This document shows positions 1-64,000 of a stretch of DNA of 64,000 nt, in pieces (within the stretch, counting starts at the first letter, position 1; each line of letters begins with the position of its first letter). The position numbers and the translations under genes are program-made. Origin of the DNA: an uncultured Gemmatimonadales bacterium (GTDB taxonomy: Bacteria; Gemmatimonadota; Gemmatimonadetes; Longimicrobiales; RSA9); contig CAVUKA010000004.1 of the NCBI GenBank assembly GCA_963741945.1, positions 32,001 to 96,000 of the forward strand. The letters run 5' to 3'. The notes below the pieces were generated by a model that ran no database searches, was not told where the DNA came from, and saw only the letters and a list, made by a program, of their open reading frames with translations.

Positions 1-1022
1 TTGGCGACCCGCGAATCCGCGCGGCCGTGATGGAAGCGGTGGAGCGGTATGGCACGTCGACCGGTGGCGTTCGCCTTCTCACGGGAACGCTGGCCCTTCA
101 CCACGAGCTCGAGCGCGAGCTGGCGGCCTTCCTGGGCGTGGACGCTGCGGCGGCGTTCAGCTCCGGGTACGACGCCAACGTTGCGGCGATCACGTCGCTC
201 TTCGGCCCCCGTGACTGGGCGATCCTGGACCAGTACGCCCATCAGAGCCTCCAGGACGGCTGCCGCATGGCGGGGTGCGAGGTGCGCCGGTTCCGGCACA
301 ACGACATGAACGACCTGGAGCGCAGGCTCCGTCAGGCCAGGAACCGGGGCGTCGAGCGCGTCCTCATCGCCGTGGACGGCGTCTTCAGCATGGATGGGGA
401 TCAGGCCAGACTCGAGGAGATCCTGGAGTTGAAGGATCGCCACGGGGCGTTCCTGCTGGTGGACGAGGCCCACGCGCTGGGTGCCGTGGGCGCCACCGGA
501 CGCGGCACGTGCGAGGCGCGCGGAGTGGATCCACGGCGTGTCGACATCCTCACGGGCTCCCTCTCCAAGGGCATTCCCTCGTCCGGCGGCTTCGTGGCCG
601 GGAGCAACGCCCTGAAGATCTACGTGCAGCACGGCTCGGCGCCCTACATGTTCAGCGCCGCGCTCACGCCGCCAAACGCGGCCGCCGCGCTGGAGGGCAT
701 CCGGATCCTCCGCGACCAGCCCGGCCGCATGGAGCGCCTCCGCGCCAGCACGGAGCGCCTCCGCGACGGCGTTGCCGCGCGCGGGCTCGACACCGGCGCA
801 ACGGAATCTCCCGTGGTCCCGCTGATCCTGGGCGATGAATGGCGTGCGTACTCCTGGGCGCGGGCCATGCTCGACGACGGGCTGCTCGTCTCCGCCGTGG
901 TCTTTCCCGCCGTGGCCCGCGGCGCGGCCCGCCTCCGCCTCTGCGCCACAGCCGGTCACGAGCCCGCGCACTTTGACCGGCTGTTCGAGGCCATCGACCG
1001 GCGGCTCGCGGCGGAAGGCTGA
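1..1022 (+). CDS. PLP-dependent alpha-oxoamine synthase (8-amino-7-oxononanoate synthase / serine palmitoyltransferase family), 5' end outside window
   Basis: Motifs FRHNDM, DGVFSMDGD, VDEAHALG, GSLSKG (PLP lysine) and RLRLC. Frame is open upstream of 27 to the window edge (GDPRIRAAVMEA). Confidence 0.88.
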   Translation, partial: GDPRIRAAVMEAVERYGTSTGGVRLLTGTLALHHELERELAAFLGVDAAAAFSSGYDANVAAITSLFGPRDWAILDQYAHQSLQDGCRMAGCEVRRFRHNDMNDLERRLRQARNRGVERVLIAVDGVFSMDGDQARLEEILELKDRHGAFLLVDEAHALGAVGATGRGTCEARGVDPRRVDILTGSLSKGIPSSGGFVAGSNALKIYVQHGSAPYMFSAALTPPNAAAALEGIRILRDQPGRMERLRASTERLRDGVAARGLDTGATESPVVPLILGDEWRAYSWARAMLDDGLLVSAVVFPAVARGAARLRLCATAGHEPAHFDRLFEAIDRRLAAEG

Positions 1023-1062
1023 TGGCTGCGGCGCCGGCTCTCCTGCCGTCACGGCCGAACGA

Positions 1063-1095
1063 AAGCCCCCGGCGGTGTCTGACCGCCGGGGGCTT
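1063..1095. terminator. Intrinsic terminator hairpin between convergent genes
   Basis: Perfect 14-bp inverted repeat AAGCCCCCGGCGGT / ACCGCCGGGGGCTT with a 5-nt loop; short T runs on both strands. Confidence 0.75.
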
Positions 1096-1142
1096 CCGCA
1101 TCTTCGCCGGCGGGCAGGGCCCGGCCGGCGCGGATCAGCGCG

Positions 1143-2579
1143 TCACGGCGCGGTCGTCACACACCCCGTCGCGTCGTATTCCGGGTTGTTCCGCTCCTGG
1201 TACGGCACCGGGAACGCCACGTCGTTGCCGATGGCGGCATTGAAGATGGTCGTCCCGATGGGGAACAGCTCGTTCTCGGTGAACATTCCCTGGTATGGCT
1301 GGATCGTGAGCAGGCGGCGCAGATCGCCCAACCGATGACCCGTCAGCCACAGCCAGAACGCACGCTCCTTGTACAGCAGGAGCACGCGGTCGTGCGCGTT
1401 GCCGGGATCCGTGAGCGCCGGCAGCCCCGCCCCCGACCGCAGCGTGTTCAGGATCTGCAGCCAGTTCCCGCTCGCACTGCTCCCCGCCGTGGCGCCCGCA
1501 TCCAGGTTCGCCTCGGCGATGATCAGCTGCGCTTCCGTGTACGTGGCCAGCGGCACGCCTGCGCCGCGGGACGGATACTTGAACTGGGCGTACTCCGGAA
1601 TCGCGGTCCCGCTGCCCACACCGGCGGAGTCCACCGGAACACGCGGATCGATGATGTTCGCCGGATCGGGCTGCGGGTTGTCCGCCGTGGGGGTTCCCAC
1701 TGCGCGGTTGAAGAAGCGGAGCCCGTTCACCCCATCTCCGCTGGCTGCGGATGAGCGCCGCTCGGAATTGATGTTGTACCAGATACCGTTGTTCTGGCTC
1801 GAGGAGTTCGGGCTGAACTCCACGTCATACGCGAAGTCCGCCGGGATCTGCTGAGCCAGTGACGCGGCGGCGGCCAGGTCGCCCTGGTCCTGCCGCACGC
1901 GCGCCAGGCCGAGCGTGGCGAGGTAGCCGAAGTCACTGGCGCCCGCCGCGTTCGCCATGTCGATGGCAGTCTGGAACCGCACGGCTGCCGTATCCAGCAT
2001 GGCGGCCTTGTCGATGGCCGGCTCGAACGTGATGCCCTGACCGAGCGGTGCATGGCTGAACGGCACGTTGCTGCACCAGTTCTCGGCGAAGAACACGAAC
2101 GTGTACCCCGAGTACGCCTTCATCTGCGCCCGGTATGGCGAGTTGGCGTTCTCGGCCGTCAGCAGCTCCTCCGCCTGGTCGGCCAGGTTCCTGGCCCGAT
2201 GCAAGCGGTAGTAGACGGTGTAGATGGAACCATTGGTGTCCTGCATGCTTCGACTGTCGATCTCCTTCATCGTGTCGAAGGTGCTGGCATACCACAGCTC
2301 GTCCGCCAGCAAACCGCCGATCCCCACTACGCCCGGCGTCTCGTTGTTCGCCGCCGGGCCCGCGATCGCCCGCGCGAACTCGAACAGCGCGCCGTTCTTC
2401 ACGGCCGGCGCGTTCGCCGTGTCCTCCACGGTAGGCAGCGTGATCAGATCTGGATCCTGCAGGTCGACCAGGTCGTTCGTGTTGCACCCGGCCAGTCCCA
2501 GGGTGGTGGCGAGCAGCGCAGCCCCGGCGAGCCGGATCCGGCTCCCGAGTCGCGTGCCGCCTGTAGTCGTCGTTCTCAT
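1143..2579 (-). CDS. RagB/SusD-family outer-membrane nutrient-binding lipoprotein
   Basis: Lipobox LAGC; SusD-like motifs EAQLIIAEA, ERAFWLWLTGHRLGDLRR and FPVPYQERNNP; directly downstream of susC. Confidence 0.9.
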   Translation of the reverse strand: MRTTTTGGTRLGSRIRLAGAALLATTLGLAGCNTNDLVDLQDPDLITLPTVEDTANAPAVKNGALFEFARAIAGPAANNETPGVVGIGGLLADELWYASTFDTMKEIDSRSMQDTNGSIYTVYYRLHRARNLADQAEELLTAENANSPYRAQMKAYSGYTFVFFAENWCSNVPFSHAPLGQGITFEPAIDKAAMLDTAAVRFQTAIDMANAAGASDFGYLATLGLARVRQDQGDLAAAASLAQQIPADFAYDVEFSPNSSSQNNGIWYNINSERRSSAASGDGVNGLRFFNRAVGTPTADNPQPDPANIIDPRVPVDSAGVGSGTAIPEYAQFKYPSRGAGVPLATYTEAQLIIAEANLDAGATAGSSASGNWLQILNTLRSGAGLPALTDPGNAHDRVLLLYKERAFWLWLTGHRLGDLRRLLTIQPYQGMFTENELFPIGTTIFNAAIGNDVAFPVPYQERNNPEYDATGCVTTAP

Positions 2580-2588
2580 CTATACCTC

Positions 2589-5564
2589 CTAGAAGTTCGC
2601 GTCGACGCGGAGCGTGAACACACGGTTCGGCGGCAGCGGCGAGATGTCGCGGGACGAGAAATTCGCCTGCCCGTAGCTGTTCACCTCGGGGTCGAGCCCG
2701 GGGTAGCTGGTCCACGTCGCCAGGTTCCGGCCGGCCAGGGTCAGCCGCAGATCGCTCGCCTTGAACGTCCGCGTCCAGCCGCTCGGCACCATGAACGTCA
2801 GCGACACCTCACGGAGCTTCACGAAGTCCGCATCCTCGATGTAGCCCGCCCACGTCCCGTATGCGGCGTAGCCAACCACCTTCGCCTGGTCCGCCAGCGA
2901 GCCCGTATAGGCCGCCTGGCAGTTCGCGTAGCTGCGGCACCGGACGTCTTCCGTCTGGTTGAAGAGCTTGTAGCCGCCCTTGTAGTCGAGCATCCCCGAG
3001 ACCCGGAACAGCTTCCAGAACGTCATGTCGGTGCTCAGCGACGCTTCGCGCGTCGGGAAGGAGCTGCCCAGATACACCGCGGTGTCTCCAACCACCATTT
3101 CGTCCGGGGCCAGGATCCCGTCCCCGTTCTCATCACTGTAGGACAGGATCGGGCGCTGCCAGTAGGAGCCCAGCGGGTATCCCTCCTGGTGCCGCTGGCG
3201 ACTGGCCGCGAACTCGATGGGCGGCAGCGGATTCCCCTCCGCGTCCGTACCCAGGTTCAGCAGCTGGTTCGACAGCCAGCTGGCCGTCGCGTTGAAGCCC
3301 CACATGAAGTTGTCCGTCCGCACCGCATCCCCGTTCAGCGTCAGCTCCAGCCCGGTGTTGCGCACGGAGCCGAGATTCTCCCACCGGCTCGTGCTGCCGC
3401 CGGGCGAGGGCGGAAGTGGGCGGTTCACCAGCGCGTCGGTCGACTTCTTGTAATACCAGTTGGCTTCCAGACCGAGGCGACCACCGAACCAGCCGCTCTC
3501 GAAGCCCAGCTCCCACTCCGACGTCCGCTCCGGCTTCAGGTCGGGGTTCCCGATCTCGTTGATCGTGATCCCGGGCACATCCGCCTGATTGAACGCCGTG
3601 ACCTGGGGCACGAAGGAGAGCAGCGCGTCCGTGGCGCCCGGGCGCAGGCCCGCCTGACCGTACGCCGCGCGCAGCCGCAGGTCGCTCAGCGCGTCGATCT
3701 GCGGGAAGAACTTCTCTTCGCTGACCACCCACGAGCCGCTGAAGGACGGGTACCAGATCCAGCCGATGTCGGTCCCGAACGCCGTGTTCTTGTCGCCGCG
3801 CAGTGCAGCGTTCAGGAACAGGCGGTCGCGCCACGCCAGCTGCTCCTGCGCATAGGCCGACAGCGTCGCATTGCGCAGGTTGCCTTCACCGGCCTCGAAG
3901 TCGCTCGTGGCGCCCGCCAGCGAGGTCTCCACACCCGGCGTCAGCCCCGCGCCGAAGGCGTACACGTCGTGCGAGTTCTCGCGGATGTACTGCGTCCCCG
4001 CCGTGGTGGTGGACATCAGGCTCGGCGTCAGGTTGTAGACCGCCGACCCGCTCAGGTTGGTGTTGATGTTGTAGATGGCCCAGGTGTCCGTCTGGATCCA
4101 GCCGTGCGAGTACACGCCGCCGTACACCTGATAGGCGCTGGTCCGCGGAATCCGGCCGCGGTCCTCGCGCGAGATCCGGTCCAGACCGGCCGACCCGTTG
4201 AAGCTCAGCCAGTTCAGGGGCGTCCAGTCGATGCTCGAGCTGCCGATGAACCGGCTCTGGTCCTGGTACGTCTTCCAGTCGTAGAAGAAGTCGATGGGAT
4301 ACAGGTACCCGCCCGTGCCCGGGCCGTAGAGCCCCAGTCCCGTGGCGCCGAACAGCGAGTTGTCGCTCAGCGGGAACTGCGCATTGTAGTCCACGTACCC
4401 TACCGACCCACGGATGCGGAAATCGTCGCCGACGTTCCCCGACAGGTTGGCCTGCAGGTTCCACTTGTGCATGTAGTTCTCGGAGTTGTACACGGACTCT
4501 TCTTTCGAGCGCTCGGCCGAAACGAAGAATGTCGTGTTCTCGGCACCACCCGAGATGCTGGCGCCGTAGACCTGCCGGCTGCCGCCGTCGAACACCGTCG
4601 TGGAGTCGTTCTCCAGCGGATTGAAGGTCTTGTACTCCACCACGCCCGTGCACAGCGGCTGCCCGCCCGCCGTGTACGTCACCTGGCTGAGGAGCGGGCA
4701 GAGGTCCCCGTTCGCGTCCAGACCGGCCACGTTCGTGGGGAACTTCGCACCCACGCGCAGCGCCGCCTGTTCGGTCCACACGTGCACCGACGGCGCTCCG
4801 GCACTTCCCTGCTTCGTCGTGACCTGGATCACGCCATTCGCCGCCGCCGTACCGTACAGGGCGGAGGCCGCCGGACCTTTCAGGATCTCGATGCTCTGGA
4901 TGTTGTTCGGGTTCAGGTCGTTCAGCGCCGACGGCGCCTGATCCAGGCCGCCGATCGGGTTCTCACTCGGGTTGTTGTCCACCCGCACGCCATCCACCAC
5001 GAGCAGCGGCGCATTGCTCAGCGACATGGAATTCGACCCCCGGATCCGGATGCGCGACCCCGAGCCCGTCACGCCGCTGCTCTGCAGCACCGTCGCCCCG
5101 GCCGTGCGGCCCTGGATCAGCTGGTCGAAGGACGTCACCGGTGCGAGATCCACCTTGCTGACGTCCACCACGCCCACCGAGCTGCCGATCTCCCGCAGCG
5201 TCTGCTTCCGCCCTGTCGCGGACACCACCACGGCGCCCAGCTCGATGGCCGACTGGCTCATCTGGAAATTCTGCGTCGTGGTACCACCGGCGGTCACCGT
5301 GACCGTCTGGGTCTGCGTGCTGTAGCCGATCAGCGTCGCCCGGATCTCCTGCTGCCCTGGCGGCACTTGCCGGATGATGTACTCACCATTCTGGTTGGCC
5401 AGCGCGCCCAGCGTCGTTCCCGCCACCGAGATCTGGGCCCCCGGCAATGGCGCGTTCGACGTCTGGTCCACGACGCGGCCCAAAATGGTTCCCGTCTGTG
5501 CCGCGATCGGCGATGCGCCGACCAGCGCCAGCAGGGCCATGACCGCCCACTTGTATCTGGACAT
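2589..5564 (-). CDS. SusC/RagA-family TonB-dependent outer-membrane transporter
   Basis: Signal peptide, carboxypeptidase-like N-domain, plug motif IEILKGPAASALYGTAAANGVIQVTTK, NPDLKPER, C-terminal Phe. ATG at 5564 follows a GAGGAG RBS. Confidence 0.93.
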   Translation of the reverse strand: MSRYKWAVMALLALVGASPIAAQTGTILGRVVDQTSNAPLPGAQISVAGTTLGALANQNGEYIIRQVPPGQQEIRATLIGYSTQTQTVTVTAGGTTTQNFQMSQSAIELGAVVVSATGRKQTLREIGSSVGVVDVSKVDLAPVTSFDQLIQGRTAGATVLQSSGVTGSGSRIRIRGSNSMSLSNAPLLVVDGVRVDNNPSENPIGGLDQAPSALNDLNPNNIQSIEILKGPAASALYGTAAANGVIQVTTKQGSAGAPSVHVWTEQAALRVGAKFPTNVAGLDANGDLCPLLSQVTYTAGGQPLCTGVVEYKTFNPLENDSTTVFDGGSRQVYGASISGGAENTTFFVSAERSKEESVYNSENYMHKWNLQANLSGNVGDDFRIRGSVGYVDYNAQFPLSDNSLFGATGLGLYGPGTGGYLYPIDFFYDWKTYQDQSRFIGSSSIDWTPLNWLSFNGSAGLDRISREDRGRIPRTSAYQVYGGVYSHGWIQTDTWAIYNINTNLSGSAVYNLTPSLMSTTTAGTQYIRENSHDVYAFGAGLTPGVETSLAGATSDFEAGEGNLRNATLSAYAQEQLAWRDRLFLNAALRGDKNTAFGTDIGWIWYPSFSGSWVVSEEKFFPQIDALSDLRLRAAYGQAGLRPGATDALLSFVPQVTAFNQADVPGITINEIGNPDLKPERTSEWELGFESGWFGGRLGLEANWYYKKSTDALVNRPLPPSPGGSTSRWENLGSVRNTGLELTLNGDAVRTDNFMWGFNATASWLSNQLLNLGTDAEGNPLPPIEFAASRQRHQEGYPLGSYWQRPILSYSDENGDGILAPDEMVVGDTAVYLGSSFPTREASLSTDMTFWKLFRVSGMLDYKGGYKLFNQTEDVRCRSYANCQAAYTGSLADQAKVVGYAAYGTWAGYIEDADFVKLREVSLTFMVPSGWTRTFKASDLRLTLAGRNLATWTSYPGLDPEVNSYGQANFSSRDISPLPPNRVFTLRVDANF

Positions 5565-6021
5565 GTTCACTCCTCGACCTCGTCTCCACTCTGGCCGGCC
5601 GCGCTCGTGCGACCGGCTGTCTTCGCCTTGTCCCCGGTCGGAACCGGGACTCGTTCGCTCCCTCGTTTCACCTCCCGCGCACAGGCGTACAACAGCATCG
5701 ACCCGCTCGGGTCTCTGCTCGTTCCCGCGATGGAATTGTCAGAGGGGGTAGTAGCGCTGGTTTGTCGGCGTGCCTCCTTTCTCGGGTACTCCCGTCTCGA
5801 CGTTGCCGATGGCACGGGCTCCCGCGCCCGCGCTTCATGAAGACATGGCTGCGTGGCAGTGGCTCGGAAGCCAGCGGCCACACGGTCGGCCGGTCGGATC
5901 TCGGGACTTCGGGTACTTCGGGCGGGCGTCATCGCCCCCGCTCACGCCGCGGCCTGGCCCCCCGCCTTCGGCCGGTCGGCCGGTCGTCACGGAGGTGAAC
6001 GGGTAATGGCTTCCCCGGCCA

Positions 6022-6037
6022 TGCAAAGAAGGCGCCG
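6022..6037 (-). promoter_or_regulatory. Putative sigma54 (-24/-12) promoter upstream of susC
   Basis: Minus strand CGGCGCCTTCTTTGCA has GG-N10-GC with TTGCA; lies in the 720-bp intergenic region. Confidence 0.5.
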
Positions 6038-6201
6038 GACGGGCGCCAATGGACGGTGGACTGGGGCGCCGTGTGTCGGCCTGCAGCGGGCGGAGCCGCA
6101 CGCCGAAATCGGTCCGCGGTCAGCGGCGAAAGTTCGCGGAGCGCCTGAAATGCGGCCGCGGTGCGCAGCCGGCGAGGGTCACCTCCTCAGGAACTGCGCC
6201 T

Positions 6202-6219
6202 GTGTCACGTTCCGGACAC
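6202..6219. promoter_or_regulatory. Palindromic operator / candidate sigma54 enhancer (UAS)
   Basis: GTGTC-N8-GACAC, containing TGT-N10-ACA, about 165 bp upstream of the -24 element. Confidence 0.4.
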
Positions 6220-6286
6220 CGCCGCCTGGTGGTCCGGCACGCATTGAGCCGCATGAAGGGATGGAACGGGCCGGGGCCGGCCGCGA

Positions 6287-7798
6287 TCAACCTTCCTGAT
6301 CGATGACGACCGCCGCCATTTCCAGAGCCGCCGCCTTCGCGAGCGTTTCGGCGTATTCGCGCGACGGGTCGGAATCCGCCACCACGCCGGCGCCCGCCTG
6401 GACGTGCCCGCGGCCGCCCGTTCCGACGATCGTCCGGATGGCGATGGCGGTGTCGAGCGCGCCTCCACCATAGGCGATCCAGCCGACCGCGCCGGCATAC
6501 GGCCCCCGACGGGTGCGCTCCAGCTCGTCGATGATCTGCATGGCGCGCACTTTGGGCGCACCCGAGACCGTCCCGGCGGGGAACGTGGCGCGGAGGGCGT
6601 CGAAGCCGTCGAGCCCGTCGCGCAGCTGCCCATCGACCTGACTGACCATGTGGAGCACGTGGCTGTACCGTTCTACGGCCATGAGCTCCGACACCTGGAT
6701 GGACCCATAGCGGCAAACCCGGCCGAGATCGTTCCGCCCCAGATCGACGAGCATGAGGTGCTCGGCTCGCTCTTTCGGGTCGGCGAGGAGGTCGGCCTCG
6801 AGCGCGGCACCGTCCGCCTGGCCCCGTCCGCGGCGGCGGGTGCCGGCGATCGGCCGGACGGTGGCGCGGCCATCCCGGACGCGGACGAGGACCTCCGGAG
6901 ACGCACCGGCCAGGAAGAGGCCATCCAGCTCGAGGAAGTACATGTAGGGCGAGGGATTGAGGCGCCGCAGCCGGCGGTAGATCTCGAAGGGCGGAGCGGG
7001 GAGGTCGAAGTCGAGGCGCTGACTGAGCACCACCTGGAATGCGTCGCCGGCGGCGATGTACTCCTTGATGCGTGCGACGGAGGCTTCGAACTCCTCCCGT
7101 GGGAACGTGCTGCGGAACGCCGGCGCGCGTGCCCCGCCGCTTTCGAGGGCGCCCCATGACAGCGGCTCGGGCGCGTGGCCGCGCCGGAGGTCTGCCAGGG
7201 CGGCGTCGATGCGCTCAATGGCTGCGGAGTAGCTGCGCTGGAGGTCGGCGCGGGAGGCGTCGTCGCCAGTCTCCGCAGTGGTGATGACGTGGGCGCAGCT
7301 GTACGCGTTGTCGATCGCGAGCACCACATCGGTGAACACCAGGAGCGCATCCGGCAGCTCGAGGTCGTCCGGCGGGCTCTCGCCGAGCCGCTCGATGTGA
7401 CGGACCACGTCATAGCCCAGGAAGCCCACGGCTCCTCCCACGAAGGGGGGCAGCCCCTCCGGGGCGACGAGGACCTGGCCGCGTAGGCGCGCCACCAGGT
7501 CGTCGAGGGGAGCAGGGGTGTCGCCTCCGGGCGCGGCCCAGCCGCCGTCGGGCGTCCAGCGCTCGACCCGGTCGCGCTCCAGCTTCCACGCCTCACGCGG
7601 CCGGGTGCCCAGGAACGTCCAGCGGCCCCACTGCTCGCCACCCGTGACGGACTCCAGCAGGAAGGAGAAGGGCGGGCGGGCCAGGCGCGCGTACGCGGTG
7701 ACGGCGGTGTCCGTGTCGAACGGGACTTCGCGGGCCACGGCCACGAGGGAGCCGCGTCGCGCCAGAGCGCAGAAGGTGTCGAAGTCGGGTCGGATCAT
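6287..7798 (-). CDS. trpE: Anthranilate synthase component I
   Basis: FLLESV, GDAFQVVLSQR, NPSPYMY, ASPE, PIAGTRRRG, KERAEHLMLVDLGRND, FPAGTVSGAPKVRAM, QAGAGVVADS. Start taken as MIRPDF. Confidence 0.9.
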   Translation of the reverse strand: MIRPDFDTFCALARRGSLVAVAREVPFDTDTAVTAYARLARPPFSFLLESVTGGEQWGRWTFLGTRPREAWKLERDRVERWTPDGGWAAPGGDTPAPLDDLVARLRGQVLVAPEGLPPFVGGAVGFLGYDVVRHIERLGESPPDDLELPDALLVFTDVVLAIDNAYSCAHVITTAETGDDASRADLQRSYSAAIERIDAALADLRRGHAPEPLSWGALESGGARAPAFRSTFPREEFEASVARIKEYIAAGDAFQVVLSQRLDFDLPAPPFEIYRRLRRLNPSPYMYFLELDGLFLAGASPEVLVRVRDGRATVRPIAGTRRRGRGQADGAALEADLLADPKERAEHLMLVDLGRNDLGRVCRYGSIQVSELMAVERYSHVLHMVSQVDGQLRDGLDGFDALRATFPAGTVSGAPKVRAMQIIDELERTRRGPYAGAVGWIAYGGGALDTAIAIRTIVGTGGRGHVQAGAGVVADSDPSREYAETLAKAAALEMAAVVIDQEG

Positions 7799-7997
7799 GG
7801 GTCGGGCGAATGTCGGGGAACGTGGACGGAGTGTCAATCTGCGGGTACGGCCCGCCGCCAGCGTCCATGGTGCGGCCGTGCCCGCTGCCACACATTGCCG
7901 ACGTTTGGGACGAGGCCGCGAGGCGCCGCGGGGTTCGGGGTGGCGAGCGCCGGCGTGGCCCGGGGCAGGCACGAACCAGCCGGAGCGGGAGAAACGG

Positions 7998-9974
7998 ATG
8001 GCGGAAAGCGCGAAGGTCGCCCTCGTGGCCGTGGACACGGGGGGCACGTTCACGGACGTGGTGGCGCTGCTGGGCGACCGCCTGGTGGTGGTGAAAGTGC
8101 CCTCGACCCCGTCCGATCCCGCGCGCGCGGTCCTGGAGGGAGTCGCGGAGGTGGGCCCGGGCGCGCGCTGGGTGCTGGTTCACGGCTCCACGGTGGCGAC
8201 GAACACGTTGCTCGAGCGGACGGGCGCGCGGGTGGCGCTGGTCACGAACCGTGGGTTCGAGGACGTGATCGAGATCGGTCGCCAGAATCGTCCCCAGCTC
8301 TACGCCCTGGTGGGCCACAGGCCGCCTCCGCTGGTGGACCGGCGCGACCGTCACGGGTTGGCGGGCCGGCTGGGCCCCGCGGGCGACGAGGAGGAGCCAC
8401 TCGACGAGGGCGAGCTGGCGACACTGCCGGAGCAGCTTTCCGGCGTGGACTCCGTGGCGGTTTGCCTGCTCCACAGCTACGCGGAACCCGCGCACGAGGA
8501 GCGGGTCGCCGCGGCACTGGCGGGCGCCGGGATTCCCGTTTCCGTGTCCTCCCGCCTGCTCCCCGAGTACCGGGAATACGAGCGCGCTGCCACGACAGTG
8601 GTGAACGCGTACGTCGCGCCGCGAATGGAGCGCTACCTGGGTCGCCTGGAAGCGGAGTCCGGCGCCGAGCGGGTGCGGGTGATGGGCTCGAGCGGCGGCG
8701 CCATCCCGGTCGCGCGGGCGCGGCGCGAGCCGGTGCACACGGTGCTCAGCGGGCCCGCGGGCGGGGTCGTGGGCGCGCTCCGGGTGGCCCGGGACGCCGG
8801 CGTTTCCGCCATTCTGACGTTCGACATGGGAGGCACATCCACGGACGTGTCCCTCTGCCCGGGCGCTCCCCTGCACACGCGGGAGTTCACCATTGCCGGT
8901 GTCCCCGTGGCGGTCCCGGTGATCGACATCCACACGGTGGGTGCCGGCGGAGGCTCGATCGCGGGCGTGGATGCGGGCGGTGCGCTCCGGGTGGGGCCGC
9001 GCAGCGCGGGCGCCGATCCCGGCCCGATCTGCTACGGCCGCGGCGGTCGCAAGGTCACGGTGACGGACGCGAACGTCTGGCTCGGCCGTCTCCCCGCCGA
9101 TGCGTTTCTCGGCGGCAAGGCCGCGCTGGACCGCGCGGCAGTGGGCAAGCCACTGGAGGGGCTGTCTGCGCAGCTCGGGGTGTCGCCCATGGACGCGGCG
9201 GAGGGGGTGGTGGCGGTGGTGAACACGGCCATGGAGGGAGCCCTCCGGGTGATCAGCGTGGAGCGGGGCTACGACCCCGCTGACTTCGCCCTGGTTCCGT
9301 TCGGCGGCGCGGCCGGCCTCCACGCGGTGGAGCTGGCGGAACGGCTGGGCATTCCGCACCTGCTCGTGCCACCGGACCCCGGAGTCCTCTCGGCGCTCGG
9401 GATGCTGGTCTCGCCCGTGCGGAAGGACGCATCTCGCACGGTTCTCCTCCGTGATGGAGAGGCCTCTGCGGCATTGGTGGCGGAAGCGTTCGATGCGCTG
9501 CAGGCCGCCGCGCTCGCGGCGATGGAAGCGGAAGGCATCAATGCTGCAGAGGTCACGGTCCAGCGTCTGGCCGACGTCCGCTACGTGGGGCAGAGCTTCG
9601 AGCTCAGGGTGCCGGCCGACGGCTGGTCGGAGAACTTCGAGCGGGCCCACGAAGCGCGCTACGGCTTCAGGCGGGCGGGAGCGGGGGTGGAGCTGGTGAC
9701 GGTGCGGGTGGAAGCGACAGGACCCTCCCGTCCCACGCCCGCCCGCCCCCCGGCACCCCCGCCCGGCGCGGCCAGGGGCCGGCGGGTGCCGGTCCGGTTC
9801 CGCGGCGAAGAGGTGGACGCCGAAGCAGTGCCCCGTTCGGCGCTGGAGCCGGGTGCGACCGTGGAGGGTCCGGCGATCATCCACGAGTACAGCGCCACGT
9901 TCTGGCTCCCGCCTGCCTGGGGCGCCGAGGCTCTGCCAGCGGGAAGCCTTTCGGTGCGCAGGGACGCGGGATGA
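7998..9974 (+). CDS. Hydantoinase/oxoprolinase family protein, A (ATP-binding) subunit
   Basis: DTGGTFTD, HGSTVATN, SGPAGG, DMGGTSTD, TVGAGGGSI, SAGADPGPICYGRG, TVTDAN. Confidence 0.92.
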   Translation: MAESAKVALVAVDTGGTFTDVVALLGDRLVVVKVPSTPSDPARAVLEGVAEVGPGARWVLVHGSTVATNTLLERTGARVALVTNRGFEDVIEIGRQNRPQLYALVGHRPPPLVDRRDRHGLAGRLGPAGDEEEPLDEGELATLPEQLSGVDSVAVCLLHSYAEPAHEERVAAALAGAGIPVSVSSRLLPEYREYERAATTVVNAYVAPRMERYLGRLEAESGAERVRVMGSSGGAIPVARARREPVHTVLSGPAGGVVGALRVARDAGVSAILTFDMGGTSTDVSLCPGAPLHTREFTIAGVPVAVPVIDIHTVGAGGGSIAGVDAGGALRVGPRSAGADPGPICYGRGGRKVTVTDANVWLGRLPADAFLGGKAALDRAAVGKPLEGLSAQLGVSPMDAAEGVVAVVNTAMEGALRVISVERGYDPADFALVPFGGAAGLHAVELAERLGIPHLLVPPDPGVLSALGMLVSPVRKDASRTVLLRDGEASAALVAEAFDALQAAALAAMEAEGINAAEVTVQRLADVRYVGQSFELRVPADGWSENFERAHEARYGFRRAGAGVELVTVRVEATGPSRPTPARPPAPPPGAARGRRVPVRFRGEEVDAEAVPRSALEPGATVEGPAIIHEYSATFWLPPAWGAEALPAGSLSVRRDAG

Positions 9975-10025
9975 CGTTCGAGGGCCAGGGACATCCACAA
10001 TCAGTGAACTGGACGGAGGTGGAGG

Positions 10026-10658
10026 ATGAGAACGGTGAACACGACGGTGGCGACCGCCGCAGCTCTGGTCATGCTTGCCTCGCCGGCAGCCGCCCAGGCG
10101 CCCGGACTCGAGGTGAAGCTGAACCCGCGGATCGGCCTGTACGAGCCTCTGACGAAGCTCACGGACGCGCCGAACGCGGTGACGGAGATGAAGGGGAGTC
10201 TGGCCGTGGGGCTGGGCCTCGAGCTCCGGTTCGGCGCATCGCCGTTCGGCATACGCGCCAACATGGACTACGCCACGAGCTCCAGTGTGGAAACCAGCTC
10301 GGGCGGCGTGACACTGGGCGACTCGCCGGACGCCACACTGCTCGCGGTGGTGGGCGACGTCGTGCTCCGTCCGCTCCCCCGGCTCCCGGTGGTCAAGCCG
10401 TACCTCTTCGCCGGTGGCGGCCTGAAGCAGTATGATGTGACGGCGAGCAGCGTAACGTACGAGTCGTTCAAGAACGAGAGCGATCTGACCGTCCACCTCG
10501 GCGGCGGGCTCGATCTGGGCCTGGGGCCCTTCGCCCTGAATGCGGAAGTGGGGGACTATGTCAGCTGGTCCGACTTCCGGTCGACTGCGGGCGAGACGGA
10601 CAAGAAGACGCAGCACGACCTCTTCGTCACGATCGGCCTCGCCATCGGCATGCTCTGA
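10026..10658 (+). CDS. Outer-membrane beta-barrel protein (porin/OmpA-like)
   Basis: GGAGG RBS, signal peptide ending AAAQA, amphipathic strands (KPYLFAGGG, HLGGGLD). Confidence 0.75.
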   Translation: MRTVNTTVATAAALVMLASPAAAQAPGLEVKLNPRIGLYEPLTKLTDAPNAVTEMKGSLAVGLGLELRFGASPFGIRANMDYATSSSVETSSGGVTLGDSPDATLLAVVGDVVLRPLPRLPVVKPYLFAGGGLKQYDVTASSVTYESFKNESDLTVHLGGGLDLGLGPFALNAEVGDYVSWSDFRSTAGETDKKTQHDLFVTIGLAIGML

Positions 10659-10758
10659 TCGGCGGCCGGGCCGCGGCCGCCGCCTGTTGAGCGGTCGCGG
10701 CCCCCGCCGTTAGCTTGGGGCCTCGTCGCACGACCCGACTCTGTCCCGGCTCATACGG

Positions 10759-13140
10759 ATGAACGACACGACAATGGCGGAGCAGTCCTCCACCGCGGCG
10801 CTCCGTGACCACCTGGAGTACCGCCCCCCGTACCTGGGCGCGGCGCTCGCCGCGCTCGCGGTGTGGATCCTGTACGCGGTCACGCTGGCGCCCAGCACGG
10901 CGTTCTGGGACACCAGCGAGTACATCGCCACCGCCCACATCCTCGGCATCCCGCACCCGCCGGGGAACCCGACCTTCGTCGTGCTCGCCCGCGCCTGGGA
11001 GCTGCTGCTCGCGCCGTTCGGCCTGTCCGTGGCCGTCCGGATCAACCTGTTCAGCGCCACCATGGGCGCGCTGGCCCATGGGTGCTGGTTCCTCGTGGCG
11101 CACCGGATCGTGTCGTCGTTCACGCGCGATCGGAAGCTCCGCCTCCTCGGCGCCGCGCTGGCCGTCCTGGTCAGCGCCACCGCATTCACGGTATGGGCGC
11201 AGTCGAACGTGAACGAGAAGGTGTACACGGTCTCGCTCTTCACCATCGCGCTGCTGAGCTGGCTCGCGTTCCTGTGGCGCGACAACCTGGGGAAAGGCAA
11301 GGATGACAACCTCATCCTCCTCATGGTCTTCATCCTCGCCCTCTCGGTGGGGAACCACCTCATGGCCTTTCTCGCGGCCCCGGCCATCCTGGTCTTCATC
11401 CTGCTCGTCGAGCCCCGCACGCTCCTGAACTGGAAGCTGTACGCGTTCGGCGCCGCCGTGGCGATCCTCGGGCTCTCGATCCATCTGTTCCTGCCGATCC
11501 GCGCTTCGCTCCACCCGGTGATCAACGAGGCCGACCCGAGCACCTGGCACGCCCTCCTCGAGTCGCTCGCACGCAAGCAGTACGACAAGCCATCGGTGTT
11601 CACCAATCCCACCGACCTGGCCATGCCGCGCAGTGTGCCGCTGATCCTCGCGCAGATCGGCAACTACCTCCAGTACTTCGACTGGCAGTGGGCCCGGGGT
11701 CTCAACTTCGCCCAGTCGCTGTTCGGCGGCATCGGTCAGAATCCGCCGGGCGGCGCGCCGGTCCGGCCGCTCGTGACACTGCTCTTCGTGATGCTGGGCG
11801 TCTACGGCGCCTACGAGCACTTCGTGCGCGACCGGATCAGCTGGTGGTACATGGTGATCCTCTTCGCCACGGTCTCCATCGGCCTCGTCGGATACCTGAA
11901 CTTCAAGTACGGCTACACATTCCCGCAGCCGGGGCCGGGCTACAACATCGAGATGCACGAAGTCCGCGAGCGGGACTACTTCTTCATTGTCAGCTTCAGC
12001 GTCTGGGGACTGTGGGCGGGGCTCGGGATCTTCACGTTCTGGCGACGCCTGGCCGAAGTGCTCGGGGAGCGCGCGCGTTCCCTGGCCACCGCCACGCAAC
12101 GCGCCGCGGCCGCGTCGCCCGTGCTGGTGCTCGCCTTCCTCCCGCTGCTCCTCAACTGGAAGTACGCCGACCGCAGCAACCAGTACATGGCCCGCGACTG
12201 GGCCTACAACATGCTCATGAGCGTGGAGCCGTACGGCGTTCTCTTCACCAACGGCGACAACGACACGTTCCCGCTCTGGTACGTGCAGGAAGTGGAAGGG
12301 ATCCGGCGCGACGTGACCGTGATCGTCATGAGCTACCTGAACACGCCGTGGTACGCCAAGCAGGTGAAGGCCCTGACCGAGCCGTGCGCCGAAGGCGTGA
12401 ACCCGCTTGCGGATCCCACCCGGATCATCTGCCAGCGCCCCTTCCAGCCGGAGAAGGAAGCGGAAGTCTACGCGGCTCACGCCGGCTCGCCGCTGGACAG
12501 CGCCGGCGCGCCAGTGAAGGGGATGGCCCGCGCGGTGTGGACCCGCCCCGGGCGTTCGATCCTGTCCATGTCGAACGCGCGCATCGACTCGATCCCCGAT
12601 GTCTATGCGGCCAACCCGTACAACTTCCTGATCCAGGACCCGGTCCAGCTCAGGGCGGACAGCCTCCGCTTCACCATCCCCGGCAACCGCGTCCTCCTCC
12701 CGGCGGACGTGTTCATGCTGAACATCATTCAGAGCTCGCTCGGGGACCGGCCGATCTACTTCGCCACCACCACCCAGGCGTACGACCGGGTCGGGCTCAC
12801 GGGCCACCTTCTGCGTCAGGGGCTGGCCCTCAAGCTGTTCGACGGCGACCTGAAGGCCGACACCGCCGCGGGCATCTTCGCAATCCCTGCCAGCGCCCAG
12901 ATCCCGGGCAGCTTCGTAGACCTCCCGGCCACCGACACGCTCCTCTGGAACGTGTTCGTGCACCGCGGCGGCATCCCGGACAGGTGGGACTTCTGGCCCG
13001 AGCCGTCCACGAAGAACATCCCGTGGTATTACGTCTACGCCCACTACGCGGCCTACACCGCCCACGTGCAGCAGGGGGAGGAGGAGAAAGCGCAGCGGCA
13101 CTACGACCGGATGGAAGCGTGGACCAGACTGGCCCAGTAG
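10759..13140 (+). CDS. DUF2723 / TMEM260-like multi-TM glycosyltransferase (putative protein O-mannosyltransferase)
   Basis: WDTSEY...GIPHPPG, EKVY, EVRERDYFF and NGDNDTFPLWYVQEVEG motifs; about 11 TM segments then a soluble C-terminal domain. Start may be 10774. Confidence 0.85.
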   Translation: MNDTTMAEQSSTAALRDHLEYRPPYLGAALAALAVWILYAVTLAPSTAFWDTSEYIATAHILGIPHPPGNPTFVVLARAWELLLAPFGLSVAVRINLFSATMGALAHGCWFLVAHRIVSSFTRDRKLRLLGAALAVLVSATAFTVWAQSNVNEKVYTVSLFTIALLSWLAFLWRDNLGKGKDDNLILLMVFILALSVGNHLMAFLAAPAILVFILLVEPRTLLNWKLYAFGAAVAILGLSIHLFLPIRASLHPVINEADPSTWHALLESLARKQYDKPSVFTNPTDLAMPRSVPLILAQIGNYLQYFDWQWARGLNFAQSLFGGIGQNPPGGAPVRPLVTLLFVMLGVYGAYEHFVRDRISWWYMVILFATVSIGLVGYLNFKYGYTFPQPGPGYNIEMHEVRERDYFFIVSFSVWGLWAGLGIFTFWRRLAEVLGERARSLATATQRAAAASPVLVLAFLPLLLNWKYADRSNQYMARDWAYNMLMSVEPYGVLFTNGDNDTFPLWYVQEVEGIRRDVTVIVMSYLNTPWYAKQVKALTEPCAEGVNPLADPTRIICQRPFQPEKEAEVYAAHAGSPLDSAGAPVKGMARAVWTRPGRSILSMSNARIDSIPDVYAANPYNFLIQDPVQLRADSLRFTIPGNRVLLPADVFMLNIIQSSLGDRPIYFATTTQAYDRVGLTGHLLRQGLALKLFDGDLKADTAAGIFAIPASAQIPGSFVDLPATDTLLWNVFVHRGGIPDRWDFWPEPSTKNIPWYYVYAHYAAYTAHVQQGEEEKAQRHYDRMEAWTRLAQ

Positions 13141-13163
13141 CCCGGCCGGCGCTGGGCGCGGCC

Positions 13164-14021
13164 ATGGTCATCGGGGCTGCCTCGCTCTGGGGCAGCCTCG
13201 GTCTTTTCGGCCGCCTCGCATTCCAGCACGGCGCAGCGCCACTCGAAGTCGGATCCATCCGCGCCGCCCTCGCCTTCCTCGGCGTCCTCCCCCTCGCCCT
13301 CGCCCGACCCGGGCGCCTCCGCGTCCGCCCCGCCGACATCCCCCTGCTCCTGGGGTACGGCGCCGTTGGCGTGGGATTCTTCTACTACGTCTATCTCGAA
13401 GCCGTGGCCCGCCTGCCGCTGGCCGTGGCCGCGGCGCTCCTCTACACCGCGCCCGCCTTTGTCGTGGCGCTGGCGTGGACGCTCCGCTGGGAGCCCGTCC
13501 GACCGCGGCGCCTGCTCCCGCTCGCAATGGTGATCCTCGGAGCGTTCCTGGCGACGGGCGCCTTCCGGGCGCTGGGCGGCGTGAGCGCGGTCGGCGTGGC
13601 GGCCGGGCTGGCCAGCGGGGTGGCGTACGCGCTCTACACGGTGGTGGGGAAGCGCATCCGGGCGCGGTACAGCGTCCTCACCACCATCGTCTACGCCTAC
13701 GGCGTGGGCGCGCTCGTGCTCGCATTCGCTTCGCCGCCCTGGACCGTCCTGGTCGAGCACCCCGACGCCACCGGCGTGCTGCTCCTCATGGGGCTCGGCC
13801 CGACGCTGCTCGCCGCGCTCCTGTTCTACGGGGGGCTCCGCCACATCGACGCGAGCGCCGCCAGCATGCTGGCCACCATCGAGCCCGTGGTGGCCGCCCT
13901 CCTCGGGCTGGCGTGGCTGGGAGAAGCACTGCCCTGGACCACGGCGGCCGGCACGGCGCTGGTGGTGGCGGCGGCAGTGATGCTGCGCCCCGGGACGCGC
14001 CCGGCGGCGAAGCCGACGTAG
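13164..14021 (+). CDS. EamA/DMT family transporter
   Basis: About 10 hydrophobic helices, LLYTAP and ATIEPVVAALLG motifs. In-frame GTG at 13119 is an alternative start. Confidence 0.85.
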   Translation: MVIGAASLWGSLGLFGRLAFQHGAAPLEVGSIRAALAFLGVLPLALARPGRLRVRPADIPLLLGYGAVGVGFFYYVYLEAVARLPLAVAAALLYTAPAFVVALAWTLRWEPVRPRRLLPLAMVILGAFLATGAFRALGGVSAVGVAAGLASGVAYALYTVVGKRIRARYSVLTTIVYAYGVGALVLAFASPPWTVLVEHPDATGVLLLMGLGPTLLAALLFYGGLRHIDASAASMLATIEPVVAALLGLAWLGEALPWTTAAGTALVVAAAVMLRPGTRPAAKPT

Positions 14022-14074
14022 CCGGAACCGACAGCCGGGCGTCGACGTCAGGGGGTGCCCCCGGTATGGAGTGG

Positions 14075-16507
14075 TCAACCGATCCCGGCCACCTGCATCA
14101 GCTCGTGGGGGTCGGCGGCGTCCACCCGACTGGCGCCCGTGCGCTCGTCGAACACGCACCGGATGACCTGGTCCATGCCGTCGCGGATCCCCTCGATGTG
14201 CGTGATGAGGATGACCTGCTCGAAGCGGCCGGTGAGGGTGTGCAGCAGCTGGATGACATTGTCGCGGCGCTCCACGTCCAGCGAACCGAACACTTCATCC
14301 AGGATCAGCACGCCAACCGGGTGGCCCGCTCGCTCCGCGATCATCTGGCTGATGGCCAGCCGCAGCACCAGGTTGGCGATGTCCTCCTCGCCACCACTGA
14401 TCACCGGCTTCTCCTCGCCCTCATCCAGCACCAGGACGTTGTACGCGTCGTCGATCTCCAGCGCCGCGTAGCGTCCGGCCGTGATTTCGGACAGGAACGC
14501 GCTGGCCAGCTCACTCAGCTCCGGGCGGACCCGGGTGTTGAGCTCGACCCGGAGCTGGCTGAACGCGGTGTCCAGCTCACTGTTGTGCAGTCGCTCCAGC
14601 TCCAGGGCATCCAGGACCGCCTTCTTCCGCGCGTAGTCCGCCTCGGCGTGCTCGGCCGCCCGCACGGCCTCATCTGCGGCATCCAGCCGACCGTTCGCCT
14701 CCGTGAGCCGGAGCTCTCCGCGCCGCACGTCCTCGACCGCCCGCTCGTGCTCGCGCCGCACCGCCTCGTGCGCTGCCGGGTCGAACTCCAGGGCCGTCAG
14801 CGCTTCGCGGGCGGCACGGCCCCGTGCCTCCGCCGCCGAGCGCCGGTCAGCGGCCTCGCGCCGCTCCCGCTCCACCGGCTCCCGACGGAACACGACGGCT
14901 TCCAGGCCCGTGGCCTTCCGCTCCACTTCCCGCAGGCTCTCCAGCCGCTGCTCGGCCGCGCGGTGCGCTGCGACGTCGTAGCCGGCGGGGATCGCCGCCA
15001 GGTCCACCCTCTGCCGCTCCAGCCGCTCCCGCTTGCGCGCGAGATCCACCCGCAGCTTTTCCGCCTCCTCGGCCGCCTGTTGGGACCGGCTCAGCTTCTC
15101 GGCCCTGGACTCGATCGCGGCCTGGAGCTCCGCCCGTCGGCTTTCCGCCTCCTCCAGCGCTGTGGGCTTCTGCTCCAGCTGCGCTTCGCGTTTCTTGAGC
15201 CACTTGCCATCCTGCACCAGCGACTCCCACTCGTCCTCGAGTGACCGCAGCACCTGGTCGTAGTGGTCGTGCAGCGGACGACCACACGTGGGGCACGTCC
15301 CCTCCGCCCCCGCCTCCCGGAGCTGGTCCAGCTGCTGCTGCAGCTCCGCGGTGCGGTCCTTGTACGTCTGCAGGCGCGTCCGGGCCTCCTGCCGGTCCTG
15401 CTGCCACGCGTCCCGCTCCCGCTCCGCGCGCGGCTCCACTTCCGCCAGCTCGCCGCGCAGCGCCTCCAGCTCGGCCAGGAACCGCTCGACGAACTCCGGC
15501 GCGCGGGACAGCGTCGCCAGCCGAAGCTCCCCCTCCTCGATCTCGCCACCGAGATGCCGTACCGCCTCGTCCAGTACGCGACGCCGCTCCTCGAGCCGCG
15601 CCAGCTCCGACAGCCGCTCGCACTCGCGGGCCACGTCGGGCAGCACAGCCAGGTCCGTGGCCAGCCCCGCCCGCGTCCGCTCCGCGGCGACGACCGCCTC
15701 CAGCTCCTCCTCCGCCCGTGAAACGGCTCGCGCGGCGTCGCGGTATTCCTGGGCGGCCATTTCCCGCTCGTGCTCCAGCTCCGCGGCCTCCTGTCGGGAC
15801 GCCCCGACCCGCTCCCATCTCGGCGCCACGGTCTCCAGTGCCTGCCGCGCCCGCCCGAGCTCGCGGCGCGCCGCCTCCACTGCCGACCGCGCCTCCTCGC
15901 GCCGGCCGCGCGCGCTTTCCATCTCCGACCGCAGCGCCGAGGGATCCGCCATCCCGGCGCGCAGCCCCTCGATCTCGTGGCGCAGGTCATTGCGCCGTGT
16001 CCGCGCTCGCTCCTGCGCCAGCCGGAGCCGTTCGTAGCCCAGCACCTGGGCGAAGAACCGGCCGCGGTCGGCGGGCCCCATCTGCGCCAGGAACTGCAGC
16101 TCCTTCTGGCCGGTGAAGTAGGTGTTGAAGAACTCGTCGCGGGTCATCCGGAGACCGCGCTGCAGGTAGTCGGATGCGCCGCGGAGCGTGGTGGCCACGG
16201 GATCGTCGCCACCATCGAGGAACACCTCGGCCGTGGTGAGTGTCCGGACCACGCGGTAGGCGTGCCCGCCCAGCCCGAACTCCAGCTCCACGCGCACCGG
16301 GCTGCGCGGCTCGGCCCGGGCGAAGCGGATGGTCTCGTTCGTCCCCCGCGCCGCCGGCGCGCCGTAGATGGCCCACGCGATGGCCTCGAGCAGCGTGCTC
16401 TTGCCGGCCCCGTTCGGGCCGATGATCCCGGTCACGCCCGACCGGAACTCGATGCGGGTGTCCGCGTGCTGCCGGAAGTTCAGGAGGTGGAGCCGGTCCA
16501 GTCTCAC
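14075..16507 (-). CDS. sbcC: SbcC/Rad50 SMC-family ATPase
   Basis: Walker A GPNGAGKST, long coiled coil, zinc hook CPTC, signature SGGE, Walker B LILDEVFGSLD, ITH. Confidence 0.93.
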   Translation of the reverse strand: MRLDRLHLLNFRQHADTRIEFRSGVTGIIGPNGAGKSTLLEAIAWAIYGAPAARGTNETIRFARAEPRSPVRVELEFGLGGHAYRVVRTLTTAEVFLDGGDDPVATTLRGASDYLQRGLRMTRDEFFNTYFTGQKELQFLAQMGPADRGRFFAQVLGYERLRLAQERARTRRNDLRHEIEGLRAGMADPSALRSEMESARGRREEARSAVEAARRELGRARQALETVAPRWERVGASRQEAAELEHEREMAAQEYRDAARAVSRAEEELEAVVAAERTRAGLATDLAVLPDVARECERLSELARLEERRRVLDEAVRHLGGEIEEGELRLATLSRAPEFVERFLAELEALRGELAEVEPRAERERDAWQQDRQEARTRLQTYKDRTAELQQQLDQLREAGAEGTCPTCGRPLHDHYDQVLRSLEDEWESLVQDGKWLKKREAQLEQKPTALEEAESRRAELQAAIESRAEKLSRSQQAAEEAEKLRVDLARKRERLERQRVDLAAIPAGYDVAAHRAAEQRLESLREVERKATGLEAVVFRREPVERERREAADRRSAAEARGRAAREALTALEFDPAAHEAVRREHERAVEDVRRGELRLTEANGRLDAADEAVRAAEHAEADYARKKAVLDALELERLHNSELDTAFSQLRVELNTRVRPELSELASAFLSEITAGRYAALEIDDAYNVLVLDEGEEKPVISGGEEDIANLVLRLAISQMIAERAGHPVGVLILDEVFGSLDVERRDNVIQLLHTLTGRFEQVILITHIEGIRDGMDQVIRCVFDERTGASRVDAADPHELMQVAGIG

Positions 16508-17727
16508 CCGGAGCCCTCCCGCTCGGCACCCTCCGGGTCTCCGCCCGACCGCTCCCGCCAGTCCTCGGCCGCGGCCACGTACTCGGAGCCGAGCACCAGC
16601 AGTCGCTCGAGCTCGATGCCCGGCATGGTGATGCGCCAGTCCGAGAGGAACCGCTCCAGCTCCTGCTCCAGGGTCAGGCGACGTCGCCCGGCGCCATCAT
16701 CACCGGCTCCGCTCTGCGCTTCCGGCCGACGCGCGTCCAGGTGGAAATGCATCGCTTCCGCCTTCAGCGCCCGGATCCGACGGTGGTCCATGCGACGGAG
16801 GAGCTCACGCGGCACGTCCGTGATCACCTGCCGGACGATCTTCCCACGGACCCCGTCCGGGAGCGACGCAACCGCTGCGGCGATCCGCGCATCGACCGCT
16901 GCCGGTTCCAGCCGCCCCGCCTCGGCCGTGCGCGCGCTGAACCGGGGCAGATCCACCACTTCCCGGACCGGCACCTCCTGGAATTCGCCCCGGCCCCGCT
17001 CCGTGTCGAAGAGGACCCACCCCTTCCGGCTCCCGGCCTCCGCCCAGATGTTCGTGGACGTGCGCTCCGTGGCGCCAGCGTACCACGCGTTCGGCGCGAG
17101 CGCCGTGGCCTCGTGGAAGTGGCCCAGCGCCACGTAATCCCACGCACCCCCCCGGATCGCGTTCCATTCCATGTGGCCGCCGCCATGCTCGACCCGGCGC
17201 AGCAGCCGATCGTCCGCACCGGTCCCCGTGACCGTGCCGTGCAGCATCAGGATGTTCGTGGCCGCGGCGGGATCCGGCTGCGGCTCCGGATCGCGCGCCC
17301 CCGCCAGCGCCGGGTGAGGGACGCAGAGCACGGACGCGCCGAGCTCCGGCAGTGCCACGGTGCGCGCCTGGTCGTCCACCACGTGGACGCCCGGGATCTC
17401 CGCCAGCAGTCTCAGGATGCTGCCGGCGTCGGCAGCGCGCGGGGAGTCGTGGTTGCCCGCGATCACGACGATGGGCGCGTCGTCCAGCCCCTGTCGCAGT
17501 CGCATGAAGAGCCTGAACCCGTCCATGATCGCGGCGTTCGATGGGCGGACCGTATGGAAGACGTCGCCGGCGAAGAGCACGAGGTCGGGCGACGATGCGA
17601 CCACCGCGTCCACGGCCCGCGCCGCTGCATCCGCCACGTCCCGTTCGCGCTGGTTCACGCCACCGGGCGCCATGCGGTGGTAGGCGCGATAGCCGAGGTG
17701 CAGGTCCGCCAGGTGGGCGATCCTCAA
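16504..17727 (-). CDS. sbcD: SbcD/Mre11 nuclease
   Basis: ADLHLG, AGDVF, GNHDS and ALGHFH metallophosphoesterase motifs; TTG start; GTGA overlap with sbcC. Confidence 0.92.
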   Translation of the reverse strand: MRIAHLADLHLGYRAYHRMAPGGVNQRERDVADAAARAVDAVVASSPDLVLFAGDVFHTVRPSNAAIMDGFRLFMRLRQGLDDAPIVVIAGNHDSPRAADAGSILRLLAEIPGVHVVDDQARTVALPELGASVLCVPHPALAGARDPEPQPDPAAATNILMLHGTVTGTGADDRLLRRVEHGGGHMEWNAIRGGAWDYVALGHFHEATALAPNAWYAGATERTSTNIWAEAGSRKGWVLFDTERGRGEFQEVPVREVVDLPRFSARTAEAGRLEPAAVDARIAAAVASLPDGVRGKIVRQVITDVPRELLRRMDHRRIRALKAEAMHFHLDARRPEAQSGAGDDGAGRRRLTLEQELERFLSDWRITMPGIELERLLVLGSEYVAAAEDWRERSGGDPEGAEREGSG

Positions 17728-17728
17728 C

Positions 17729-19018
17729 TCACCGCAGTCCTTCCCCGGGCACGCCCACCACCTGCCCGTTCACGCCCGAGCCCGCGTCCCCCAGGAGGAA
17801 CAGGACCACGGACGCGATCTGTTCGCGGGTCACCCACTTCACGCTTTCCGGGTCCGACGCCTCCGCACGGTTCTGCGCCGTGTCCACCATCCCCGGCGCC
17901 ACGGCGTTCACCCGCACGCCCGTGTCACGCTCTTCCAGCGCGAGCGCCCGCGTCAGTGCGATCACCGCCGCCTTCGCCGCGCTGTACGCCGCCATCCCCT
18001 TCACCGCGCGCTCTCCCGCCGGCGAGGCGAAGTTGACGATGACGCCGCGCGTCGCCCGCAGCAGCGGCAGCGCAGCGCGACTCACCAGAAATGCCGTGCG
18101 AGCGTTCGCATCCAGCTCCCGCTGCCACGCGTCCGGCAATGTCTCCGCCACCGCGCCCATCGCCCGCAGCCCGCCGGCCACGTTGACCACGCCGTCCAGC
18201 CGGCCCCAGCGGTCCTGCGCCGCCGCCACGACGGCCGCCGCGCCCTCTTCCTCGGACAGGTCCGCGGCCACGGCGATCACTTCGCCGCCCAGGCTACGGG
18301 CCAGCTCCATCACGGCCTCGCTCCGCGACGTCACCACCACCCGTGCGCCTTCCACGACCAGCGCCTCCGCCACCGCGTAGCCCACCTGTCCCCGGTCTCC
18401 GACGCCCGTGACCAGCACCACGCGTTCCCCCATTCCGGCCTCCTTCCGTGCACCCGAGAGCCCGAGCTCGATCCATCCCGCGGCCGTCAGCACCAGTGCG
18501 ACGCCCACGAACACGGGACCCGGCGGGAAGGATGGTACCAGCCACCCGGCCGCCAGTGCCACGCCCGCCGCCACACCCACCAGCGCGGGCACCACCACGC
18601 CACCCCGCACTCCCGACCCCAGCCGGCTCAGCAGTCCCGCCAGCGCATAGCTCGGCCCCACCACCAGCAGGACCACCCCTACGGGCTGCCCCCAGCCGCG
18701 CGTCTGCAGCGCCGGGAATCGGAGCCACGCCATGGCGGCGAACGACGCCACCACCAGCGCCAGGATGGCACTCATCCACCACCCCACCCGCCGCTGCGCT
18801 CCAGACCCCGAAGTCTGCGCGCGCCCGGGCGGCGCGCCGGCTACCCACGCACCGGCGCCCAGGCTGAGGAGTGCCAGCGAAAGGAGGAACCCCACGGACG
18901 ACAGCAGCCCCTCCCCCGTGTAGAGGAGGAGCGCCCCGGCCGAGAGCGACGAGATCCCCAGCGCAAGGCCGGCGATCAGCGACGCCAGTGTGCCGGGCCA
19001 CTTCCGTCCGGCCGCCAT
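17729..19018 (-). CDS. Short-chain dehydrogenase/reductase with an N-terminal ~195-aa multi-TM domain (possible internal start at 18433)
   Basis: SDR part has TGVGDRGQVG, VNVAG, YSAAK and NAVAPG; the N-terminal part has about 6 hydrophobic helices. Confidence 0.8.
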   Translation of the reverse strand: MAAGRKWPGTLASLIAGLALGISSLSAGALLLYTGEGLLSSVGFLLSLALLSLGAGAWVAGAPPGRAQTSGSGAQRRVGWWMSAILALVVASFAAMAWLRFPALQTRGWGQPVGVVLLVVGPSYALAGLLSRLGSGVRGGVVVPALVGVAAGVALAAGWLVPSFPPGPVFVGVALVLTAAGWIELGLSGARKEAGMGERVVLVTGVGDRGQVGYAVAEALVVEGARVVVTSRSEAVMELARSLGGEVIAVAADLSEEEGAAAVVAAAQDRWGRLDGVVNVAGGLRAMGAVAETLPDAWQRELDANARTAFLVSRAALPLLRATRGVIVNFASPAGERAVKGMAAYSAAKAAVIALTRALALEERDTGVRVNAVAPGMVDTAQNRAEASDPESVKWVTREQIASVVLFLLGDAGSGVNGQVVGVPGEGLR

Positions 19019-19491
19019 CAGGGAGACAGCCGGCCGTAGCCGCCCCGGAAGTACAGGAGCGGGGCGCCCTCGTCCGCGTCGCCCGCCACCACTTCGCCCA
19101 GGAAGATGGAATGATCACCACCGTCGTAGCGTTCCCGGACCCGACAGTCCACCCACGCCAGCGCCCGCTCCAGCACGGGCGCTCCGGTCGTCTCCGTCCG
19201 GTACGCCACCCCCTGGAACTTCCGGTTGCGGTCGTTCTCCGCGAAGCGCCGGGCCAGCCCTTCGCCCCGCTCATCCAGGACGTTCACTGCGAATGCGCCG
19301 GACTGCTCGATGCACGCGTGCGTGTCGGCCGTGAGGTCCACGCACACCAGCACGAGTGGCGGCTCCAGCGACACCGAGACCACGGCGCTCGCCGTGAGGC
19401 CGCACGGCTCGCCATCACTGGCCGTGACCACGGTGACCCCCGTGGGCAGGTGTCCGAGAATGCGGCGGAACTCCGGGGACTCCATTGCCAT
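19018..19491 (-). CDS. Flavin reductase family protein (RutF/HpaC-like)
   Basis: FRRILGHLPTGVTVVT, SVSLEPPLVLVC, GGDHSIFLGEV, PLLYFRGGY. Stop overlaps the next ATG (TGATG). Confidence 0.92.
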   Translation of the reverse strand: MAMESPEFRRILGHLPTGVTVVTASDGEPCGLTASAVVSVSLEPPLVLVCVDLTADTHACIEQSGAFAVNVLDERGEGLARRFAENDRNRKFQGVAYRTETTGAPVLERALAWVDCRVRERYDGGDHSIFLGEVVAGDADEGAPLLYFRGGYGRLSP

Positions 19492-19567
19492 CAGCCTTCT
19501 CGCGCCTCTCCGCTCATTGCGTGGGTGATCGACGAGTCCGTACCTTCCGCGGGTGGGAACACAAACG

Positions 19568-20674
19568 ATGGAAACCGGCTTCCTTCCACTCGCCGCACGG
19601 GTCTGGCGCCTGGCGGCCGTCCTGATGGTAATCGCTCTTTCCGGCTGCGACAACGTGGATTGGGGCGGCGCGGATGTGGCCATCGTGCCGCCACCGCCCA
19701 GGGTCGGGCCGGTCGAGACCCGGCTGGGCGAGGCGCAGCAGCTCCCCCGGGGCCCGCTCCTGTACTATGTGACCCGGGACAGCCTGCGGACCGTTGCTCG
19801 TCCCGTGGCCGAGATCCAGGACGGGGAGACTCGCCCGTTGAGCGCGGGCAGCGACAGCACGTATGGCGAGCGGTTCATCGCCGCCTTCCTGCGTGAGGGT
19901 GGAGAGCTCACCCTCTTCCACCGCGGCCGGCGCGCGGGTACGCTCGTCATCGATTCCGCCACCCTGGAACCCTCCGGCTGCGGGCTCACGCCCACCGGGA
20001 TCGGCCACGCAGAGCTCTCCGGCCGGGCCACCGACGCGCGCGAGTTCCTGGCCATGGCCAGGACCCAGGCCCCCCAGGGGCGCGTCCTCGCAGGGGACTC
20101 CCTGCGCGTGGAGCCGAGGATGCAGGTCGTGGGCAATATCCTGGCCGAGCGGATCCTGCGCGACCGCCAGGCCCAGCTGCCCAACTGGTCGCGCGCCCGA
20201 CGTCAGCTCTTCCCCTTCCCCGTCGAAGGGTCCCAGGACCTGGGCTTCACCGCCACGTTCCTCGTCGATGATGCCCTCGAAGTCGGCGACGACGACGAAG
20301 GGTACTCCCTTTTCGTCGTCTACACGCCCCAGGCCCAGAGCTACGACACCGCCTACGTCGACTACACGAGCTACACCGCCTCGGGCAAGGCCGCGCCCCG
20401 CGCCGTCGACTTCCTCGACTGGAACCGCGACGGCGGCCCGGAGATCCTGCTCGAGGTCTACGGCACCCGCAACAGCTGGTTCGCCGCCGTCGGCAAGACG
20501 GACGACGGCTGGCGGGAGATCATGAACGCGCGCTGCCCACCTTCCACCGCGCCCGCGCCCACCGGGACTGCCGCGCCGGCCGGGATGGATACTGCCGCCG
20601 GAGCCACCGCGGACACCGCGGCCGGGGCCGCCGTCGACACCGCCGCTGCGCCCGCCACCACCACCACGCCTTGA
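19568..20674 (+). CDS. Hypothetical lipoprotein with an Ala/Thr/Pro-rich tail
   Basis: Lipobox LSGC; FG-GAP/EF-like DWNRDGGPE; C-terminal DTAA repeats. Confidence 0.7.
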   Translation: METGFLPLAARVWRLAAVLMVIALSGCDNVDWGGADVAIVPPPPRVGPVETRLGEAQQLPRGPLLYYVTRDSLRTVARPVAEIQDGETRPLSAGSDSTYGERFIAAFLREGGELTLFHRGRRAGTLVIDSATLEPSGCGLTPTGIGHAELSGRATDAREFLAMARTQAPQGRVLAGDSLRVEPRMQVVGNILAERILRDRQAQLPNWSRARRQLFPFPVEGSQDLGFTATFLVDDALEVGDDDEGYSLFVVYTPQAQSYDTAYVDYTSYTASGKAAPRAVDFLDWNRDGGPEILLEVYGTRNSWFAAVGKTDDGWREIMNARCPPSTAPAPTGTAAPAGMDTAAGATADTAAGAAVDTAAAPATTTTP

Positions 20675-20717
20675 TGCGGGTCCCGGGGACCGGTACCTTT
20701 CCCTCCACATGACACGC

Positions 20718-20876
20718 ACGGGGTCACCCGGAAGCCGGTGAGAATCCGGCGCGGCCCCGCCACTGTAAGAGGTCCGGACAGGCGTCCGGATGGCCCGCTC
20801 ACGCGCCACTGGGGATCACCGAGGGTGAGCCCGGGAAGGCGAGCGACGCCGCCTCGAGCCAGGAGACCGATCCCGT
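20718..20876 (+). ncRNA. Cobalamin (B12) riboswitch
   Basis: GGAA-GCCGGTGAGAATCCGGC...GCCACTGT, GCCACTGGG...CCGGGAAGGC, B12 box GAGCCAGGAGACC. P1 is ACGGGGTC/GATCCCGT. Lies upstream of btu genes. Confidence 0.92.
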
Positions 20877-20968
20877 TCGTGCCCGAGCATACCCTTCGAG
20901 GGAGGGGTGCGGGCGCCAGCGATCGATCGTGATCCAGTGGCCCGCTCCCCCATGAGGGAGGCGGGCCT

Positions 20969-21931
20969 ATTTCGATACGTGAAGTCCCGGTCACCAGCGG
21001 CGCGCTGGTCGCCGCGCTCCTGGTGGCCCTTGCGGCCTGCGGCGGCGGCGATGCCGGCGAGGCCGGCCAAGCCGGCGGTGCTGCTGGCAATGCTCCTTCG
21101 CGCGTTCGCGTGACGGACCCGGCAGGTCGGGCCGTCACACTCGAAGCGCCCGCCCGCCGCGTGGTCTCCATGGTCCCTGCCATGACGGAGTGGCTGGTGG
21201 CGATGGGGGGAGCCGACCGGCTCGTCGCCCGTACCGACTTCGACACCGAGCCACAGCTCGACAGCCTCCCGTCCGTCGGCGGCGGCCTGGACCCGAGCGT
21301 GGAGTGGCTGGCCGCGCGCCACCCGGACCTGGTCATCGCATGGCCGGACGCGCCGAGCCGGTCCCTGGTCACGCGTCTCGAGAGCCTCGGCATCCCCGTC
21401 TACACGGCGCCGATCCAGACCATTGAGGAAGCGCTCGGGGCCGCTCGCGACCTCGGTCGACTCCTGGCGATGGACTCGGCCGCCGACGCTGTGGTGGCGC
21501 ATGTCGTGGCCGGGCTCGACTCCGTCCGCGCCGCCACGGCCCATGCGCCACGCCCGTCCACCCTTTTCGTCATCGGCCTCGACCCGCTCATGGCCGCCGG
21601 CCCCGGCACGTTCATCGACGAGCTGCTCGGGCAGGCCGGGGCTGCCAATGCCCTGGCCGGCGTGAACGCGCTCTGGCCCCAGCTGTCCCTCGAAGAGGTC
21701 GTCGCCCGGCGCCCGCAGGTCATCATCCTGGCGAGGGCGGGGGGCGCAGCCACCCCGGGCGAACCCCACGCCGTCGGGCTCCTCCGCGACCGCCCCGGGT
21801 GGGCCGACGTCCCGGCCGTGCGCGCCGGGCGCGTCTACGCCGTCGACCCGTACGTCGTCAATCGGCCGGGTCCGCACATGGCGGAGTCGGCAGCGCAGCT
21901 GGCGCGTCTCGTCCACGGAGGCGCGCTGTGA
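20969..21931 (+). CDS. btuF: Cobalamin ABC transporter substrate-binding lipoprotein (start uncertain; first canonical start 21023 truncates the signal peptide)
   Basis: RRVVSMVPAMTE, SVEWLAARHPDLVI, GPGTFIDELL, NRPGP; lipobox LAAC. Confidence 0.85.
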   Translation: MSIREVPVTSGALVAALLVALAACGGGDAGEAGQAGGAAGNAPSRVRVTDPAGRAVTLEAPARRVVSMVPAMTEWLVAMGGADRLVARTDFDTEPQLDSLPSVGGGLDPSVEWLAARHPDLVIAWPDAPSRSLVTRLESLGIPVYTAPIQTIEEALGAARDLGRLLAMDSAADAVVAHVVAGLDSVRAATAHAPRPSTLFVIGLDPLMAAGPGTFIDELLGQAGAANALAGVNALWPQLSLEEVVARRPQVIILARAGGAATPGEPHAVGLLRDRPGWADVPAVRAGRVYAVDPYVVNRPGPHMAESAAQLARLVHGGAL

Positions 21932-22923
21932 CGGCTCCATCGATCCCGGTCCGGCTCGCGATCCTGGCCGCGATGCTCCTGGCTGCGCTGCTCCTGGCCG
22001 TGGGGGTGGGTGCCGTTCCCGTGCCGCCCGCGGCCGTGGTCCGGGCCCTTGCCGGCACCGGCGACCCTACCATCCGCACCATCGTCGTGGAGCTCCGGCT
22101 TCCCCGCGCCGTTGCCGCCATCCTCATTGGCGGCGCGCTCGCCGTGTCCGGCGCGGTGTTCCAGGCGCTCCTCCGCAACCCGCTGGCCGAGCCGTACATC
22201 CTGGGCGTGTCGGGCGGGGCGGCCGTGGCCGCTGTGGCGGTCATCGGGTTTGCCGGGGCCACGGTCGCGGCGTGGCTCGTCCCGGCCGCCGCGTTCGCCG
22301 GCGGTGTCGGGGCGATCCTGCTGGTTTTCCGCATCGCCGCGTCGGTCGGACGTGCGCTGGACACGCGCGTGCTCCTGCTGGCGGGGGTGGTGGTGGGCGC
22401 CTTCTTCAACGCGGTCATCCTGCTGCTTCTCACGCTGGCCGATGTGGAGACGTTCCGCTCCGCGATCTTCTGGATGATGGGCAGCCTGGCATCGGCGACG
22501 TGGGGCACGGTCCTGGGCCTGACGGCGTTCACGCTTCCCGCCCTCGCCGTCCTCCTCGCCCTCGCCCGCGCGCTCAACCTCATGGCCGTGGGCGAGGAGA
22601 CCGCGCTCTATCTCGGCACCCGCGTCGAGCACGTCAAGCGCGCCGCCTACCTGGTCGCTTCCCTCCTCGTGGCCGCTGGCGTGGCGGCCGCAGGCGTGAT
22701 CGGGTTCGTGGGCCTCATCGTGCCCCACGCGCTCCGGCTCGTCTGGGGCGGCGACCACCGCTTCCTGCTCCCGGGCAGCGCTCTGGCCGGCGCCGCATTC
22801 CTCCTCCTCGCCGACACCGCCGCCCGGACCGTGGCGGCGCCCGTCGAGCTGCCGGTGGGCGTCGTCACGGCGCTGGTGGGTGTGCCGGTGTTCGTCGCCC
22901 TGCTCACGCGGCGGTCGGCGTGA
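21928..22923 (+). CDS. btuC: Cobalamin ABC transporter permease (FecCD family)
   Basis: LRLPR, FQALLRNPLAEPYILGVSGGA, IGFVGLIVPH, ELPVGVVTALVG; GTGA overlap with btuF. Confidence 0.9.
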   Translation: MTAPSIPVRLAILAAMLLAALLLAVGVGAVPVPPAAVVRALAGTGDPTIRTIVVELRLPRAVAAILIGGALAVSGAVFQALLRNPLAEPYILGVSGGAAVAAVAVIGFAGATVAAWLVPAAAFAGGVGAILLVFRIAASVGRALDTRVLLLAGVVVGAFFNAVILLLLTLADVETFRSAIFWMMGSLASATWGTVLGLTAFTLPALAVLLALARALNLMAVGEETALYLGTRVEHVKRAAYLVASLLVAAGVAAAGVIGFVGLIVPHALRLVWGGDHRFLLPGSALAGAAFLLLADTAARTVAAPVELPVGVVTALVGVPVFVALLTRRSA

Positions 22924-23723
22924 TCTATCGGGCCGCGGCGCTCGCCTACCGGTATCCCGGTGCCGCTCGCGATGCCCTGGCCGGGGTGGATCTCGAGGTG
23001 CCGCGGGGGGCGTTCTACGGCGTCATCGGCCCGAACGGCTGCGGCAAGACCACCCTGCTGCGGCTGCTCCTGGGCGCGCTCGCTCCGGACCGGGGCCAGG
23101 TTCGCTACGATGGGCGGCCTCTGGCGGAATGGTCGCGCCGCGAGCTGGCGCGACGGGTGGGCGTGGTGCCGCAGAGCGAGGAGCTGGTCTTCCCGCTCAC
23201 CGTCCGGGAGCTCGTGGCCATGGGCCGGTACCCGCACCTCGGCCCCTGGCGCACGGAAGGTGGAGCGGACAGGGCCGCCGTGGATCGTGCGCTCGACACG
23301 TGCGACATCACGGGGCTGGCCGCCCGTGCGGTGGGCACGCTGTCCGGGGGCGAGCGGCAGCGCGCCCGCGTCGCCAGGGCGCTGGCCCAGGAGCCGGAGG
23401 TGCTGGTGCTGGACGAGCCGACGGCATCACTCGATGTCAGCCACGAGATGGGGATCTTCGAGCTCGTTCGTCGCCTGGCGGACGACGGCGTGACCGTGCT
23501 CATGGTCACCCACAACCTGAACGTGGCCGCTCGCTTCGCCGACCGGCTGCTGCTCCTCGATCGCGGACGCGCGGCCGCGCGCGGCACCGCCGACGACGTT
23601 CTCCGCCCCGACATCCTCGAATCCGTCTACCACTGGCCGCTCGCCCTTTCCCATCACCCCGGACCCGGCCCCGACAGTGGCACCCCGCAGATCGTGCCCC
23701 TCAGACGCTCATGGACACCATGA
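22920..23723 (+). CDS. btuD: Cobalamin ABC transporter ATP-binding protein
   Basis: GPNGCGKTT, LSGGERQR, LDEPT; GTGA overlap with btuC. Confidence 0.9.
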   Translation: MIYRAAALAYRYPGAARDALAGVDLEVPRGAFYGVIGPNGCGKTTLLRLLLGALAPDRGQVRYDGRPLAEWSRRELARRVGVVPQSEELVFPLTVRELVAMGRYPHLGPWRTEGGADRAAVDRALDTCDITGLAARAVGTLSGGERQRARVARALAQEPEVLVLDEPTASLDVSHEMGIFELVRRLADDGVTVLMVTHNLNVAARFADRLLLLDRGRAAARGTADDVLRPDILESVYHWPLALSHHPGPGPDSGTPQIVPLRRSWTP

Positions 23724-25843
23724 TCCGCACCCCTCGCTCCCGCGCCTTCCTCCCCGCGAGCACCCGGCGCCCCATCCGGTGGCTGTCGCTGACCGCCGCC
23801 CTCGCGCTGGCACCCCTTTGCGGGCTCGCCGCACAGGACCTGGGCGACACCCTTCCCGACACCGTCCGGCTCTCCGACCTCGTGGTCACCGCCACGCGCG
23901 TCCCCCTCCCCAGGGAGGCGCTGCCCACGCCCGTCACCACCCTCTCGGGTGCCCGGCTGCGCGAGGCCGGCGTCCGGACCGTGGCGGACGCGCTCCGGGA
24001 GGTCACCAGCGCGGCGGTGGTGCGCGCCGGTGCGGCCGGCGCCCAGACATCGTTGTTCCTACGCGGTGGCGAGAGCGACTACGTGAAGATCCTCGTGGAT
24101 GGCGTCCCGGTGAACGATCCCGGCGGCGCGTTCGACCTCGCCGACCTCACCACCGAGCAGATCGAGCGGATCGAGGTGGTGCGTGGCCCGGTGAGCGTGC
24201 TGTACGGCAGCGACGCCATCAGCGGCGTCGTCCAGCTCTTCACCCGCCGTGGCCGCGGCGCACCCTCCGTCACCGCCAGGCTCTCCGGCGGCCTCGGCGG
24301 TCGCCCGGACCCGCCGACCACCGTGGCAGGCGACGATGGCGGCGACGGCACCGGGACCGGCGAAGCGGCATCGGCCGCCATCGACCCCGGCTTCGCCCGT
24401 GGTGGCGACACGTACGGCGACGCGGAGGCCGCCGCGTCGGTGGCCGGGTCCACGGGGGCGGTCTCCTACGCTTTCGGAGGCAGCCGCTCCTGGACCAATG
24501 GGCTCTACCGCATCAACAACGGTCGCGACCTCTCCACCGGGAGCGCACGCGTGGCCTGGACGGCGGCGCCCGGCACCGAGCTCGCCCTCACCGCCAGGCT
24601 GAGCGACAGCCGATCCGGCTTCCCCACCGACGGAACCGGCGCCGTCGTGGACCGCAACGCCCGCATCGATCGGACCCGGATCACCAGCGCCCTGGACGGC
24701 GGTTTCCGGCTGTCGCGCCGCATCGATGCCGCCGTCCGCATCGGCCTCGCCCACCGCCGCCGGCTCTCCCTCGACGATCGGGATGGCCCCGCCGACACGC
24801 TCGGTATCTTCGCGTCGGAGCTGCAATGGAACGTGGCGCGCCTGTCCGCGGACGCCCACCTGAATGCCCGGCTCCCCTGGGGCGTCCTCACCGCCGGCGC
24901 TTCGCTCGATGACGCCCGCGCCGACACCCGGTACACCTCGGACAGCGAGTGGGGCCCGGCCGCCGCCTCCGCCGACTACCACCGCACCAGCGCCGGCTAT
25001 TATGCCCAGGTCCTCGCCCAACCGGGCGACGCGGTCCATGTCACCGCGGGCGCCCGCCTCGACCGCAGCGCCACCTACGGCGACTTCCAGACGTATCGCC
25101 TCGGCGCCACCCTCCGCGTGGCACCCGGCTTCCGTTTCCGGGGTGCCGTCGGCCGCGGCTTCCGCGAGCCCGCGTTCGATGAGAGCTTCGGCAGCGGCTT
25201 CGGCGACCGCGGCAACCCCGACCTCGCACCCGAGCAGTCCCACAGCTGGGAAATGGGACTCGAGCACGACCTCGGCAGCACCGCCTGGATCGCCGCCACC
25301 TGGTTCCAGCAGCGCTTCGAAGACCTCATCCAGTTCACCTTCGCATCGCCCGAGCCCGACGCGCCAAGCTATTTCAACGTGGGCGCCGCCTCCGCGCGAG
25401 GCCTGGAGATCGAAGCTTCCGCCCGCTTCGGCCCCCTCGACCTCGCCGCCGGCTACACCCGCCTCTTCACCGAGGTCCTCGACCCCGGCCTCGCCTCCGA
25501 CGCAGCCTTCAGCGCTGGCCGCCGGCTGCTCCGCCGGCCCCGGCAGAGCGGGTCGCTCCACGGACGCCTCTCCGCCGCGGGCGGCGCGCTCCTGGCCACC
25601 ATCACCGCCGTGGGCACCCGCGAGGACCTCGACTTCGCCGCCGGCTACCCGGCCCCCCGCGTCTCCCTCCCCGCCTACGCCACCCTCCACCTCGCTCTCG
25701 AGCGGCGGCTCCCGCTGGCCGGCCCCGCCACCACCCTCGCCCTGGCCGTCGACAACGTCCTCGACACCACGTACGAGACCGTCCGCGGCTTTCCCGCGCC
25801 CGGACGCCTGGTCCGCCTCATCGTCGAGCTCCGCGCCCCCTAG
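23720..25843 (+). CDS. btuB: TonB-dependent cobalamin receptor
   Basis: Signal peptide, TonB box LVVTATR, IERIEVVRGPVSVLYGSDAISGVV, GNPDLAPE, GFPAPGR; sits in a riboswitch-led operon. Confidence 0.87.
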   Translation: MIRTPRSRAFLPASTRRPIRWLSLTAALALAPLCGLAAQDLGDTLPDTVRLSDLVVTATRVPLPREALPTPVTTLSGARLREAGVRTVADALREVTSAAVVRAGAAGAQTSLFLRGGESDYVKILVDGVPVNDPGGAFDLADLTTEQIERIEVVRGPVSVLYGSDAISGVVQLFTRRGRGAPSVTARLSGGLGGRPDPPTTVAGDDGGDGTGTGEAASAAIDPGFARGGDTYGDAEAAASVAGSTGAVSYAFGGSRSWTNGLYRINNGRDLSTGSARVAWTAAPGTELALTARLSDSRSGFPTDGTGAVVDRNARIDRTRITSALDGGFRLSRRIDAAVRIGLAHRRRLSLDDRDGPADTLGIFASELQWNVARLSADAHLNARLPWGVLTAGASLDDARADTRYTSDSEWGPAAASADYHRTSAGYYAQVLAQPGDAVHVTAGARLDRSATYGDFQTYRLGATLRVAPGFRFRGAVGRGFREPAFDESFGSGFGDRGNPDLAPEQSHSWEMGLEHDLGSTAWIAATWFQQRFEDLIQFTFASPEPDAPSYFNVGAASARGLEIEASARFGPLDLAAGYTRLFTEVLDPGLASDAAFSAGRRLLRRPRQSGSLHGRLSAAGGALLATITAVGTREDLDFAAGYPAPRVSLPAYATLHLALERRLPLAGPATTLALAVDNVLDTTYETVRGFPAPGRLVRLIVELRAP

Positions 25844-25886
25844 GCACACCCTCCACGCCCGGCGGCCCGGATACACTTCGTCGTCG

Positions 25887-26079
25887 GCCCCCGCCGGCTC
25901 CGGATGCACGGGGCCCCCGACCGCCCCGAAGCCACTTCGCCCCGCCGGCTCCGGACGCACGGGCCCCCGACCGCCCCGAAGCCACTTCGCCTCGCCGGCT
26001 CCGGACGCACGGGCCCCCGCCAGCTTCGAAGCCACTTCGCCTCGCCGGCTCCGGACGCACGGGCCCCCGCCAGCTTCGA
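25887..26079. repeat. 50-bp tandem repeat, about 3.9 copies
   Basis: Unit GCCACTTCGCCYCGCCGGCTCCGGACGCACGGGCCCCCGMCMGCYYCGAA at 25931, 25981 and 26031, plus a partial copy from about 25887. Confidence 0.9.
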
Positions 26080-26327
26080 GGCGGGTGTGGGATCCGGCCT
26101 CAAGCGAACGCTGCGGCCGTGCCTGGGTCCGGCCGGAAAATTCCCCGCGCGTCGCGCATTTCCCGGCGCGGTGGAACCCGACAGCGGTATTCGCGGAACA
26201 TCACCGCCGCGTCGGGACATGGACCTCGCAATGAAGATCTTCGGGGATATGCGCCGTCAACTCCCCGCACGTCGCAGCTGGTGCGACGGGTGGGGAAATT
26301 TCAGCTCCCGGCGCCAGCCACCGCATT

Positions 26328-26459
26328 CACCCCCGCCGCCATCGACGGCCACCCCCGCCAGCATCGACGGCCACCCCCGCCGCTATCGACGGCCAACCCC
26401 ACCTCCAGCGACGGCCACCCCCGCCTCCAGCGACGGCCACCCCCGCCGCTATCGATGGC
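26328..26459. repeat. 22-bp tandem repeat, 6 copies
   Basis: CACCCCCGCCnnnAnCGACGGC at 26328, 26350, 26372, 26394, 26416 and 26438. Confidence 0.9.
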
Positions 26460-26617
26460 CGGGCATGGCGAGCCCGACCGCCGGCGTGCCGCGCCCGACC
26501 CCACGGATGCGGCGCGCCCGGATGCGCTTCGCCCCCGCCGGCCTCGCAGCCGACGGGGGCGAGCCGCCGCGGAGCTCGAGCTCGGGCCATCAGGCCACGA
26601 AGCTCAGGCGCCCTCCT

Positions 26618-27538
26618 TCAAGGCGTCTCCGCGGCGGTGGCTGAGGTGACGGTCCAGGACACCGTCCCGGTCTCGCCGCTGGACAGCGTCAGCGTCTGCT
26701 CGGCTGCGGGATCGGACGTGAACACGAGTCCGTCGGGTCCGTTCAGCCGCAGCGTGTACGACATGTCCGGCTGTTCATAGCCGAAGTTCACCTCGTAGAC
26801 GCCGCTGCCGTTGTCCGCGAACAACACTCGTGCCGAGTCGCCTTCGGCCGGGATCATCGTGGCGCTGAAGTCTCCGAGCCCCATTTCTCCCGGCAGCTCT
26901 ACGGTGTCCGCCAGCACCAGGGCGGCGGTGAGCCCACCGGTCAGCGAGATGTCCGCCCCGTGGACCACGCCGTGGAAGTTGTAGTGGTTCGAGTTGCCGG
27001 CCTGCCGGATGAAGGATTCGTTCACCACGAAGTCCAGCAGCAGGACCTCCTGTGAGCCGCCCACCACGTGGAGCCCGTGCAGCAGCACCTTCAGCCCCGA
27101 GTTCTGCGTGCTGGTCATGTTGATGGTCCCGCTCGGCTCACCGCACGCCGTGTATTCGGGCGAGGACGAGTACACGCCGTCGCTGGTCACGATGCACGCG
27201 TCGCCCAGGACGATCCGCAGCTGACCGTAGTCGCCCTCGGGGACCTCGGCCCCCGTCACGAGGTCCGCCACCGCACCCTGGAGATTGGTGAGCTCGTACT
27301 CCTCGTTGCCGTCCTCCATCAGGTACGTGCGGGTGCCCGGGGGATCCGCCTCCCCGTTGTCGCCCTGGAGATAGATGTCCGTGAACGTGACCCGGGCCTC
27401 CGTGATCTCTGGGCCGTTCCCGTCCGTCAGCTTCAGGGAGACGGTTCCGTACTCGGTCGCCGTCGTGTTTCCTTCGCAGGCTGCAATCGGGAGAGACATT
27501 GCCAGCGCCAGCGTTGCGATTTCGCTGGTTCGGAACAT
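26618..27538 (-). CDS. DUF4382-like lipoprotein
   Basis: Lipobox IAAC; LKLTD, GDYGQLRIVL, SGLKV and LLDFVVNESF pattern; AGGAG RBS. Confidence 0.75.
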   Translation of the reverse strand: MFRTSEIATLALAMSLPIAACEGNTTATEYGTVSLKLTDGNGPEITEARVTFTDIYLQGDNGEADPPGTRTYLMEDGNEEYELTNLQGAVADLVTGAEVPEGDYGQLRIVLGDACIVTSDGVYSSSPEYTACGEPSGTINMTSTQNSGLKVLLHGLHVVGGSQEVLLLDFVVNESFIRQAGNSNHYNFHGVVHGADISLTGGLTAALVLADTVELPGEMGLGDFSATMIPAEGDSARVLFADNGSGVYEVNFGYEQPDMSYTLRLNGPDGLVFTSDPAAEQTLTLSSGETGTVSWTVTSATAAETP

Positions 27539-27646
27539 GTGGGCTCACTCCTGGTTGAATGATGCGGAGGTCCGCCCGGGCGCACCCGGTGGCCGCTTCC
27601 CTCATCAGACGAGTGGGGGCCCGTCCGCGTCACACCCACCGCCGCC

Positions 27647-28570
27647 CTAGCCGCCCGTCGCGTCCTCCAGTATGGCGGCATAGCTCTCGTACCGCTCCCT
27701 GCTGATGGCCTCTCCTTCCAGCGCGGCCAGAACGCCGCATCCGGGCTCGTGGGTATGCGAGCACGACCGCCCGAAGCGGCAGTGCTGCGCGGCGCCGCGC
27801 AGCTCGGGGAAGCAGAGATCGAGATCCGCCGGCGCCAGGCGCCACAGCCCCAGCTCCCGGAGCCCCGGTGTGTCGGCGACGTGGCCACCGCAGTCCAGCG
27901 GGATCAACCGTGATGACACGGTGGTGTGGCGGCCTTTCCGCTGGACTTCGCTCACCTGGCCGACCCGGAGTCCGAGCCCGGGTTGGATGGCGTTCAACAG
28001 GCTCGACTTGCCCACGCCGGAAGGCCCCGACAGCACGCTCGCGCGCCCGCACAGCCGGCCTCGCAGCGCCTCGACGCCCTCCCCGGTGACGGCGCTCGTG
28101 TACAGCACCGGATAGCCGATGCGCTCGTAGGGCTCGAACGCGGCCCGGTCGGCCGCCGTGGCCCGGTCCATCTTGTTGGCGACGACCACGGCGTCGAGAC
28201 CGCTGGACTCCGCCAGCACGAGGAAGCGATCGAGCATCCGGAGGTGCGGAGCCGGGTGGGCGGCGGAGAAGACGGCCACCAGCTGGTCCAGGTTGGCGGC
28301 AATCGCCTTGGCTCGATCCCCGCGCCCGGGCGCGGTACGGATGAGCTCGGTCCGACGGGGTTCCACCGCTTCGATGGTATGGAGGCCGTCCGGCTGCCGG
28401 ACGACGGTGACCCTGTCCCCGACCACGACCGCATCCCCGGTTCGGGCTTCCTGCTTCAGGCGGCCCCGGAGCGCGGCCTCCACCACCTTCCCCGGACGCA
28501 ACTCGACCTCGTACACTCCGCCCGAAGCGGAGCGCACGAGGCCGTGGTCTGAGCCGGGGCCTGTCGGCAT
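27647..28570 (-). CDS. rsgA: Ribosome small subunit-dependent GTPase A
   Basis: NKMD, GPSGVGKSSLLN, GRHTT, DTPG, Zn site CRFGRSCSHTHEPGC. Confidence 0.95.
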   Translation of the reverse strand: MPTGPGSDHGLVRSASGGVYEVELRPGKVVEAALRGRLKQEARTGDAVVVGDRVTVVRQPDGLHTIEAVEPRRTELIRTAPGRGDRAKAIAANLDQLVAVFSAAHPAPHLRMLDRFLVLAESSGLDAVVVANKMDRATAADRAAFEPYERIGYPVLYTSAVTGEGVEALRGRLCGRASVLSGPSGVGKSSLLNAIQPGLGLRVGQVSEVQRKGRHTTVSSRLIPLDCGGHVADTPGLRELGLWRLAPADLDLCFPELRGAAQHCRFGRSCSHTHEPGCGVLAALEGEAISRERYESYAAILEDATGG

Positions 28571-28580
28571 GGGCTGCGGG

Positions 28581-29468
28581 CTAGGCGGCGAAGCTCTCCA
28601 GCGCCGTCCCCATGTCCCCTTCCCGCAGCCGCTTCAGCGCCCGGTCCCGGAGCTGGCGCACCCGCTCGCGCGTCACGCCGAGCATGTTCCCGATCTCTTC
28701 CAGAGTGTGCGTCTCTCCGCCATCGAGCCCGAAGTACAGCCGCAGCACTTTCGCGTCCCGCGGGTTCAGCGTGTCCAGCGCGGCGTCGATATGCTCGGCC
28801 AGCATGCGATCCTCGACGTCCTCCTCGGGCTCCGTCGCCTCGTCCAGGACGAAGCGCTCCACCAGATAGCTGTCATCGGAATCGCCGATCGGCGCGTCCA
28901 GGCGGATCTCCGCCGCGTTCAGCGTCTGGAGATGCCGCACCACCTCCGGCGTCAGCTTGGCCGCCTTCGCCACTTCCTCCAGGTTCGGATCGCGCCCCAG
29001 CTCCTGCTTCAGCCGCTCCCGCTCCCGGAAGATCCGCGCGAGGTCACTCGCCCGGTTCAGCGGCACCCGCACCGAGCGCCCCTGGTTCGCCAGCGCGGCC
29101 AGGATCGCCTGCCGGATCCACCACACGGCGTACGAAATGAACTTCACGCCCTGTTCCGGATCGAACTTCCTCGCCGCGGTCACCAGACCCACGTTCCCTT
29201 CCTGGATCAGGTCGGCAAGCGAGACACCGCGGTTCTGGTACTTCTTCGCCACGCTGATCACGAACCGAAGGTTCGCCCGCGCCAGCGCCATGACCGCATC
29301 CTCGTCGCCCGCCTGCGCAAGCCTCCCCAGCTCGATCTCCTCCTGCGGCGTGATCAGCTCGTGCCGGCTGACATCGCCCAGGTACTGGTCGAGTGCGCTG
29401 GTGTCTTCGTACGTCGGACGGAACGCGCTCTTGCGCCGCCGACGCTTCTTGGATTCGGTCGCTGCCAT
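28581..29468 (-). CDS. RpoD/SigA-family RNA polymerase sigma factor (no region 1.1)
   Basis: ANLRFVISVAKKY, DLIQEGNVGL, KFISYAVWWIRQ, TLEEIG...TRERVRQ. Start taken as MAATES. Confidence 0.93.
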   Translation of the reverse strand: MAATESKKRRRRKSAFRPTYEDTSALDQYLGDVSRHELITPQEEIELGRLAQAGDEDAVMALARANLRFVISVAKKYQNRGVSLADLIQEGNVGLVTAARKFDPEQGVKFISYAVWWIRQAILAALANQGRSVRVPLNRASDLARIFRERERLKQELGRDPNLEEVAKAAKLTPEVVRHLQTLNAAEIRLDAPIGDSDDSYLVERFVLDEATEPEEDVEDRMLAEHIDAALDTLNPRDAKVLRLYFGLDGGETHTLEEIGNMLGVTRERVRQLRDRALKRLREGDMGTALESFAA

Positions 29469-29545
29469 TTCGCCCACCGTGTATCGCTCGCTATCCGGGG
29501 CTCCCGCCGAGAAGTATCGGCCAGGCCCCTGACAACTGTATGCCT

Positions 29546-29561
29546 CGCAAGGTCTTTGCCG
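29546..29561 (-). promoter_or_regulatory. Putative sigma54 promoter for the sigma factor-rsgA pair
   Basis: Minus strand CGGCAAAGACCTTGCG, GG-N10-GC, about 80 nt upstream of the start. Confidence 0.5.
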
Positions 29562-29690
29562 CGGTCCGATGCGGTCCGGTGCGCCATCCAACGCTCCCAC
29601 CCACTGCATCGCGGCCTCTAGTAACCCCGCTCGCTCGCCGGTGTTCCCGCGATTCCGGCCTGCTCGGCCGCCCCGATCCGGACGGCGACG

Positions 29691-30281
29691 TCACCCGCCC
29701 CCCGGTCGCGCGGGCCGGCCCAGCGGACCGCTCGCTTCCCCGTCCCCGGCGCTGTCCGCGTTTTCCGTGGCGCGCCCCGGGATGGCCGAGGAAGAGACGT
29801 CCCGCAGCGGATCCTGCGACAGGAGCGAATCCAGCGGTGGCGGCGCGCTCCCGCCCCCGGGCTGCGCCAGCTGCTGCCGCAGGTCCGCGGCCGCGGCCCG
29901 GAGTGTCCGCAGCTCGGGCTCCACCTGCGTGAGCGAGGCGCCCCGGCGCAGGCGGGCCACGATCCCGTCCGCCATTGCCTCCAGCTGCCGGACCCTGGCC
30001 TCCACGTCGTATCCCGATGCCAGCCAGTCCACGTTCCGCCGCGCCATGACCATCTGGTCGGTCATCGCTTCGGCCGTGAAGACCAGCTCCGGTCGGCCCG
30101 CCATGGCCGTGTCCAGCACCGCCGTGAAGTTGGCGAGCTGCTGACTCAGTGTGCCAGCGCTCCGGTTCGCCGCCAGCGCCGCGGCGGGCGGGGGGGCTTC
30201 CTCCGTGAACGGGTGATCCCGACTCATGTTGCACCCGCCCGACAGCAGGGCCAGCGCACAGCTCAGCAGAACGCGTCTCAT
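29691..30281 (-). CDS. Hypothetical lipoprotein
   Basis: MRRVLLSCALALLSGGC signal/lipobox; helical body. Confidence 0.65.
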   Translation of the reverse strand: MRRVLLSCALALLSGGCNMSRDHPFTEEAPPPAAALAANRSAGTLSQQLANFTAVLDTAMAGRPELVFTAEAMTDQMVMARRNVDWLASGYDVEARVRQLEAMADGIVARLRRGASLTQVEPELRTLRAAAADLRQQLAQPGGGSAPPPLDSLLSQDPLRDVSSSAIPGRATENADSAGDGEASGPLGRPARPGGG

Positions 30282-30294
30282 GACGGACGATTCG

Positions 30295-30310
30295 GGCAAT
30301 CCACGTGCCG
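30295..30310 (-). promoter_or_regulatory. Sigma54 promoter of the lipoprotein gene
   Basis: Minus strand CGGCACGTGGATTGCC, near-consensus YGGCACG-N4-TTGC. Confidence 0.65.
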
Positions 30311-30347
30311 TCTTGCCCGTGTCCCCACGGGTGCCTACGCTTCGCGG

Positions 30348-31076
30348 ATGGACATCGCATTCGCCGGTCGCACCGATACGGGACGCGTTCGCGCCCGCAA
30401 CGAGGACGCTCTGCTTCAGCGCCCGGAGCGTGGTCTCTTCGTGGTGGCGGACGGCATGGGGGGCCACGTCGCCGGGGACATCGCGAGCCGCATGGCCGTG
30501 GACGTAGTGGACGACCGGACCGCTGAAGCCACGGACGACCCCGTGGCGCAGCTGGCGGACGCGGCCCGGGCGGCCCACGCGGCGATTCTCAAGGCCGCGA
30601 GTGCGAATCGGGCGCTGGACGGGATGGGGACGACGCTTACCGCCCTGCGCCTCCTGGAGCCCGCCGGATGTGCGGTGGTCCACGTCGGAGACTCCCGCGC
30701 CTACCGCTGGCACCGGGGCACCCTCGAGCAGGTGACCCGCGACCAGACCTGGGTCCAGGACCAGGTGGACGCCGGGGCCCTGTCTCCGGCGCAGGCTCGC
30801 GCCCACCCGTTCTCGGCCATGCTGACTTCCGCCCTCGGCGTGGGTGGTGCGGATCTCGATACCCAGATCGTACGCCCGGACTGCGAGCCCGGTGACCTTT
30901 TCCTGCTCTGCAGCGATGGACTCACCGCCGCCCTGGACGACGATGACATCCGCGCTGTCCTGGCCGGCCATCCGGACCTCGAGGACGCCGCGGCCGCGCT
31001 GGTGCGTGCGGCCAACGAAGCCGGTGGACCGGACAACATCACCGTCGCACTGGTCCGCATCGACTCCGCCGGCTGA
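30348..31076 (+). CDS. PP2C-family Ser/Thr protein phosphatase (Stp1/PrpC)
   Basis: RNED, VADGMGGH, MGTT, HVGDSRAY, LCSDGL, GGPDNIT. Confidence 0.93.
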   Translation: MDIAFAGRTDTGRVRARNEDALLQRPERGLFVVADGMGGHVAGDIASRMAVDVVDDRTAEATDDPVAQLADAARAAHAAILKAASANRALDGMGTTLTALRLLEPAGCAVVHVGDSRAYRWHRGTLEQVTRDQTWVQDQVDAGALSPAQARAHPFSAMLTSALGVGGADLDTQIVRPDCEPGDLFLLCSDGLTAALDDDDIRAVLAGHPDLEDAAAALVRAANEAGGPDNITVALVRIDSAG

Positions 31077-31120
31077 AGCCGCGCGCCGGGCAGCGCTCCG
31101 GCCCCGGGCTACCGGGCGCG

Positions 31121-32476
31121 TCACCCGAGCAGCGCCTCCCCCCGTTCCAGCCGCCCCCGCACTTCCCCGTCCGGCAGCGCAACCAGTGAGCCGATCGCCC
31201 GCGCGGTCACTGACGGCCGACCCCCCAGCGCGAACAGACGCAGCACACGCGCCGTACGGTACAGCTCGTCCGCGACCCTCGGCAGCCCGATCAGCCCCGC
31301 CTGTCCCCCCGGACCGAGCCGGATCACCTCGCCCGTGCCCCGCTGCACCAGCAGGTCCAGCCGGAACATCCCCGGCTTCTCCGGGAAGTCCAGGAACAGG
31401 GATCCCGGATCCAGCCCCAGCTCCCGCGCCAGCGCGTCCTCCACCCGCCGCTTCAGCGGCGAGTCGCTCGTTGCCCACTCCGATGTCTCTCCCGGAAGCT
31501 CGGCCGCCACCACCTCCACCAGTCGCTTGGGCAGCCTTCGCCGCTGCAGCGCGTCCACCATCCGCGCGATCGAACGGGATCCCTCCCTGCCATGCGGCTC
31601 CCCGTGCGACTCCGCTCTGCTGGACAGGAGGAAAAGGAGCGCTTCGTCCGTCTTCCCCACCAGCTCCTCCGGCGCGATCAGCCCCGTTGAAAGCGCGTCG
31701 TACACGATCCGCTTGTACAGCACCGTCGCCGACCGCACGGCATGGTGCCAGTACACGTTCCGGAACATCTGGTACTTCGAGAAGAGCAGCGACTCAAGCG
31801 CCGCCACCCCCTTCTCGTGCACCCCCACCTCCGCACCCCCACCCTCCGGCGGCTCCAGCACCGTCAGCGCCCCGAGCAGCCGGTCCACGTCCACTTCGCC
31901 ATACGGGACACCGCAGAAACGGGCGTCCCGCTTCAGGTACTCCACCTTGTCCAGGTCCAGACTCCCGCTCACCAGCCCCTGCAGCGGCGACGACGACCGG
32001 CCCCGGATCAGCGACTCCACCCGCGAAACGCCATCCGCCGCCACCGCTTCCAGCGCCGAGCGGACTTCCACGTCCTCGAGGAACCGCCCCGTCAGAGCCT
32101 CGTGGTGCCCCGGGATCAGCTCCTCCTCCAGCTCCTCCAGCGCGTGCGAGAACGGATAATGCCCAACGTCGTGCAGCAGCCCCGCAAGCGCGACCAGCCG
32201 CTCCTCCTCCGCCTCCACCCCGTCCAGCCAACCCCGCGCCCCCAGGCTGCCCATCGCCCGTCGGATCAGGTGATATACCCCCAGCGCGTGATCGAACCGC
32301 GTGTGGCTCGCCCCCGGATACACCAGGTGCGCCAGACCCAACTGGCGGATGTAGCGCAACCGCTGGAACGCGCCCGAATCCACCACCCGTCGCGCCGCGT
32401 CATCCACCTCGATCGTCCCCCAGACCGGCTCACGAATCACCACTGCCCCGCCGCCCCCCCTCTCACCCTCCGCCAT
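31121..32476 (-). CDS. HD-domain phosphohydrolase (SAMHD1/YwfO-like dNTPase)
   Basis: FQRLRYIRQLG, YPGASHTRFDHALG, LLHDVGHYPFSHALE, DLDKVEYLKRD, VYWHH. Confidence 0.9.
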   Translation of the reverse strand: MAEGERGGGGAVVIREPVWGTIEVDDAARRVVDSGAFQRLRYIRQLGLAHLVYPGASHTRFDHALGVYHLIRRAMGSLGARGWLDGVEAEEERLVALAGLLHDVGHYPFSHALEELEEELIPGHHEALTGRFLEDVEVRSALEAVAADGVSRVESLIRGRSSSPLQGLVSGSLDLDKVEYLKRDARFCGVPYGEVDVDRLLGALTVLEPPEGGGAEVGVHEKGVAALESLLFSKYQMFRNVYWHHAVRSATVLYKRIVYDALSTGLIAPEELVGKTDEALLFLLSSRAESHGEPHGREGSRSIARMVDALQRRRLPKRLVEVVAAELPGETSEWATSDSPLKRRVEDALARELGLDPGSLFLDFPEKPGMFRLDLLVQRGTGEVIRLGPGGQAGLIGLPRVADELYRTARVLRLFALGGRPSVTARAIGSLVALPDGEVRGRLERGEALLG

Positions 32477-32603
32477 GACCTCATCTCCCTTCCAGCATTG
32501 GTCCGATCCATGCAATTCAACAGGGGTTGAAGTATCGACGCGTGACGCCGACGCGGGGCCAGCTACGGCCTCGCTTCGGTTTTCTGGATTGTGAGCTGAG
32601 ACC

Positions 32604-32881
32604 ATGATATATCGTACCGCCCTCATCGCCAGCGCGCTGACCGCGGCCGCGCTGGCCGGGTGTGCCGGCTCCGGCGCCGGCCCCGGGACACCGACACCGC
32701 CATCGGACCCTGGCGCCGGGGGCCACGACGCTGCTTCCGCCGTAGCGCTGGACGGCCCCGGAGCGCTCGGCTACACGGGTCCGAGGGTGGTGGAATACCG
32801 AAGGACGCGGGCTCGACGTCGTTCTACGGCGTGCGCGGGAGCAATGGCGTCATCCTGATCCGGACGAAGCGTGGCGGTTAG
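32604..32881 (+). pseudogene. Frameshifted, shortened stand-alone TonB-plug-domain lipoprotein
   Basis: Frame 1 carries signal plus lipobox LAGC. The frame starting at 32801 carries KDAGSTSFYGVRGSNGVILIRTKR, the plug C-terminal motif. One base near 32796 would join them. Confidence 0.65.
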
Positions 32882-32959
32882 CGATGGAGCGGCGGCATAC
32901 GACCCTCGCGCGGGAGCCGGAGCCCGCGCCCGTGCGCGTGTCGCCTGGTCAGGCGAAGC

Positions 32960-34546
32960 TCACGGCCCGGCGTTCCGGACGTCCTCGCTCACACCGTCGG
33001 CGAACTTCTCGAAGTTCTCCCGGAACATCTGGACGAGCTTTTCGGCCTGGGCGTCGTATTCCCAGGGGTGCTCCCACGTCTGGCGTGGGCGCAGCACCTC
33101 ATCCGGGACGCCGCGCACGTGGTCGGGGACTTCCAGCCCGAAGACGGGATCGGTGTGCGTCTTCACCCCGTCCAGCTCGCCCGTCAGCGCCGCGGTCACC
33201 ATGCGCCGGGTGTGCGACAGCTCCACCCGGTGCCCTTCCCCGAACGCGCCTCCCGTCCACCCCGTGTTCACCAGCCACGTGGTGGCATCGTGCTCGGCGA
33301 CGAGGCGCGCGAGCAGGTCGGCATAGTGGGCGGGCGGCAGAGGCAGGAAAGGCGCGCCGAAGCACGCGCTGAACGTGGCCTTCGGCTCGGTCACCCCTTT
33401 CTCCGTCCCGGCCACCTTGGCCGTGTAACCGGAGAGGAAGTGGTACGCGGCCTGGTGCCGGTCCAGCCGGGCGATGGGCGGCAACACTCCGAACGCGTCG
33501 GCGGTCAGGAAGATCACGTTGCGCGGGTGCCCCCCCCGCTTGTCGCGGACCGCCCCATCGATGAAGCGCAGCGGATAGGAGGAACGCGTGTTCTCCGTGA
33601 TGCTGTCGTCGTCCCATTTCGGGCAGCGGTTCTGGTCCATCACCACGTTCTCGAGGATGGCGCCGAACCGTTTGCTGGCCGACCAGATCAGCGGCTCACC
33701 CGACCGGGAGAGCCGGATCACCTTGGCGTAGTTTCCGCCCTCGAAGTTGAAGACGCCGTCCTCGGACCAGCCGTGCTCGTCATCGCCGATCAGATAGCGA
33801 TCCGGGTCGGTGGAGAGCGTGGTCTTTCCGGTGCCCGAGAGACCGAAGAAGAGCGCCACGTCCCCGTCCTCCCCCATGTTCGCCGAGCAGTGCATGCTCA
33901 GCACGTCCTGCCGCGGGAGGAGGTAGTTCATCACGCTGAAGATCGACTTCTTGATCTCACCGGCGTAGCGTGTGCCGCCGATGAGGACCTGCTTTTCGGC
34001 GAAGTTGACGACGACGAAGGCGCCCGACCGTGTCCCGTGCTTCTTGGGATCCGCCTGGAACTCGGGACTGTGCAGCACCGTGAAGCCGACCTCGAAGTGA
34101 TCCCGGTGATCACCATGCGGCTCCAGGAACATGTTGTTCACGAACAGCGAGTGCCACGCGCTCGGCGTGACCACGCGCACGTTCAGCCGGTACTGCGGGT
34201 CGGCCCCGGCCCAGACATCGCGGATGTACAGGTCGTCCTGCCCGTCCAGGTGAGCGACCAAGTCCGCACGCAGCCGATCGAAATGCTCCGGCTCGATCGC
34301 CACGTTCACGCTGCCCCACCAGATCTCGTTCTCGGTGCCGGGCTCGCGCACCGTGAACTTGTCGCCGGGGGACCGCCCTGTGTGGGGCGCTGTCACCGCC
34401 ACGAACGAGCCATCGGCCGACAGCTTCCCTTCACCCCGCCACACCGCGTGCTCCACCAGCTCCGCGGGCGGCAGGTTCCAGTGGATACGGCCGACCGGCC
34501 TCAGTCCGTGCTCGCTCAGCTGCGTTCGTTCCTTCGTCGTCGCCAC
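32960..34546 (-). CDS. pckA: Phosphoenolpyruvate carboxykinase (ATP)
   Basis: HTGRSP, YAGEIKKS, MHCSAN, GLSGTGKTTLS, IGDDEHGW, TENTR, FSACFGAPF; GTG start. Confidence 0.96.
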   Translation of the reverse strand: MATTKERTQLSEHGLRPVGRIHWNLPPAELVEHAVWRGEGKLSADGSFVAVTAPHTGRSPGDKFTVREPGTENEIWWGSVNVAIEPEHFDRLRADLVAHLDGQDDLYIRDVWAGADPQYRLNVRVVTPSAWHSLFVNNMFLEPHGDHRDHFEVGFTVLHSPEFQADPKKHGTRSGAFVVVNFAEKQVLIGGTRYAGEIKKSIFSVMNYLLPRQDVLSMHCSANMGEDGDVALFFGLSGTGKTTLSTDPDRYLIGDDEHGWSEDGVFNFEGGNYAKVIRLSRSGEPLIWSASKRFGAILENVVMDQNRCPKWDDDSITENTRSSYPLRFIDGAVRDKRGGHPRNVIFLTADAFGVLPPIARLDRHQAAYHFLSGYTAKVAGTEKGVTEPKATFSACFGAPFLPLPPAHYADLLARLVAEHDATTWLVNTGWTGGAFGEGHRVELSHTRRMVTAALTGELDGVKTHTDPVFGLEVPDHVRGVPDEVLRPRQTWEHPWEYDAQAEKLVQMFRENFEKFADGVSEDVRNAGP

Positions 34547-34568
34547 TCTTCCCGCCTTCTGGTTCCTA

Positions 34569-36842
34569 TTACGGGTTGTTGATCGTGGTCCGGCGACGCT
34601 GGGCATCCACCACCGCGATCGCCGTCAGGTTCACCACGTCCGCCGCTTCGCTCCCGCGCTGCAGGACGTGGACCGGTTTCGCCATCCCCATCAGGATCGG
34701 GCCGATGGCTTCCGCCCCGCCGATCCGACCCATGAGCTTGTACGCGATGTTCGCCGCGTTGAGGTCCGGGAAGATCAGGACGTTTGCCGGACCGTCCAGC
34801 CTGCTGAACGGGTATCGGCTCTGCAGGATTTCTGCCACGACGGCCGTGTCCGCCTGCATCTCGCCATCCACTTTCAGGTCCGGCCGGAACTGCCGCACGC
34901 GCTCCGTGGCCTCACGGACCTTCAGCGCCTGGGGGTGCCGGGTCGAGCCGAAGTTGGAGAAGGAAAGCATGGCCATGCGCGGCTCGATCCCCAGCCGCTG
35001 CACGAAGTCGGCGGAGAGCAGCGCGATCTCGGCCAGCGTCTCGGCATCCGGATCGATGTTCACCGTGGTGTCCGCGAAGAACATGATCTCGTGCTGCAGC
35101 ACCATCATGTAGAGACCGGCCACGTGCTTCACGGAAGCGTCCGTCCCCACCGCTTCCAGCGCCGGCCGGATCGTCTCCGGGTAGTGTGTCTCGATTCCCG
35201 CGATGGCGCCGTCCGCGTCTCCCTCGGCCACCATCATGTGACCGAAGTAGGCGGTCTCCCGCAGCCGCTCCTGGGCCTCGGGCAGCGTGATCCCCTTGCG
35301 CTGGCGCCGCTCGAAGAACTTCCGGGCGTAGCGGTCCCGCAGCTCGTCGCTGATCGCCGGGTCGATGATGTCGACCTCGCTCAGGTCCACGTGGAGCTCC
35401 TTCGCCCGCTCCCGGATCCGGTCTTCACGCCCCAGCAGGACCGGGTGGACGATCCCTTCCTGCATCGCCTGCCCGACTGCGCGGATGATCCGGTCGTCCT
35501 CACCCTCCGGATACACGATGCGACGCGGGTCGCGCTCCGCCCGGAGCATGATGTCGCGCATCACCTCGCGTCGCCGACCCAGCCGCGCCTCCAGCTGCGT
35601 CCGGTACTCCTCGAGGTCGATCTCCTGTCGCGCCACCCCATCCTCCATGGCCGCCTGCGCCACCGCGGGCGCCACCCACAGGAGGACGCGATAGTCGAAC
35701 GGCTTCGGGATCAGGTACCGTGCGCCGAAGCGGAATGTCTCCTTCCCGTACGCGTGCGCCACCGACTCCGGCACGTCCTCCTTCGCCAGTGCTGCCAGCG
35801 CGCGCGTGGCCGCGAGCTTCATGTTGTCCGTGATCGCCCGCGCCCGCACGTCCAGCGCGCCACGGAAGATGAACGGGAAGCCCAGGACGTTGTTCACCTG
35901 GTTGTCGAAATCGCTCCGGCCCGTGGCCATGATCGCGTCATCGCGAACCCCGAACACCTCATCCGGCAGGATCTCCGGGTCCGGGTTGGCCAGCGCGAAG
36001 ATCACGGGGCGCTCCGCCATGGTCTTCACCATCTCCGGTGTTGCCGCCCCCGCCACCGACAGTCCCACGAACACGTCGGCGCCCTCCATGGCGCCGGCCA
36101 GGTCCATGGTCGGCGATGCCTGCGCGAACTTCGCCTTGTACTTGTTCATTCCCGCCGTACGGTCCTGCGTGATCAGCCCCTTGCTGTCGCACAGGAAGAT
36201 GTTCTCACGCTTCGCGCCCAGCCGGATGTAATGGTTGGCGGTGGCGATCGCCGACGCGCCCGCGCCGCTGAACACGATCTTCACGTCCGCCACGTCCTTC
36301 CCCACCACTTCCAGTGCGTTCACCAGCGCCGCACCCGAGATGATGGCCGTGCCGTGCTGGTCATCGTGGAAGACCGGGATGTCCAGCTTCTCCTTGAGCG
36401 CTTCCTCGATCTCGAAGCACTCCGGCGCCTTGATGTCTTCCAGGTTGATCCCGCCCAGCGTGGGCTCCAGCAGCTCGCAGAAATGGATGATCTCCTGCGC
36501 GTCCTCCGAATCCACCTCAATGTCGAACACGTCAATGTCGGCGAACCGCTTGAACAGCACGGCCTTCCCCTCCATCACCGGCTTGCCGGCCAGCGCCCCG
36601 AGATTCCCGAGGCCCAGCACGGCCGTGCCGTTCGACACCACGCCCACGAGGTTCCCCCGCGCCGTGTATTTGAACGCCGCGTCCGGATCATCCTTGATGA
36701 TCCGACACGGCTCCGCTACGCCCGGTGTGTAGGCCAGCGAAAGGTCCCATTGCGTCCCCACCGGCTTCGTGGGTACCACCGCGATCTTGCCCGGGCGGCC
36801 CTGCTCGTGATAGTCGAGTGCCGCCTGCTTTCTATCCACCAT
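34569..36842 (-). CDS. maeB: NADP-dependent malic enzyme with phosphotransacetylase-like domain
   Basis: [50 protein letters not shown]-terminal PTA domain (DGEMQAD). Confidence 0.96.
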
Positions 36843-37002
36843 GTATTTGCTCCTCAGCGTCTGGGTCCGAGCAGGCAAAGGCTACCGATCCCGGGGGTCG
36901 AAAGCAAGCAGTGGCGAGCTGATTCGCCCGTTGCGCCCGCGGCTCCATGGCGCGATTCTCGCACCGGTCCGGCGCGGCCCGATCATGCCTCGAACCGACA
37001 TC

Positions 37003-38796
37003 ATGCTTCGAAACTCCCGATCTCTCATCGTGGCCGCGCTCCTCCTGGCCATTGGCGCCGTGTCCGTCCGCGCCCAGGGAGGTGGCGCGGCCGCATGCAA
37101 GACGGGGCGGATCGAGCACATCTTCGTCGATAACCATTCCATCTTCGATACGTCGGATCCGGAGCTCGATCCTCGCTTCCGGTGGGCGTACTCGCTGGCG
37201 AACGAGCTCCACGTCCGGACGGATGAAGCGGTGATCCGGCGGGAGCTCCTGTTCGACGTGGGCGACTGCTACGACCCCGTGCTCATGGAGGAGTCCGAGC
37301 GGCTCCTGCGCGGGTACCCGTTCATCGCCCGGGCCGACATCTATGGCGTCCGGCAGCCGGGCGGCGCCCTTCACGTGGTGGTCGACACGGAGGATGAATG
37401 GTCCACGCAGGTCGAGACCCGCCTCGACCTGAGCCAGGGCTTCGACTTCCAGGGCGTGGATGTCCGCGAGCAGAACCTGCTCGGGACCGGACGCGAACTG
37501 GGCGTCTTCTACAGCAACCTGGACGCGACGCAGACGTACGGCGTCCGCTACTTCGCGCCCCAGCTGTTTCGGACCCGGTGGAACCTCGACCTGGCCGGCG
37601 GGAAGACGCGCGCTGGGACGTTCCTGGACGAGATCGTGAGCTATCCATTTGTCGGCGAGATCGGCCGATGGGCGGCGCAGCAGCGCCTGTACCGGCACGA
37701 TCGCTATTTCGACTACCTGCTCCCGTCGCAGGCCGGGGATGAGCTTCGCCTGCTGGTGCCGCTGCGCGAGAAGGAGTTCCAGCTGGCCCTGCTCCGCCGC
37801 TTCGGCCGGGTGGGCAATCTGACCATCCTGGGCGCAGGAATGGGGTTCCAGGAGATCTCCTATCCCGGAAGCGACAGCACGCTGTCCCTCGTCCGCAACG
37901 GCGACTATCGCCACGCCTCTCCGGCGCCCGGGACGGTGGCCGCGCCCGCCCTCGGCGCCATGGAGCACCTGCGCAACATCCGGGCGATGATCCTGCTCGG
38001 GAAGCGCAACATCGTATGGCGGCAGCGAAGGGGGCTGGACAGCTTCCGCGGCGAGGAGGATGTGCGGATCGGCGCCGACGTCGAGATCGCGTTCGCGCGT
38101 TCCCTCCCCGGCCTCGAGTCGGACAACGACCTCTATGGATCCCTCGACTTCTACGCAGCCGCGGGTCCGCCCACCGCCTTTATGGCCACCCGCATCCGCG
38201 CTGACGCGCGTCGCGACTACGCCGCGACGCCGGGCACCCGCGAGGTGAAGGACCTGATCGCGGAGAGCGAGACCTTCCTTTACGTGCGCCCGTCACAGGC
38301 GAGCCGCCACACGCTCGTCCTCCGCGCGGCCGCGGCGGGCGGCTGGCACACTGCCACGCCGTTCCAGATCACGCTCGGCGGCCAGCACTCCCTCCGTGGG
38401 CTGCCCCGGACGGCATTCCCCGGAGGCCGCAGGGTAGTCTTCACGGCCGAAGACCGGTTCTATGTCGGCTGGCCACTGACGGACGTGGCCGATTTCGGCA
38501 CTTCCCTCTTCGTCGATGTGGGCCGGATCTGGCCCGGCGATGCCCCGTACGGCCAGAGCTCCGGGTGGAGAACGTCGGTCGGCGGCGGGATCCGCGCGAA
38601 CTTCCCCGCTGGCGGGACGAACACGTTCCGTGTCGATGCCGCGTTCCCCGTGGGCTCCAACGGTGGGTTGGGCAAGCTCCAGCTCCTGATCGGCGTCACC
38701 GAGTATCTCGGCATCAGCTCGCGCTTCGAGGACCCGCAGCTCAGCCGCTCCCGCGTTCCGCCCATCAGGGGTAATCTCCTCAGCTTCCCGAACTGA
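37003..38796 (+). CDS. Omp85 (BamA/TamA)-family outer-membrane protein with one POTRA domain
   Basis: Signal peptide; POTRA (IRRELLF...EESERLLR); EQNLLGTG; LGG..LRG; FVDVGRIW; FRVDAAFP. Confidence 0.75.
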   Translation: MLRNSRSLIVAALLLAIGAVSVRAQGGGAAACKTGRIEHIFVDNHSIFDTSDPELDPRFRWAYSLANELHVRTDEAVIRRELLFDVGDCYDPVLMEESERLLRGYPFIARADIYGVRQPGGALHVVVDTEDEWSTQVETRLDLSQGFDFQGVDVREQNLLGTGRELGVFYSNLDATQTYGVRYFAPQLFRTRWNLDLAGGKTRAGTFLDEIVSYPFVGEIGRWAAQQRLYRHDRYFDYLLPSQAGDELRLLVPLREKEFQLALLRRFGRVGNLTILGAGMGFQEISYPGSDSTLSLVRNGDYRHASPAPGTVAAPALGAMEHLRNIRAMILLGKRNIVWRQRRGLDSFRGEEDVRIGADVEIAFARSLPGLESDNDLYGSLDFYAAAGPPTAFMATRIRADARRDYAATPGTREVKDLIAESETFLYVRPSQASRHTLVLRAAAAGGWHTATPFQITLGGQHSLRGLPRTAFPGGRRVVFTAEDRFYVGWPLTDVADFGTSLFVDVGRIWPGDAPYGQSSGWRTSVGGGIRANFPAGGTNTFRVDAAFPVGSNGGLGKLQLLIGVTEYLGISSRFEDPQLSRSRVPPIRGNLLSFPN

Positions 38797-38801
38797 CTGT
38801 C

Positions 38802-39509
38802 GTGAGCCTCCTGCCCCGCGCCCATGACGCGCCGGAGCGGATGGATGCCGATGACGTCGACGCTGGCACGCTCGACCGTGCCCTCGATGATGTCGCCGCC
38901 GTGAACCGTTGGCTGGGCGGCCGGCGGGCCCTCCTCCGGCACCTCCCGTGGGCGCTTCCCCCCTCCGGAGCCACCGCGCGCGTGGTGGATATCGGGACCG
39001 GCTCCGCGGATCTTCCCGCCGCAGTGGCCCGTTGGGCGCGCGCCCGCGGCCGTCGCGTGGAGATCACGGCCGTGGACCGCCACCCTGCGACCATCGAGAG
39101 CGCTCAGCTCCGCACCCGGGTCTGGCCGGAGATCCGGACCGTCCGGGGTGACGGTCTGCGCCTCCCCTTTGCGGACGGTGCCTTCCATCTGGTGCTCCTG
39201 TCCATGACGCTGCACCACATGGATGGTGACAGCCTGCCGGGGCTGTTGCGCGAGGCCGGGCGCGTGGCCCGCGGCGGCCGGATCCTCGTGGGCGAGCTCC
39301 GTCGCTCGGTCCCCGCGTACCTCGGGGCGAAGCTCCTGGCCGCCACCGTCTGGCGAACGAACCGCATCACCCGTCACGACGGGCCTCTGTCGGTCCGCCG
39401 CGCGTTCACGCCCTCCGAGCTCGTCACCCTGGCCGACCGTGCGGGGCTCCGCGATCCACGCGTCTTCTCGCACCCGCTCTTCCGCCTCGTCCTCCGCGCC
39501 CGCGGCTGA
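38802..39509 (+). CDS. SAM-dependent methyltransferase
   Basis: ERMD..., VNRWLGG, VVDIGTGSAD, LHH, HDGPLSVRRAFT. Confidence 0.85.
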   Translation: MSLLPRAHDAPERMDADDVDAGTLDRALDDVAAVNRWLGGRRALLRHLPWALPPSGATARVVDIGTGSADLPAAVARWARARGRRVEITAVDRHPATIESAQLRTRVWPEIRTVRGDGLRLPFADGAFHLVLLSMTLHHMDGDSLPGLLREAGRVARGGRILVGELRRSVPAYLGAKLLAATVWRTNRITRHDGPLSVRRAFTPSELVTLADRAGLRDPRVFSHPLFRLVLRARG

Positions 39510-39683
39510 CATCCGGGTCCCGCGCCTCGTGCGCCGGGAGCCGGGAACGAACGGTGCATCTCTCCCGTGTTCGGGAGTGACGGGTCGGGACGCCGGCCCC
39601 GGACGCCCGCCCCGGAACAGGAGGTCGCGCTGCCCAGAGACGGAGTCCACACGGAGCCTGAAGCGCTGTCCGATGGCACCGTC

Positions 39684-40892
39684 ATGGACGTCATCGTCGT
39701 CGGAGCGGGCCCCGCCGGCTCCGTCACCGCGCTCCTCCTCGCCCGGTCCGGCTTCCGCGTCCTGCTCATCGACCGGGCCCCGTTCCCCAGGTCGAAGCCG
39801 TGTGGCGATTGCCTGAGCGCCGGCGCCACGAGCCTGCTCGCGCGCCTGGGTCTGCTCCAGGATGTCCTCGCTGAGCAGCCGGCGCGCATCTCGGGCTGGG
39901 ACATCGTGTCTCATTCCGGCCGGACCGTATCAGGCCGCTTCCACGGCGACAGCGCCCTGGCCATCGACCGGCGCCGCTTCGATGCGGCCCTCCTCCGCGC
40001 GGCCCGCTCCGCCGGCGCCGCATTCGTCACTGCGCGCGTCGAGGACCTGGCGCCCGCCGGCGGTGCACGTGTCCCTGCCGGGATCCGCGCTCGGACCGCC
40101 GACGGCGAACGGATCCACGCGCGGGCGAGGCTGGTGGTGGGCGCGGACGGGCTCCGGTCCGTGGTGGCGCGGCGAGCCGGACTGGTCCGGCGTCGTCCCC
40201 GCCTCAGGAAGCTCTCCCTGACAGCGCACGTGTCCTCCACTGCGGTCCCCCCGGTCGGGACCATGCACCTGCTGCCGGGCGGCTGCGTGGGTGTCGCCCC
40301 CGTGGGCCGCGACCGGACGAACCTCACGCTCGTACTGGAGCAGCGGCACGCCGGCGGTCTGAGGGGAGCGGACGCGCCAGCGTTCTTCAGGTCGTGGCTG
40401 CAGCGTGCCCCGGGGATCGACGGGGCACTGGCCGAAGCGGACCCGGGCGAGCTGCTGGCTTCCGGCCCCTTCGATGTCCCGACCACGGCCGTGACCGCTC
40501 CCGGGCTCGCCCTGGTCGGCGATGCGGCAGGGTATTACGACCCGTTCACCGGGCAGGGGATCTTCCGCGCCATGGCGGGTGCCATGCTCCTCGCCCGCTG
40601 CGTCGCGCCGGCCCTCGGAAGCCCCGAAGGACCGGAGCTCCCCCGGGCCCTCCGGCGCTACGCCCGGGCGCACGGCCGTCTCACCGCGCCCATGGTCCGG
40701 CTGCAGCGGGTGATCGAGGCCGTGCTCTCCCGGCCCGCCATTGCCGAGCCGGTGCTGGCCCGGCTCGCCCGCGCGCCGGACGTCATGGACCGACTCCTGC
40801 AGGTGACCGGGGATCTGCGGACGCCCCGGTCGCTGCTGACGCCGGCCATGCTGTGGCGCTTCGCCTTCCCCTCCACTTCCGGAACACCATGA
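39684..40892 (+). CDS. FAD-dependent oxidoreductase/monooxygenase (geranylgeranyl reductase-like)
   Basis: DVIVVGAGPAG, FPRSKPCG, VGADG, LVGDAAGYYDPFTGQGI. Start may be the CTG at 39630. Confidence 0.88.
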   Translation: MDVIVVGAGPAGSVTALLLARSGFRVLLIDRAPFPRSKPCGDCLSAGATSLLARLGLLQDVLAEQPARISGWDIVSHSGRTVSGRFHGDSALAIDRRRFDAALLRAARSAGAAFVTARVEDLAPAGGARVPAGIRARTADGERIHARARLVVGADGLRSVVARRAGLVRRRPRLRKLSLTAHVSSTAVPPVGTMHLLPGGCVGVAPVGRDRTNLTLVLEQRHAGGLRGADAPAFFRSWLQRAPGIDGALAEADPGELLASGPFDVPTTAVTAPGLALVGDAAGYYDPFTGQGIFRAMAGAMLLARCVAPALGSPEGPELPRALRRYARAHGRLTAPMVRLQRVIEAVLSRPAIAEPVLARLARAPDVMDRLLQVTGDLRTPRSLLTPAMLWRFAFPSTSGTP

Positions 40893-41416
40893 TACGCATC
40901 GACGAGCACAGCACTGCCGCCCCGCCGGAACGTGTCTTTCTCGCCGCCGCCGATGTCGAGCGCTGGCCCGACATCCTGCCGCACTATCGACGGGTGCGAT
41001 TCCTCCGCATGGACGGGTTCGGCCATGGTGTGGTCGAGATGGCCGCATGGCGGGATTTCGCCGGGCCGCTCCGCTACCCCACGTGGTGGGTCTCGCAGAT
41101 GGAGGCCGATGCCGGAACTCCGATCATCCGGTACCGCCACATCGATGGCGTGACTGCCGGCATGGACGTGCGCTGGGAGTTCCTCCCCATCGCCGGCGGT
41201 ACGCGCGTACGCATCGTGCATGAGTGGGACGGCCCTCCGTGGCCCGTTGTCGGCTCCATCGCCGCCTCCGTCGTGATCGGCCCCTTCTTCGTCAGCTCCA
41301 TCGCACGGCGCACGCTGGCAGGAGTCTGTGCCGAAGCCGAGCACGGCGTGGGGACGTCCGCACCACAGTCCGGCCCGCCGCGCACACGCCGGGAGGGGGC
41401 GGGTCACCATGCGTGA
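40889..41416 (+). CDS. SRPBCC / polyketide cyclase-dehydrase family protein
   Basis: VFLAAADVERWPDILPHY, GMDVRWEF, TRVRIVH; ATGA overlap with the upstream gene. Confidence 0.8.
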   Translation: MIRIDEHSTAAPPERVFLAAADVERWPDILPHYRRVRFLRMDGFGHGVVEMAAWRDFAGPLRYPTWWVSQMEADAGTPIIRYRHIDGVTAGMDVRWEFLPIAGGTRVRIVHEWDGPPWPVVGSIAASVVIGPFFVSSIARRTLAGVCAEAEHGVGTSAPQSGPPRTRREGAGHHA

Positions 41417-42677
41417 GTCGATGCGTGAGTCGAGCGAAGGACCGCCCTATCGCGTGGCCATCACGGGGATCGGTCCGATAACGGCCGTGGGGACCGGACG
41501 CGACGCGTTCCTGCATGGCCTGCGGGAGGGGCGCTCTCCGATCCGCCTGGCCACGCGCTTCGACCCGTCGCCCTGGCGGTCGAAGCTGGCGGCCGAAGTG
41601 GACGACTTCGACCCGGCCGACTACATCGACCCGCGCCAGGTCCGCCGCCTCGACCGCTTCATGCACTTCGCCATCGGCGCCACTCGCCTGGCGCTCCGCG
41701 ACGCCGACCTCGATCCCACCGAGCCCGACCCCGATGCCGTGGCCGTACAGTTCGGCTCCGCCCTCGGCGGCATCGCCTACGCCGAAGAGCAGGTGCGCAA
41801 CCTCCGCGACGGCGGCACCCGGGCCGTGGATCCCCGCGTGGCGCTGACCACGTTCTGCGGCGCGGCAAGCTGCGGCGTCGCCATCGAGTTCGGCTTCACC
41901 GGCCCGAACGCCACGAACGCCATGTCCTGCGCCTCCGGCACCATCGCCGTCGGTGAGGCCTTCCGGCTGATCCGTGAGGGCACGAGCGATCTGGCCGTGG
42001 CCGGCGGCGCCGAAGCTCCGCTCGCCCCGCTCTCGTTCGGCGCTTTCGCCCTGATCCGGGCCATGAGCACCCGCAACGAGGAGCCCGAGCTGGCGTGCCG
42101 CCCCTTCGACCGCGATCGCGATGGGTTCATCATGGGGGAAGGCGCCTGCGCGCTGGTGCTGGAGCGATGGGATCACGCCATCGCTCGTGGCGCCCGCATC
42201 TATGCCGAGATCGCGGGCTACGGGACCACGAACGACGCCCACCACATGACGGCGCCCCGCCCGGACGGCCAGCAGGCCGCACGCGCCATGCGCCTGGCCC
42301 TCCGCTCCGCCCGGCTCTCGCCCGACGACGTGGATTACGTGAACCCCCATGCCTCGTCCACCCCGCTGAACGATTCCACGGAGACGCTCGCGATCAAGAA
42401 GGTGCTCGGTGAGCACGCATACCGTGTCCCGGTGACCGGCACCAAGCCGTTCCACGCCCACGCCCTCGGCGCTTCCGGCGCCATCGAGATCGGCGTCGCC
42501 TGCCTCGCCTTCGAGAACGACTGGCTCCCGCCGACCCTCAATTTCACCGATGGCGGCGACGACTGCGACCTCGACTACGTGACCGGGACCGGCCGACCGT
42601 TCCACGGCAGCGTCTGCCTCTCCAATTCTTTCGGCTTCGGCGGCATCAACGCGTCCCTCGTCCTTAGGAGGCGGTAG
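41409..42677 (+). CDS. Beta-ketoacyl-ACP synthase (FabF/KS-alpha-like)
   Basis: VAITGIG, catalytic MSCASG, RPFDRDRDGF, NPHASST, HAHALGA, SNSFGFGG. Confidence 0.9.
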   Translation: MRESMRESSEGPPYRVAITGIGPITAVGTGRDAFLHGLREGRSPIRLATRFDPSPWRSKLAAEVDDFDPADYIDPRQVRRLDRFMHFAIGATRLALRDADLDPTEPDPDAVAVQFGSALGGIAYAEEQVRNLRDGGTRAVDPRVALTTFCGAASCGVAIEFGFTGPNATNAMSCASGTIAVGEAFRLIREGTSDLAVAGGAEAPLAPLSFGAFALIRAMSTRNEEPELACRPFDRDRDGFIMGEGACALVLERWDHAIARGARIYAEIAGYGTTNDAHHMTAPRPDGQQAARAMRLALRSARLSPDDVDYVNPHASSTPLNDSTETLAIKKVLGEHAYRVPVTGTKPFHAHALGASGAIEIGVACLAFENDWLPPTLNFTDGGDDCDLDYVTGTGRPFHGSVCLSNSFGFGGINASLVLRRR

Positions 42678-42788
42678 GCGACAGCGCCGCTGCGGACGTC
42701 ACGCGACCCTCTTCTCCCCCCACTCCCGCCCCCCCGGTCGCGGCCGCATCCCCCTTTCCCCTCTCCCCGGGTCGGGCCACCTTCCGGC

Positions 42789-43751
42789 ATGATCCCTGTC
42801 CTCTTAGGCCGGCTCCTGGGGCTGTCGTTCGCGTGCGGCCTCAACCTGTACATCACCGTGGCCGCCCTAGGCATCCTCTCCCGCACCGGGCTGATCCAGC
42901 CGCTCCCCCCGGGGCTGCGCGGCCTGGAGTCGATGATCGTGATCGGGAGCGCCCTGGCGCTCTACGTGGTCGAGGCCGTGGTCGACAAGGTCCGCCACGC
43001 CGACTCCCTCTGGGACGCCGTACACACTTTCATCCGTCCGCCCGCCGCCGCTCTCCTGGCCGTGGGCGCCCTGTGGGGGCATTCCGCCGTCGCCGTGACC
43101 GCCGGCGCCACCCTCGCCTTTCTCGTCACCCTCGCCGCCCACGGCACCAAGGCCGGCGTGCGGCTCGCCCTCAACGCCGCAGCACAGCCACGCGGCAACG
43201 CGTGGATCAGCGTCATGGAGGACCTCGCCGCCATCCTCTTCGCCGTGGCGGCCTTGCAGTATCCCTCCACCGCGCTGGCCACCGGCACCGTCGTGCTCCT
43301 GCTCGTGGCCATTTTCGGACCCCGGTTCTGGCGGGCTTTCCTCTTCGGGCTGCGCTGCGTCATCGCCTGGATCCGCGCGCTCTTCGCTCCGCCACGGTGG
43401 CACGAGGAGGCCGAGATCCCGCGGAAGCTCCGTCGCCTGCTGGACGAGCGGCCGCTCGGCAGCCCCCCGAATCGCGGCATGCGGGTGGCCCTCCACGGAC
43501 TCCGCGGCATCGGGTCGTACCGCGCCGGCTGGCTCGTGCTCACCTTCGACGGGCCCGTCTTCCTCTACCGCGCCCTGTTCCGTACCCGCCGTGTCGACCT
43601 CCCGCCGATCCGGGCGGTGGAGGTGCAGAGGGGCACGTGGGCGAACATCGTCCGCGTCTCCGCCGGCGATGACGAGTTTTCCCTCTACCTCCTCAAGGAC
43701 GGACCTGCTCCGGAGGCCGCCGCCGCGGAACTCGTCGTCGTGCCCGCCTGA
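42789..43751 (+). CDS. DUF4126-family membrane protein
   Basis: GLSFACGLNLY, VDKV..ADSLWDAVHTFIRP, HGTKAGVR, SVMED. Confidence 0.8.
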   Translation: MIPVLLGRLLGLSFACGLNLYITVAALGILSRTGLIQPLPPGLRGLESMIVIGSALALYVVEAVVDKVRHADSLWDAVHTFIRPPAAALLAVGALWGHSAVAVTAGATLAFLVTLAAHGTKAGVRLALNAAAQPRGNAWISVMEDLAAILFAVAALQYPSTALATGTVVLLLVAIFGPRFWRAFLFGLRCVIAWIRALFAPPRWHEEAEIPRKLRRLLDERPLGSPPNRGMRVALHGLRGIGSYRAGWLVLTFDGPVFLYRALFRTRRVDLPPIRAVEVQRGTWANIVRVSAGDDEFSLYLLKDGPAPEAAAAELVVVPA

Positions 43752-43858
43752 GCCGGCGCCGCCCCCAAGTTCCCGGGAAACAGTGGTTTACACGGAATCC
43801 ATGGCCGGCCAACGGCCGGTTCTCCCCGCCGTTCCGCCATTTTCCGGTGCTGCCAGGG

Positions 43859-43887
43859 TTTACACAATTCCGGGTTTGACCTATACT
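43859..43887 (+). promoter_or_regulatory. Sigma70-type promoter of the second sigma factor
   Basis: TTTACA-N17-TATACT within an AT-rich patch. Confidence 0.65.
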
Positions 43888-44041
43888 TGTTCATTCTATG
43901 GACTGATCATCCTCCAAGGGCTTGCCGAGTGCGGATCCCTCGTAAGCAGTCCGACATTCAACGGTCCACTTCTTGGTGCAGCGGGTTCCGGGTGCCGGCC
44001 GGTATCGCTGCATTTTTTGTCTCCACCACCCTGAGCCTTCT

Positions 44042-44902
44042 ATGTTCGTGAACTCTCGCGCGCTGGACTCCTTCGACCAGTACCTCTTCGACGTGGAGAA
44101 GTACCCGCTCATCGAAGATCCGATGGAGGAGCGCCATCTGGCCGCCCGGGCCCGTGAAGGGGACAAGGAAGCCGCCGAGCGGCTTGTCACGGCCAACCTG
44201 CGGTTCGTCATTTCATACGTGAAGAAGTACCAGGGCCGCGGCCTCGGACTGGCGGAGCTGGTGTGTATCGGGAACGAGGGCCTGCTCAAGGCCGTGAAGA
44301 AGTTCGATCCCGACAAGGGCGTGAAGTTCATCTCCTACGCCGTCTGGTGGATCCGTCAGACCGTGCTCCAGGCGCTGGCGGAGCAGACCCGGTCCGTGCG
44401 GATCCCGCTGAACCAGAACTCGAATCTGGTCAAGCTGTCCCGCACGGAAACGGCGCTCACGCAGCTGCTCGGTCGCTCCCCCTCGGACCAGGAGATCGCC
44501 GAGCACATGGAGGAGCCGATCGAGACGGTGCGGGCACTGCGCCGCGTCGCAGCCTCCGAGCTTTCCCTGGACGCCCCCATCGATCGGGGCGATCGCGACA
44601 GCGCCTCGTTCGGGGAGCGGTTCGCGGGCGCGGAGAGCGAGGACATCGAGGAGAGCGTCGAGTCTCAGGCCCGGCGCGAGTTTCTCGACCGGATGTTCGA
44701 CAAGTACCTGACCGAGCGCGAGCGCAAGATCCTCTACCTGTACTACGGCCTCGATGATGGCGAGGAACGGACCCTGGAGGAGATCGGCTCCCTTCTCGGC
44801 GTCACGCGCGAGCGGATCCGGCAGATCCGGAACCGCGCGTTCGAGAAGCTGCGCGAAAGCGCCGACGGTGACGCCCTGTTCACCTTCTGGGCCGCCGAGT
44901 AG
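44042..44902 (+). CDS. RpoD/SigA-family RNA polymerase sigma factor (no region 1.1)
   Basis: ANLRFVISYVKKY, GNEGL, KFISYAVWWIRQ, TLEEIG...TRERIRQ. Confidence 0.93.
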   Translation: MFVNSRALDSFDQYLFDVEKYPLIEDPMEERHLAARAREGDKEAAERLVTANLRFVISYVKKYQGRGLGLAELVCIGNEGLLKAVKKFDPDKGVKFISYAVWWIRQTVLQALAEQTRSVRIPLNQNSNLVKLSRTETALTQLLGRSPSDQEIAEHMEEPIETVRALRRVAASELSLDAPIDRGDRDSASFGERFAGAESEDIEESVESQARREFLDRMFDKYLTERERKILYLYYGLDDGEERTLEEIGSLLGVTRERIRQIRNRAFEKLRESADGDALFTFWAAE

Positions 44903-44924
44903 CCGTCCCGCTCCCAGCGTTTCC

Positions 44925-44965
44925 GGGCCCGCCAGACCTTCACTCTCTGGCGGGCCCTCTTCTTT
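44925..44965 (+). terminator. Rho-independent terminator
   Basis: GGGCCCGCCAGA / TCTGGCGGGCCC stem followed by TCTTCTTT. Confidence 0.8.
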
Positions 44966-45053
44966 CCACGCGAAGCCGCGAAGGCCGCGGCGGACGCAGC
45001 AGGCATACGACGCCGCCCCCAACCGAACGGCCGTACGCGTATCCGCCCCGTTC

Positions 45054-45190
45054 TCTCCGCGCCCTCCGCGTCTCCGCGTGAGACGGGTTTCTCCGCGCCC
45101 TCCGCGTCTCCGCGTGAGACGGGGTTTCTCCGCGCCCTCCGCCGCCTCCGCGTGAGACGGGTTTCTCCGCGCCCTCCGCCGCCTCCGCGT
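45054..45190. repeat. 36-37-bp tandem repeat (about 3.7 copies) built from CTCCGCG subunits
   Basis: TCTCCGCGCCCTCCGCGTCTCCGCGTGAGACGGGTT and close variants at 45054, 45090 and 45127, partial at 45164. Confidence 0.9.
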
Positions 45191-45199
45191 CCTCCGTCC

Positions 45200-45604
45200 T
45201 CAGGCCTCGACCAGCTCCGTCTGCTCCTCCTCGGCCTCGGTGTGATCCAGGGCCGTGCTGTTGAGGTTGCGCCCGGAGGCGGAGCCGAGCATCACGAGCT
45301 CCCGGACCACCACTTCCGCCGTGGGGATGGTCACGCCATCCCGCTCGTAGGAGTCGTACTGCATCCGGCCCTCGATGTAGAGGCGGTCACCCTTGCGGAC
45401 GTACTCGCCGGCCAGCTCGGCCAGCCGGTCCCACACGGTCAGCCGGTGCCAGTCCGTCCGTTCATCGAAGCCGTTGTCGCGCGGGATGCGGCGGCTGGTG
45501 GCCAGGGAGAAATGGGCCACCTTGTGTCCGTTGGACGTGGACTGGATCTCCGGATCCCGCCCCACGTTCCCCACCAGGATGAGCTTGTTGACCGAGCGCG
45601 CCAT
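45200..45604 (-). CDS. ssb: Single-stranded DNA-binding protein
   Basis: SVNKLILVGNVGRDPE, FSLATS, TDWHR, YVRKGDRLYIEG; GGAGG RBS. Confidence 0.92.
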   Translation of the reverse strand: MARSVNKLILVGNVGRDPEIQSTSNGHKVAHFSLATSRRIPRDNGFDERTDWHRLTVWDRLAELAGEYVRKGDRLYIEGRMQYDSYERDGVTIPTAEVVVRELVMLGSASGRNLNSTALDHTEAEEEQTELVEA

Positions 45605-45714
45605 GGCTGCCTCCACGAGAGGGTCCCGGCCCCGACCACCGGGGCCATCGACCGCCATCATGGGGCGCGATCCGGGGCACTCCCATGGCGCAACAGGACG
45701 ACCTGCCGGAACCG

Positions 45715-48700
45715 CTACGACGCGTCGGCTTCCGCGGTGGCACTCAGGCTCAGAGCGGCCGCCGTGTCGCGCCGGTTGCCGGTGAGCCAGAGTCCGAGCC
45801 GCTCCGCGCCGGTGTTGAAGATCATGTAGGCGCTCGGCACCACGAACAGCGTCAGCAGGGTGGACACGCTGAGGCCGCCCACCACCGCAAGGGCCAGGGG
45901 CTGCATCAGCTCCGACCCCTGTCCGATCCCCAGCGCCAGCGGGAGCATACCGAAGGCCGTCGTCAGTGTGGTCATGAGGATGGGTCGCAGCCGCACCGCG
46001 CCCGCCTCTACCACTGCTTCCGCCCGGCTGAGGCCACGGGCCCGGCCCTGCTCCGTGTACTCCACCAGCAGAATGGCGTTGTTCACCACGATCCCCGCAA
46101 GGAGGATCACGCCGAGGAGCACGGGCGCGCTGAGTGGCGTCCCCGTGATGCCGAGGAGGAGTCCCACGCCGATGAGGGAGAGCGGGATGGCCAGCAGGAT
46201 GACGAACGGGTTGACCACGCTCTCGTACTGCACGGCCATGACCACGAAGACGAGGAAGATGGCGAGCATCACCACGATGGCGAGCTGGCGGTTGTTCTCA
46301 CGCATCGCCTCGGCTTCACCGCCGTAGATGATCCCGTACCCCTCGGGCAGGTCCAGCCCCGCCAGCCGTGCGCGGATCGAGTCGTTCACCGCGCCCACGC
46401 TCGCCACTTCATTGATCACGTCGCCCGTGAGCCGGAATGTCCGGTTCTGGTTCACCCGCAGGATCGTGGTGGGGCCCAGCGTATTGTTGACCGTGGCCAC
46501 GTCGCGCAGGTAGATGGGCGCCCCGCCCGCGGCCCCGGGGAAGAGCGCCACACCGCCCAGGTCCTCCGGGCTCTTGAACCGGTCGCGCGGGAACATGACC
46601 CGCATGTCGTACTCGTGGTTCCCCGCCGTGAACTTGCTGGCGATGGTCCCGTCCAGGGCGGTGCGCAGCGTCTGGCCGACAGTCGCCACGCTCAGCCCCA
46701 GGTACGCCGCGCGCTCCCGGTCCAGCTGCACGGACAGCTGCGGCGTGGCCTCTTCCTCGGACGGCTCCAGGTTCGCCAGCCCGGGCACGCCGCGCACCAT
46801 GGCCACGATCTCGTCGGCCACGTGGCGCAGCTCGTTCAGGTCGTCGCCCTGGATGCTCAGCTCCACGGGTGATCCGGACATGGACGTGCGCAGGCCGCGG
46901 ATGCGAGGTGGCCGTACGAAGATGCGGGCGCCCGGGAACCCGCGCGCGTCCACTTTCTGCTGCAGCTCCCTCACCCACTCGTCCGCGCTGATCTTCCGCT
47001 CCGTCACCGGCGCCAGCACCACCGTGATGCTCCCCCGCCCGCTGCGCTGGGCGGTGGAGCCGCCGAACAGGAAGCCGCCGGCAGTGGCGAACATGGTGCG
47101 CACGTCCGGCATCTGCCGGACCATGTCCTCCACCTCCAGCGTCACGCGGTTCGTCTCCTGCGCGGACACGCCCGCCTGCATGGCCACGTACACGCCCACG
47201 TTGCCGTCATCGACCTGGGGGAGGAACTCGTTCCCCAGGTTGCGCGTCATCAGGAACGCCCCGACCAGGGCCAGCACCGCGCCACCGAGCACGGCCCAGC
47301 GCCACCGCACGGCCACCGGCGCAATGCGCCGGTAGAAGCTTCGCAGCCGCCCCATGCCGTTGTCGAACGCCACCAGCGGCCGCCAGTGCTCCAGTCCGCT
47401 CTCGAACCGGATCTTGCCCAGCTGCGCGGACAGCATGGGCACCACTGTCAGGGCCACCGTGAGGGAGCCGAGGATGGCGAAGGAGATGGTGAGGATCAGC
47501 TCCCGGAAGATCAGCGCCGCCAGTCCGCTGATGAGGAGGAACGGGACCACGGCCGCCAGGTTGGTGGCCGTCGACGCCGTGACCGCGCTGGTGACCTCCG
47601 CCGCGCCCGCATGCGCCGCCAGCTCCGGGTCCTCGCTCCCCTCCTCCTTGTGCCGGAATATGTTCTCCAGCATCACAATGGAGTTGTCGATCAGCAGGCC
47701 CACGCCCAGGGCCAGCCCGCCCAGGGTCATGATGTTGAGCGTCAGGTGCCCCAGTCCCATCATGATGAACGTGGCCAGGATGGCGATGGGGATGGCCAGC
47801 CCGATGATGAAGGTCTTCCGCAGTGACCCGAGGAACAGGAAGACCACCAGCATGGCGAGGAACGCGCCTGTCAGCGCCGCGCTCTGCACGGACCGGACCG
47901 AGCTGCGGATGAAGGTGGCCTGGTTCTGGATCGTGCGGTACTGGATGTCGCCCGGAACGAAGCCCGTCGCCGTGAGCGATTCCAGCCGCTGCTGCACCTG
48001 CTCGGCCACTTTCACCGTGTTGGCGTTCGGCTGCTTCCGCACCGACAGCTGCACGGCCGGGACACCGTTCATGCGTGACCAGAGCCGCTGCTCCTGGTGT
48101 GTGTCGCTGACGCTCGCCACTTCCGACAACGGGATCCGCCCCCCCCTCGCGGGAGACAGCAGCACCGATCGCACATCCGCCACGGTCTGGAATTTCCCCG
48201 CCGTCTTGCCCACCACCTCGCGCGTGGACGATGCCACGTAGCCGGCCGCCACGTCCTGGTTGGCCGCGCGGATGGCATCGATGACCTGCGACACCGTGAG
48301 CCCGTAATGCCGCAGCCGCTCCTGGTCCAGCACCACCTCGATCTCCCGGACCAGCCCACCGGCGACATCGACGGATGCCACGCCCGGAATGGTCAGCAGC
48401 TGCGGCCGGAGCCGGTACTCCACCCAGTCCCGCAGCGAGATCAGGTCTCTCGCCGGCGAGGAGAAGCCCGCTTCATAGACCGGCATCTGCGATGGGTCGA
48501 ACTTGTACACCGTCGGCGGATTCGCTTCTTCCGGCAGCGCGCCCCGGGCCCGCTCCAGGTTCTTCGCCGCGTCCTGGAGCGCGAAATCGATGTCGGTGCC
48601 ATAGGCGAAATGGAGGTTGACGCCCACGCGCCCCTCCTGGATCTCCGTCTCCATGCTGGTGACGTTCTCAGTGGTGGCGAGCGCCGCCTCGAGCGGCTTG

Positions 48701-48912
48701 GCCACGGTCTCTTCCAGCACCGTGGGCTCCACGCCCGGATTCGACACGCCGGCCCGGATCTGCGGGTAGACGATGGTCGGCAGCAGGTCGAGTGGCAGCC
48801 CGCCGAGAAAGAACAGACCGAGCACGACCACCACCAATGTGATCATGAGCGTGCCCACCGGCCGCCGGATGGCCAGGCTGGGCAGACCGCGGAAGCGCCT
48901 GTGCTCCTTCAT
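45715..48912 (-). CDS. RND efflux transporter permease (AcrB/MdtC-like)
   Basis: GLLIDNSIVMLENI, FLPQVDDG, GIVVNNAILL, RLRPILMTT. Confidence 0.93.
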   Translation of the reverse strand: MKEHRRFRGLPSLAIRRPVGTLMITLVVVVLGLFFLGGLPLDLLPTIVYPQIRAGVSNPGVEPTVLEETVAKPLEAALATTENVTSMETEIQEGRVGVNLHFAYGTDIDFALQDAAKNLERARGALPEEANPPTVYKFDPSQMPVYEAGFSSPARDLISLRDWVEYRLRPQLLTIPGVASVDVAGGLVREIEVVLDQERLRHYGLTVSQVIDAIRAANQDVAAGYVASSTREVVGKTAGKFQTVADVRSVLLSPARGGRIPLSEVASVSDTHQEQRLWSRMNGVPAVQLSVRKQPNANTVKVAEQVQQRLESLTATGFVPGDIQYRTIQNQATFIRSSVRSVQSAALTGAFLAMLVVFLFLGSLRKTFIIGLAIPIAILATFIMMGLGHLTLNIMTLGGLALGVGLLIDNSIVMLENIFRHKEEGSEDPELAAHAGAAEVTSAVTASTATNLAAVVPFLLISGLAALIFRELILTISFAILGSLTVALTVVPMLSAQLGKIRFESGLEHWRPLVAFDNGMGRLRSFYRRIAPVAVRWRWAVLGGAVLALVGAFLMTRNLGNEFLPQVDDGNVGVYVAMQAGVSAQETNRVTLEVEDMVRQMPDVRTMFATAGGFLFGGSTAQRSGRGSITVVLAPVTERKISADEWVRELQQKVDARGFPGARIFVRPPRIRGLRTSMSGSPVELSIQGDDLNELRHVADEIVAMVRGVPGLANLEPSEEEATPQLSVQLDRERAAYLGLSVATVGQTLRTALDGTIASKFTAGNHEYDMRVMFPRDRFKSPEDLGGVALFPGAAGGAPIYLRDVATVNNTLGPTTILRVNQNRTFRLTGDVINEVASVGAVNDSIRARLAGLDLPEGYGIIYGGEAEAMRENNRQLAIVVMLAIFLVFVVMAVQYESVVNPFVILLAIPLSLIGVGLLLGITGTPLSAPVLLGVILLAGIVVNNAILLVEYTEQGRARGLSRAEAVVEAGAVRLRPILMTTLTTAFGMLPLALGIGQGSELMQPLALAVVGGLSVSTLLTLFVVPSAYMIFNTGAERLGLWLTGNRRDTAAALSLSATAEADAS

Positions 48913-50042
48913 CACGTCTCAGCCCTTCCCGCCTCGTCCGACACTACCCGCACCTTCACGCCGTCGCGCAGCATGTTGGCGCCCCGCGTCACCACCAGGT
49001 CGCCGGCCTCCAGTCCGGCCACCACCTGTACCTTGCCCTCCGAAGTGAGCCCGGTGGTGACCGTGCGGCGCACGGCCGTCCCGTCCTCCACTACGAACAC
49101 GGACTCCGACCCGACACCACCCACGAGCGCCGAGCCAGGGATCAGGAGGACGTCAGCGCGCGCGCCCAGAGCGAACGTGGCCCGGGCCAGGAATCCTGGC
49201 CTCGCCAGCCGGGCGTCCTCGCCCGTGAGCGCCACCTCCACCGGGACCAGACGGGTGGTGGGATCGCCACTCGGGAACACCCGGCGGATCCGGCCGTGGA
49301 AAGCGCGGTCGGGGAACGCGTCCAGCGCCAGCACCACCAGGTCTCCGGGGCCCAGGTCCACCACGTCCAGCTCGGACACGCCCACCCGCACCACCAGGGT
49401 GGACACGTCGGCCACGGTGAACAGCCGCGTCTGGGGCGAGACGAGGTCGCCCGCCTCCAGCCGCTTCTCCGTCACCACCCCTGCAATCGGCGACGCGATC
49501 CGGGCGTAGTCCACCCGGGTCTGGAGCTGCTCCAGCTGCGCTTTCGCCGCTGCCCGCGCCGTGCGCTCCCTCTCGAACTCCGGCAGCGTGATGACTCGCC
49601 GCTCCCACAGCTGCTGGGCACGACCGTAGGACGCCTCCGCCACCTGGAACGACGCGTCCGCCGCGGCGAGCTGGGCACGAAGCTCGGTGTCATCCACCCG
49701 GGCCAGCAGCTGCCCCGGCCGGACCACGTCGCCCTCCTGCGCCGCGACCACCCGAAGGACGCCCGAGAGCTGACTGTTGACTCCCACCGTCCGGATCGGC
49801 TCGATCACGCCGGAAACCGTGACCGAGCGCGAGATCGTGCCCTTGACCACGGGCGACGCCGACACCGCCACCACCCGGTCCCCGCCACCCGCTCCACCAG
49901 GCCCGCCCGCTCCCGGTCGACCGGGGCCACCCGGCCGCCCGGTGCCGGGCTCCGCCGCTTCGCTCCCACCGCACCCTGCCACCGCGGTCATCAGCACCAG
50001 GACCACGAGCCGGGTCATCGCCGGCCAACGTACCGATCGCAT
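48912..50042 (-). CDS. RND periplasmic adaptor (membrane fusion protein)
   Basis: Lipobox VAGC, EGDVVRPGQLLA, IASPIAGVV, GLEAGDLVV. Confidence 0.92.
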   Translation of the reverse strand: MRSVRWPAMTRLVVLVLMTAVAGCGGSEAAEPGTGRPGGPGRPGAGGPGGAGGGDRVVAVSASPVVKGTISRSVTVSGVIEPIRTVGVNSQLSGVLRVVAAQEGDVVRPGQLLARVDDTELRAQLAAADASFQVAEASYGRAQQLWERRVITLPEFERERTARAAAKAQLEQLQTRVDYARIASPIAGVVTEKRLEAGDLVSPQTRLFTVADVSTLVVRVGVSELDVVDLGPGDLVVLALDAFPDRAFHGRIRRVFPSGDPTTRLVPVEVALTGEDARLARPGFLARATFALGARADVLLIPGSALVGGVGSESVFVVEDGTAVRRTVTTGLTSEGKVQVVAGLEAGDLVVTRGANMLRDGVKVRVVSDEAGRAET

Positions 50043-50044
50043 CA

Positions 50045-51397
50045 CTACTGCTCCTCGCCGAGTCGTTCCCCGAGGATGGACTCCAGCCGCGCCATCGCGC
50101 CGCCGAGTCCCTGCCTCGCCCGTACCCCCGCCACCTGCGCTTCCGCCAGTGCCACCTGCGACGCCTGAAGCTCCAGGATCGTGGCCGCACCCATCGTGTA
50201 CCGCTCCTCCTGCACGCGCAGGTCTTCCTCCGCCAGCTCGACCGTACGATCGGCGACCTGGATCTGCCGCTCCGCCACTTCGAGATCCCGCACCGCACCT
50301 TCCACATCCACCCGCGCGGCCAGCCTGGCATCCCTGGCCGCGGCCTCGGCCGCACGCTCCTGCGCTGCCGCCCTCTGCACGCCCGCTTCCCGCTGCAGCC
50401 CGTTGAACAGCGGCAGCGACGCGGTCACCCGGAGGCTCCAGCTCTGCTGGGCCGGCGGGAAGTCATAGGAGAACCAGTCATAGCCGCCGCTCAGCCGCAC
50501 CACGGGGAGATAGGGCGTGTACGACGCCAGCCGGTCCGCGTGGCGACTCGCCCGCGCCGCTTCCGCCGCGACCACCGATGGCGACGACTGCGCCGCAGCG
50601 TGCACGAGCTCCTCGACGGACGGAAGCTCGGGCGCCTTCTCCGGCAGCGCCGATTCCGCCGCCCATACTTTCTCCGCCACGCCAATGGCGCGGCCCAGCT
50701 CCAGCGCCGCGTTCTCGAGTGCGGAGCGCGCTTCGAAAACGGCGAGGTCCGCGTTCTGGACCTCGATCTCCGCACGAAGAACGTCCGAGCGCGTGGCTGT
50801 CCCCACGTCGAACCGCTGCGCTGCGAACTCCTGCTGGTGCTTCGCTCGAGCGAGGCGCTGCTCCGCCACCCGCGCCAGGTCCCGCGCCGCTGCCGCCGCG
50901 TAGAATGTCAGCTTGGTCCGGTACGCCGACCCGAACGCCTGCTCCCGTTCACGCGCTTCCGCCGCCGCCACCCCCGCGCCAGCCGACCTCAGCTGCGCCA
51001 GCTTGCGACCCCCCGAGAAGACCTCGTACGACGCCTGCAGCTGGTTCGTGTAGCTCTGCGACACCAGTCGCCCCGAAGCCTGATCGAAACGCTGGTTGCT
51101 CGAGTTGCCGTAAACGCCGTTCGCGCTGAGCGACGGCAGTAGCGCCCCTCGCGCCTGGAGCCGGTCCGCACGCGCCATCGAGGCATTCGATGCCGCCGAC
51201 ACCACCAGCGGATCCACTGCCGCCGCGAGCTGCAGCGCCTCATCCAGCGTCACTGTACGGTGCCCGGCGGCCTGCCCGGCCGCCTCACCCGCGTCCTGCG
51301 CCCGCGCCACCCCGGGACTCGCGGCCAGCAGCGCGACCACCGCCAGCCACACGCGTCCCGCACGCCCGCGGCTGTGCGATGCCATGCTTTGCTTCAT
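50045..51397 (-). CDS. TolC-family outer-membrane efflux protein
   Basis: Signal peptide, VTLDEALQLA, LLPSLS, SLPLFNG, ERYTMGAATILEL; in an operon with MFP and RND. Start approximate. Confidence 0.88.
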   Translation of the reverse strand: MKQSMASHSRGRAGRVWLAVVALLAASPGVARAQDAGEAAGQAAGHRTVTLDEALQLAAAVDPLVVSAASNASMARADRLQARGALLPSLSANGVYGNSSNQRFDQASGRLVSQSYTNQLQASYEVFSGGRKLAQLRSAGAGVAAAEAREREQAFGSAYRTKLTFYAAAAARDLARVAEQRLARAKHQQEFAAQRFDVGTATRSDVLRAEIEVQNADLAVFEARSALENAALELGRAIGVAEKVWAAESALPEKAPELPSVEELVHAAAQSSPSVVAAEAARASRHADRLASYTPYLPVVRLSGGYDWFSYDFPPAQQSWSLRVTASLPLFNGLQREAGVQRAAAQERAAEAAARDARLAARVDVEGAVRDLEVAERQIQVADRTVELAEEDLRVQEERYTMGAATILELQASQVALAEAQVAGVRARQGLGGAMARLESILGERLGEEQ

Positions 51398-51501
51398 GCT
51401 TCTATTCTGATCGGGAATCCCGGCAGACCACCCACGTGAAGGATGACGCCCGAGCCATCCCGGACGTTGTGGTCCGTCGCACGACTGCACGGCCGCGCGC
51501 C

Positions 51502-54255
51502 CTACTTGCACTCGAACCAGCTCGTTCCCCGCCCCATTTCCACCTTCAATGGCACGTCCAGCTCGAACGCCCCTTCCATCTTCGTACGGACCAGCTCGGC
51601 CACGGCCGCGGAGCGCGCCTCAGGGACCTCGAACAGCAGCTCGTCATGGACCTGGAGCAGCATGCGCGTCCCGTCCCGCTCCTCCTCGAGTGCGCGGTGG
51701 ATGTCGATCATGGCGATCTTGATGATGTCCGCGGCGCTCCCCTGCACGGGGGCGTTCGTGGCCGCACGCTCACCGAACTGGCGGATGTTGTAGTTCTTGC
51801 TCTTCACTTCCGGGATGTAGCGCCTGCGCCCGGTCAGCGTCTCGACGAATCCTTCCTCGTACGCGCGCTCGATCTGGCGATCCAGGTAGCTGCGCACGTC
51901 GGGGAGCCGCTCGAAATAGTTCTCGATGAAGGTCTTCGCCTCCTGCACGCTGGTGCCCAGCTGCTTGGACAGGGCGTACGGGCCGATGCCGTAGATGGTG
52001 GCGAAGTTGATGGTCTTGGCCGCGTCCCTCATCCGCGGCGTCACCTGCTCCACGGGGACGTCGAACACGAGCGCCGCGGTCTGCCGGTGGATGTCCTCGC
52101 CGGCGCGGAACGACCGGACGAACGTTTCATCACCGGAGAGGTGGGCGAGAACGCGCAGCTCGATCTGCGAGTAGTCGGCCGACACGAACACGAACCCGTC
52201 CTCCGGCACGAACCCCTTGCGAAGCTCCGCGCCGACCTCGGTCCGGATCGGGATGTTCTGGAGGTTGGGGTCGGCGGACGAGAGCCGACCGGTGGCCGCC
52301 ACGGCCTGCTTGAAGCTGGTGTGGATCCGACCCGTCTCGGGAGAGACGAGCGGCGGCAGCGCGTCGACGTACGTGTTCTTCAGCTTGTCCAGCTGCCGGT
52401 ACTCGATGATGAGCGACGGGATACGGTGCCCCGATTCCGCGAGCTCCTCGAGCACCGACGCGTCCGTGGACGGCCCCGTCTTGGTCTTCTTGATGACCGG
52501 CAGCTGCAGCTTCTCGAACAGCACCTCCCGGAGCTGTGGCGTGGAGTTGATGTTGAACTCCTGCCCCGCTTCCTTGAAGATCTCTTCCTGGATCAGCGCC
52601 AGGTCCCGGTCCAGCTTCTTCGATACGGTGCGGAAGAAGTCCACGTCGATGCGGATACCGGCCGTCTCCATGTCCGCCAGCACGCGTTCCAGCGGCATCT
52701 CGACGTCACGGTACAGCCGCTCCAGGCGGTACTGGTCGAGCTGCGGCTCCAGCCGCGCCCGCAGCCGCAACGCCATGTCCGCCTTCTCGCACGCGAAGTC
52801 CCGTACCGCGTCCACCCCGCACTCCGCCACCGGTGACGCGCTCCGCCCCTTGCCGCACAGGTCTTCGTACGTGGTCGGGCTGTGGCCCAGGTGCTGGAGC
52901 GCCAGCGAATCCAGCTCCTGGTCCCGTCGCCCGGGCTCCAGCAGGTAGCTCGCGAGCATGACGTCGAAGCTCAGCCCCCGGAGCGGCACGCCCGCCCGCC
53001 GGAGCGCCAGCAGCGTGTACTTCAGATCATGGCCCGTCTTCTCCACGCCCGGGTCCTCGAGCAGCTCCACCACCGACCGCATGGCGGGCGCGTTGAGCCC
53101 GGGGAGGTTGAGCCCGCCGTGGTCGCCCAGGTCCAGCTCGCCGGGGCGACGATGGGACAGCGGCAGGTAGGCCGCCTCCCCGGCCTTCGTCGCCAGCGCC
53201 AGTCCCACCAGCTCGCCCCGCAGCGCGCTGGTCGCGGACGTGGACACCGCCCACACCGCGACCGTGTCCGCCTGACGCGCAGCCGCCGCGAGACGCGCCG
53301 CTTCGTCCGGCGAGCGCACCAGCCGATACCGCCCTTCCAGCTTCGCCGTCTCCGGCTCGGGCGCGGCGATCTCCCGCACCAGGCCGTGGAACTCCAGCTC
53401 CACGAACAGCTCCTTCAGCCGCTCGCGGTCCGGCTCCGTGACCTTGAGCGCCTCCAGGTCCAGCTCCACCGGGAGCTCCTCCTTGATGGTCACCAGCTCC
53501 TTCGACAGCCGCACCGCGTCCGCGTGCTCCAGCAGCGCTTCCCTCGCCCGCTTCCCGCTGATCCCCTCCGCGGCATCCAGGATCGCCTCCACGCTGCCGT
53601 GCTCCGCGATGAGCTTCAACGCCGTCTTCGGCCCGATCCCGCGCGCGCCCGGCACGTTGTCGGAGCTGTCGCCGATGAGTGCCAGGTAGTCCCGCACGCG
53701 CTCCGGCGGCACCCCCAGCCGCTCTGCCGCGTTGCGCGTGTCCACCCACTCCTCGTCCACGGCGGCCTGCCCCCCACGGCCCGGGTTCAGGAGCGACACG
53801 CCGGGACGGATCAACTGGTAGAAGTCCTTGTCGCCGGACACGATGACGCTGTCCACGCCCGCGGCATCGGCCAGCCGGCACAGCGTGCCGATGACATCGT
53901 CCGCCTCGTGGTCGGCAAGCCGGAGCACCGGGATACGGAACGCTTCCAGCAGCGCCTCGATCCGCGGCAGCGATGCGCGCAGCTCGTCCGGCATCTTCTC
54001 GCGCGTGGCCTTGTACTCCGGGTAGAGCTCCGTGCGCGCGCTGGTGCCGGCGTCCAGCACCACGCCCAGATAGTCCGGCTCGTGGTCGGAACGGAGCTTA
54101 AGCAGGAATCGTGTGAGCCCGAACGCCGCCGACGTGTTCTCCCCCCTGGAAGTGGTCAGGGGCCGGCTGATCATGGCGAAAAACGCCCGATAGATCAGGG
54201 CATAGCCATCAATGAGGAACAGTCGCGGGCGGGTCTTTTCCGGCGTATCAACCAT
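51502..54255 (-). CDS. polA: DNA polymerase I
   Basis: LIDG 5'-3' exonuclease domain, EADDVIG, GDSSDNVPG, TGRLSSADPNLQNIP, ADYSQIELR, AKTINF, QVHDEL. Confidence 0.97.
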   Translation of the reverse strand: MVDTPEKTRPRLFLIDGYALIYRAFFAMISRPLTTSRGENTSAAFGLTRFLLKLRSDHEPDYLGVVLDAGTSARTELYPEYKATREKMPDELRASLPRIEALLEAFRIPVLRLADHEADDVIGTLCRLADAAGVDSVIVSGDKDFYQLIRPGVSLLNPGRGGQAAVDEEWVDTRNAAERLGVPPERVRDYLALIGDSSDNVPGARGIGPKTALKLIAEHGSVEAILDAAEGISGKRAREALLEHADAVRLSKELVTIKEELPVELDLEALKVTEPDRERLKELFVELEFHGLVREIAAPEPETAKLEGRYRLVRSPDEAARLAAAARQADTVAVWAVSTSATSALRGELVGLALATKAGEAAYLPLSHRRPGELDLGDHGGLNLPGLNAPAMRSVVELLEDPGVEKTGHDLKYTLLALRRAGVPLRGLSFDVMLASYLLEPGRRDQELDSLALQHLGHSPTTYEDLCGKGRSASPVAECGVDAVRDFACEKADMALRLRARLEPQLDQYRLERLYRDVEMPLERVLADMETAGIRIDVDFFRTVSKKLDRDLALIQEEIFKEAGQEFNINSTPQLREVLFEKLQLPVIKKTKTGPSTDASVLEELAESGHRIPSLIIEYRQLDKLKNTYVDALPPLVSPETGRIHTSFKQAVAATGRLSSADPNLQNIPIRTEVGAELRKGFVPEDGFVFVSADYSQIELRVLAHLSGDETFVRSFRAGEDIHRQTAALVFDVPVEQVTPRMRDAAKTINFATIYGIGPYALSKQLGTSVQEAKTFIENYFERLPDVRSYLDRQIERAYEEGFVETLTGRRRYIPEVKSKNYNIRQFGERAATNAPVQGSAADIIKIAMIDIHRALEEERDGTRMLLQVHDELLFEVPEARSAAVAELVRTKMEGAFELDVPLKVEMGRGTSWFECK

Positions 54256-54366
54256 CGCGTGCTCGGTTCGGGGTCAGATACGGCATGTTACCCCCCACGC
54301 CCGCTCGGGTGCAATGAACCCCGATCGTCGCGTCATTCCGCGGTCTCCACGCCGATTCCCGCGCAC

Positions 54367-54401
54367 AAAGAAGCCGCCCCGCCAGCTGGTGGCGGGGCGG
54401 C
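54367..54401 (-). terminator. Rho-independent terminator of the csp gene
   Basis: GCCGCCCCGCCA / TGGCGGGGCGGC stem followed on the minus strand by TTCTTT. Confidence 0.75.
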
Positions 54402-54432
54402 GATCATGTCGTTGGGGTTCGGAGACTTCAGC

Positions 54433-54642
54433 TCAGGTGGCCAGCTGTCGCTGCACGTTTGTGGCTTGAAGCCCCTTGTCGGTCTGACGGACCTCGAAAT
54501 CGACTTCCTCGCCCTCAGTCAGCGTCTTGAAGCCTTCCATGGTGATCGCCGAGAAATGGACGAAGACGTCCTCTCCATCCGATTGCTCAATGAACCCGTA
54601 GCCCTTCGAGTCATTGAACCATTTCACCCTGCCCTTGAGCAT
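54433..54642 (-). CDS. Cold-shock protein (CspA family)
   Basis: [38 protein letters not shown]. Confidence 0.95.
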
Positions 54643-54719
54643 GAAACTGACCTCCTAACAAGGGTACCTCTCGCCTGATGCGCCAGCATCGCCAAAATAT
54701 GCGCGCTCGGACAGCACCG

Positions 54720-55322
54720 TCAAGAAAAACCTCCCATCGCGGAAAGCCAGATCGCCCCCAGAATGCCCGCCGCGGAAACGAGTGGGAGGAAGAGGTTGTC
54801 GTCCACCGGAAAGGTGGGCGCCTCGAGGAGTGTGGCGATGAAGGCCGCCATCGCGGCCGTCCCCGGTCCCACGCCCGCCACTCCCATCACCAGGGCCCAC
54901 GCCACCACGAAGAACACCACGCTCCCCTCCAGGCTCTTCCCGCCGGGATAGCGCATCCGCCCGAAGCGCTTGCCCACGACCGCGGCCAGGGCGTCGGCGA
55001 TTCCCGTGACGAGAATGGCGGTGACCGCCACGACGGCTGGGAAGAACGCAGCGGTCAGCGCGTAGCCGAGAGCCAGCGTAGCGGCGCCGGTGATGCGGCG
55101 ATGCTCGGCGGGCCGAAGGAGCACACCCAGGCGTCGCTCGAACCAGGCGTTGAAGGGAGCGTGCAGCTGCCGGGTGAGCTCGACGCCGACCGCCACGCCC
55201 GCGGCCACGGCCAGGGTGATGGCGCCAATGGGCCGCGGCAATCCCCACACGCACGCTGCGGCGGCCAGCGACGAGGCGGCATGAATGAGCTTCCGGAGAG
55301 CTTCGCCACGCGCGTCGAGCAT
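54720..55322 (-). CDS. Dolichol/phytol kinase-like membrane protein (SEC59/VTE5/DGK1 family)
   Basis: LRKLIH, ITGA, ADALAAVVGKRFG, KSLEGS, DDNLFLP. Confidence 0.82.
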   Translation of the reverse strand: MLDARGEALRKLIHAASSLAAAACVWGLPRPIGAITLAVAAGVAVGVELTRQLHAPFNAWFERRLGVLLRPAEHRRITGAATLALGYALTAAFFPAVVAVTAILVTGIADALAAVVGKRFGRMRYPGGKSLEGSVVFFVVAWALVMGVAGVGPGTAAMAAFIATLLEAPTFPVDDNLFLPLVSAAGILGAIWLSAMGGFS

Positions 55323-55330
55323 GGGCCCCG

Positions 55331-57727
55331 TCAGTCGGCGCTGGCCTCCACGGGCTCGCCCGGTCCCCCCTCGATATCCGGGTAGAGCGCCCGGTAGAGG
55401 GCCCGGTGGAGGAGCACGCGACGGATGTAGTCCCGCGTCTCGGAGTACGGGATCCGCTCGGAAAGGAGCTCCAGGTCGACGTGCTCGGGGAGCTTCTGCC
55501 ACGCCACTGCCCGGTTCGGCCCCGCGTTGTACGCCGAGAGGACGAGCGGGAGCTGACCGTTGAACCGCCCCATGAGCTCCTTCACGAACCGGACCCCGAG
55601 GTGAACGTTGACTTCCGGCTCCTTCAGGAGCGAGGTCTCGAAGTCTTTCAGCCCGGCGGCGCGGGCGAGCCCCCGCCCCGTCGACGGCATGATCTGCATC
55701 AGCCCGATGGCCCCCGCGCCGCTGGAGATCTCGGGGTTGAATGCAGATTCCTGCCGGATGAGGCCGGCTACCAGAGAGGGGTCCAGGTCCTGCTCTCGCG
55801 CTTCGGGGACCACGATGTTCCGGAACGGGAACGGGTAGACGATCCGGAGCAAGCGGGGGTTCCACTGCCCCTCACGCTGCCGGAGGTCCCAGCCCATGGC
55901 GATGCCCGTGAGGGTGTAGCCGCGGCGGTTCAGCGCTTCCGCCAGGGCGTACTCCCCCGAGATCTCGCCGGAGAAATGGCGCCTCAGCTGCGACACTTCG
56001 CGGACCAGATCATCACGCAGATCGAGCGCCGCAAGCAGGTCCACTCGCCGCAGCGCCAGCCGAACGAGGGAGTCGGCCCGCTCGCTCTGCGGCGGCTCTG
56101 GCGACATGGGGATCCCGAGCACACTCTCCCCGAGCAGCTCCGCGGCGCGCGCGCCGTAGAACGATAGCGGGTCCTGGCGACGCAGCGCTCGCAGCCGCTC
56201 CTCGGCCAGCGAGTCTCGTCCCAGCCTCTCGTACATCCGGGCCGCCCAGTACGTGGCCTGATCGGCCCGGCGGCCATTCGGGAACGAGCGGAGATAGTTC
56301 TCGAAGATGGTGGCCGCCTTGGCGTACGACCCGTCCATGATCTCCAGGTCGGCCAGCCGCATGCGGGCGAGCCCCGCCTCGTACAGATCCGGCGCCGCCG
56401 CGGCCGCTCGGCGGTAGTATTCCTTCGCCTCGTCCAGCTCGAGGGCATCGTGTTTCAGGTCGGCCAGCAGGAACAGCCCCCGGGCCGTCGCTTCCTGGTC
56501 CGGATAGCGCTCGGCCAGCCGGAGGAACGTCTTCTGCCCCGTCGTCGAGCGCCCCTGACGGTACTGCGCGCGCCCCGCCAGGTACAGCGCCTCGGCCGCC
56601 ACTGGCGCATTCTCGGCCGCCGTGCCGGCCAGCGCCAGCAGCAGCCGCTCCGCTTCCGGGTAGTGCCCACCATTGAACAGGGCACGTCCGAGCTGGAGTC
56701 GGACGCCCAGCCGGTCCGCGCCCGCACTTTCACCCGAGTCGAGGAAGTGGCCGAACGCTTCCGCCGCCCGCGACGCATTGCCGTGTCGCAGGTAGATCTC
56801 ACCGATCCGTCGCCACTCTCCGCTCGATGGATTCAGCCCGCTCAGCCCCCACGCCGCGTCCACGGCTCCCGTTGTGCCCGGCGCCCCCGCCATGGCATTG
56901 AGGAACGCTTCCCTGGCGCGGGCCGTGTCGCCCCCCTCCAGCCGCAGCTTGCCCAGCGCGGACCACGCTTCCGCTCGGTCCCCGCTCGCGTCCGCGGCCC
57001 TCGCCGCGTCCAGCGCCACCCTGCGCGCCAGCATGTTGTCGTCCGCACGGGTGGCCGCATCCAGCCGGATCCGCCAGCCCCGGTCCCGCGCCAGCCAGGA
57101 GGAGACGTCCCGAAGGCGATGCTCGACCTGCGCGGTGTCGCCCGCGCCCGCGGCCGCGCGCGCCGCGAAGAGGGATGCCCAGTCACCGAACCACGGGACG
57201 AGCGCCCGGGCACTGTCGAACGCGCTGAGCGCGGCGTCCGTTTCGCCCGCGCGCGTCAGCGCCAGCCCCCGACGGAGCTCCGCCACACCTGCCACGGAAT
57301 CTCCCGGCGCCACGCTCAGGTAGCGGGACAGCGCCTCGCCCGCGGCCGCGAAGCGACCCTCCCGCACGCGGGATCGGCCGAGCAGGCTCCAGCCGGCGCC
57401 GTTCTCCACCGTGTCCAGCCAGTCCCGCCCCTCCAGCAGCCGTGAGACCGACGCCCAGTCGCCCCAGCCAGCGCTGAGCCGTGAGGCGAACAGAATGGTC
57501 GTCGGCGCGGTGTCCGCCGCCGCCCGAAGGTGCTCCGCCAGCAGCCGGCTCGCCCGCCAGAAGCGCCCACGCTTCGCGGCCTCCCGGACGGGGCCCGGGA
57601 TCTCGGGCGCCGACGTATCCGCCACCGGGGTCCCCGGTGTCCGGGCATGGGCACCGCCGTGCGCCAGCCGCGAGGGGAGCGCGGCTGCAAGGACGAACAG
57701 GACGACCAGCGCGGGATTTCGGCTCAT
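55331..57727 (-). CDS. Soluble lytic murein transglycosylase with TPR-like repeats
   Basis: Signal peptide; TPR-like helices; IRQESAF, GAIGLMQIMP, AYNAG, ETRDY. Confidence 0.92.
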   Translation of the reverse strand: MSRNPALVVLFVLAAALPSRLAHGGAHARTPGTPVADTSAPEIPGPVREAAKRGRFWRASRLLAEHLRAAADTAPTTILFASRLSAGWGDWASVSRLLEGRDWLDTVENGAGWSLLGRSRVREGRFAAAGEALSRYLSVAPGDSVAGVAELRRGLALTRAGETDAALSAFDSARALVPWFGDWASLFAARAAAGAGDTAQVEHRLRDVSSWLARDRGWRIRLDAATRADDNMLARRVALDAARAADASGDRAEAWSALGKLRLEGGDTARAREAFLNAMAGAPGTTGAVDAAWGLSGLNPSSGEWRRIGEIYLRHGNASRAAEAFGHFLDSGESAGADRLGVRLQLGRALFNGGHYPEAERLLLALAGTAAENAPVAAEALYLAGRAQYRQGRSTTGQKTFLRLAERYPDQEATARGLFLLADLKHDALELDEAKEYYRRAAAAAPDLYEAGLARMRLADLEIMDGSYAKAATIFENYLRSFPNGRRADQATYWAARMYERLGRDSLAEERLRALRRQDPLSFYGARAAELLGESVLGIPMSPEPPQSERADSLVRLALRRVDLLAALDLRDDLVREVSQLRRHFSGEISGEYALAEALNRRGYTLTGIAMGWDLRQREGQWNPRLLRIVYPFPFRNIVVPEAREQDLDPSLVAGLIRQESAFNPEISSGAGAIGLMQIMPSTGRGLARAAGLKDFETSLLKEPEVNVHLGVRFVKELMGRFNGQLPLVLSAYNAGPNRAVAWQKLPEHVDLELLSERIPYSETRDYIRRVLLHRALYRALYPDIEGGPGEPVEASAD

Positions 57728-57740
57728 GTCTTCCAGGGAG

Positions 57741-57756
57741 TGCAACTGTCGGGCCC
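57741..57756 (-). promoter_or_regulatory. Putative sigma54 promoter of the SLT gene
   Basis: Minus strand GGGCCCGACAGTTGCA, GG-N10-GC, 14 nt before the ATG. Confidence 0.45.
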
Positions 57757-57867
57757 GGTAGCTCGTTGCGGCCGCGCCGCGACGGCGCCAGGCCACCCTC
57801 ATGGGAGGGTACACCGTTGCGCCGCGGAAGCGCCACCGCCCGGGGGCAGAGCAGCCGACGGGGGGGG

Positions 57868-57901
57868 AACGAAAGGAGGCCACCCCGCGGGGTGGCCTCC
57901 T
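57868..57901 (-). terminator. Rho-independent terminator after exbB
   Basis: AGGAGGCCACCCC / GGGGTGGCCTCCT stem followed on the minus strand by TTCGTT. Confidence 0.75.
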
Positions 57902-57933
57902 GGAAGAACGTGGCCGTGTCGCGTCCTGTTACG

Positions 57934-58647
57934 TCACGCCCTCGCGCCCGCCTCGATCTCCTGCAGCGTATCGATCATCTTCTGCGCCGACTCCTCCATG
58001 TCGATGACCAGCCGGTCAACCTTCGTCACGAAGTAGTTGTGCATGATGTTCATCGGGATCGCGATCGTCAGCCCGGCCGCGGTCGTGATCAGGGCGACCT
58101 TGATGCCGCCCGCCACCAGCGTGGCCTCCACCTCGCCCGCCGCCTCGATGTTCTGGAACGCCTGGATCATCCCGATCACGGTTCCGAGGAACCCGAGAAG
58201 CGGCGCCACGTTCGCGATCGTCGCGAGCCACACCAGCCCGCTCTCGAGCCCGGCCATCTGGATCAGGCCGACGTTCTCGATCGCCTTCATGACACGCTCG
58301 GTGCCCTCACCGTGCCGCTCCAGCCCGGCCAGAAGGATCCGCCCCGCCGGCGTATTGGACTCCCGCGCGGCTTTCAGCGCGCCCGGGACATCCCGCTTCG
58401 CCAGCCGCTCATCCACCTCACGCAGCACTTTGCGCGTGCGCGCCCCCGTGATGCCGAGGTCGATCAGCTTCCAGATAATGACCCCGAGCCCCAGCACGGC
58501 GGCCGCGCCCAGCGGCCACATCATCCAGCCGCCATCCTGCCAGATGGAAACCGCCCACTCCGAGAAGGACAGGTCTGGACCTTCCATTCCCGGAATCTGC
58601 AGCATCGCGAGGTTCAGGAACGTGACTCCGCTCAAGTTCGCCTCCAT
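57934..58647 (-). CDS. MotA/TolQ/ExbB proton channel protein
   Basis: GGWMMWPL, APLLGFLGTVIGMIQAF, GGIKVALITTAAGL. Confidence 0.92.
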   Translation of the reverse strand: MEANLSGVTFLNLAMLQIPGMEGPDLSFSEWAVSIWQDGGWMMWPLGAAAVLGLGVIIWKLIDLGITGARTRKVLREVDERLAKRDVPGALKAARESNTPAGRILLAGLERHGEGTERVMKAIENVGLIQMAGLESGLVWLATIANVAPLLGFLGTVIGMIQAFQNIEAAGEVEATLVAGGIKVALITTAAGLTIAIPMNIMHNYFVTKVDRLVIDMEESAQKMIDTLQEIEAGARA

Positions 58648-58742
58648 TCACACAGCTCGAGTCACCCGTCCCTCGGGCGACCAGCGCCGTATCCTACGTT
58701 ACGGTAAGGGAACGAGCAAGGTAGAGAGCACCTCTCGAGGTG

Positions 58743-59792
58743 TCAAGACGCAGACGCCGCTCCCCGCTCGTACGACGGTTCCTTGATGCACGCCGCGTAG
58801 TGGCCAGGCCCCTTTTCCGCCAGCGGCGGCGTGATGCGCGCGCATTCGGCGTCCTTCCCTGGATGCGGACAGCGCGGATGGAACGGGCACCCGGACGGCG
58901 GGTCGATCGGGCTCGGCACATCGCCCGGCAGCACGATTCGCTCCCGCTTCCGCCCCGGCTCCGGCACCGGAACGGCCGAGAGAAGCGCGCGCGTGTAGGG
59001 GTGCCTGGGCTCGGATGTCAGCACGCGGGCATCCCCCATCTCCACGATCCTGCCCAGGTACATCACCGCCACCCGGTCACTCACGTGCTCCACCACGCTC
59101 AGGTCGTGCGCGATGAACAAGAACGCCAGTCCCAGTCTCCGCTGCAGGTCCTGCAGCAGGTTCAGCACCTGCGCCTGGACGGAGACATCGAGCGCCGAGA
59201 CCGGCTCGTCGCACACGATGAAGTCCGGTTCGACGCTGAGCGCCCGCGCGATCCCCACGCGCTGCCGCTGCCCGCCGCTGAACTCGTGCGGGTAGCGGGT
59301 GGCGTAGGATGGCCGCAGCCCCACCAACTCCAGAAGCTCCTGCACCCGTCGATCCGCGGCCTCGCCCGTCGCGAGGCCATGTACCTTCAGCACCTCCCGG
59401 ATCGCACCGCCCACGGTCAGCCGCGGGTTCAGCGATGCGAACGGGTCCTGGAAGATGATCTGCGCCTCCCTCCGCAGCGATCGCAGCCCGTCTTCGTCCA
59501 TGCCCAGAACATCGCGACCATGGAAGCGCACCTCGCCCGCCGTGGGCTCCAGCAGCCGGAGGATGGCCCTGCCCGTCGTGGACTTCCCGGACCCCGATTC
59601 CCCCACCAGTCCCAGCGTCTCCCCCGGTCCCACCCAGAACGTCACGCCGTCCACCGCCTTCACGTGCGCGCTGACCCGGGAGAAGAAGCCGCTCCGGATC
59701 GGGAAATACTTCTTCAACCCGCGCACTTCCAGCAGCGCCCCCGCGGGCCGCTCCTCCTCCAGGCGATGCCCCCCCAGCCAGCTCTCGCTCAC
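58743..59792 (-). CDS. Oligopeptide/dipeptide ABC ATP-binding protein (OppF/DppF)
   Basis: [42 protein letters not shown] overlap. Confidence 0.92.
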
Positions 59793-60850
59793 CGGTCCCC
59801 CTCCGCGCCCGGTGATTCCGCCACCCCGGGCGTCGCCGGGGAGCCCCCGAACCCGCCACCCGCCCGTCGCACCTCTTCCCGCCGCTCCGGCTCGTCCACC
59901 AGCCAGCAGCGCGCTTCCTGGGATGCGCCGGCGCCGAGGAGCGGCGGGTGCTCCAGACACCGCTCCCAGGCGTACGGGCAGCGGTCGTGGAAACGGCAGC
60001 CTCGGGGCCACGCCGTCGGCGGCGGCACGGTGCCGCGGATCATGGCCAGCTCTCCGCCGCGGCGGTCGGGGCGCGGGATCGCGGCCAGCAGCCCCTCGGT
60101 GTACGGGTGGGCCGGGTGGGCGAAGATGTCGGCCACGCGCCCCTCCTCCACCACTTCGCCGGCATACATGACCACCACGCGCTCGCAGGTCTCCGCCACC
60201 ACCCCCAGGTCGTGCGTGATGAGCATGACGGCCATGCCGAGCCGGTCCCGCAGCCCCAGCAGCAGCTCGAGGATCTGGGCCTGGATCGTCACGTCGAGCG
60301 CCGTGGTCGGCTCGTCGGCGATGAGGAGGTCGGGCTCGTTGGCCAGCGCCATGGCGATCATCACCCGCTGCCGCATCCCGCCCGACAGCTGGTGCGGGTA
60401 CTCGTCGACCCGCCGCCCCGGCACCGGTATGCCCACCAGCTCCAGCAGCTCTATCGCCCGCGCCCTCGCCTCCCTGCGCCCCACCCCCCGGTGCAGGCGC
60501 AGCGCTTCACCGATCTGCTCGCCCACGGGGAAGACCGGATTGAGCGAGGTCATTGGCTCCTGGAAGATCATTGCGATGTCGTTCCCGCGGATCCCGCGCA
60601 TCTCCCTTGCCGACAGCCGCGTCAGCTCGCGACCATCGAACGAGACGCTGCTCCCTTCCTCGATCCGCCCGGGCTCCGGCACCAGGCCCATGATGGAGAG
60701 CGATGTCACGCTCTTTCCGCACCCGCTCTCGCCCACGATGCCCAGGATCTCGCCCTCGCCCACCTCGAAGGACACCCCGTCCACGGCGCGCGCCTCCCCC
60801 TCCTCGGTGTGGAAGTAGGTCCGCAGGTCCCGCACTTCGAGCAGCGCCAT
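59789..60850 (-). CDS. Oligopeptide/dipeptide ABC ATP-binding protein (OppD/DppD)
   Basis: [39 protein letters not shown]. Confidence 0.92.
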
Positions 60851-62241
60851 CACGACCTCAGCCGCGGATCGAGGGCGTCGCGCAGACCATCGCCCACCAG
60901 ATTGAACGCGAGCACGGTGACCACCACCGCCAGCCCGGGGAACGTGGCCACCCACCAGGCGCCAATGAGGTTCTGGCGTCCGTCGGCGACCAGCGTGCCC
61001 CAGCTGGGCGTGGGCGGCTGCACGCCCATCCCCAGGAAGCTCAGCCCCGCTTCCAGGACGATGGTGTTCCCAATCCCGAGCGTGGCGGCCACGATCACGG
61101 GCGCCAGCACGTTGGGGATCAGGTGCCGGAGGATGATGCGCGCGCGACCGAAACCGAGTGCCCGGGCGGCCTGGATGTACTCCTGCTCCCTTAGGCTCAG
61201 CACCTCCCCGCGCACCAGCCGGGCAGTGCCCGGCCACTGCGTGAGGCCCAGAACCAGGATGATCAGGAGCAGGCTGGGCTTGAACAGCGCGATGATCATG
61301 ATCAGGAGCACCAGGCGCGGGAACGCCATGACCATGTCCGTGAAGCGCATGATCAGCGCGTCCACCTTCCCGCCCAGGTATCCCGCCACTGCGCCGAGGA
61401 GCGTCCCCAGCACAACGGCAATCGCCACGGCGATGAATCCCACGGCCAGGGAGATCCGTGCGCCGTAGATGATCCGGCTCAGGATGTCGCGCCCGAACTG
61501 GTCGGTGCCGAGAAGGTGCGACACGCCGGGCGCCAGGTAGCTGGTGGTGGTGAGATCGCCCTGCGCCAGCGGGTCGTAGGGCGAGACCAGAGGCGCGAGG
61601 AAGGCCACCAGGTACAGGACCACGATGATCACGAACCCCGCCAGCGCCAGGCGATTGCGTCGGAAATGTCGCGCCGCGATCGCCCACTGTGAAGCGCCGG
61701 CCCCGCCGCCGTCCGCCAGGGCGGCGCGCACCGCCGCTTCGCGCGACCCCTCGCCGGGTGCCGCGGCCGCGGCGGCGGCTCTCGCCCGGGCGTCGGCCGC
61801 GGCCGCATGCCGCAGGTCGCGCAGCGCGCCGAGCCACACCGCCAGCAGCGCCGCGGCGAGCGTGGCCACCGCCACCCAGTCGTCCAGCGAGCCCGTGGCC
61901 GGGGCCGAGGCGATTCCCGCCCGGCCGAACCAGCCGATGCCGACCAGCGCCCCCCACGCCAGCATGAAGCCGAGGCCGCGCACCGCAGAGCCGATCAGGA
62001 CGTGCCCGGCCCCTGGCAGGATTACGGAGAGGACGACGGCGGCCACGGACGCTCCGCCGGCCGGCGCCTCCTCCGCGGGTGCGGCCGCGTTCGCCGTCCG
62101 CATCCCGCCCGCCAGCTCCTCCACCGGCTCCGGCAGACCGCTCTCCGGATCCGCAGCCCGGCCGGGTCCGTGCTCCCCGGCATCGGCCGGGGGCTCTCCG
62201 CCCCCTCGTGGACCTCGCGCCCTGCGCCCGTCGTCAGTCAT
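60850..62241 (-). CDS. Oligopeptide ABC permease (OppC/DppC) with an N-terminal extension
   Basis: [51 protein letters not shown]. Confidence 0.9.
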
Positions 62242-63217
62242 AACGGATGCGGGGGTCGGCCGCGGCGTAGAGGATGTCGGCCACGAGGGAGCCGAGCACC
62301 ACGACCATGGCGAAGATGAAGCTGGTGGCCATGATCACCGGGTAATCCCGCTGGAAGATGGAATCCACGATCACGCGCCCCATGCCGGGCCAGGAGAAGA
62401 TCACCTCCACGAACACGCTGCCGCTGAACAGCAGGGGGAGATACAGGCCGAGCAGCGTGATCACGGGCAGGAGCGAGTTCCGGAGCGCGTGCTTGAACGT
62501 CACGATGCGCTCGGGCAACCCCTTCGCCCGCGCGGTCCGGATGTAGTCCTGGCGGATGACCTCGAGCATCTGGCCGCGCGTGTAGCGGGCGATCCCGGCG
62601 GCCATGACCAGCGACAGCGTGAGCACCGGGAGCACCAGGTGGACGAGGCGGTCGCCGACTTTCCCCCACACGCCCAGGTAGTCGTAATCCACGCTCGTCA
62701 TCCCCGTGGGCGGCAGCGCGATCGGCAGCCCCCACTCGTGCGCCTTGAGCGACAGGAGCAGCATGAGCATGAGCCCGAGCCAGAACGACGGCATGGAGTA
62801 GAAGAACAGCGACGTGACGCTCAGGATCCGGTCCGCCGCACGGTGCTGCCGCACCGCCTGCCACACGCCCGTCGTCACGCCCAGCACGAAGATCAGGACC
62901 AGAGTGCTCCCCGCCAGGATGAGCGTGGCCGGGAGCGTCTCCTGCACGATGTTCAGGACGGGGCGGCTGCGTGCGTAGGAGTAGCCGAAGTCGCCCGTGA
63001 AGAACGCGGTCAGCCACTTCCAGTAGCGAACCGCCAGCGGCTGGTCCAGTCCGAAGTTCCGCCGGATCTGCTCGATCACCTCCGGCGGCACGTTCTGGTT
63101 GACGTACATGGCCGTGGGGTCGCCCGGGGCGAGGTTCACCACGAAGAAGATGATGGTGGCGATCCCGAGCACGAGAGGGATGGCCCCGAGCAGCCGGCGA
63201 GCGACGTATCGCGCCAT
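62234..63217 (-). CDS. Oligopeptide ABC permease (OppB/DppB)
   Basis: LAPGDP, GLDQP, DYIRTARAKG, HALRNS, RDYPVI, DPRIRY. Confidence 0.93.
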   Translation of the reverse strand: MARYVARRLLGAIPLVLGIATIIFFVVNLAPGDPTAMYVNQNVPPEVIEQIRRNFGLDQPLAVRYWKWLTAFFTGDFGYSYARSRPVLNIVQETLPATLILAGSTLVLIFVLGVTTGVWQAVRQHRAADRILSVTSLFFYSMPSFWLGLMLMLLLSLKAHEWGLPIALPPTGMTSVDYDYLGVWGKVGDRLVHLVLPVLTLSLVMAAGIARYTRGQMLEVIRQDYIRTARAKGLPERIVTFKHALRNSLLPVITLLGLYLPLLFSGSVFVEVIFSWPGMGRVIVDSIFQRDYPVIMATSFIFAMVVVLGSLVADILYAAADPRIRYD

Positions 63218-63235
63218 GGTCCGCTCAGCCCCCGC

Positions 63236-64000
63236 TCAGAACGTGGACCACCGGGGCATGCTCTGGAACTCGCCTCTCTGGTCCATCATCACGCCCCTCA
63301 TGTCGTCGGTGGTACCGGCCAGCTCGTCGAGCCAGAACATGAACGTGAACGGCTGCACCTCCTGCAGCGTGCGCGTGAAGTCGGCCCAGGTCCGCTTCGC
63401 CTCCGCATCCTCCGTTGCCGCCGCCCCCGCCTCGATGAGGCTGTCCAGCCGCGCGCTCCGGACGCCGCTCCGGTTCGCGCTCCCCGGGACATCCGCCTGG
63501 CCGGAGGAGAAGAGCGCGTACGGGGCGGAGGCCACCTGGAAGTTGTCGAGCACCCAGTTGGTCAGGACGGCGTCGAAGTCGCGGCTCTTGTGCTGCGCCA
63601 GCATGGTCTGGAACTCCAGCACCTGGGGCACGGCCGCCACCCCGATCTCCGCGAGCTGGTTCTGCACCACTTCCACGATGGCCCGGTTCAGCGGCCGCTC
63701 GCTGGTCAGCAGCTGGAACCGCAGCGGCGTACCGGCCGCATTCTCGCGCACGCCGTCGCCGTTCCGGTCCACCCATCCGGCCTGCTCCAGCAGCTGCCTG
63801 GACCGGTCAGGATCGTACGGGAGCGGCTCCATCCCGGGATTGAACCGGTGCCACGGCGGGATTGTGCTCGTGGCAGGCTTCCCGTACCCGTGCAGGAGGG
63901 CGTCGATGATCTCCTGGCGATTGATCCCCAGCGTCATGGCACGCCGAACCGTCGCGTCATTGAACGGGGAGCGCTGGTTGTTCCAGCCGATGTAGAAGAC
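63236..64000 (-). CDS. Peptide ABC substrate-binding protein (OppA/DppA, family 5), 5' end outside window
   Basis: VRRAMTLGINRQEII, YDPDRSRQLLEQAGW, DGDG-like loop; upstream of oppBCDF. Confidence 0.88.
   Translation of the reverse strand, partial: VFYIGWNNQRSPFNDATVRRAMTLGINRQEIIDALLHGYGKPATSTIPPWHRFNPGMEPLPYDPDRSRQLLEQAGWVDRNGDGVRENAAGTPLRFQLLTSERPLNRAIVEVVQNQLAEIGVAAVPQVLEFQTMLAQHKSRDFDAVLTNWVLDNFQVASAPYALFSSGQADVPGSANRSGVRSARLDSLIEAGAAATEDAEAKRTWADFTRTLQEVQPFTFMFWLDELAGTTDDMRGVMMDQRGEFQSMPRWSTF

Follow-up and report, generated by a model that had tools for sequence, protein, structure and literature searches.

Does a Gemmatimonadota bacterium modify its exported proteins at a three-residue sequon, and is the DUF2723 gene at positions 10759..13140 (+ strand) of the window, the 64,000-nucleotide stretch of DNA analysed here, the gene for the transferase? 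To our knowledge, general sequon-directed O-glycosylation is established by experiment in Bacteroidota only; Gemmatimonadota lie within the same FCB superphylum. The Bacteroidota system, exemplified by B. fragilis, T. forsythia, P. gingivalis, F. johnsoniae and P. intermedia, reads the sequon D-(S/T)-(A/I/L/V/M/T) in proteins outside the cytoplasm (PMC12871550 and PMC10897501, both in excerpt). In its accessible text, a 2025 review gives a core glycan that starts Man-Rha-GlcA, describes the Bacteroidota transferase as undiscovered and advises that homologs of eukaryotic O-mannosylation be sought (PMC12871550). Human TMEM260, a member of the DUF2723 family, has been proven to O-mannosylate proteins (PMC10214176).

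A GT117 enzyme with conserved catalytic aspartates

The 793-residue product of 10759..13140 matched the Pfam family PF11028 (TMEM260-like) with an E-value of 1.7e-36 and 126.1 bits (cut-off 24.2); the envelope, residues 51-216 (10909..11406, + strand), opens with the first periplasmic loop motif. A profile search of the whole 4.09-Mb genome returned this protein as the sole PF11028 match (131 bits), and NCBIfam returned no family for it. A profile built from 25 homologs aligned with human TMEM260 (PDB 9rql; the human structures also include 9rqm and 9rqn) at an E-value of 1.7e-18. The AF2 model (pLDDT 75, pTM 0.75) consists of a multi-pass membrane part and a soluble domain, and its best Foldseek match was PglB (5ogl, E 1.7e-5), followed by STT3, AglB, ArnT, ALG9/12 and Pmt4; the fold of the model is GT-C. 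Family match, profile alignment and modelled fold bear out the multi-pass, TMEM260-like DUF2723 enzyme that had been read from the letters of the window, and the product is an inner-membrane GT-C enzyme of CAZy family GT117, that of human TMEM260. By homology, its soluble domain would lie on the outer face of the membrane. The closest named homologs, from Longimicrobiales and other Gemmatimonadota metagenome-assembled genomes at 57-75% identity, also agree with the phylum that had been guessed for the organism.

The first periplasmic loop carries the motif W50-D51-x-S53-E54-Y55, in which D51, S53, E54 and Y55 are invariant in 25/25 homologs. Profile alignment with 9rql places D51 opposite human D52, a residue of the first external loop that is needed for activity (PMC10214176). 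Likewise, N498-G499-D500, invariant among the homologs, aligned with human R439-G440-D441, and D441, within the R-G-D of the soluble Rossmann-like domain, is the proposed catalytic base (preprint 10.64898/2026.03.17.711096, in excerpt). In the 25-homolog alignment, D500 belongs to an invariant motif, T497-N-G-D500-N-D-T-F-P-L-W-Y508 (12247..12282, + strand), where the periplasmic domain begins. As judged from these alignments, the enzyme retains the two catalytic aspartates of the human protein.

The C-terminal soluble domain (approximately residues 480-793; 12196..13137, + strand), predicted to be periplasmic, has alpha/beta secondary structure in the AF2 model and is PF28495 (TMEM260_2) in the database's precomputed annotation. 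Searches against our local Pfam library gave no match beyond PF11028 and no TPR family at E <= 0.01. In a protein-cluster atlas, TPR_14 appears in just 16-47% of the members of some related clusters. The domain itself contains five sequons, at residues 580, 610, 634, 701 and 726, which are kept in 1, 9, 3, 8 and 15 of the 25 homologs, respectively, and the enzyme's one other sequon is kept in 3/25. On these counts, a conserved self-sequon on the enzyme was considered and rejected.

A sequon excess in exported proteins

The sequence-only reading had noted by eye that exported proteins of the window were rich in the sequon and cytoplasmic proteins poor. Its individual counts were reproduced: eight in the mature chain of a lipobox-bearing lipoprotein of no known Pfam family (19553..20674, + strand) and eight in a TPR and SLT lytic transglycosylase (55331..57796, - strand), both candidate substrates, as well as the five of the GT117 soluble domain described above. 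Four fall in a SusD-like lipoprotein encoded together with an exported CarboxypepD_reg/TonB-dependent receptor that has two (1143..5570, - strand). At 21110..25843 (+ strand), three are found in a BtuF-like binding protein and four in a BtuB-like TonB receptor, which are encoded with a FecCD permease and an ABC ATPase. A DUF4382 lipoprotein has two. The cytoplasmic counts were also recovered, with three in the 917 residues of PolA, two in MaeB, and one each in SbcC and PckA. Pfam supported the names given to these proteins (SusD, TonB receptors, Peripla_BP_2, DUF4382, SLT, PolA, malic enzyme, SbcC and PEPCK).

Genome-wide, the motif D-[ST]-[AILVMT] was scored as an observed/expected ratio (O/E) relative to amino-acid composition. 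Genes, signal peptides, lipoboxes and membrane segments were called with simple heuristics of our own rather than established predictors, and the visible class errors (SSB taken as exported, the DUF4382 lipoprotein as cytoplasmic, a doubtful BtuF signal peptide) should dilute rather than create the contrast between exported and cytoplasmic proteins. The 724 exported proteins held 1293 sequons against 858.2 expected, an O/E of 1.51 (CI 1.37-1.64), while the 1709 cytoplasmic proteins held 1159 against 1286.3 (O/E 0.90). Within-protein shuffles gave z-scores of 14.3 and -3.9, respectively, such that the contrast first counted in a handful of window proteins holds across the genome.

The excess is specific to the motif. 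Five control motifs in exported proteins, with Glu or Asn at position -1, in reversed order, or in two permuted orders, yielded O/E values of 0.85-1.09. Among all 20 residues at -1, Asp alone stood out: its exported/cytoplasmic ratio was 1.67, and the next highest was 1.33. At +1 after D-[ST], this ratio was 1.63-1.85 for A, L, M, T and V, 1.24 for I, and at most 1.27 for the others. Thus, the excess is carried only by Asp at -1 together with A/L/V/T/M, and weakly I, at +1, which is the Bacteroidota sequon.

All 11 400-kb chunks of the genome showed the exported excess (O/E 1.31-2.38). Paralogs are not its cause: 467 singletons gave 1.67, one member per family gave 1.63, and a bootstrap over families ranged from 1.36 to 1.70. 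Removal of the 10, 36 or 72 top-scoring exported proteins lowered the O/E to 1.39, 1.23 and 1.07, but choosing proteins for removal by their excess is circular reasoning, and we relied on family-level resampling instead. When Lys/Arg bias, a crude predictor, was used to orient 779 membrane proteins, outside loops differed from inside loops in the expected direction but weakly (O/E 1.30 versus 1.11). Tat-like proteins were similar to the exported set as a whole (1.46, CI 0.76-2.12, versus 1.51), although only 20 were found by regular expression and few of them are convincing. Over just 28 exported reciprocal-best pairs, orthologs retained 12/55 sequons compared with 5/28 occurrences of the reversed motif. 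The sequons have Pro/Ala-rich flanks and occur most often close to the mature N-terminus.

Sequon excess and PF11028 in other genomes

Eight further Gemmatimonadota genomes, when pooled, gave an exported O/E of 1.57 (1.32-1.90), again with Asp first at -1. Four pooled PF11028-negative genomes, three of them at 68-73% G+C, gave 0.95 (0.81-1.09), and the motif was not enriched in a Streptomyces sample (0.91). Samples from Bacteroidota were uneven, with 1.29 for Flagellimonas (400 kb), 1.08 for Roseithermus (400 kb) and 0.58 for Saccharicrinis (200 kb), or 1.09 pooled (CI 0.92-1.27). A PF11028-positive Myxococcota sample with just 16 exported proteins gave 0.75. Outside Gemmatimonadota, the presence of PF11028 therefore did not predict sequon enrichment. 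The expectation that DUF2723 and the enrichment would co-occur was borne out in part: PF11028-negative genomes were flat, but the Myxococcota sample and two of the three from Bacteroidota were also flat or depleted despite encoding the family. A published survey, in the portion accessible, places the sequon excess mainly in Bacteroidota and Fibrobacterota (PMC12871550).

The family itself is near-universal in both phyla, being found in 150/151 Gemmatimonadota genomes and 201/201 Bacteroidota genomes, compared with 16/61 in Myxococcota and 2/81 in Pseudomonadota. Among named genomes, it occurred in 6/6 from the FCB group and 0/9 from elsewhere; among 14 control genomes, only that of Bacteroides thetaiotaomicron encoded it. 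The lone Gemmatimonadota exception (G116, 280 contigs, 97% complete) means that the phylum offers no negative group for a co-occurrence analysis within it.

Proposed function and alternative explanations

We propose that GT117-catalyzed transfer starts a general O-glycosylation of the Bacteroidota type, with a mannose-first glycan. The transmembrane part would bind a polyprenyl-phosphate-linked sugar, most likely undecaprenyl-phosphate-mannose, with D51 positioning the donor. The periplasmic domain would hold a segment of an exported protein that has just emerged and is still unfolded, and D500 would serve as the base as the sugar is passed to Ser/Thr of D-(S/T)-(A/I/L/V/M/T) sequons. The glycosylation of the sequons, the sugar, its donor and the responsible enzyme are all four inferred from sequence. 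Of the original suggestion that this organism runs the same glycosylation as Bacteroidota, what stands is the sequon excess, with the right flanking residues and its recurrence in eight relatives; the sugar, mannose and the role of the enzyme belong to the inferred part. We think it likely that sequon-directed O-glycosylation exists in this organism. If it does, the phyletic pattern and the homology to human TMEM260 make a plausible, circumstantial case for the GT117 gene as the transferase, which we favor slightly over its not being so. The conjunction, glycosylation here with GT117 as its transferase, comes out just short of an even chance.

A rather unlikely alternative is that glycosylation of the sequons falls to another enzyme, either a PglL/Wzy_C-type O-oligosaccharyltransferase that transfers en bloc or a PMT_2 GT-C protein. 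GT117 would then act on a few particular proteins, much as human TMEM260 is specific for IPT domains, or on an envelope acceptor other than protein. The genome does encode one Wzy_C protein (446 aa, contig C5), as well as three PMT_2 proteins over the cut-off and two weak ones, with no STT3 match over the cut-off. A published model for Bacteroidota, in the excerpt available, has a lipid-assembled core glycan transferred en bloc (PMC12871550), and human TMEM260 is itself protein-specific and reads a long sequon. The GT117 gene is flanked by genes for a hydantoinase, a small OMP, an EamA transporter and SbcCD; Pfam annotation of the window's genes placed neither a lipid-sugar synthase nor a flippase nor any further glycosyltransferase next to it. 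The PF11028-positive genomes lacking enrichment fit this alternative as well. However, Wzy_C went unmatched in 12/101 genomes of the Bacteroidota sample yet was matched in 9/14 control genomes, E. coli included, and is thus neither universal where the sequon system is known nor specific to such organisms. PMT_2 was unmatched in the B. thetaiotaomicron control, and of four families tested, only PF11028 is universal in both Gemmatimonadota and Bacteroidota and rare elsewhere.

Less probable still, in our estimation, is that the tripeptide excess reflects a structural or compositional habit of the lineage, such as a turn-to-strand junction, while GT117 does an unrelated job in the envelope. The evidence for a glycan here is statistical, and the Pro/Ala-rich flanks and N-terminal siting could reflect linker composition. 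Sequons are not clearly conserved between orthologs or among the homologs of the enzyme. Moreover, Bacteroidota glycosylate the motif, yet our three samples show little or no excess, from which it follows that excess and glycosylation are not tightly coupled. A compositional habit must nonetheless contend with an excess that is confined to exported proteins, disappears when the motif is reversed or permuted or when Glu or Asn replaces Asp at -1, and matches residue by residue a motif defined experimentally in another phylum. The four PF11028-negative genomes had no excess, even with three at 68-73% G+C, and the excess already published falls mainly within the same superphylum, in Bacteroidota and Fibrobacterota (PMC12871550, in excerpt).

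A broader version of the GT117 proposal, which we advance tentatively and hold somewhat less probable than its opposite, is that, throughout the FCB group, the protein O-glycosyltransferases that read the sequon are GT117 enzymes. Such a system would be older than the split between Bacteroidota and Gemmatimonadota and would share ancestry with animal TMEM260, of which a hydrophobic pocket for the +1 residue may be part; selection for sequons would be even stronger in Gemmatimonadota. We found no paper that proposes a GT117 enzyme as the transferase of the sequon system. Sequon-directed O-glycosylation has been described as unique to Bacteroidota, and a second phylum now shows the same motif footprint together with a universal GT117 gene. 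Ever since the Bacteroidota system was discovered, its transferase has been missing; comparative genomics here narrows the list of candidates and adds Gemmatimonadota to the organisms suitable for testing the enzyme. If correct, the proposal would assign a role in bacteria to a family that is so far known only through a gene for a human congenital disease and would make glycosylation sites predictable across a large, mostly uncultured phylum of soils and sediments.

Comparison with known systems

The Bacteroidota system is similar in its three-residue sequon, its extracytoplasmic proteins and the GT117 gene in every sampled genome (201/201). It differs in that the host here is a member of Gemmatimonadota and the proposed system is read from sequence. 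The motif excess here (1.51; 1.57 in relatives) exceeds that of the three Bacteroidota samples (1.09 pooled). Bacteroidota GT117 proteins are longer, at about 880-1300 residues versus 793, and aligned with this protein only over residues 28-240 and 309-540 (once to 693), at 30-43% identity. The LFG locus for the outer glycan is not conserved even across Bacteroidota, according to the accessible text of PMC12871550.

Human TMEM260 shares the Pfam family, the GT-C fold and both catalytic aspartates, as well as the layout of about 11 transmembrane helices and then a soluble domain that faces away from the cytoplasm. It modifies IPT domains specifically, using a dolichyl-P-mannose donor and a sequon of ~20 residues held via TPR repeats; the sequon is read on an extended peptide, with the residue after the modified Thr in a hydrophobic pocket (PMC10214176; preprint 10.64898/2026.03.17.711096, both in excerpt). 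Modification of Ser/Thr in extended sequon peptides with a hydrophobic residue after the site is likewise what we propose for the GT117 protein. In contrast to the human enzyme, which holds its acceptor by the TPR domain, no such domain was detected with Pfam in the GT117 protein, which would have to use a donor of the undecaprenyl type and recognize a sequon of three residues.

The PglL/PilO O-oligosaccharyltransferases (Wzy_C; Neisseria, Burkholderia) are also periplasmic, use a lipid-linked donor and act on many exported proteins, but they belong to an unrelated fold family, have no strict sequon according to the accessible part of PMC12871550, and carry a domain that is widespread in bacteria without this motif signature. 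Lastly, GT39 enzymes (yeast PMT, actinobacterial Pmt) are GT-C proteins that pass mannose from polyprenyl-P-mannose to Ser/Thr during membrane crossing. Unlike GT117, they form another family, with no significant sequence similarity to it (PMC10214176) and no defined sequon, and the Streptomyces sample, at 0.91, lacks the motif excess that marks the Gemmatimonadota genomes.

Sequon excess in exported proteins

The sequence-only reading had held that the D-[ST]-[AILVMT] sequon, the general O-glycosylation motif of Bacteroidota, is abundant in exported and scarce in cytoplasmic proteins, and genome-wide statistics with shuffled controls bear this out. For the 4,088,639-base genome of 8 contigs that contains the window, a dicodon caller of our own, whose training set was long ORFs showing the high-GC codon-position pattern, called 3430 genes (89% coding density). 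Our own rules for signal peptides, lipoboxes and hydrophobic segments yielded 1709 cytoplasmic, 525 signal-peptide and 199 lipoprotein entries, and the main comparison leaves out the 997 proteins with membrane segments (322 + 392 + 283). With expectations computed from the composition of each protein itself, the 724 exported proteins (signal peptide plus lipoprotein) contained 1293 sequons versus 858.2 expected, affording an observed/expected ratio (O/E) of 1.51 (bootstrap CI 1.37-1.64) and 4.62 sequons per 1000 aa. In contrast, cytoplasmic proteins contained 1159 versus 1286.3 expected, an O/E of 0.90 (0.85-0.95) and 2.23 per 1000 aa. Against 100 within-protein shuffles the exported proteins stood at z = 14.3; against 60, the cytoplasmic proteins stood at z = -3.9. 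Lipoproteins (O/E 1.60) and signal-peptide proteins (1.47) each showed the excess, as did all 11 of the 400-kb chunks of the genome (exported O/E 1.31-2.38), and 376 of the 724 exported versus 575 of the 1709 cytoplasmic proteins exceeded their own expectation. BLAST grouped the exported set into 532 families, with an O/E of 1.67 for the 467 singletons, 1.63 (range 1.56-1.68) for one random member per family and 1.36-1.70 upon family resampling. Among the membrane proteins, O/E was 1.01 with one segment, 1.32 with a signal peptide as well as segments and 1.08 with several segments.

Control motifs gave O/E values, exported and cytoplasmic respectively, of 0.85 and 0.97 for E[ST][AILVMT], 0.89 and 0.84 for N[ST][AILVMT], 1.09 and 0.94 for D[AILVMT][ST], 0.93 and 0.91 for [ST]D[AILVMT], 0.71 and 0.62 for D[ST][KRHWY], 0.67 and 0.77 for D[ST][SCGFNEQDP], and 1.03 and 1.09 for the reversed motif. 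Among the 20 residues preceding [ST][AILVMT], Asp alone separated the two compartments, with an exported/cytoplasmic ratio of 1.67, ahead of Trp with 1.33. For the position following D[ST], this ratio was 1.85 for L, 1.72 for A, 1.71 for T, 1.70 for M, 1.63 for V and 1.24 for I, all other residues lying at or below 1.27. The same motif was defined experimentally in Bacteroidota, as stated in PMC10897501 and PMC12871550.

Sequons were commonest in the first tenth of exported mature chains (178 versus 81 in the last tenth), and Pro and Ala were over-represented in their upstream flanks, as sites in flexible N-terminal linkers would lead one to expect. Contrary to the genome-wide excess, an exported family of 12 paralogs encoded outside the window was depleted (8 observed versus 31.8 expected, O/E 0.25); glycosylation might be avoided in that fold.

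Distribution of the excess and of PF11028

The gene at 10759..13140 (+), a 793 aa ORF hereafter called the GT117 gene, encodes a protein of the TMEM260-like family PF11028 (E 1.7e-36, residues 51-216), formerly DUF2723. It is the only PF11028 match in its genome, and an NCBIfam search of the protein returned no family. Nearly every genome of this phylum, Gemmatimonadota, has PF11028 (150 of 151, or 148 of 149 without two matching genomes flagged as unpublished), covering 82 of 82 genera, as do 201 of 201 Bacteroidota genomes, versus 2 of 81 Pseudomonadota and, with weaker scores, 16 of 61 Myxococcota. Only B. thetaiotaomicron matched among 14 control genomes. Individual searches found it in Flagellimonas, Saccharicrinis, Roseithermus, Sphingobacterium, a Chitinophagia MAG and a Calditrichaceae MAG; Methylobacterium, Archangium, Streptomyces, Paraburkholderia, Lentisphaera, Deinococcus and MAGs of Acidobacteriaceae, 'Deltaproteobacteria' and Solirubrobacteraceae gave no match. 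Most genomes of this phylum carry 2-4 copies, sometimes adjacent on one contig (G017:C148, G014:C15, G008:C171), versus one here, and functions may be divided between paralogs.

Co-occurrence of PF11028 with sequon enrichment gave a mixed picture: samples of this phylum were enriched and those lacking the family were not, but two of three Bacteroidota samples and one Myxococcota sample with the family were flat or depleted. A universal 16S rRNA word served to find named comparison genomes, and 200-400 kb of each was sampled through the same pipeline. Eight genomes of this phylum gave a pooled exported O/E of 1.57 (1.32-1.90), comprising 1.91 for G132, 1.19 for G057 and 1.50 for six genomes of other classes pooled; Asp again ranked first at -1, with +1 values of L 1.95, I 1.72, V 1.53, T 1.48 and A 1.36. 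Four samples without PF11028 pooled to 0.95 (0.81-1.09): Methylobacterium 0.74, Streptomyces 0.91, Archangium 1.00 and the Acidobacteriaceae MAG 1.21. However, three Bacteroidota samples reached only 1.09 (0.92-1.27) together, with 1.29 for Flagellimonas, 1.08 for Roseithermus and 0.58 for a Saccharicrinis MAG (G152, C1:2000001-2200000; 29 exported sequons versus 49.9 expected), whose signal peptides look genuine on inspection. Two SusC-size proteins in the latter sample (968 and 1012 aa) contain no sequon. A PF11028-positive myxococcote, G475, gave 0.75 from 16 exported proteins only. The Bacteroidota samples, intended as positive controls, were not convincing. Motif excess is thus clearly a mark of Gemmatimonadota, but it cannot be relied upon to reveal the system where its existence is known. 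A 2025 review (PMC12871550) describes an all-genera survey in which enrichment lay 'mainly in Bacteroidota', 'not in all species'; Fibrobacterota showed it too.

Relationship of the GT117 protein to human TMEM260

Among 8000 scored database candidates, 6851 matched the GT117 protein at E <= 1e-5. The best 120 of these all carried PF11028 and PF28495 (TMEM260_2) as annotated by the database itself. The names of some were 'glycosyltransferase family 117 protein' or 'protein O-mannosyl-transferase family', and the closest named homologs were MAGs with a Longimicrobiales or Gemmatimonadota label (57-75% identity). Identity to the aligned Bacteroidota proteins was 30-31% over residues 28-240, 36-43% over 309-540 and, in one of them, 30% over 396-693. 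The one solved structure matched by a 25-homolog profile is 9rql, human TMEM260 (E 1.7e-18); the alignment spans profile positions 35-344 and 398-526 and places D51 with human D52 and N498-G499-D500 with human R439-G440-D441. D51 and D500 are invariant in all 25 sequences. Human D52 is required for activity (PMC10214176), and a preprint proposes D441 as the base, with D52 aligning the donor (10.64898/2026.03.17.711096). An AlphaFold2 model (pLDDT 75, pTM 0.75) retrieved GT-C enzymes with Foldseek, namely PglB (E 1.7e-5), then STT3, AglB, ArnT, ALG9/12 and Pmt4; TMEM260 entries were absent from the hits in that fold library. Unlike human TMEM260, the GT117 protein has no TPR repeats detectable by Pfam.

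A candidate transferase

The motif footprint is genuine, tied to one compartment and to particular residues, and common across the phylum. It also equals the experimentally known motif of a related phylum. Sequon-directed O-glycosylation probably operates in this organism. If so, the chance that the GT117 gene encodes the transferase is somewhat better than even, because PF11028 is universal in both phyla and rare elsewhere, because the protein retains both catalytic aspartates of its homolog human TMEM260, for which sequon-reading O-mannosyltransferase activity is proven, and because the Bacteroidota glycan begins with mannose while its transferase is still being sought. The conjunction of system and enzyme falls a little short of an even chance.

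Counting against the GT117 gene are the missing TPR domain, the PF11028-positive genomes without enrichment and the lack of linkage to glycosylation genes; Pfam searches of 41 window proteins, which upheld every protein name given earlier, found none around it, its surroundings being a hydantoinase, a small beta-barrel OMP, an EamA transporter and SbcCD. Other membrane glycosyltransferases of the same genome, GT-C enzymes among them, also count against it, and one of these might instead read the sequon: one Wzy_C (PglL-type) protein and three PMT_2 (GT-C) proteins over the cut-off, plus two weak ones, are encoded, with no STT3 match over the cut-off. In Bacteroidota, 12 of 101 genomes lack a Wzy_C match; the family is present in 9 of 14 controls, and PMT_2 gives no match in the B. 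thetaiotaomicron control.

Our literature search found no proposal of a PF11028/GT117 enzyme as sequon transferase and no report of a Gemmatimonadota footprint, although a figure of the PMC12871550 survey may already show this phylum. The TMEM260 paper, the sole one retrieved for DUF2723, speaks only of 'distant homologs in bacteria' (PMC10214176). Titles listed on TMEM260 from 2024 on included nothing about bacteria, and those on Gemmatimonadota or Gemmatimonadetes with O-glycosylation or glycoprotein included nothing relevant.

Candidate substrates and parallels with Bacteroidota

A lipoprotein at 19553-20674 (+) without a Pfam family carries 8 sequons in ~340 mature residues and would be a convenient candidate test substrate. 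A cobalamin riboswitch (RF00174, 20704-20889, +; 66 bits, E 4e-14) lies directly upstream of a BtuF-like/FecCD/ABC ATPase/BtuB-like receptor cluster (21110-25843). At 1143-5570 (-), a SusD-like lipoprotein adjoins a CarboxypepD_reg/TonB-dependent receptor. Such SusC/SusD-type pairs are a hallmark of Bacteroidota, and their presence in this Gemmatimonadota genome is a second trait common to both phyla.
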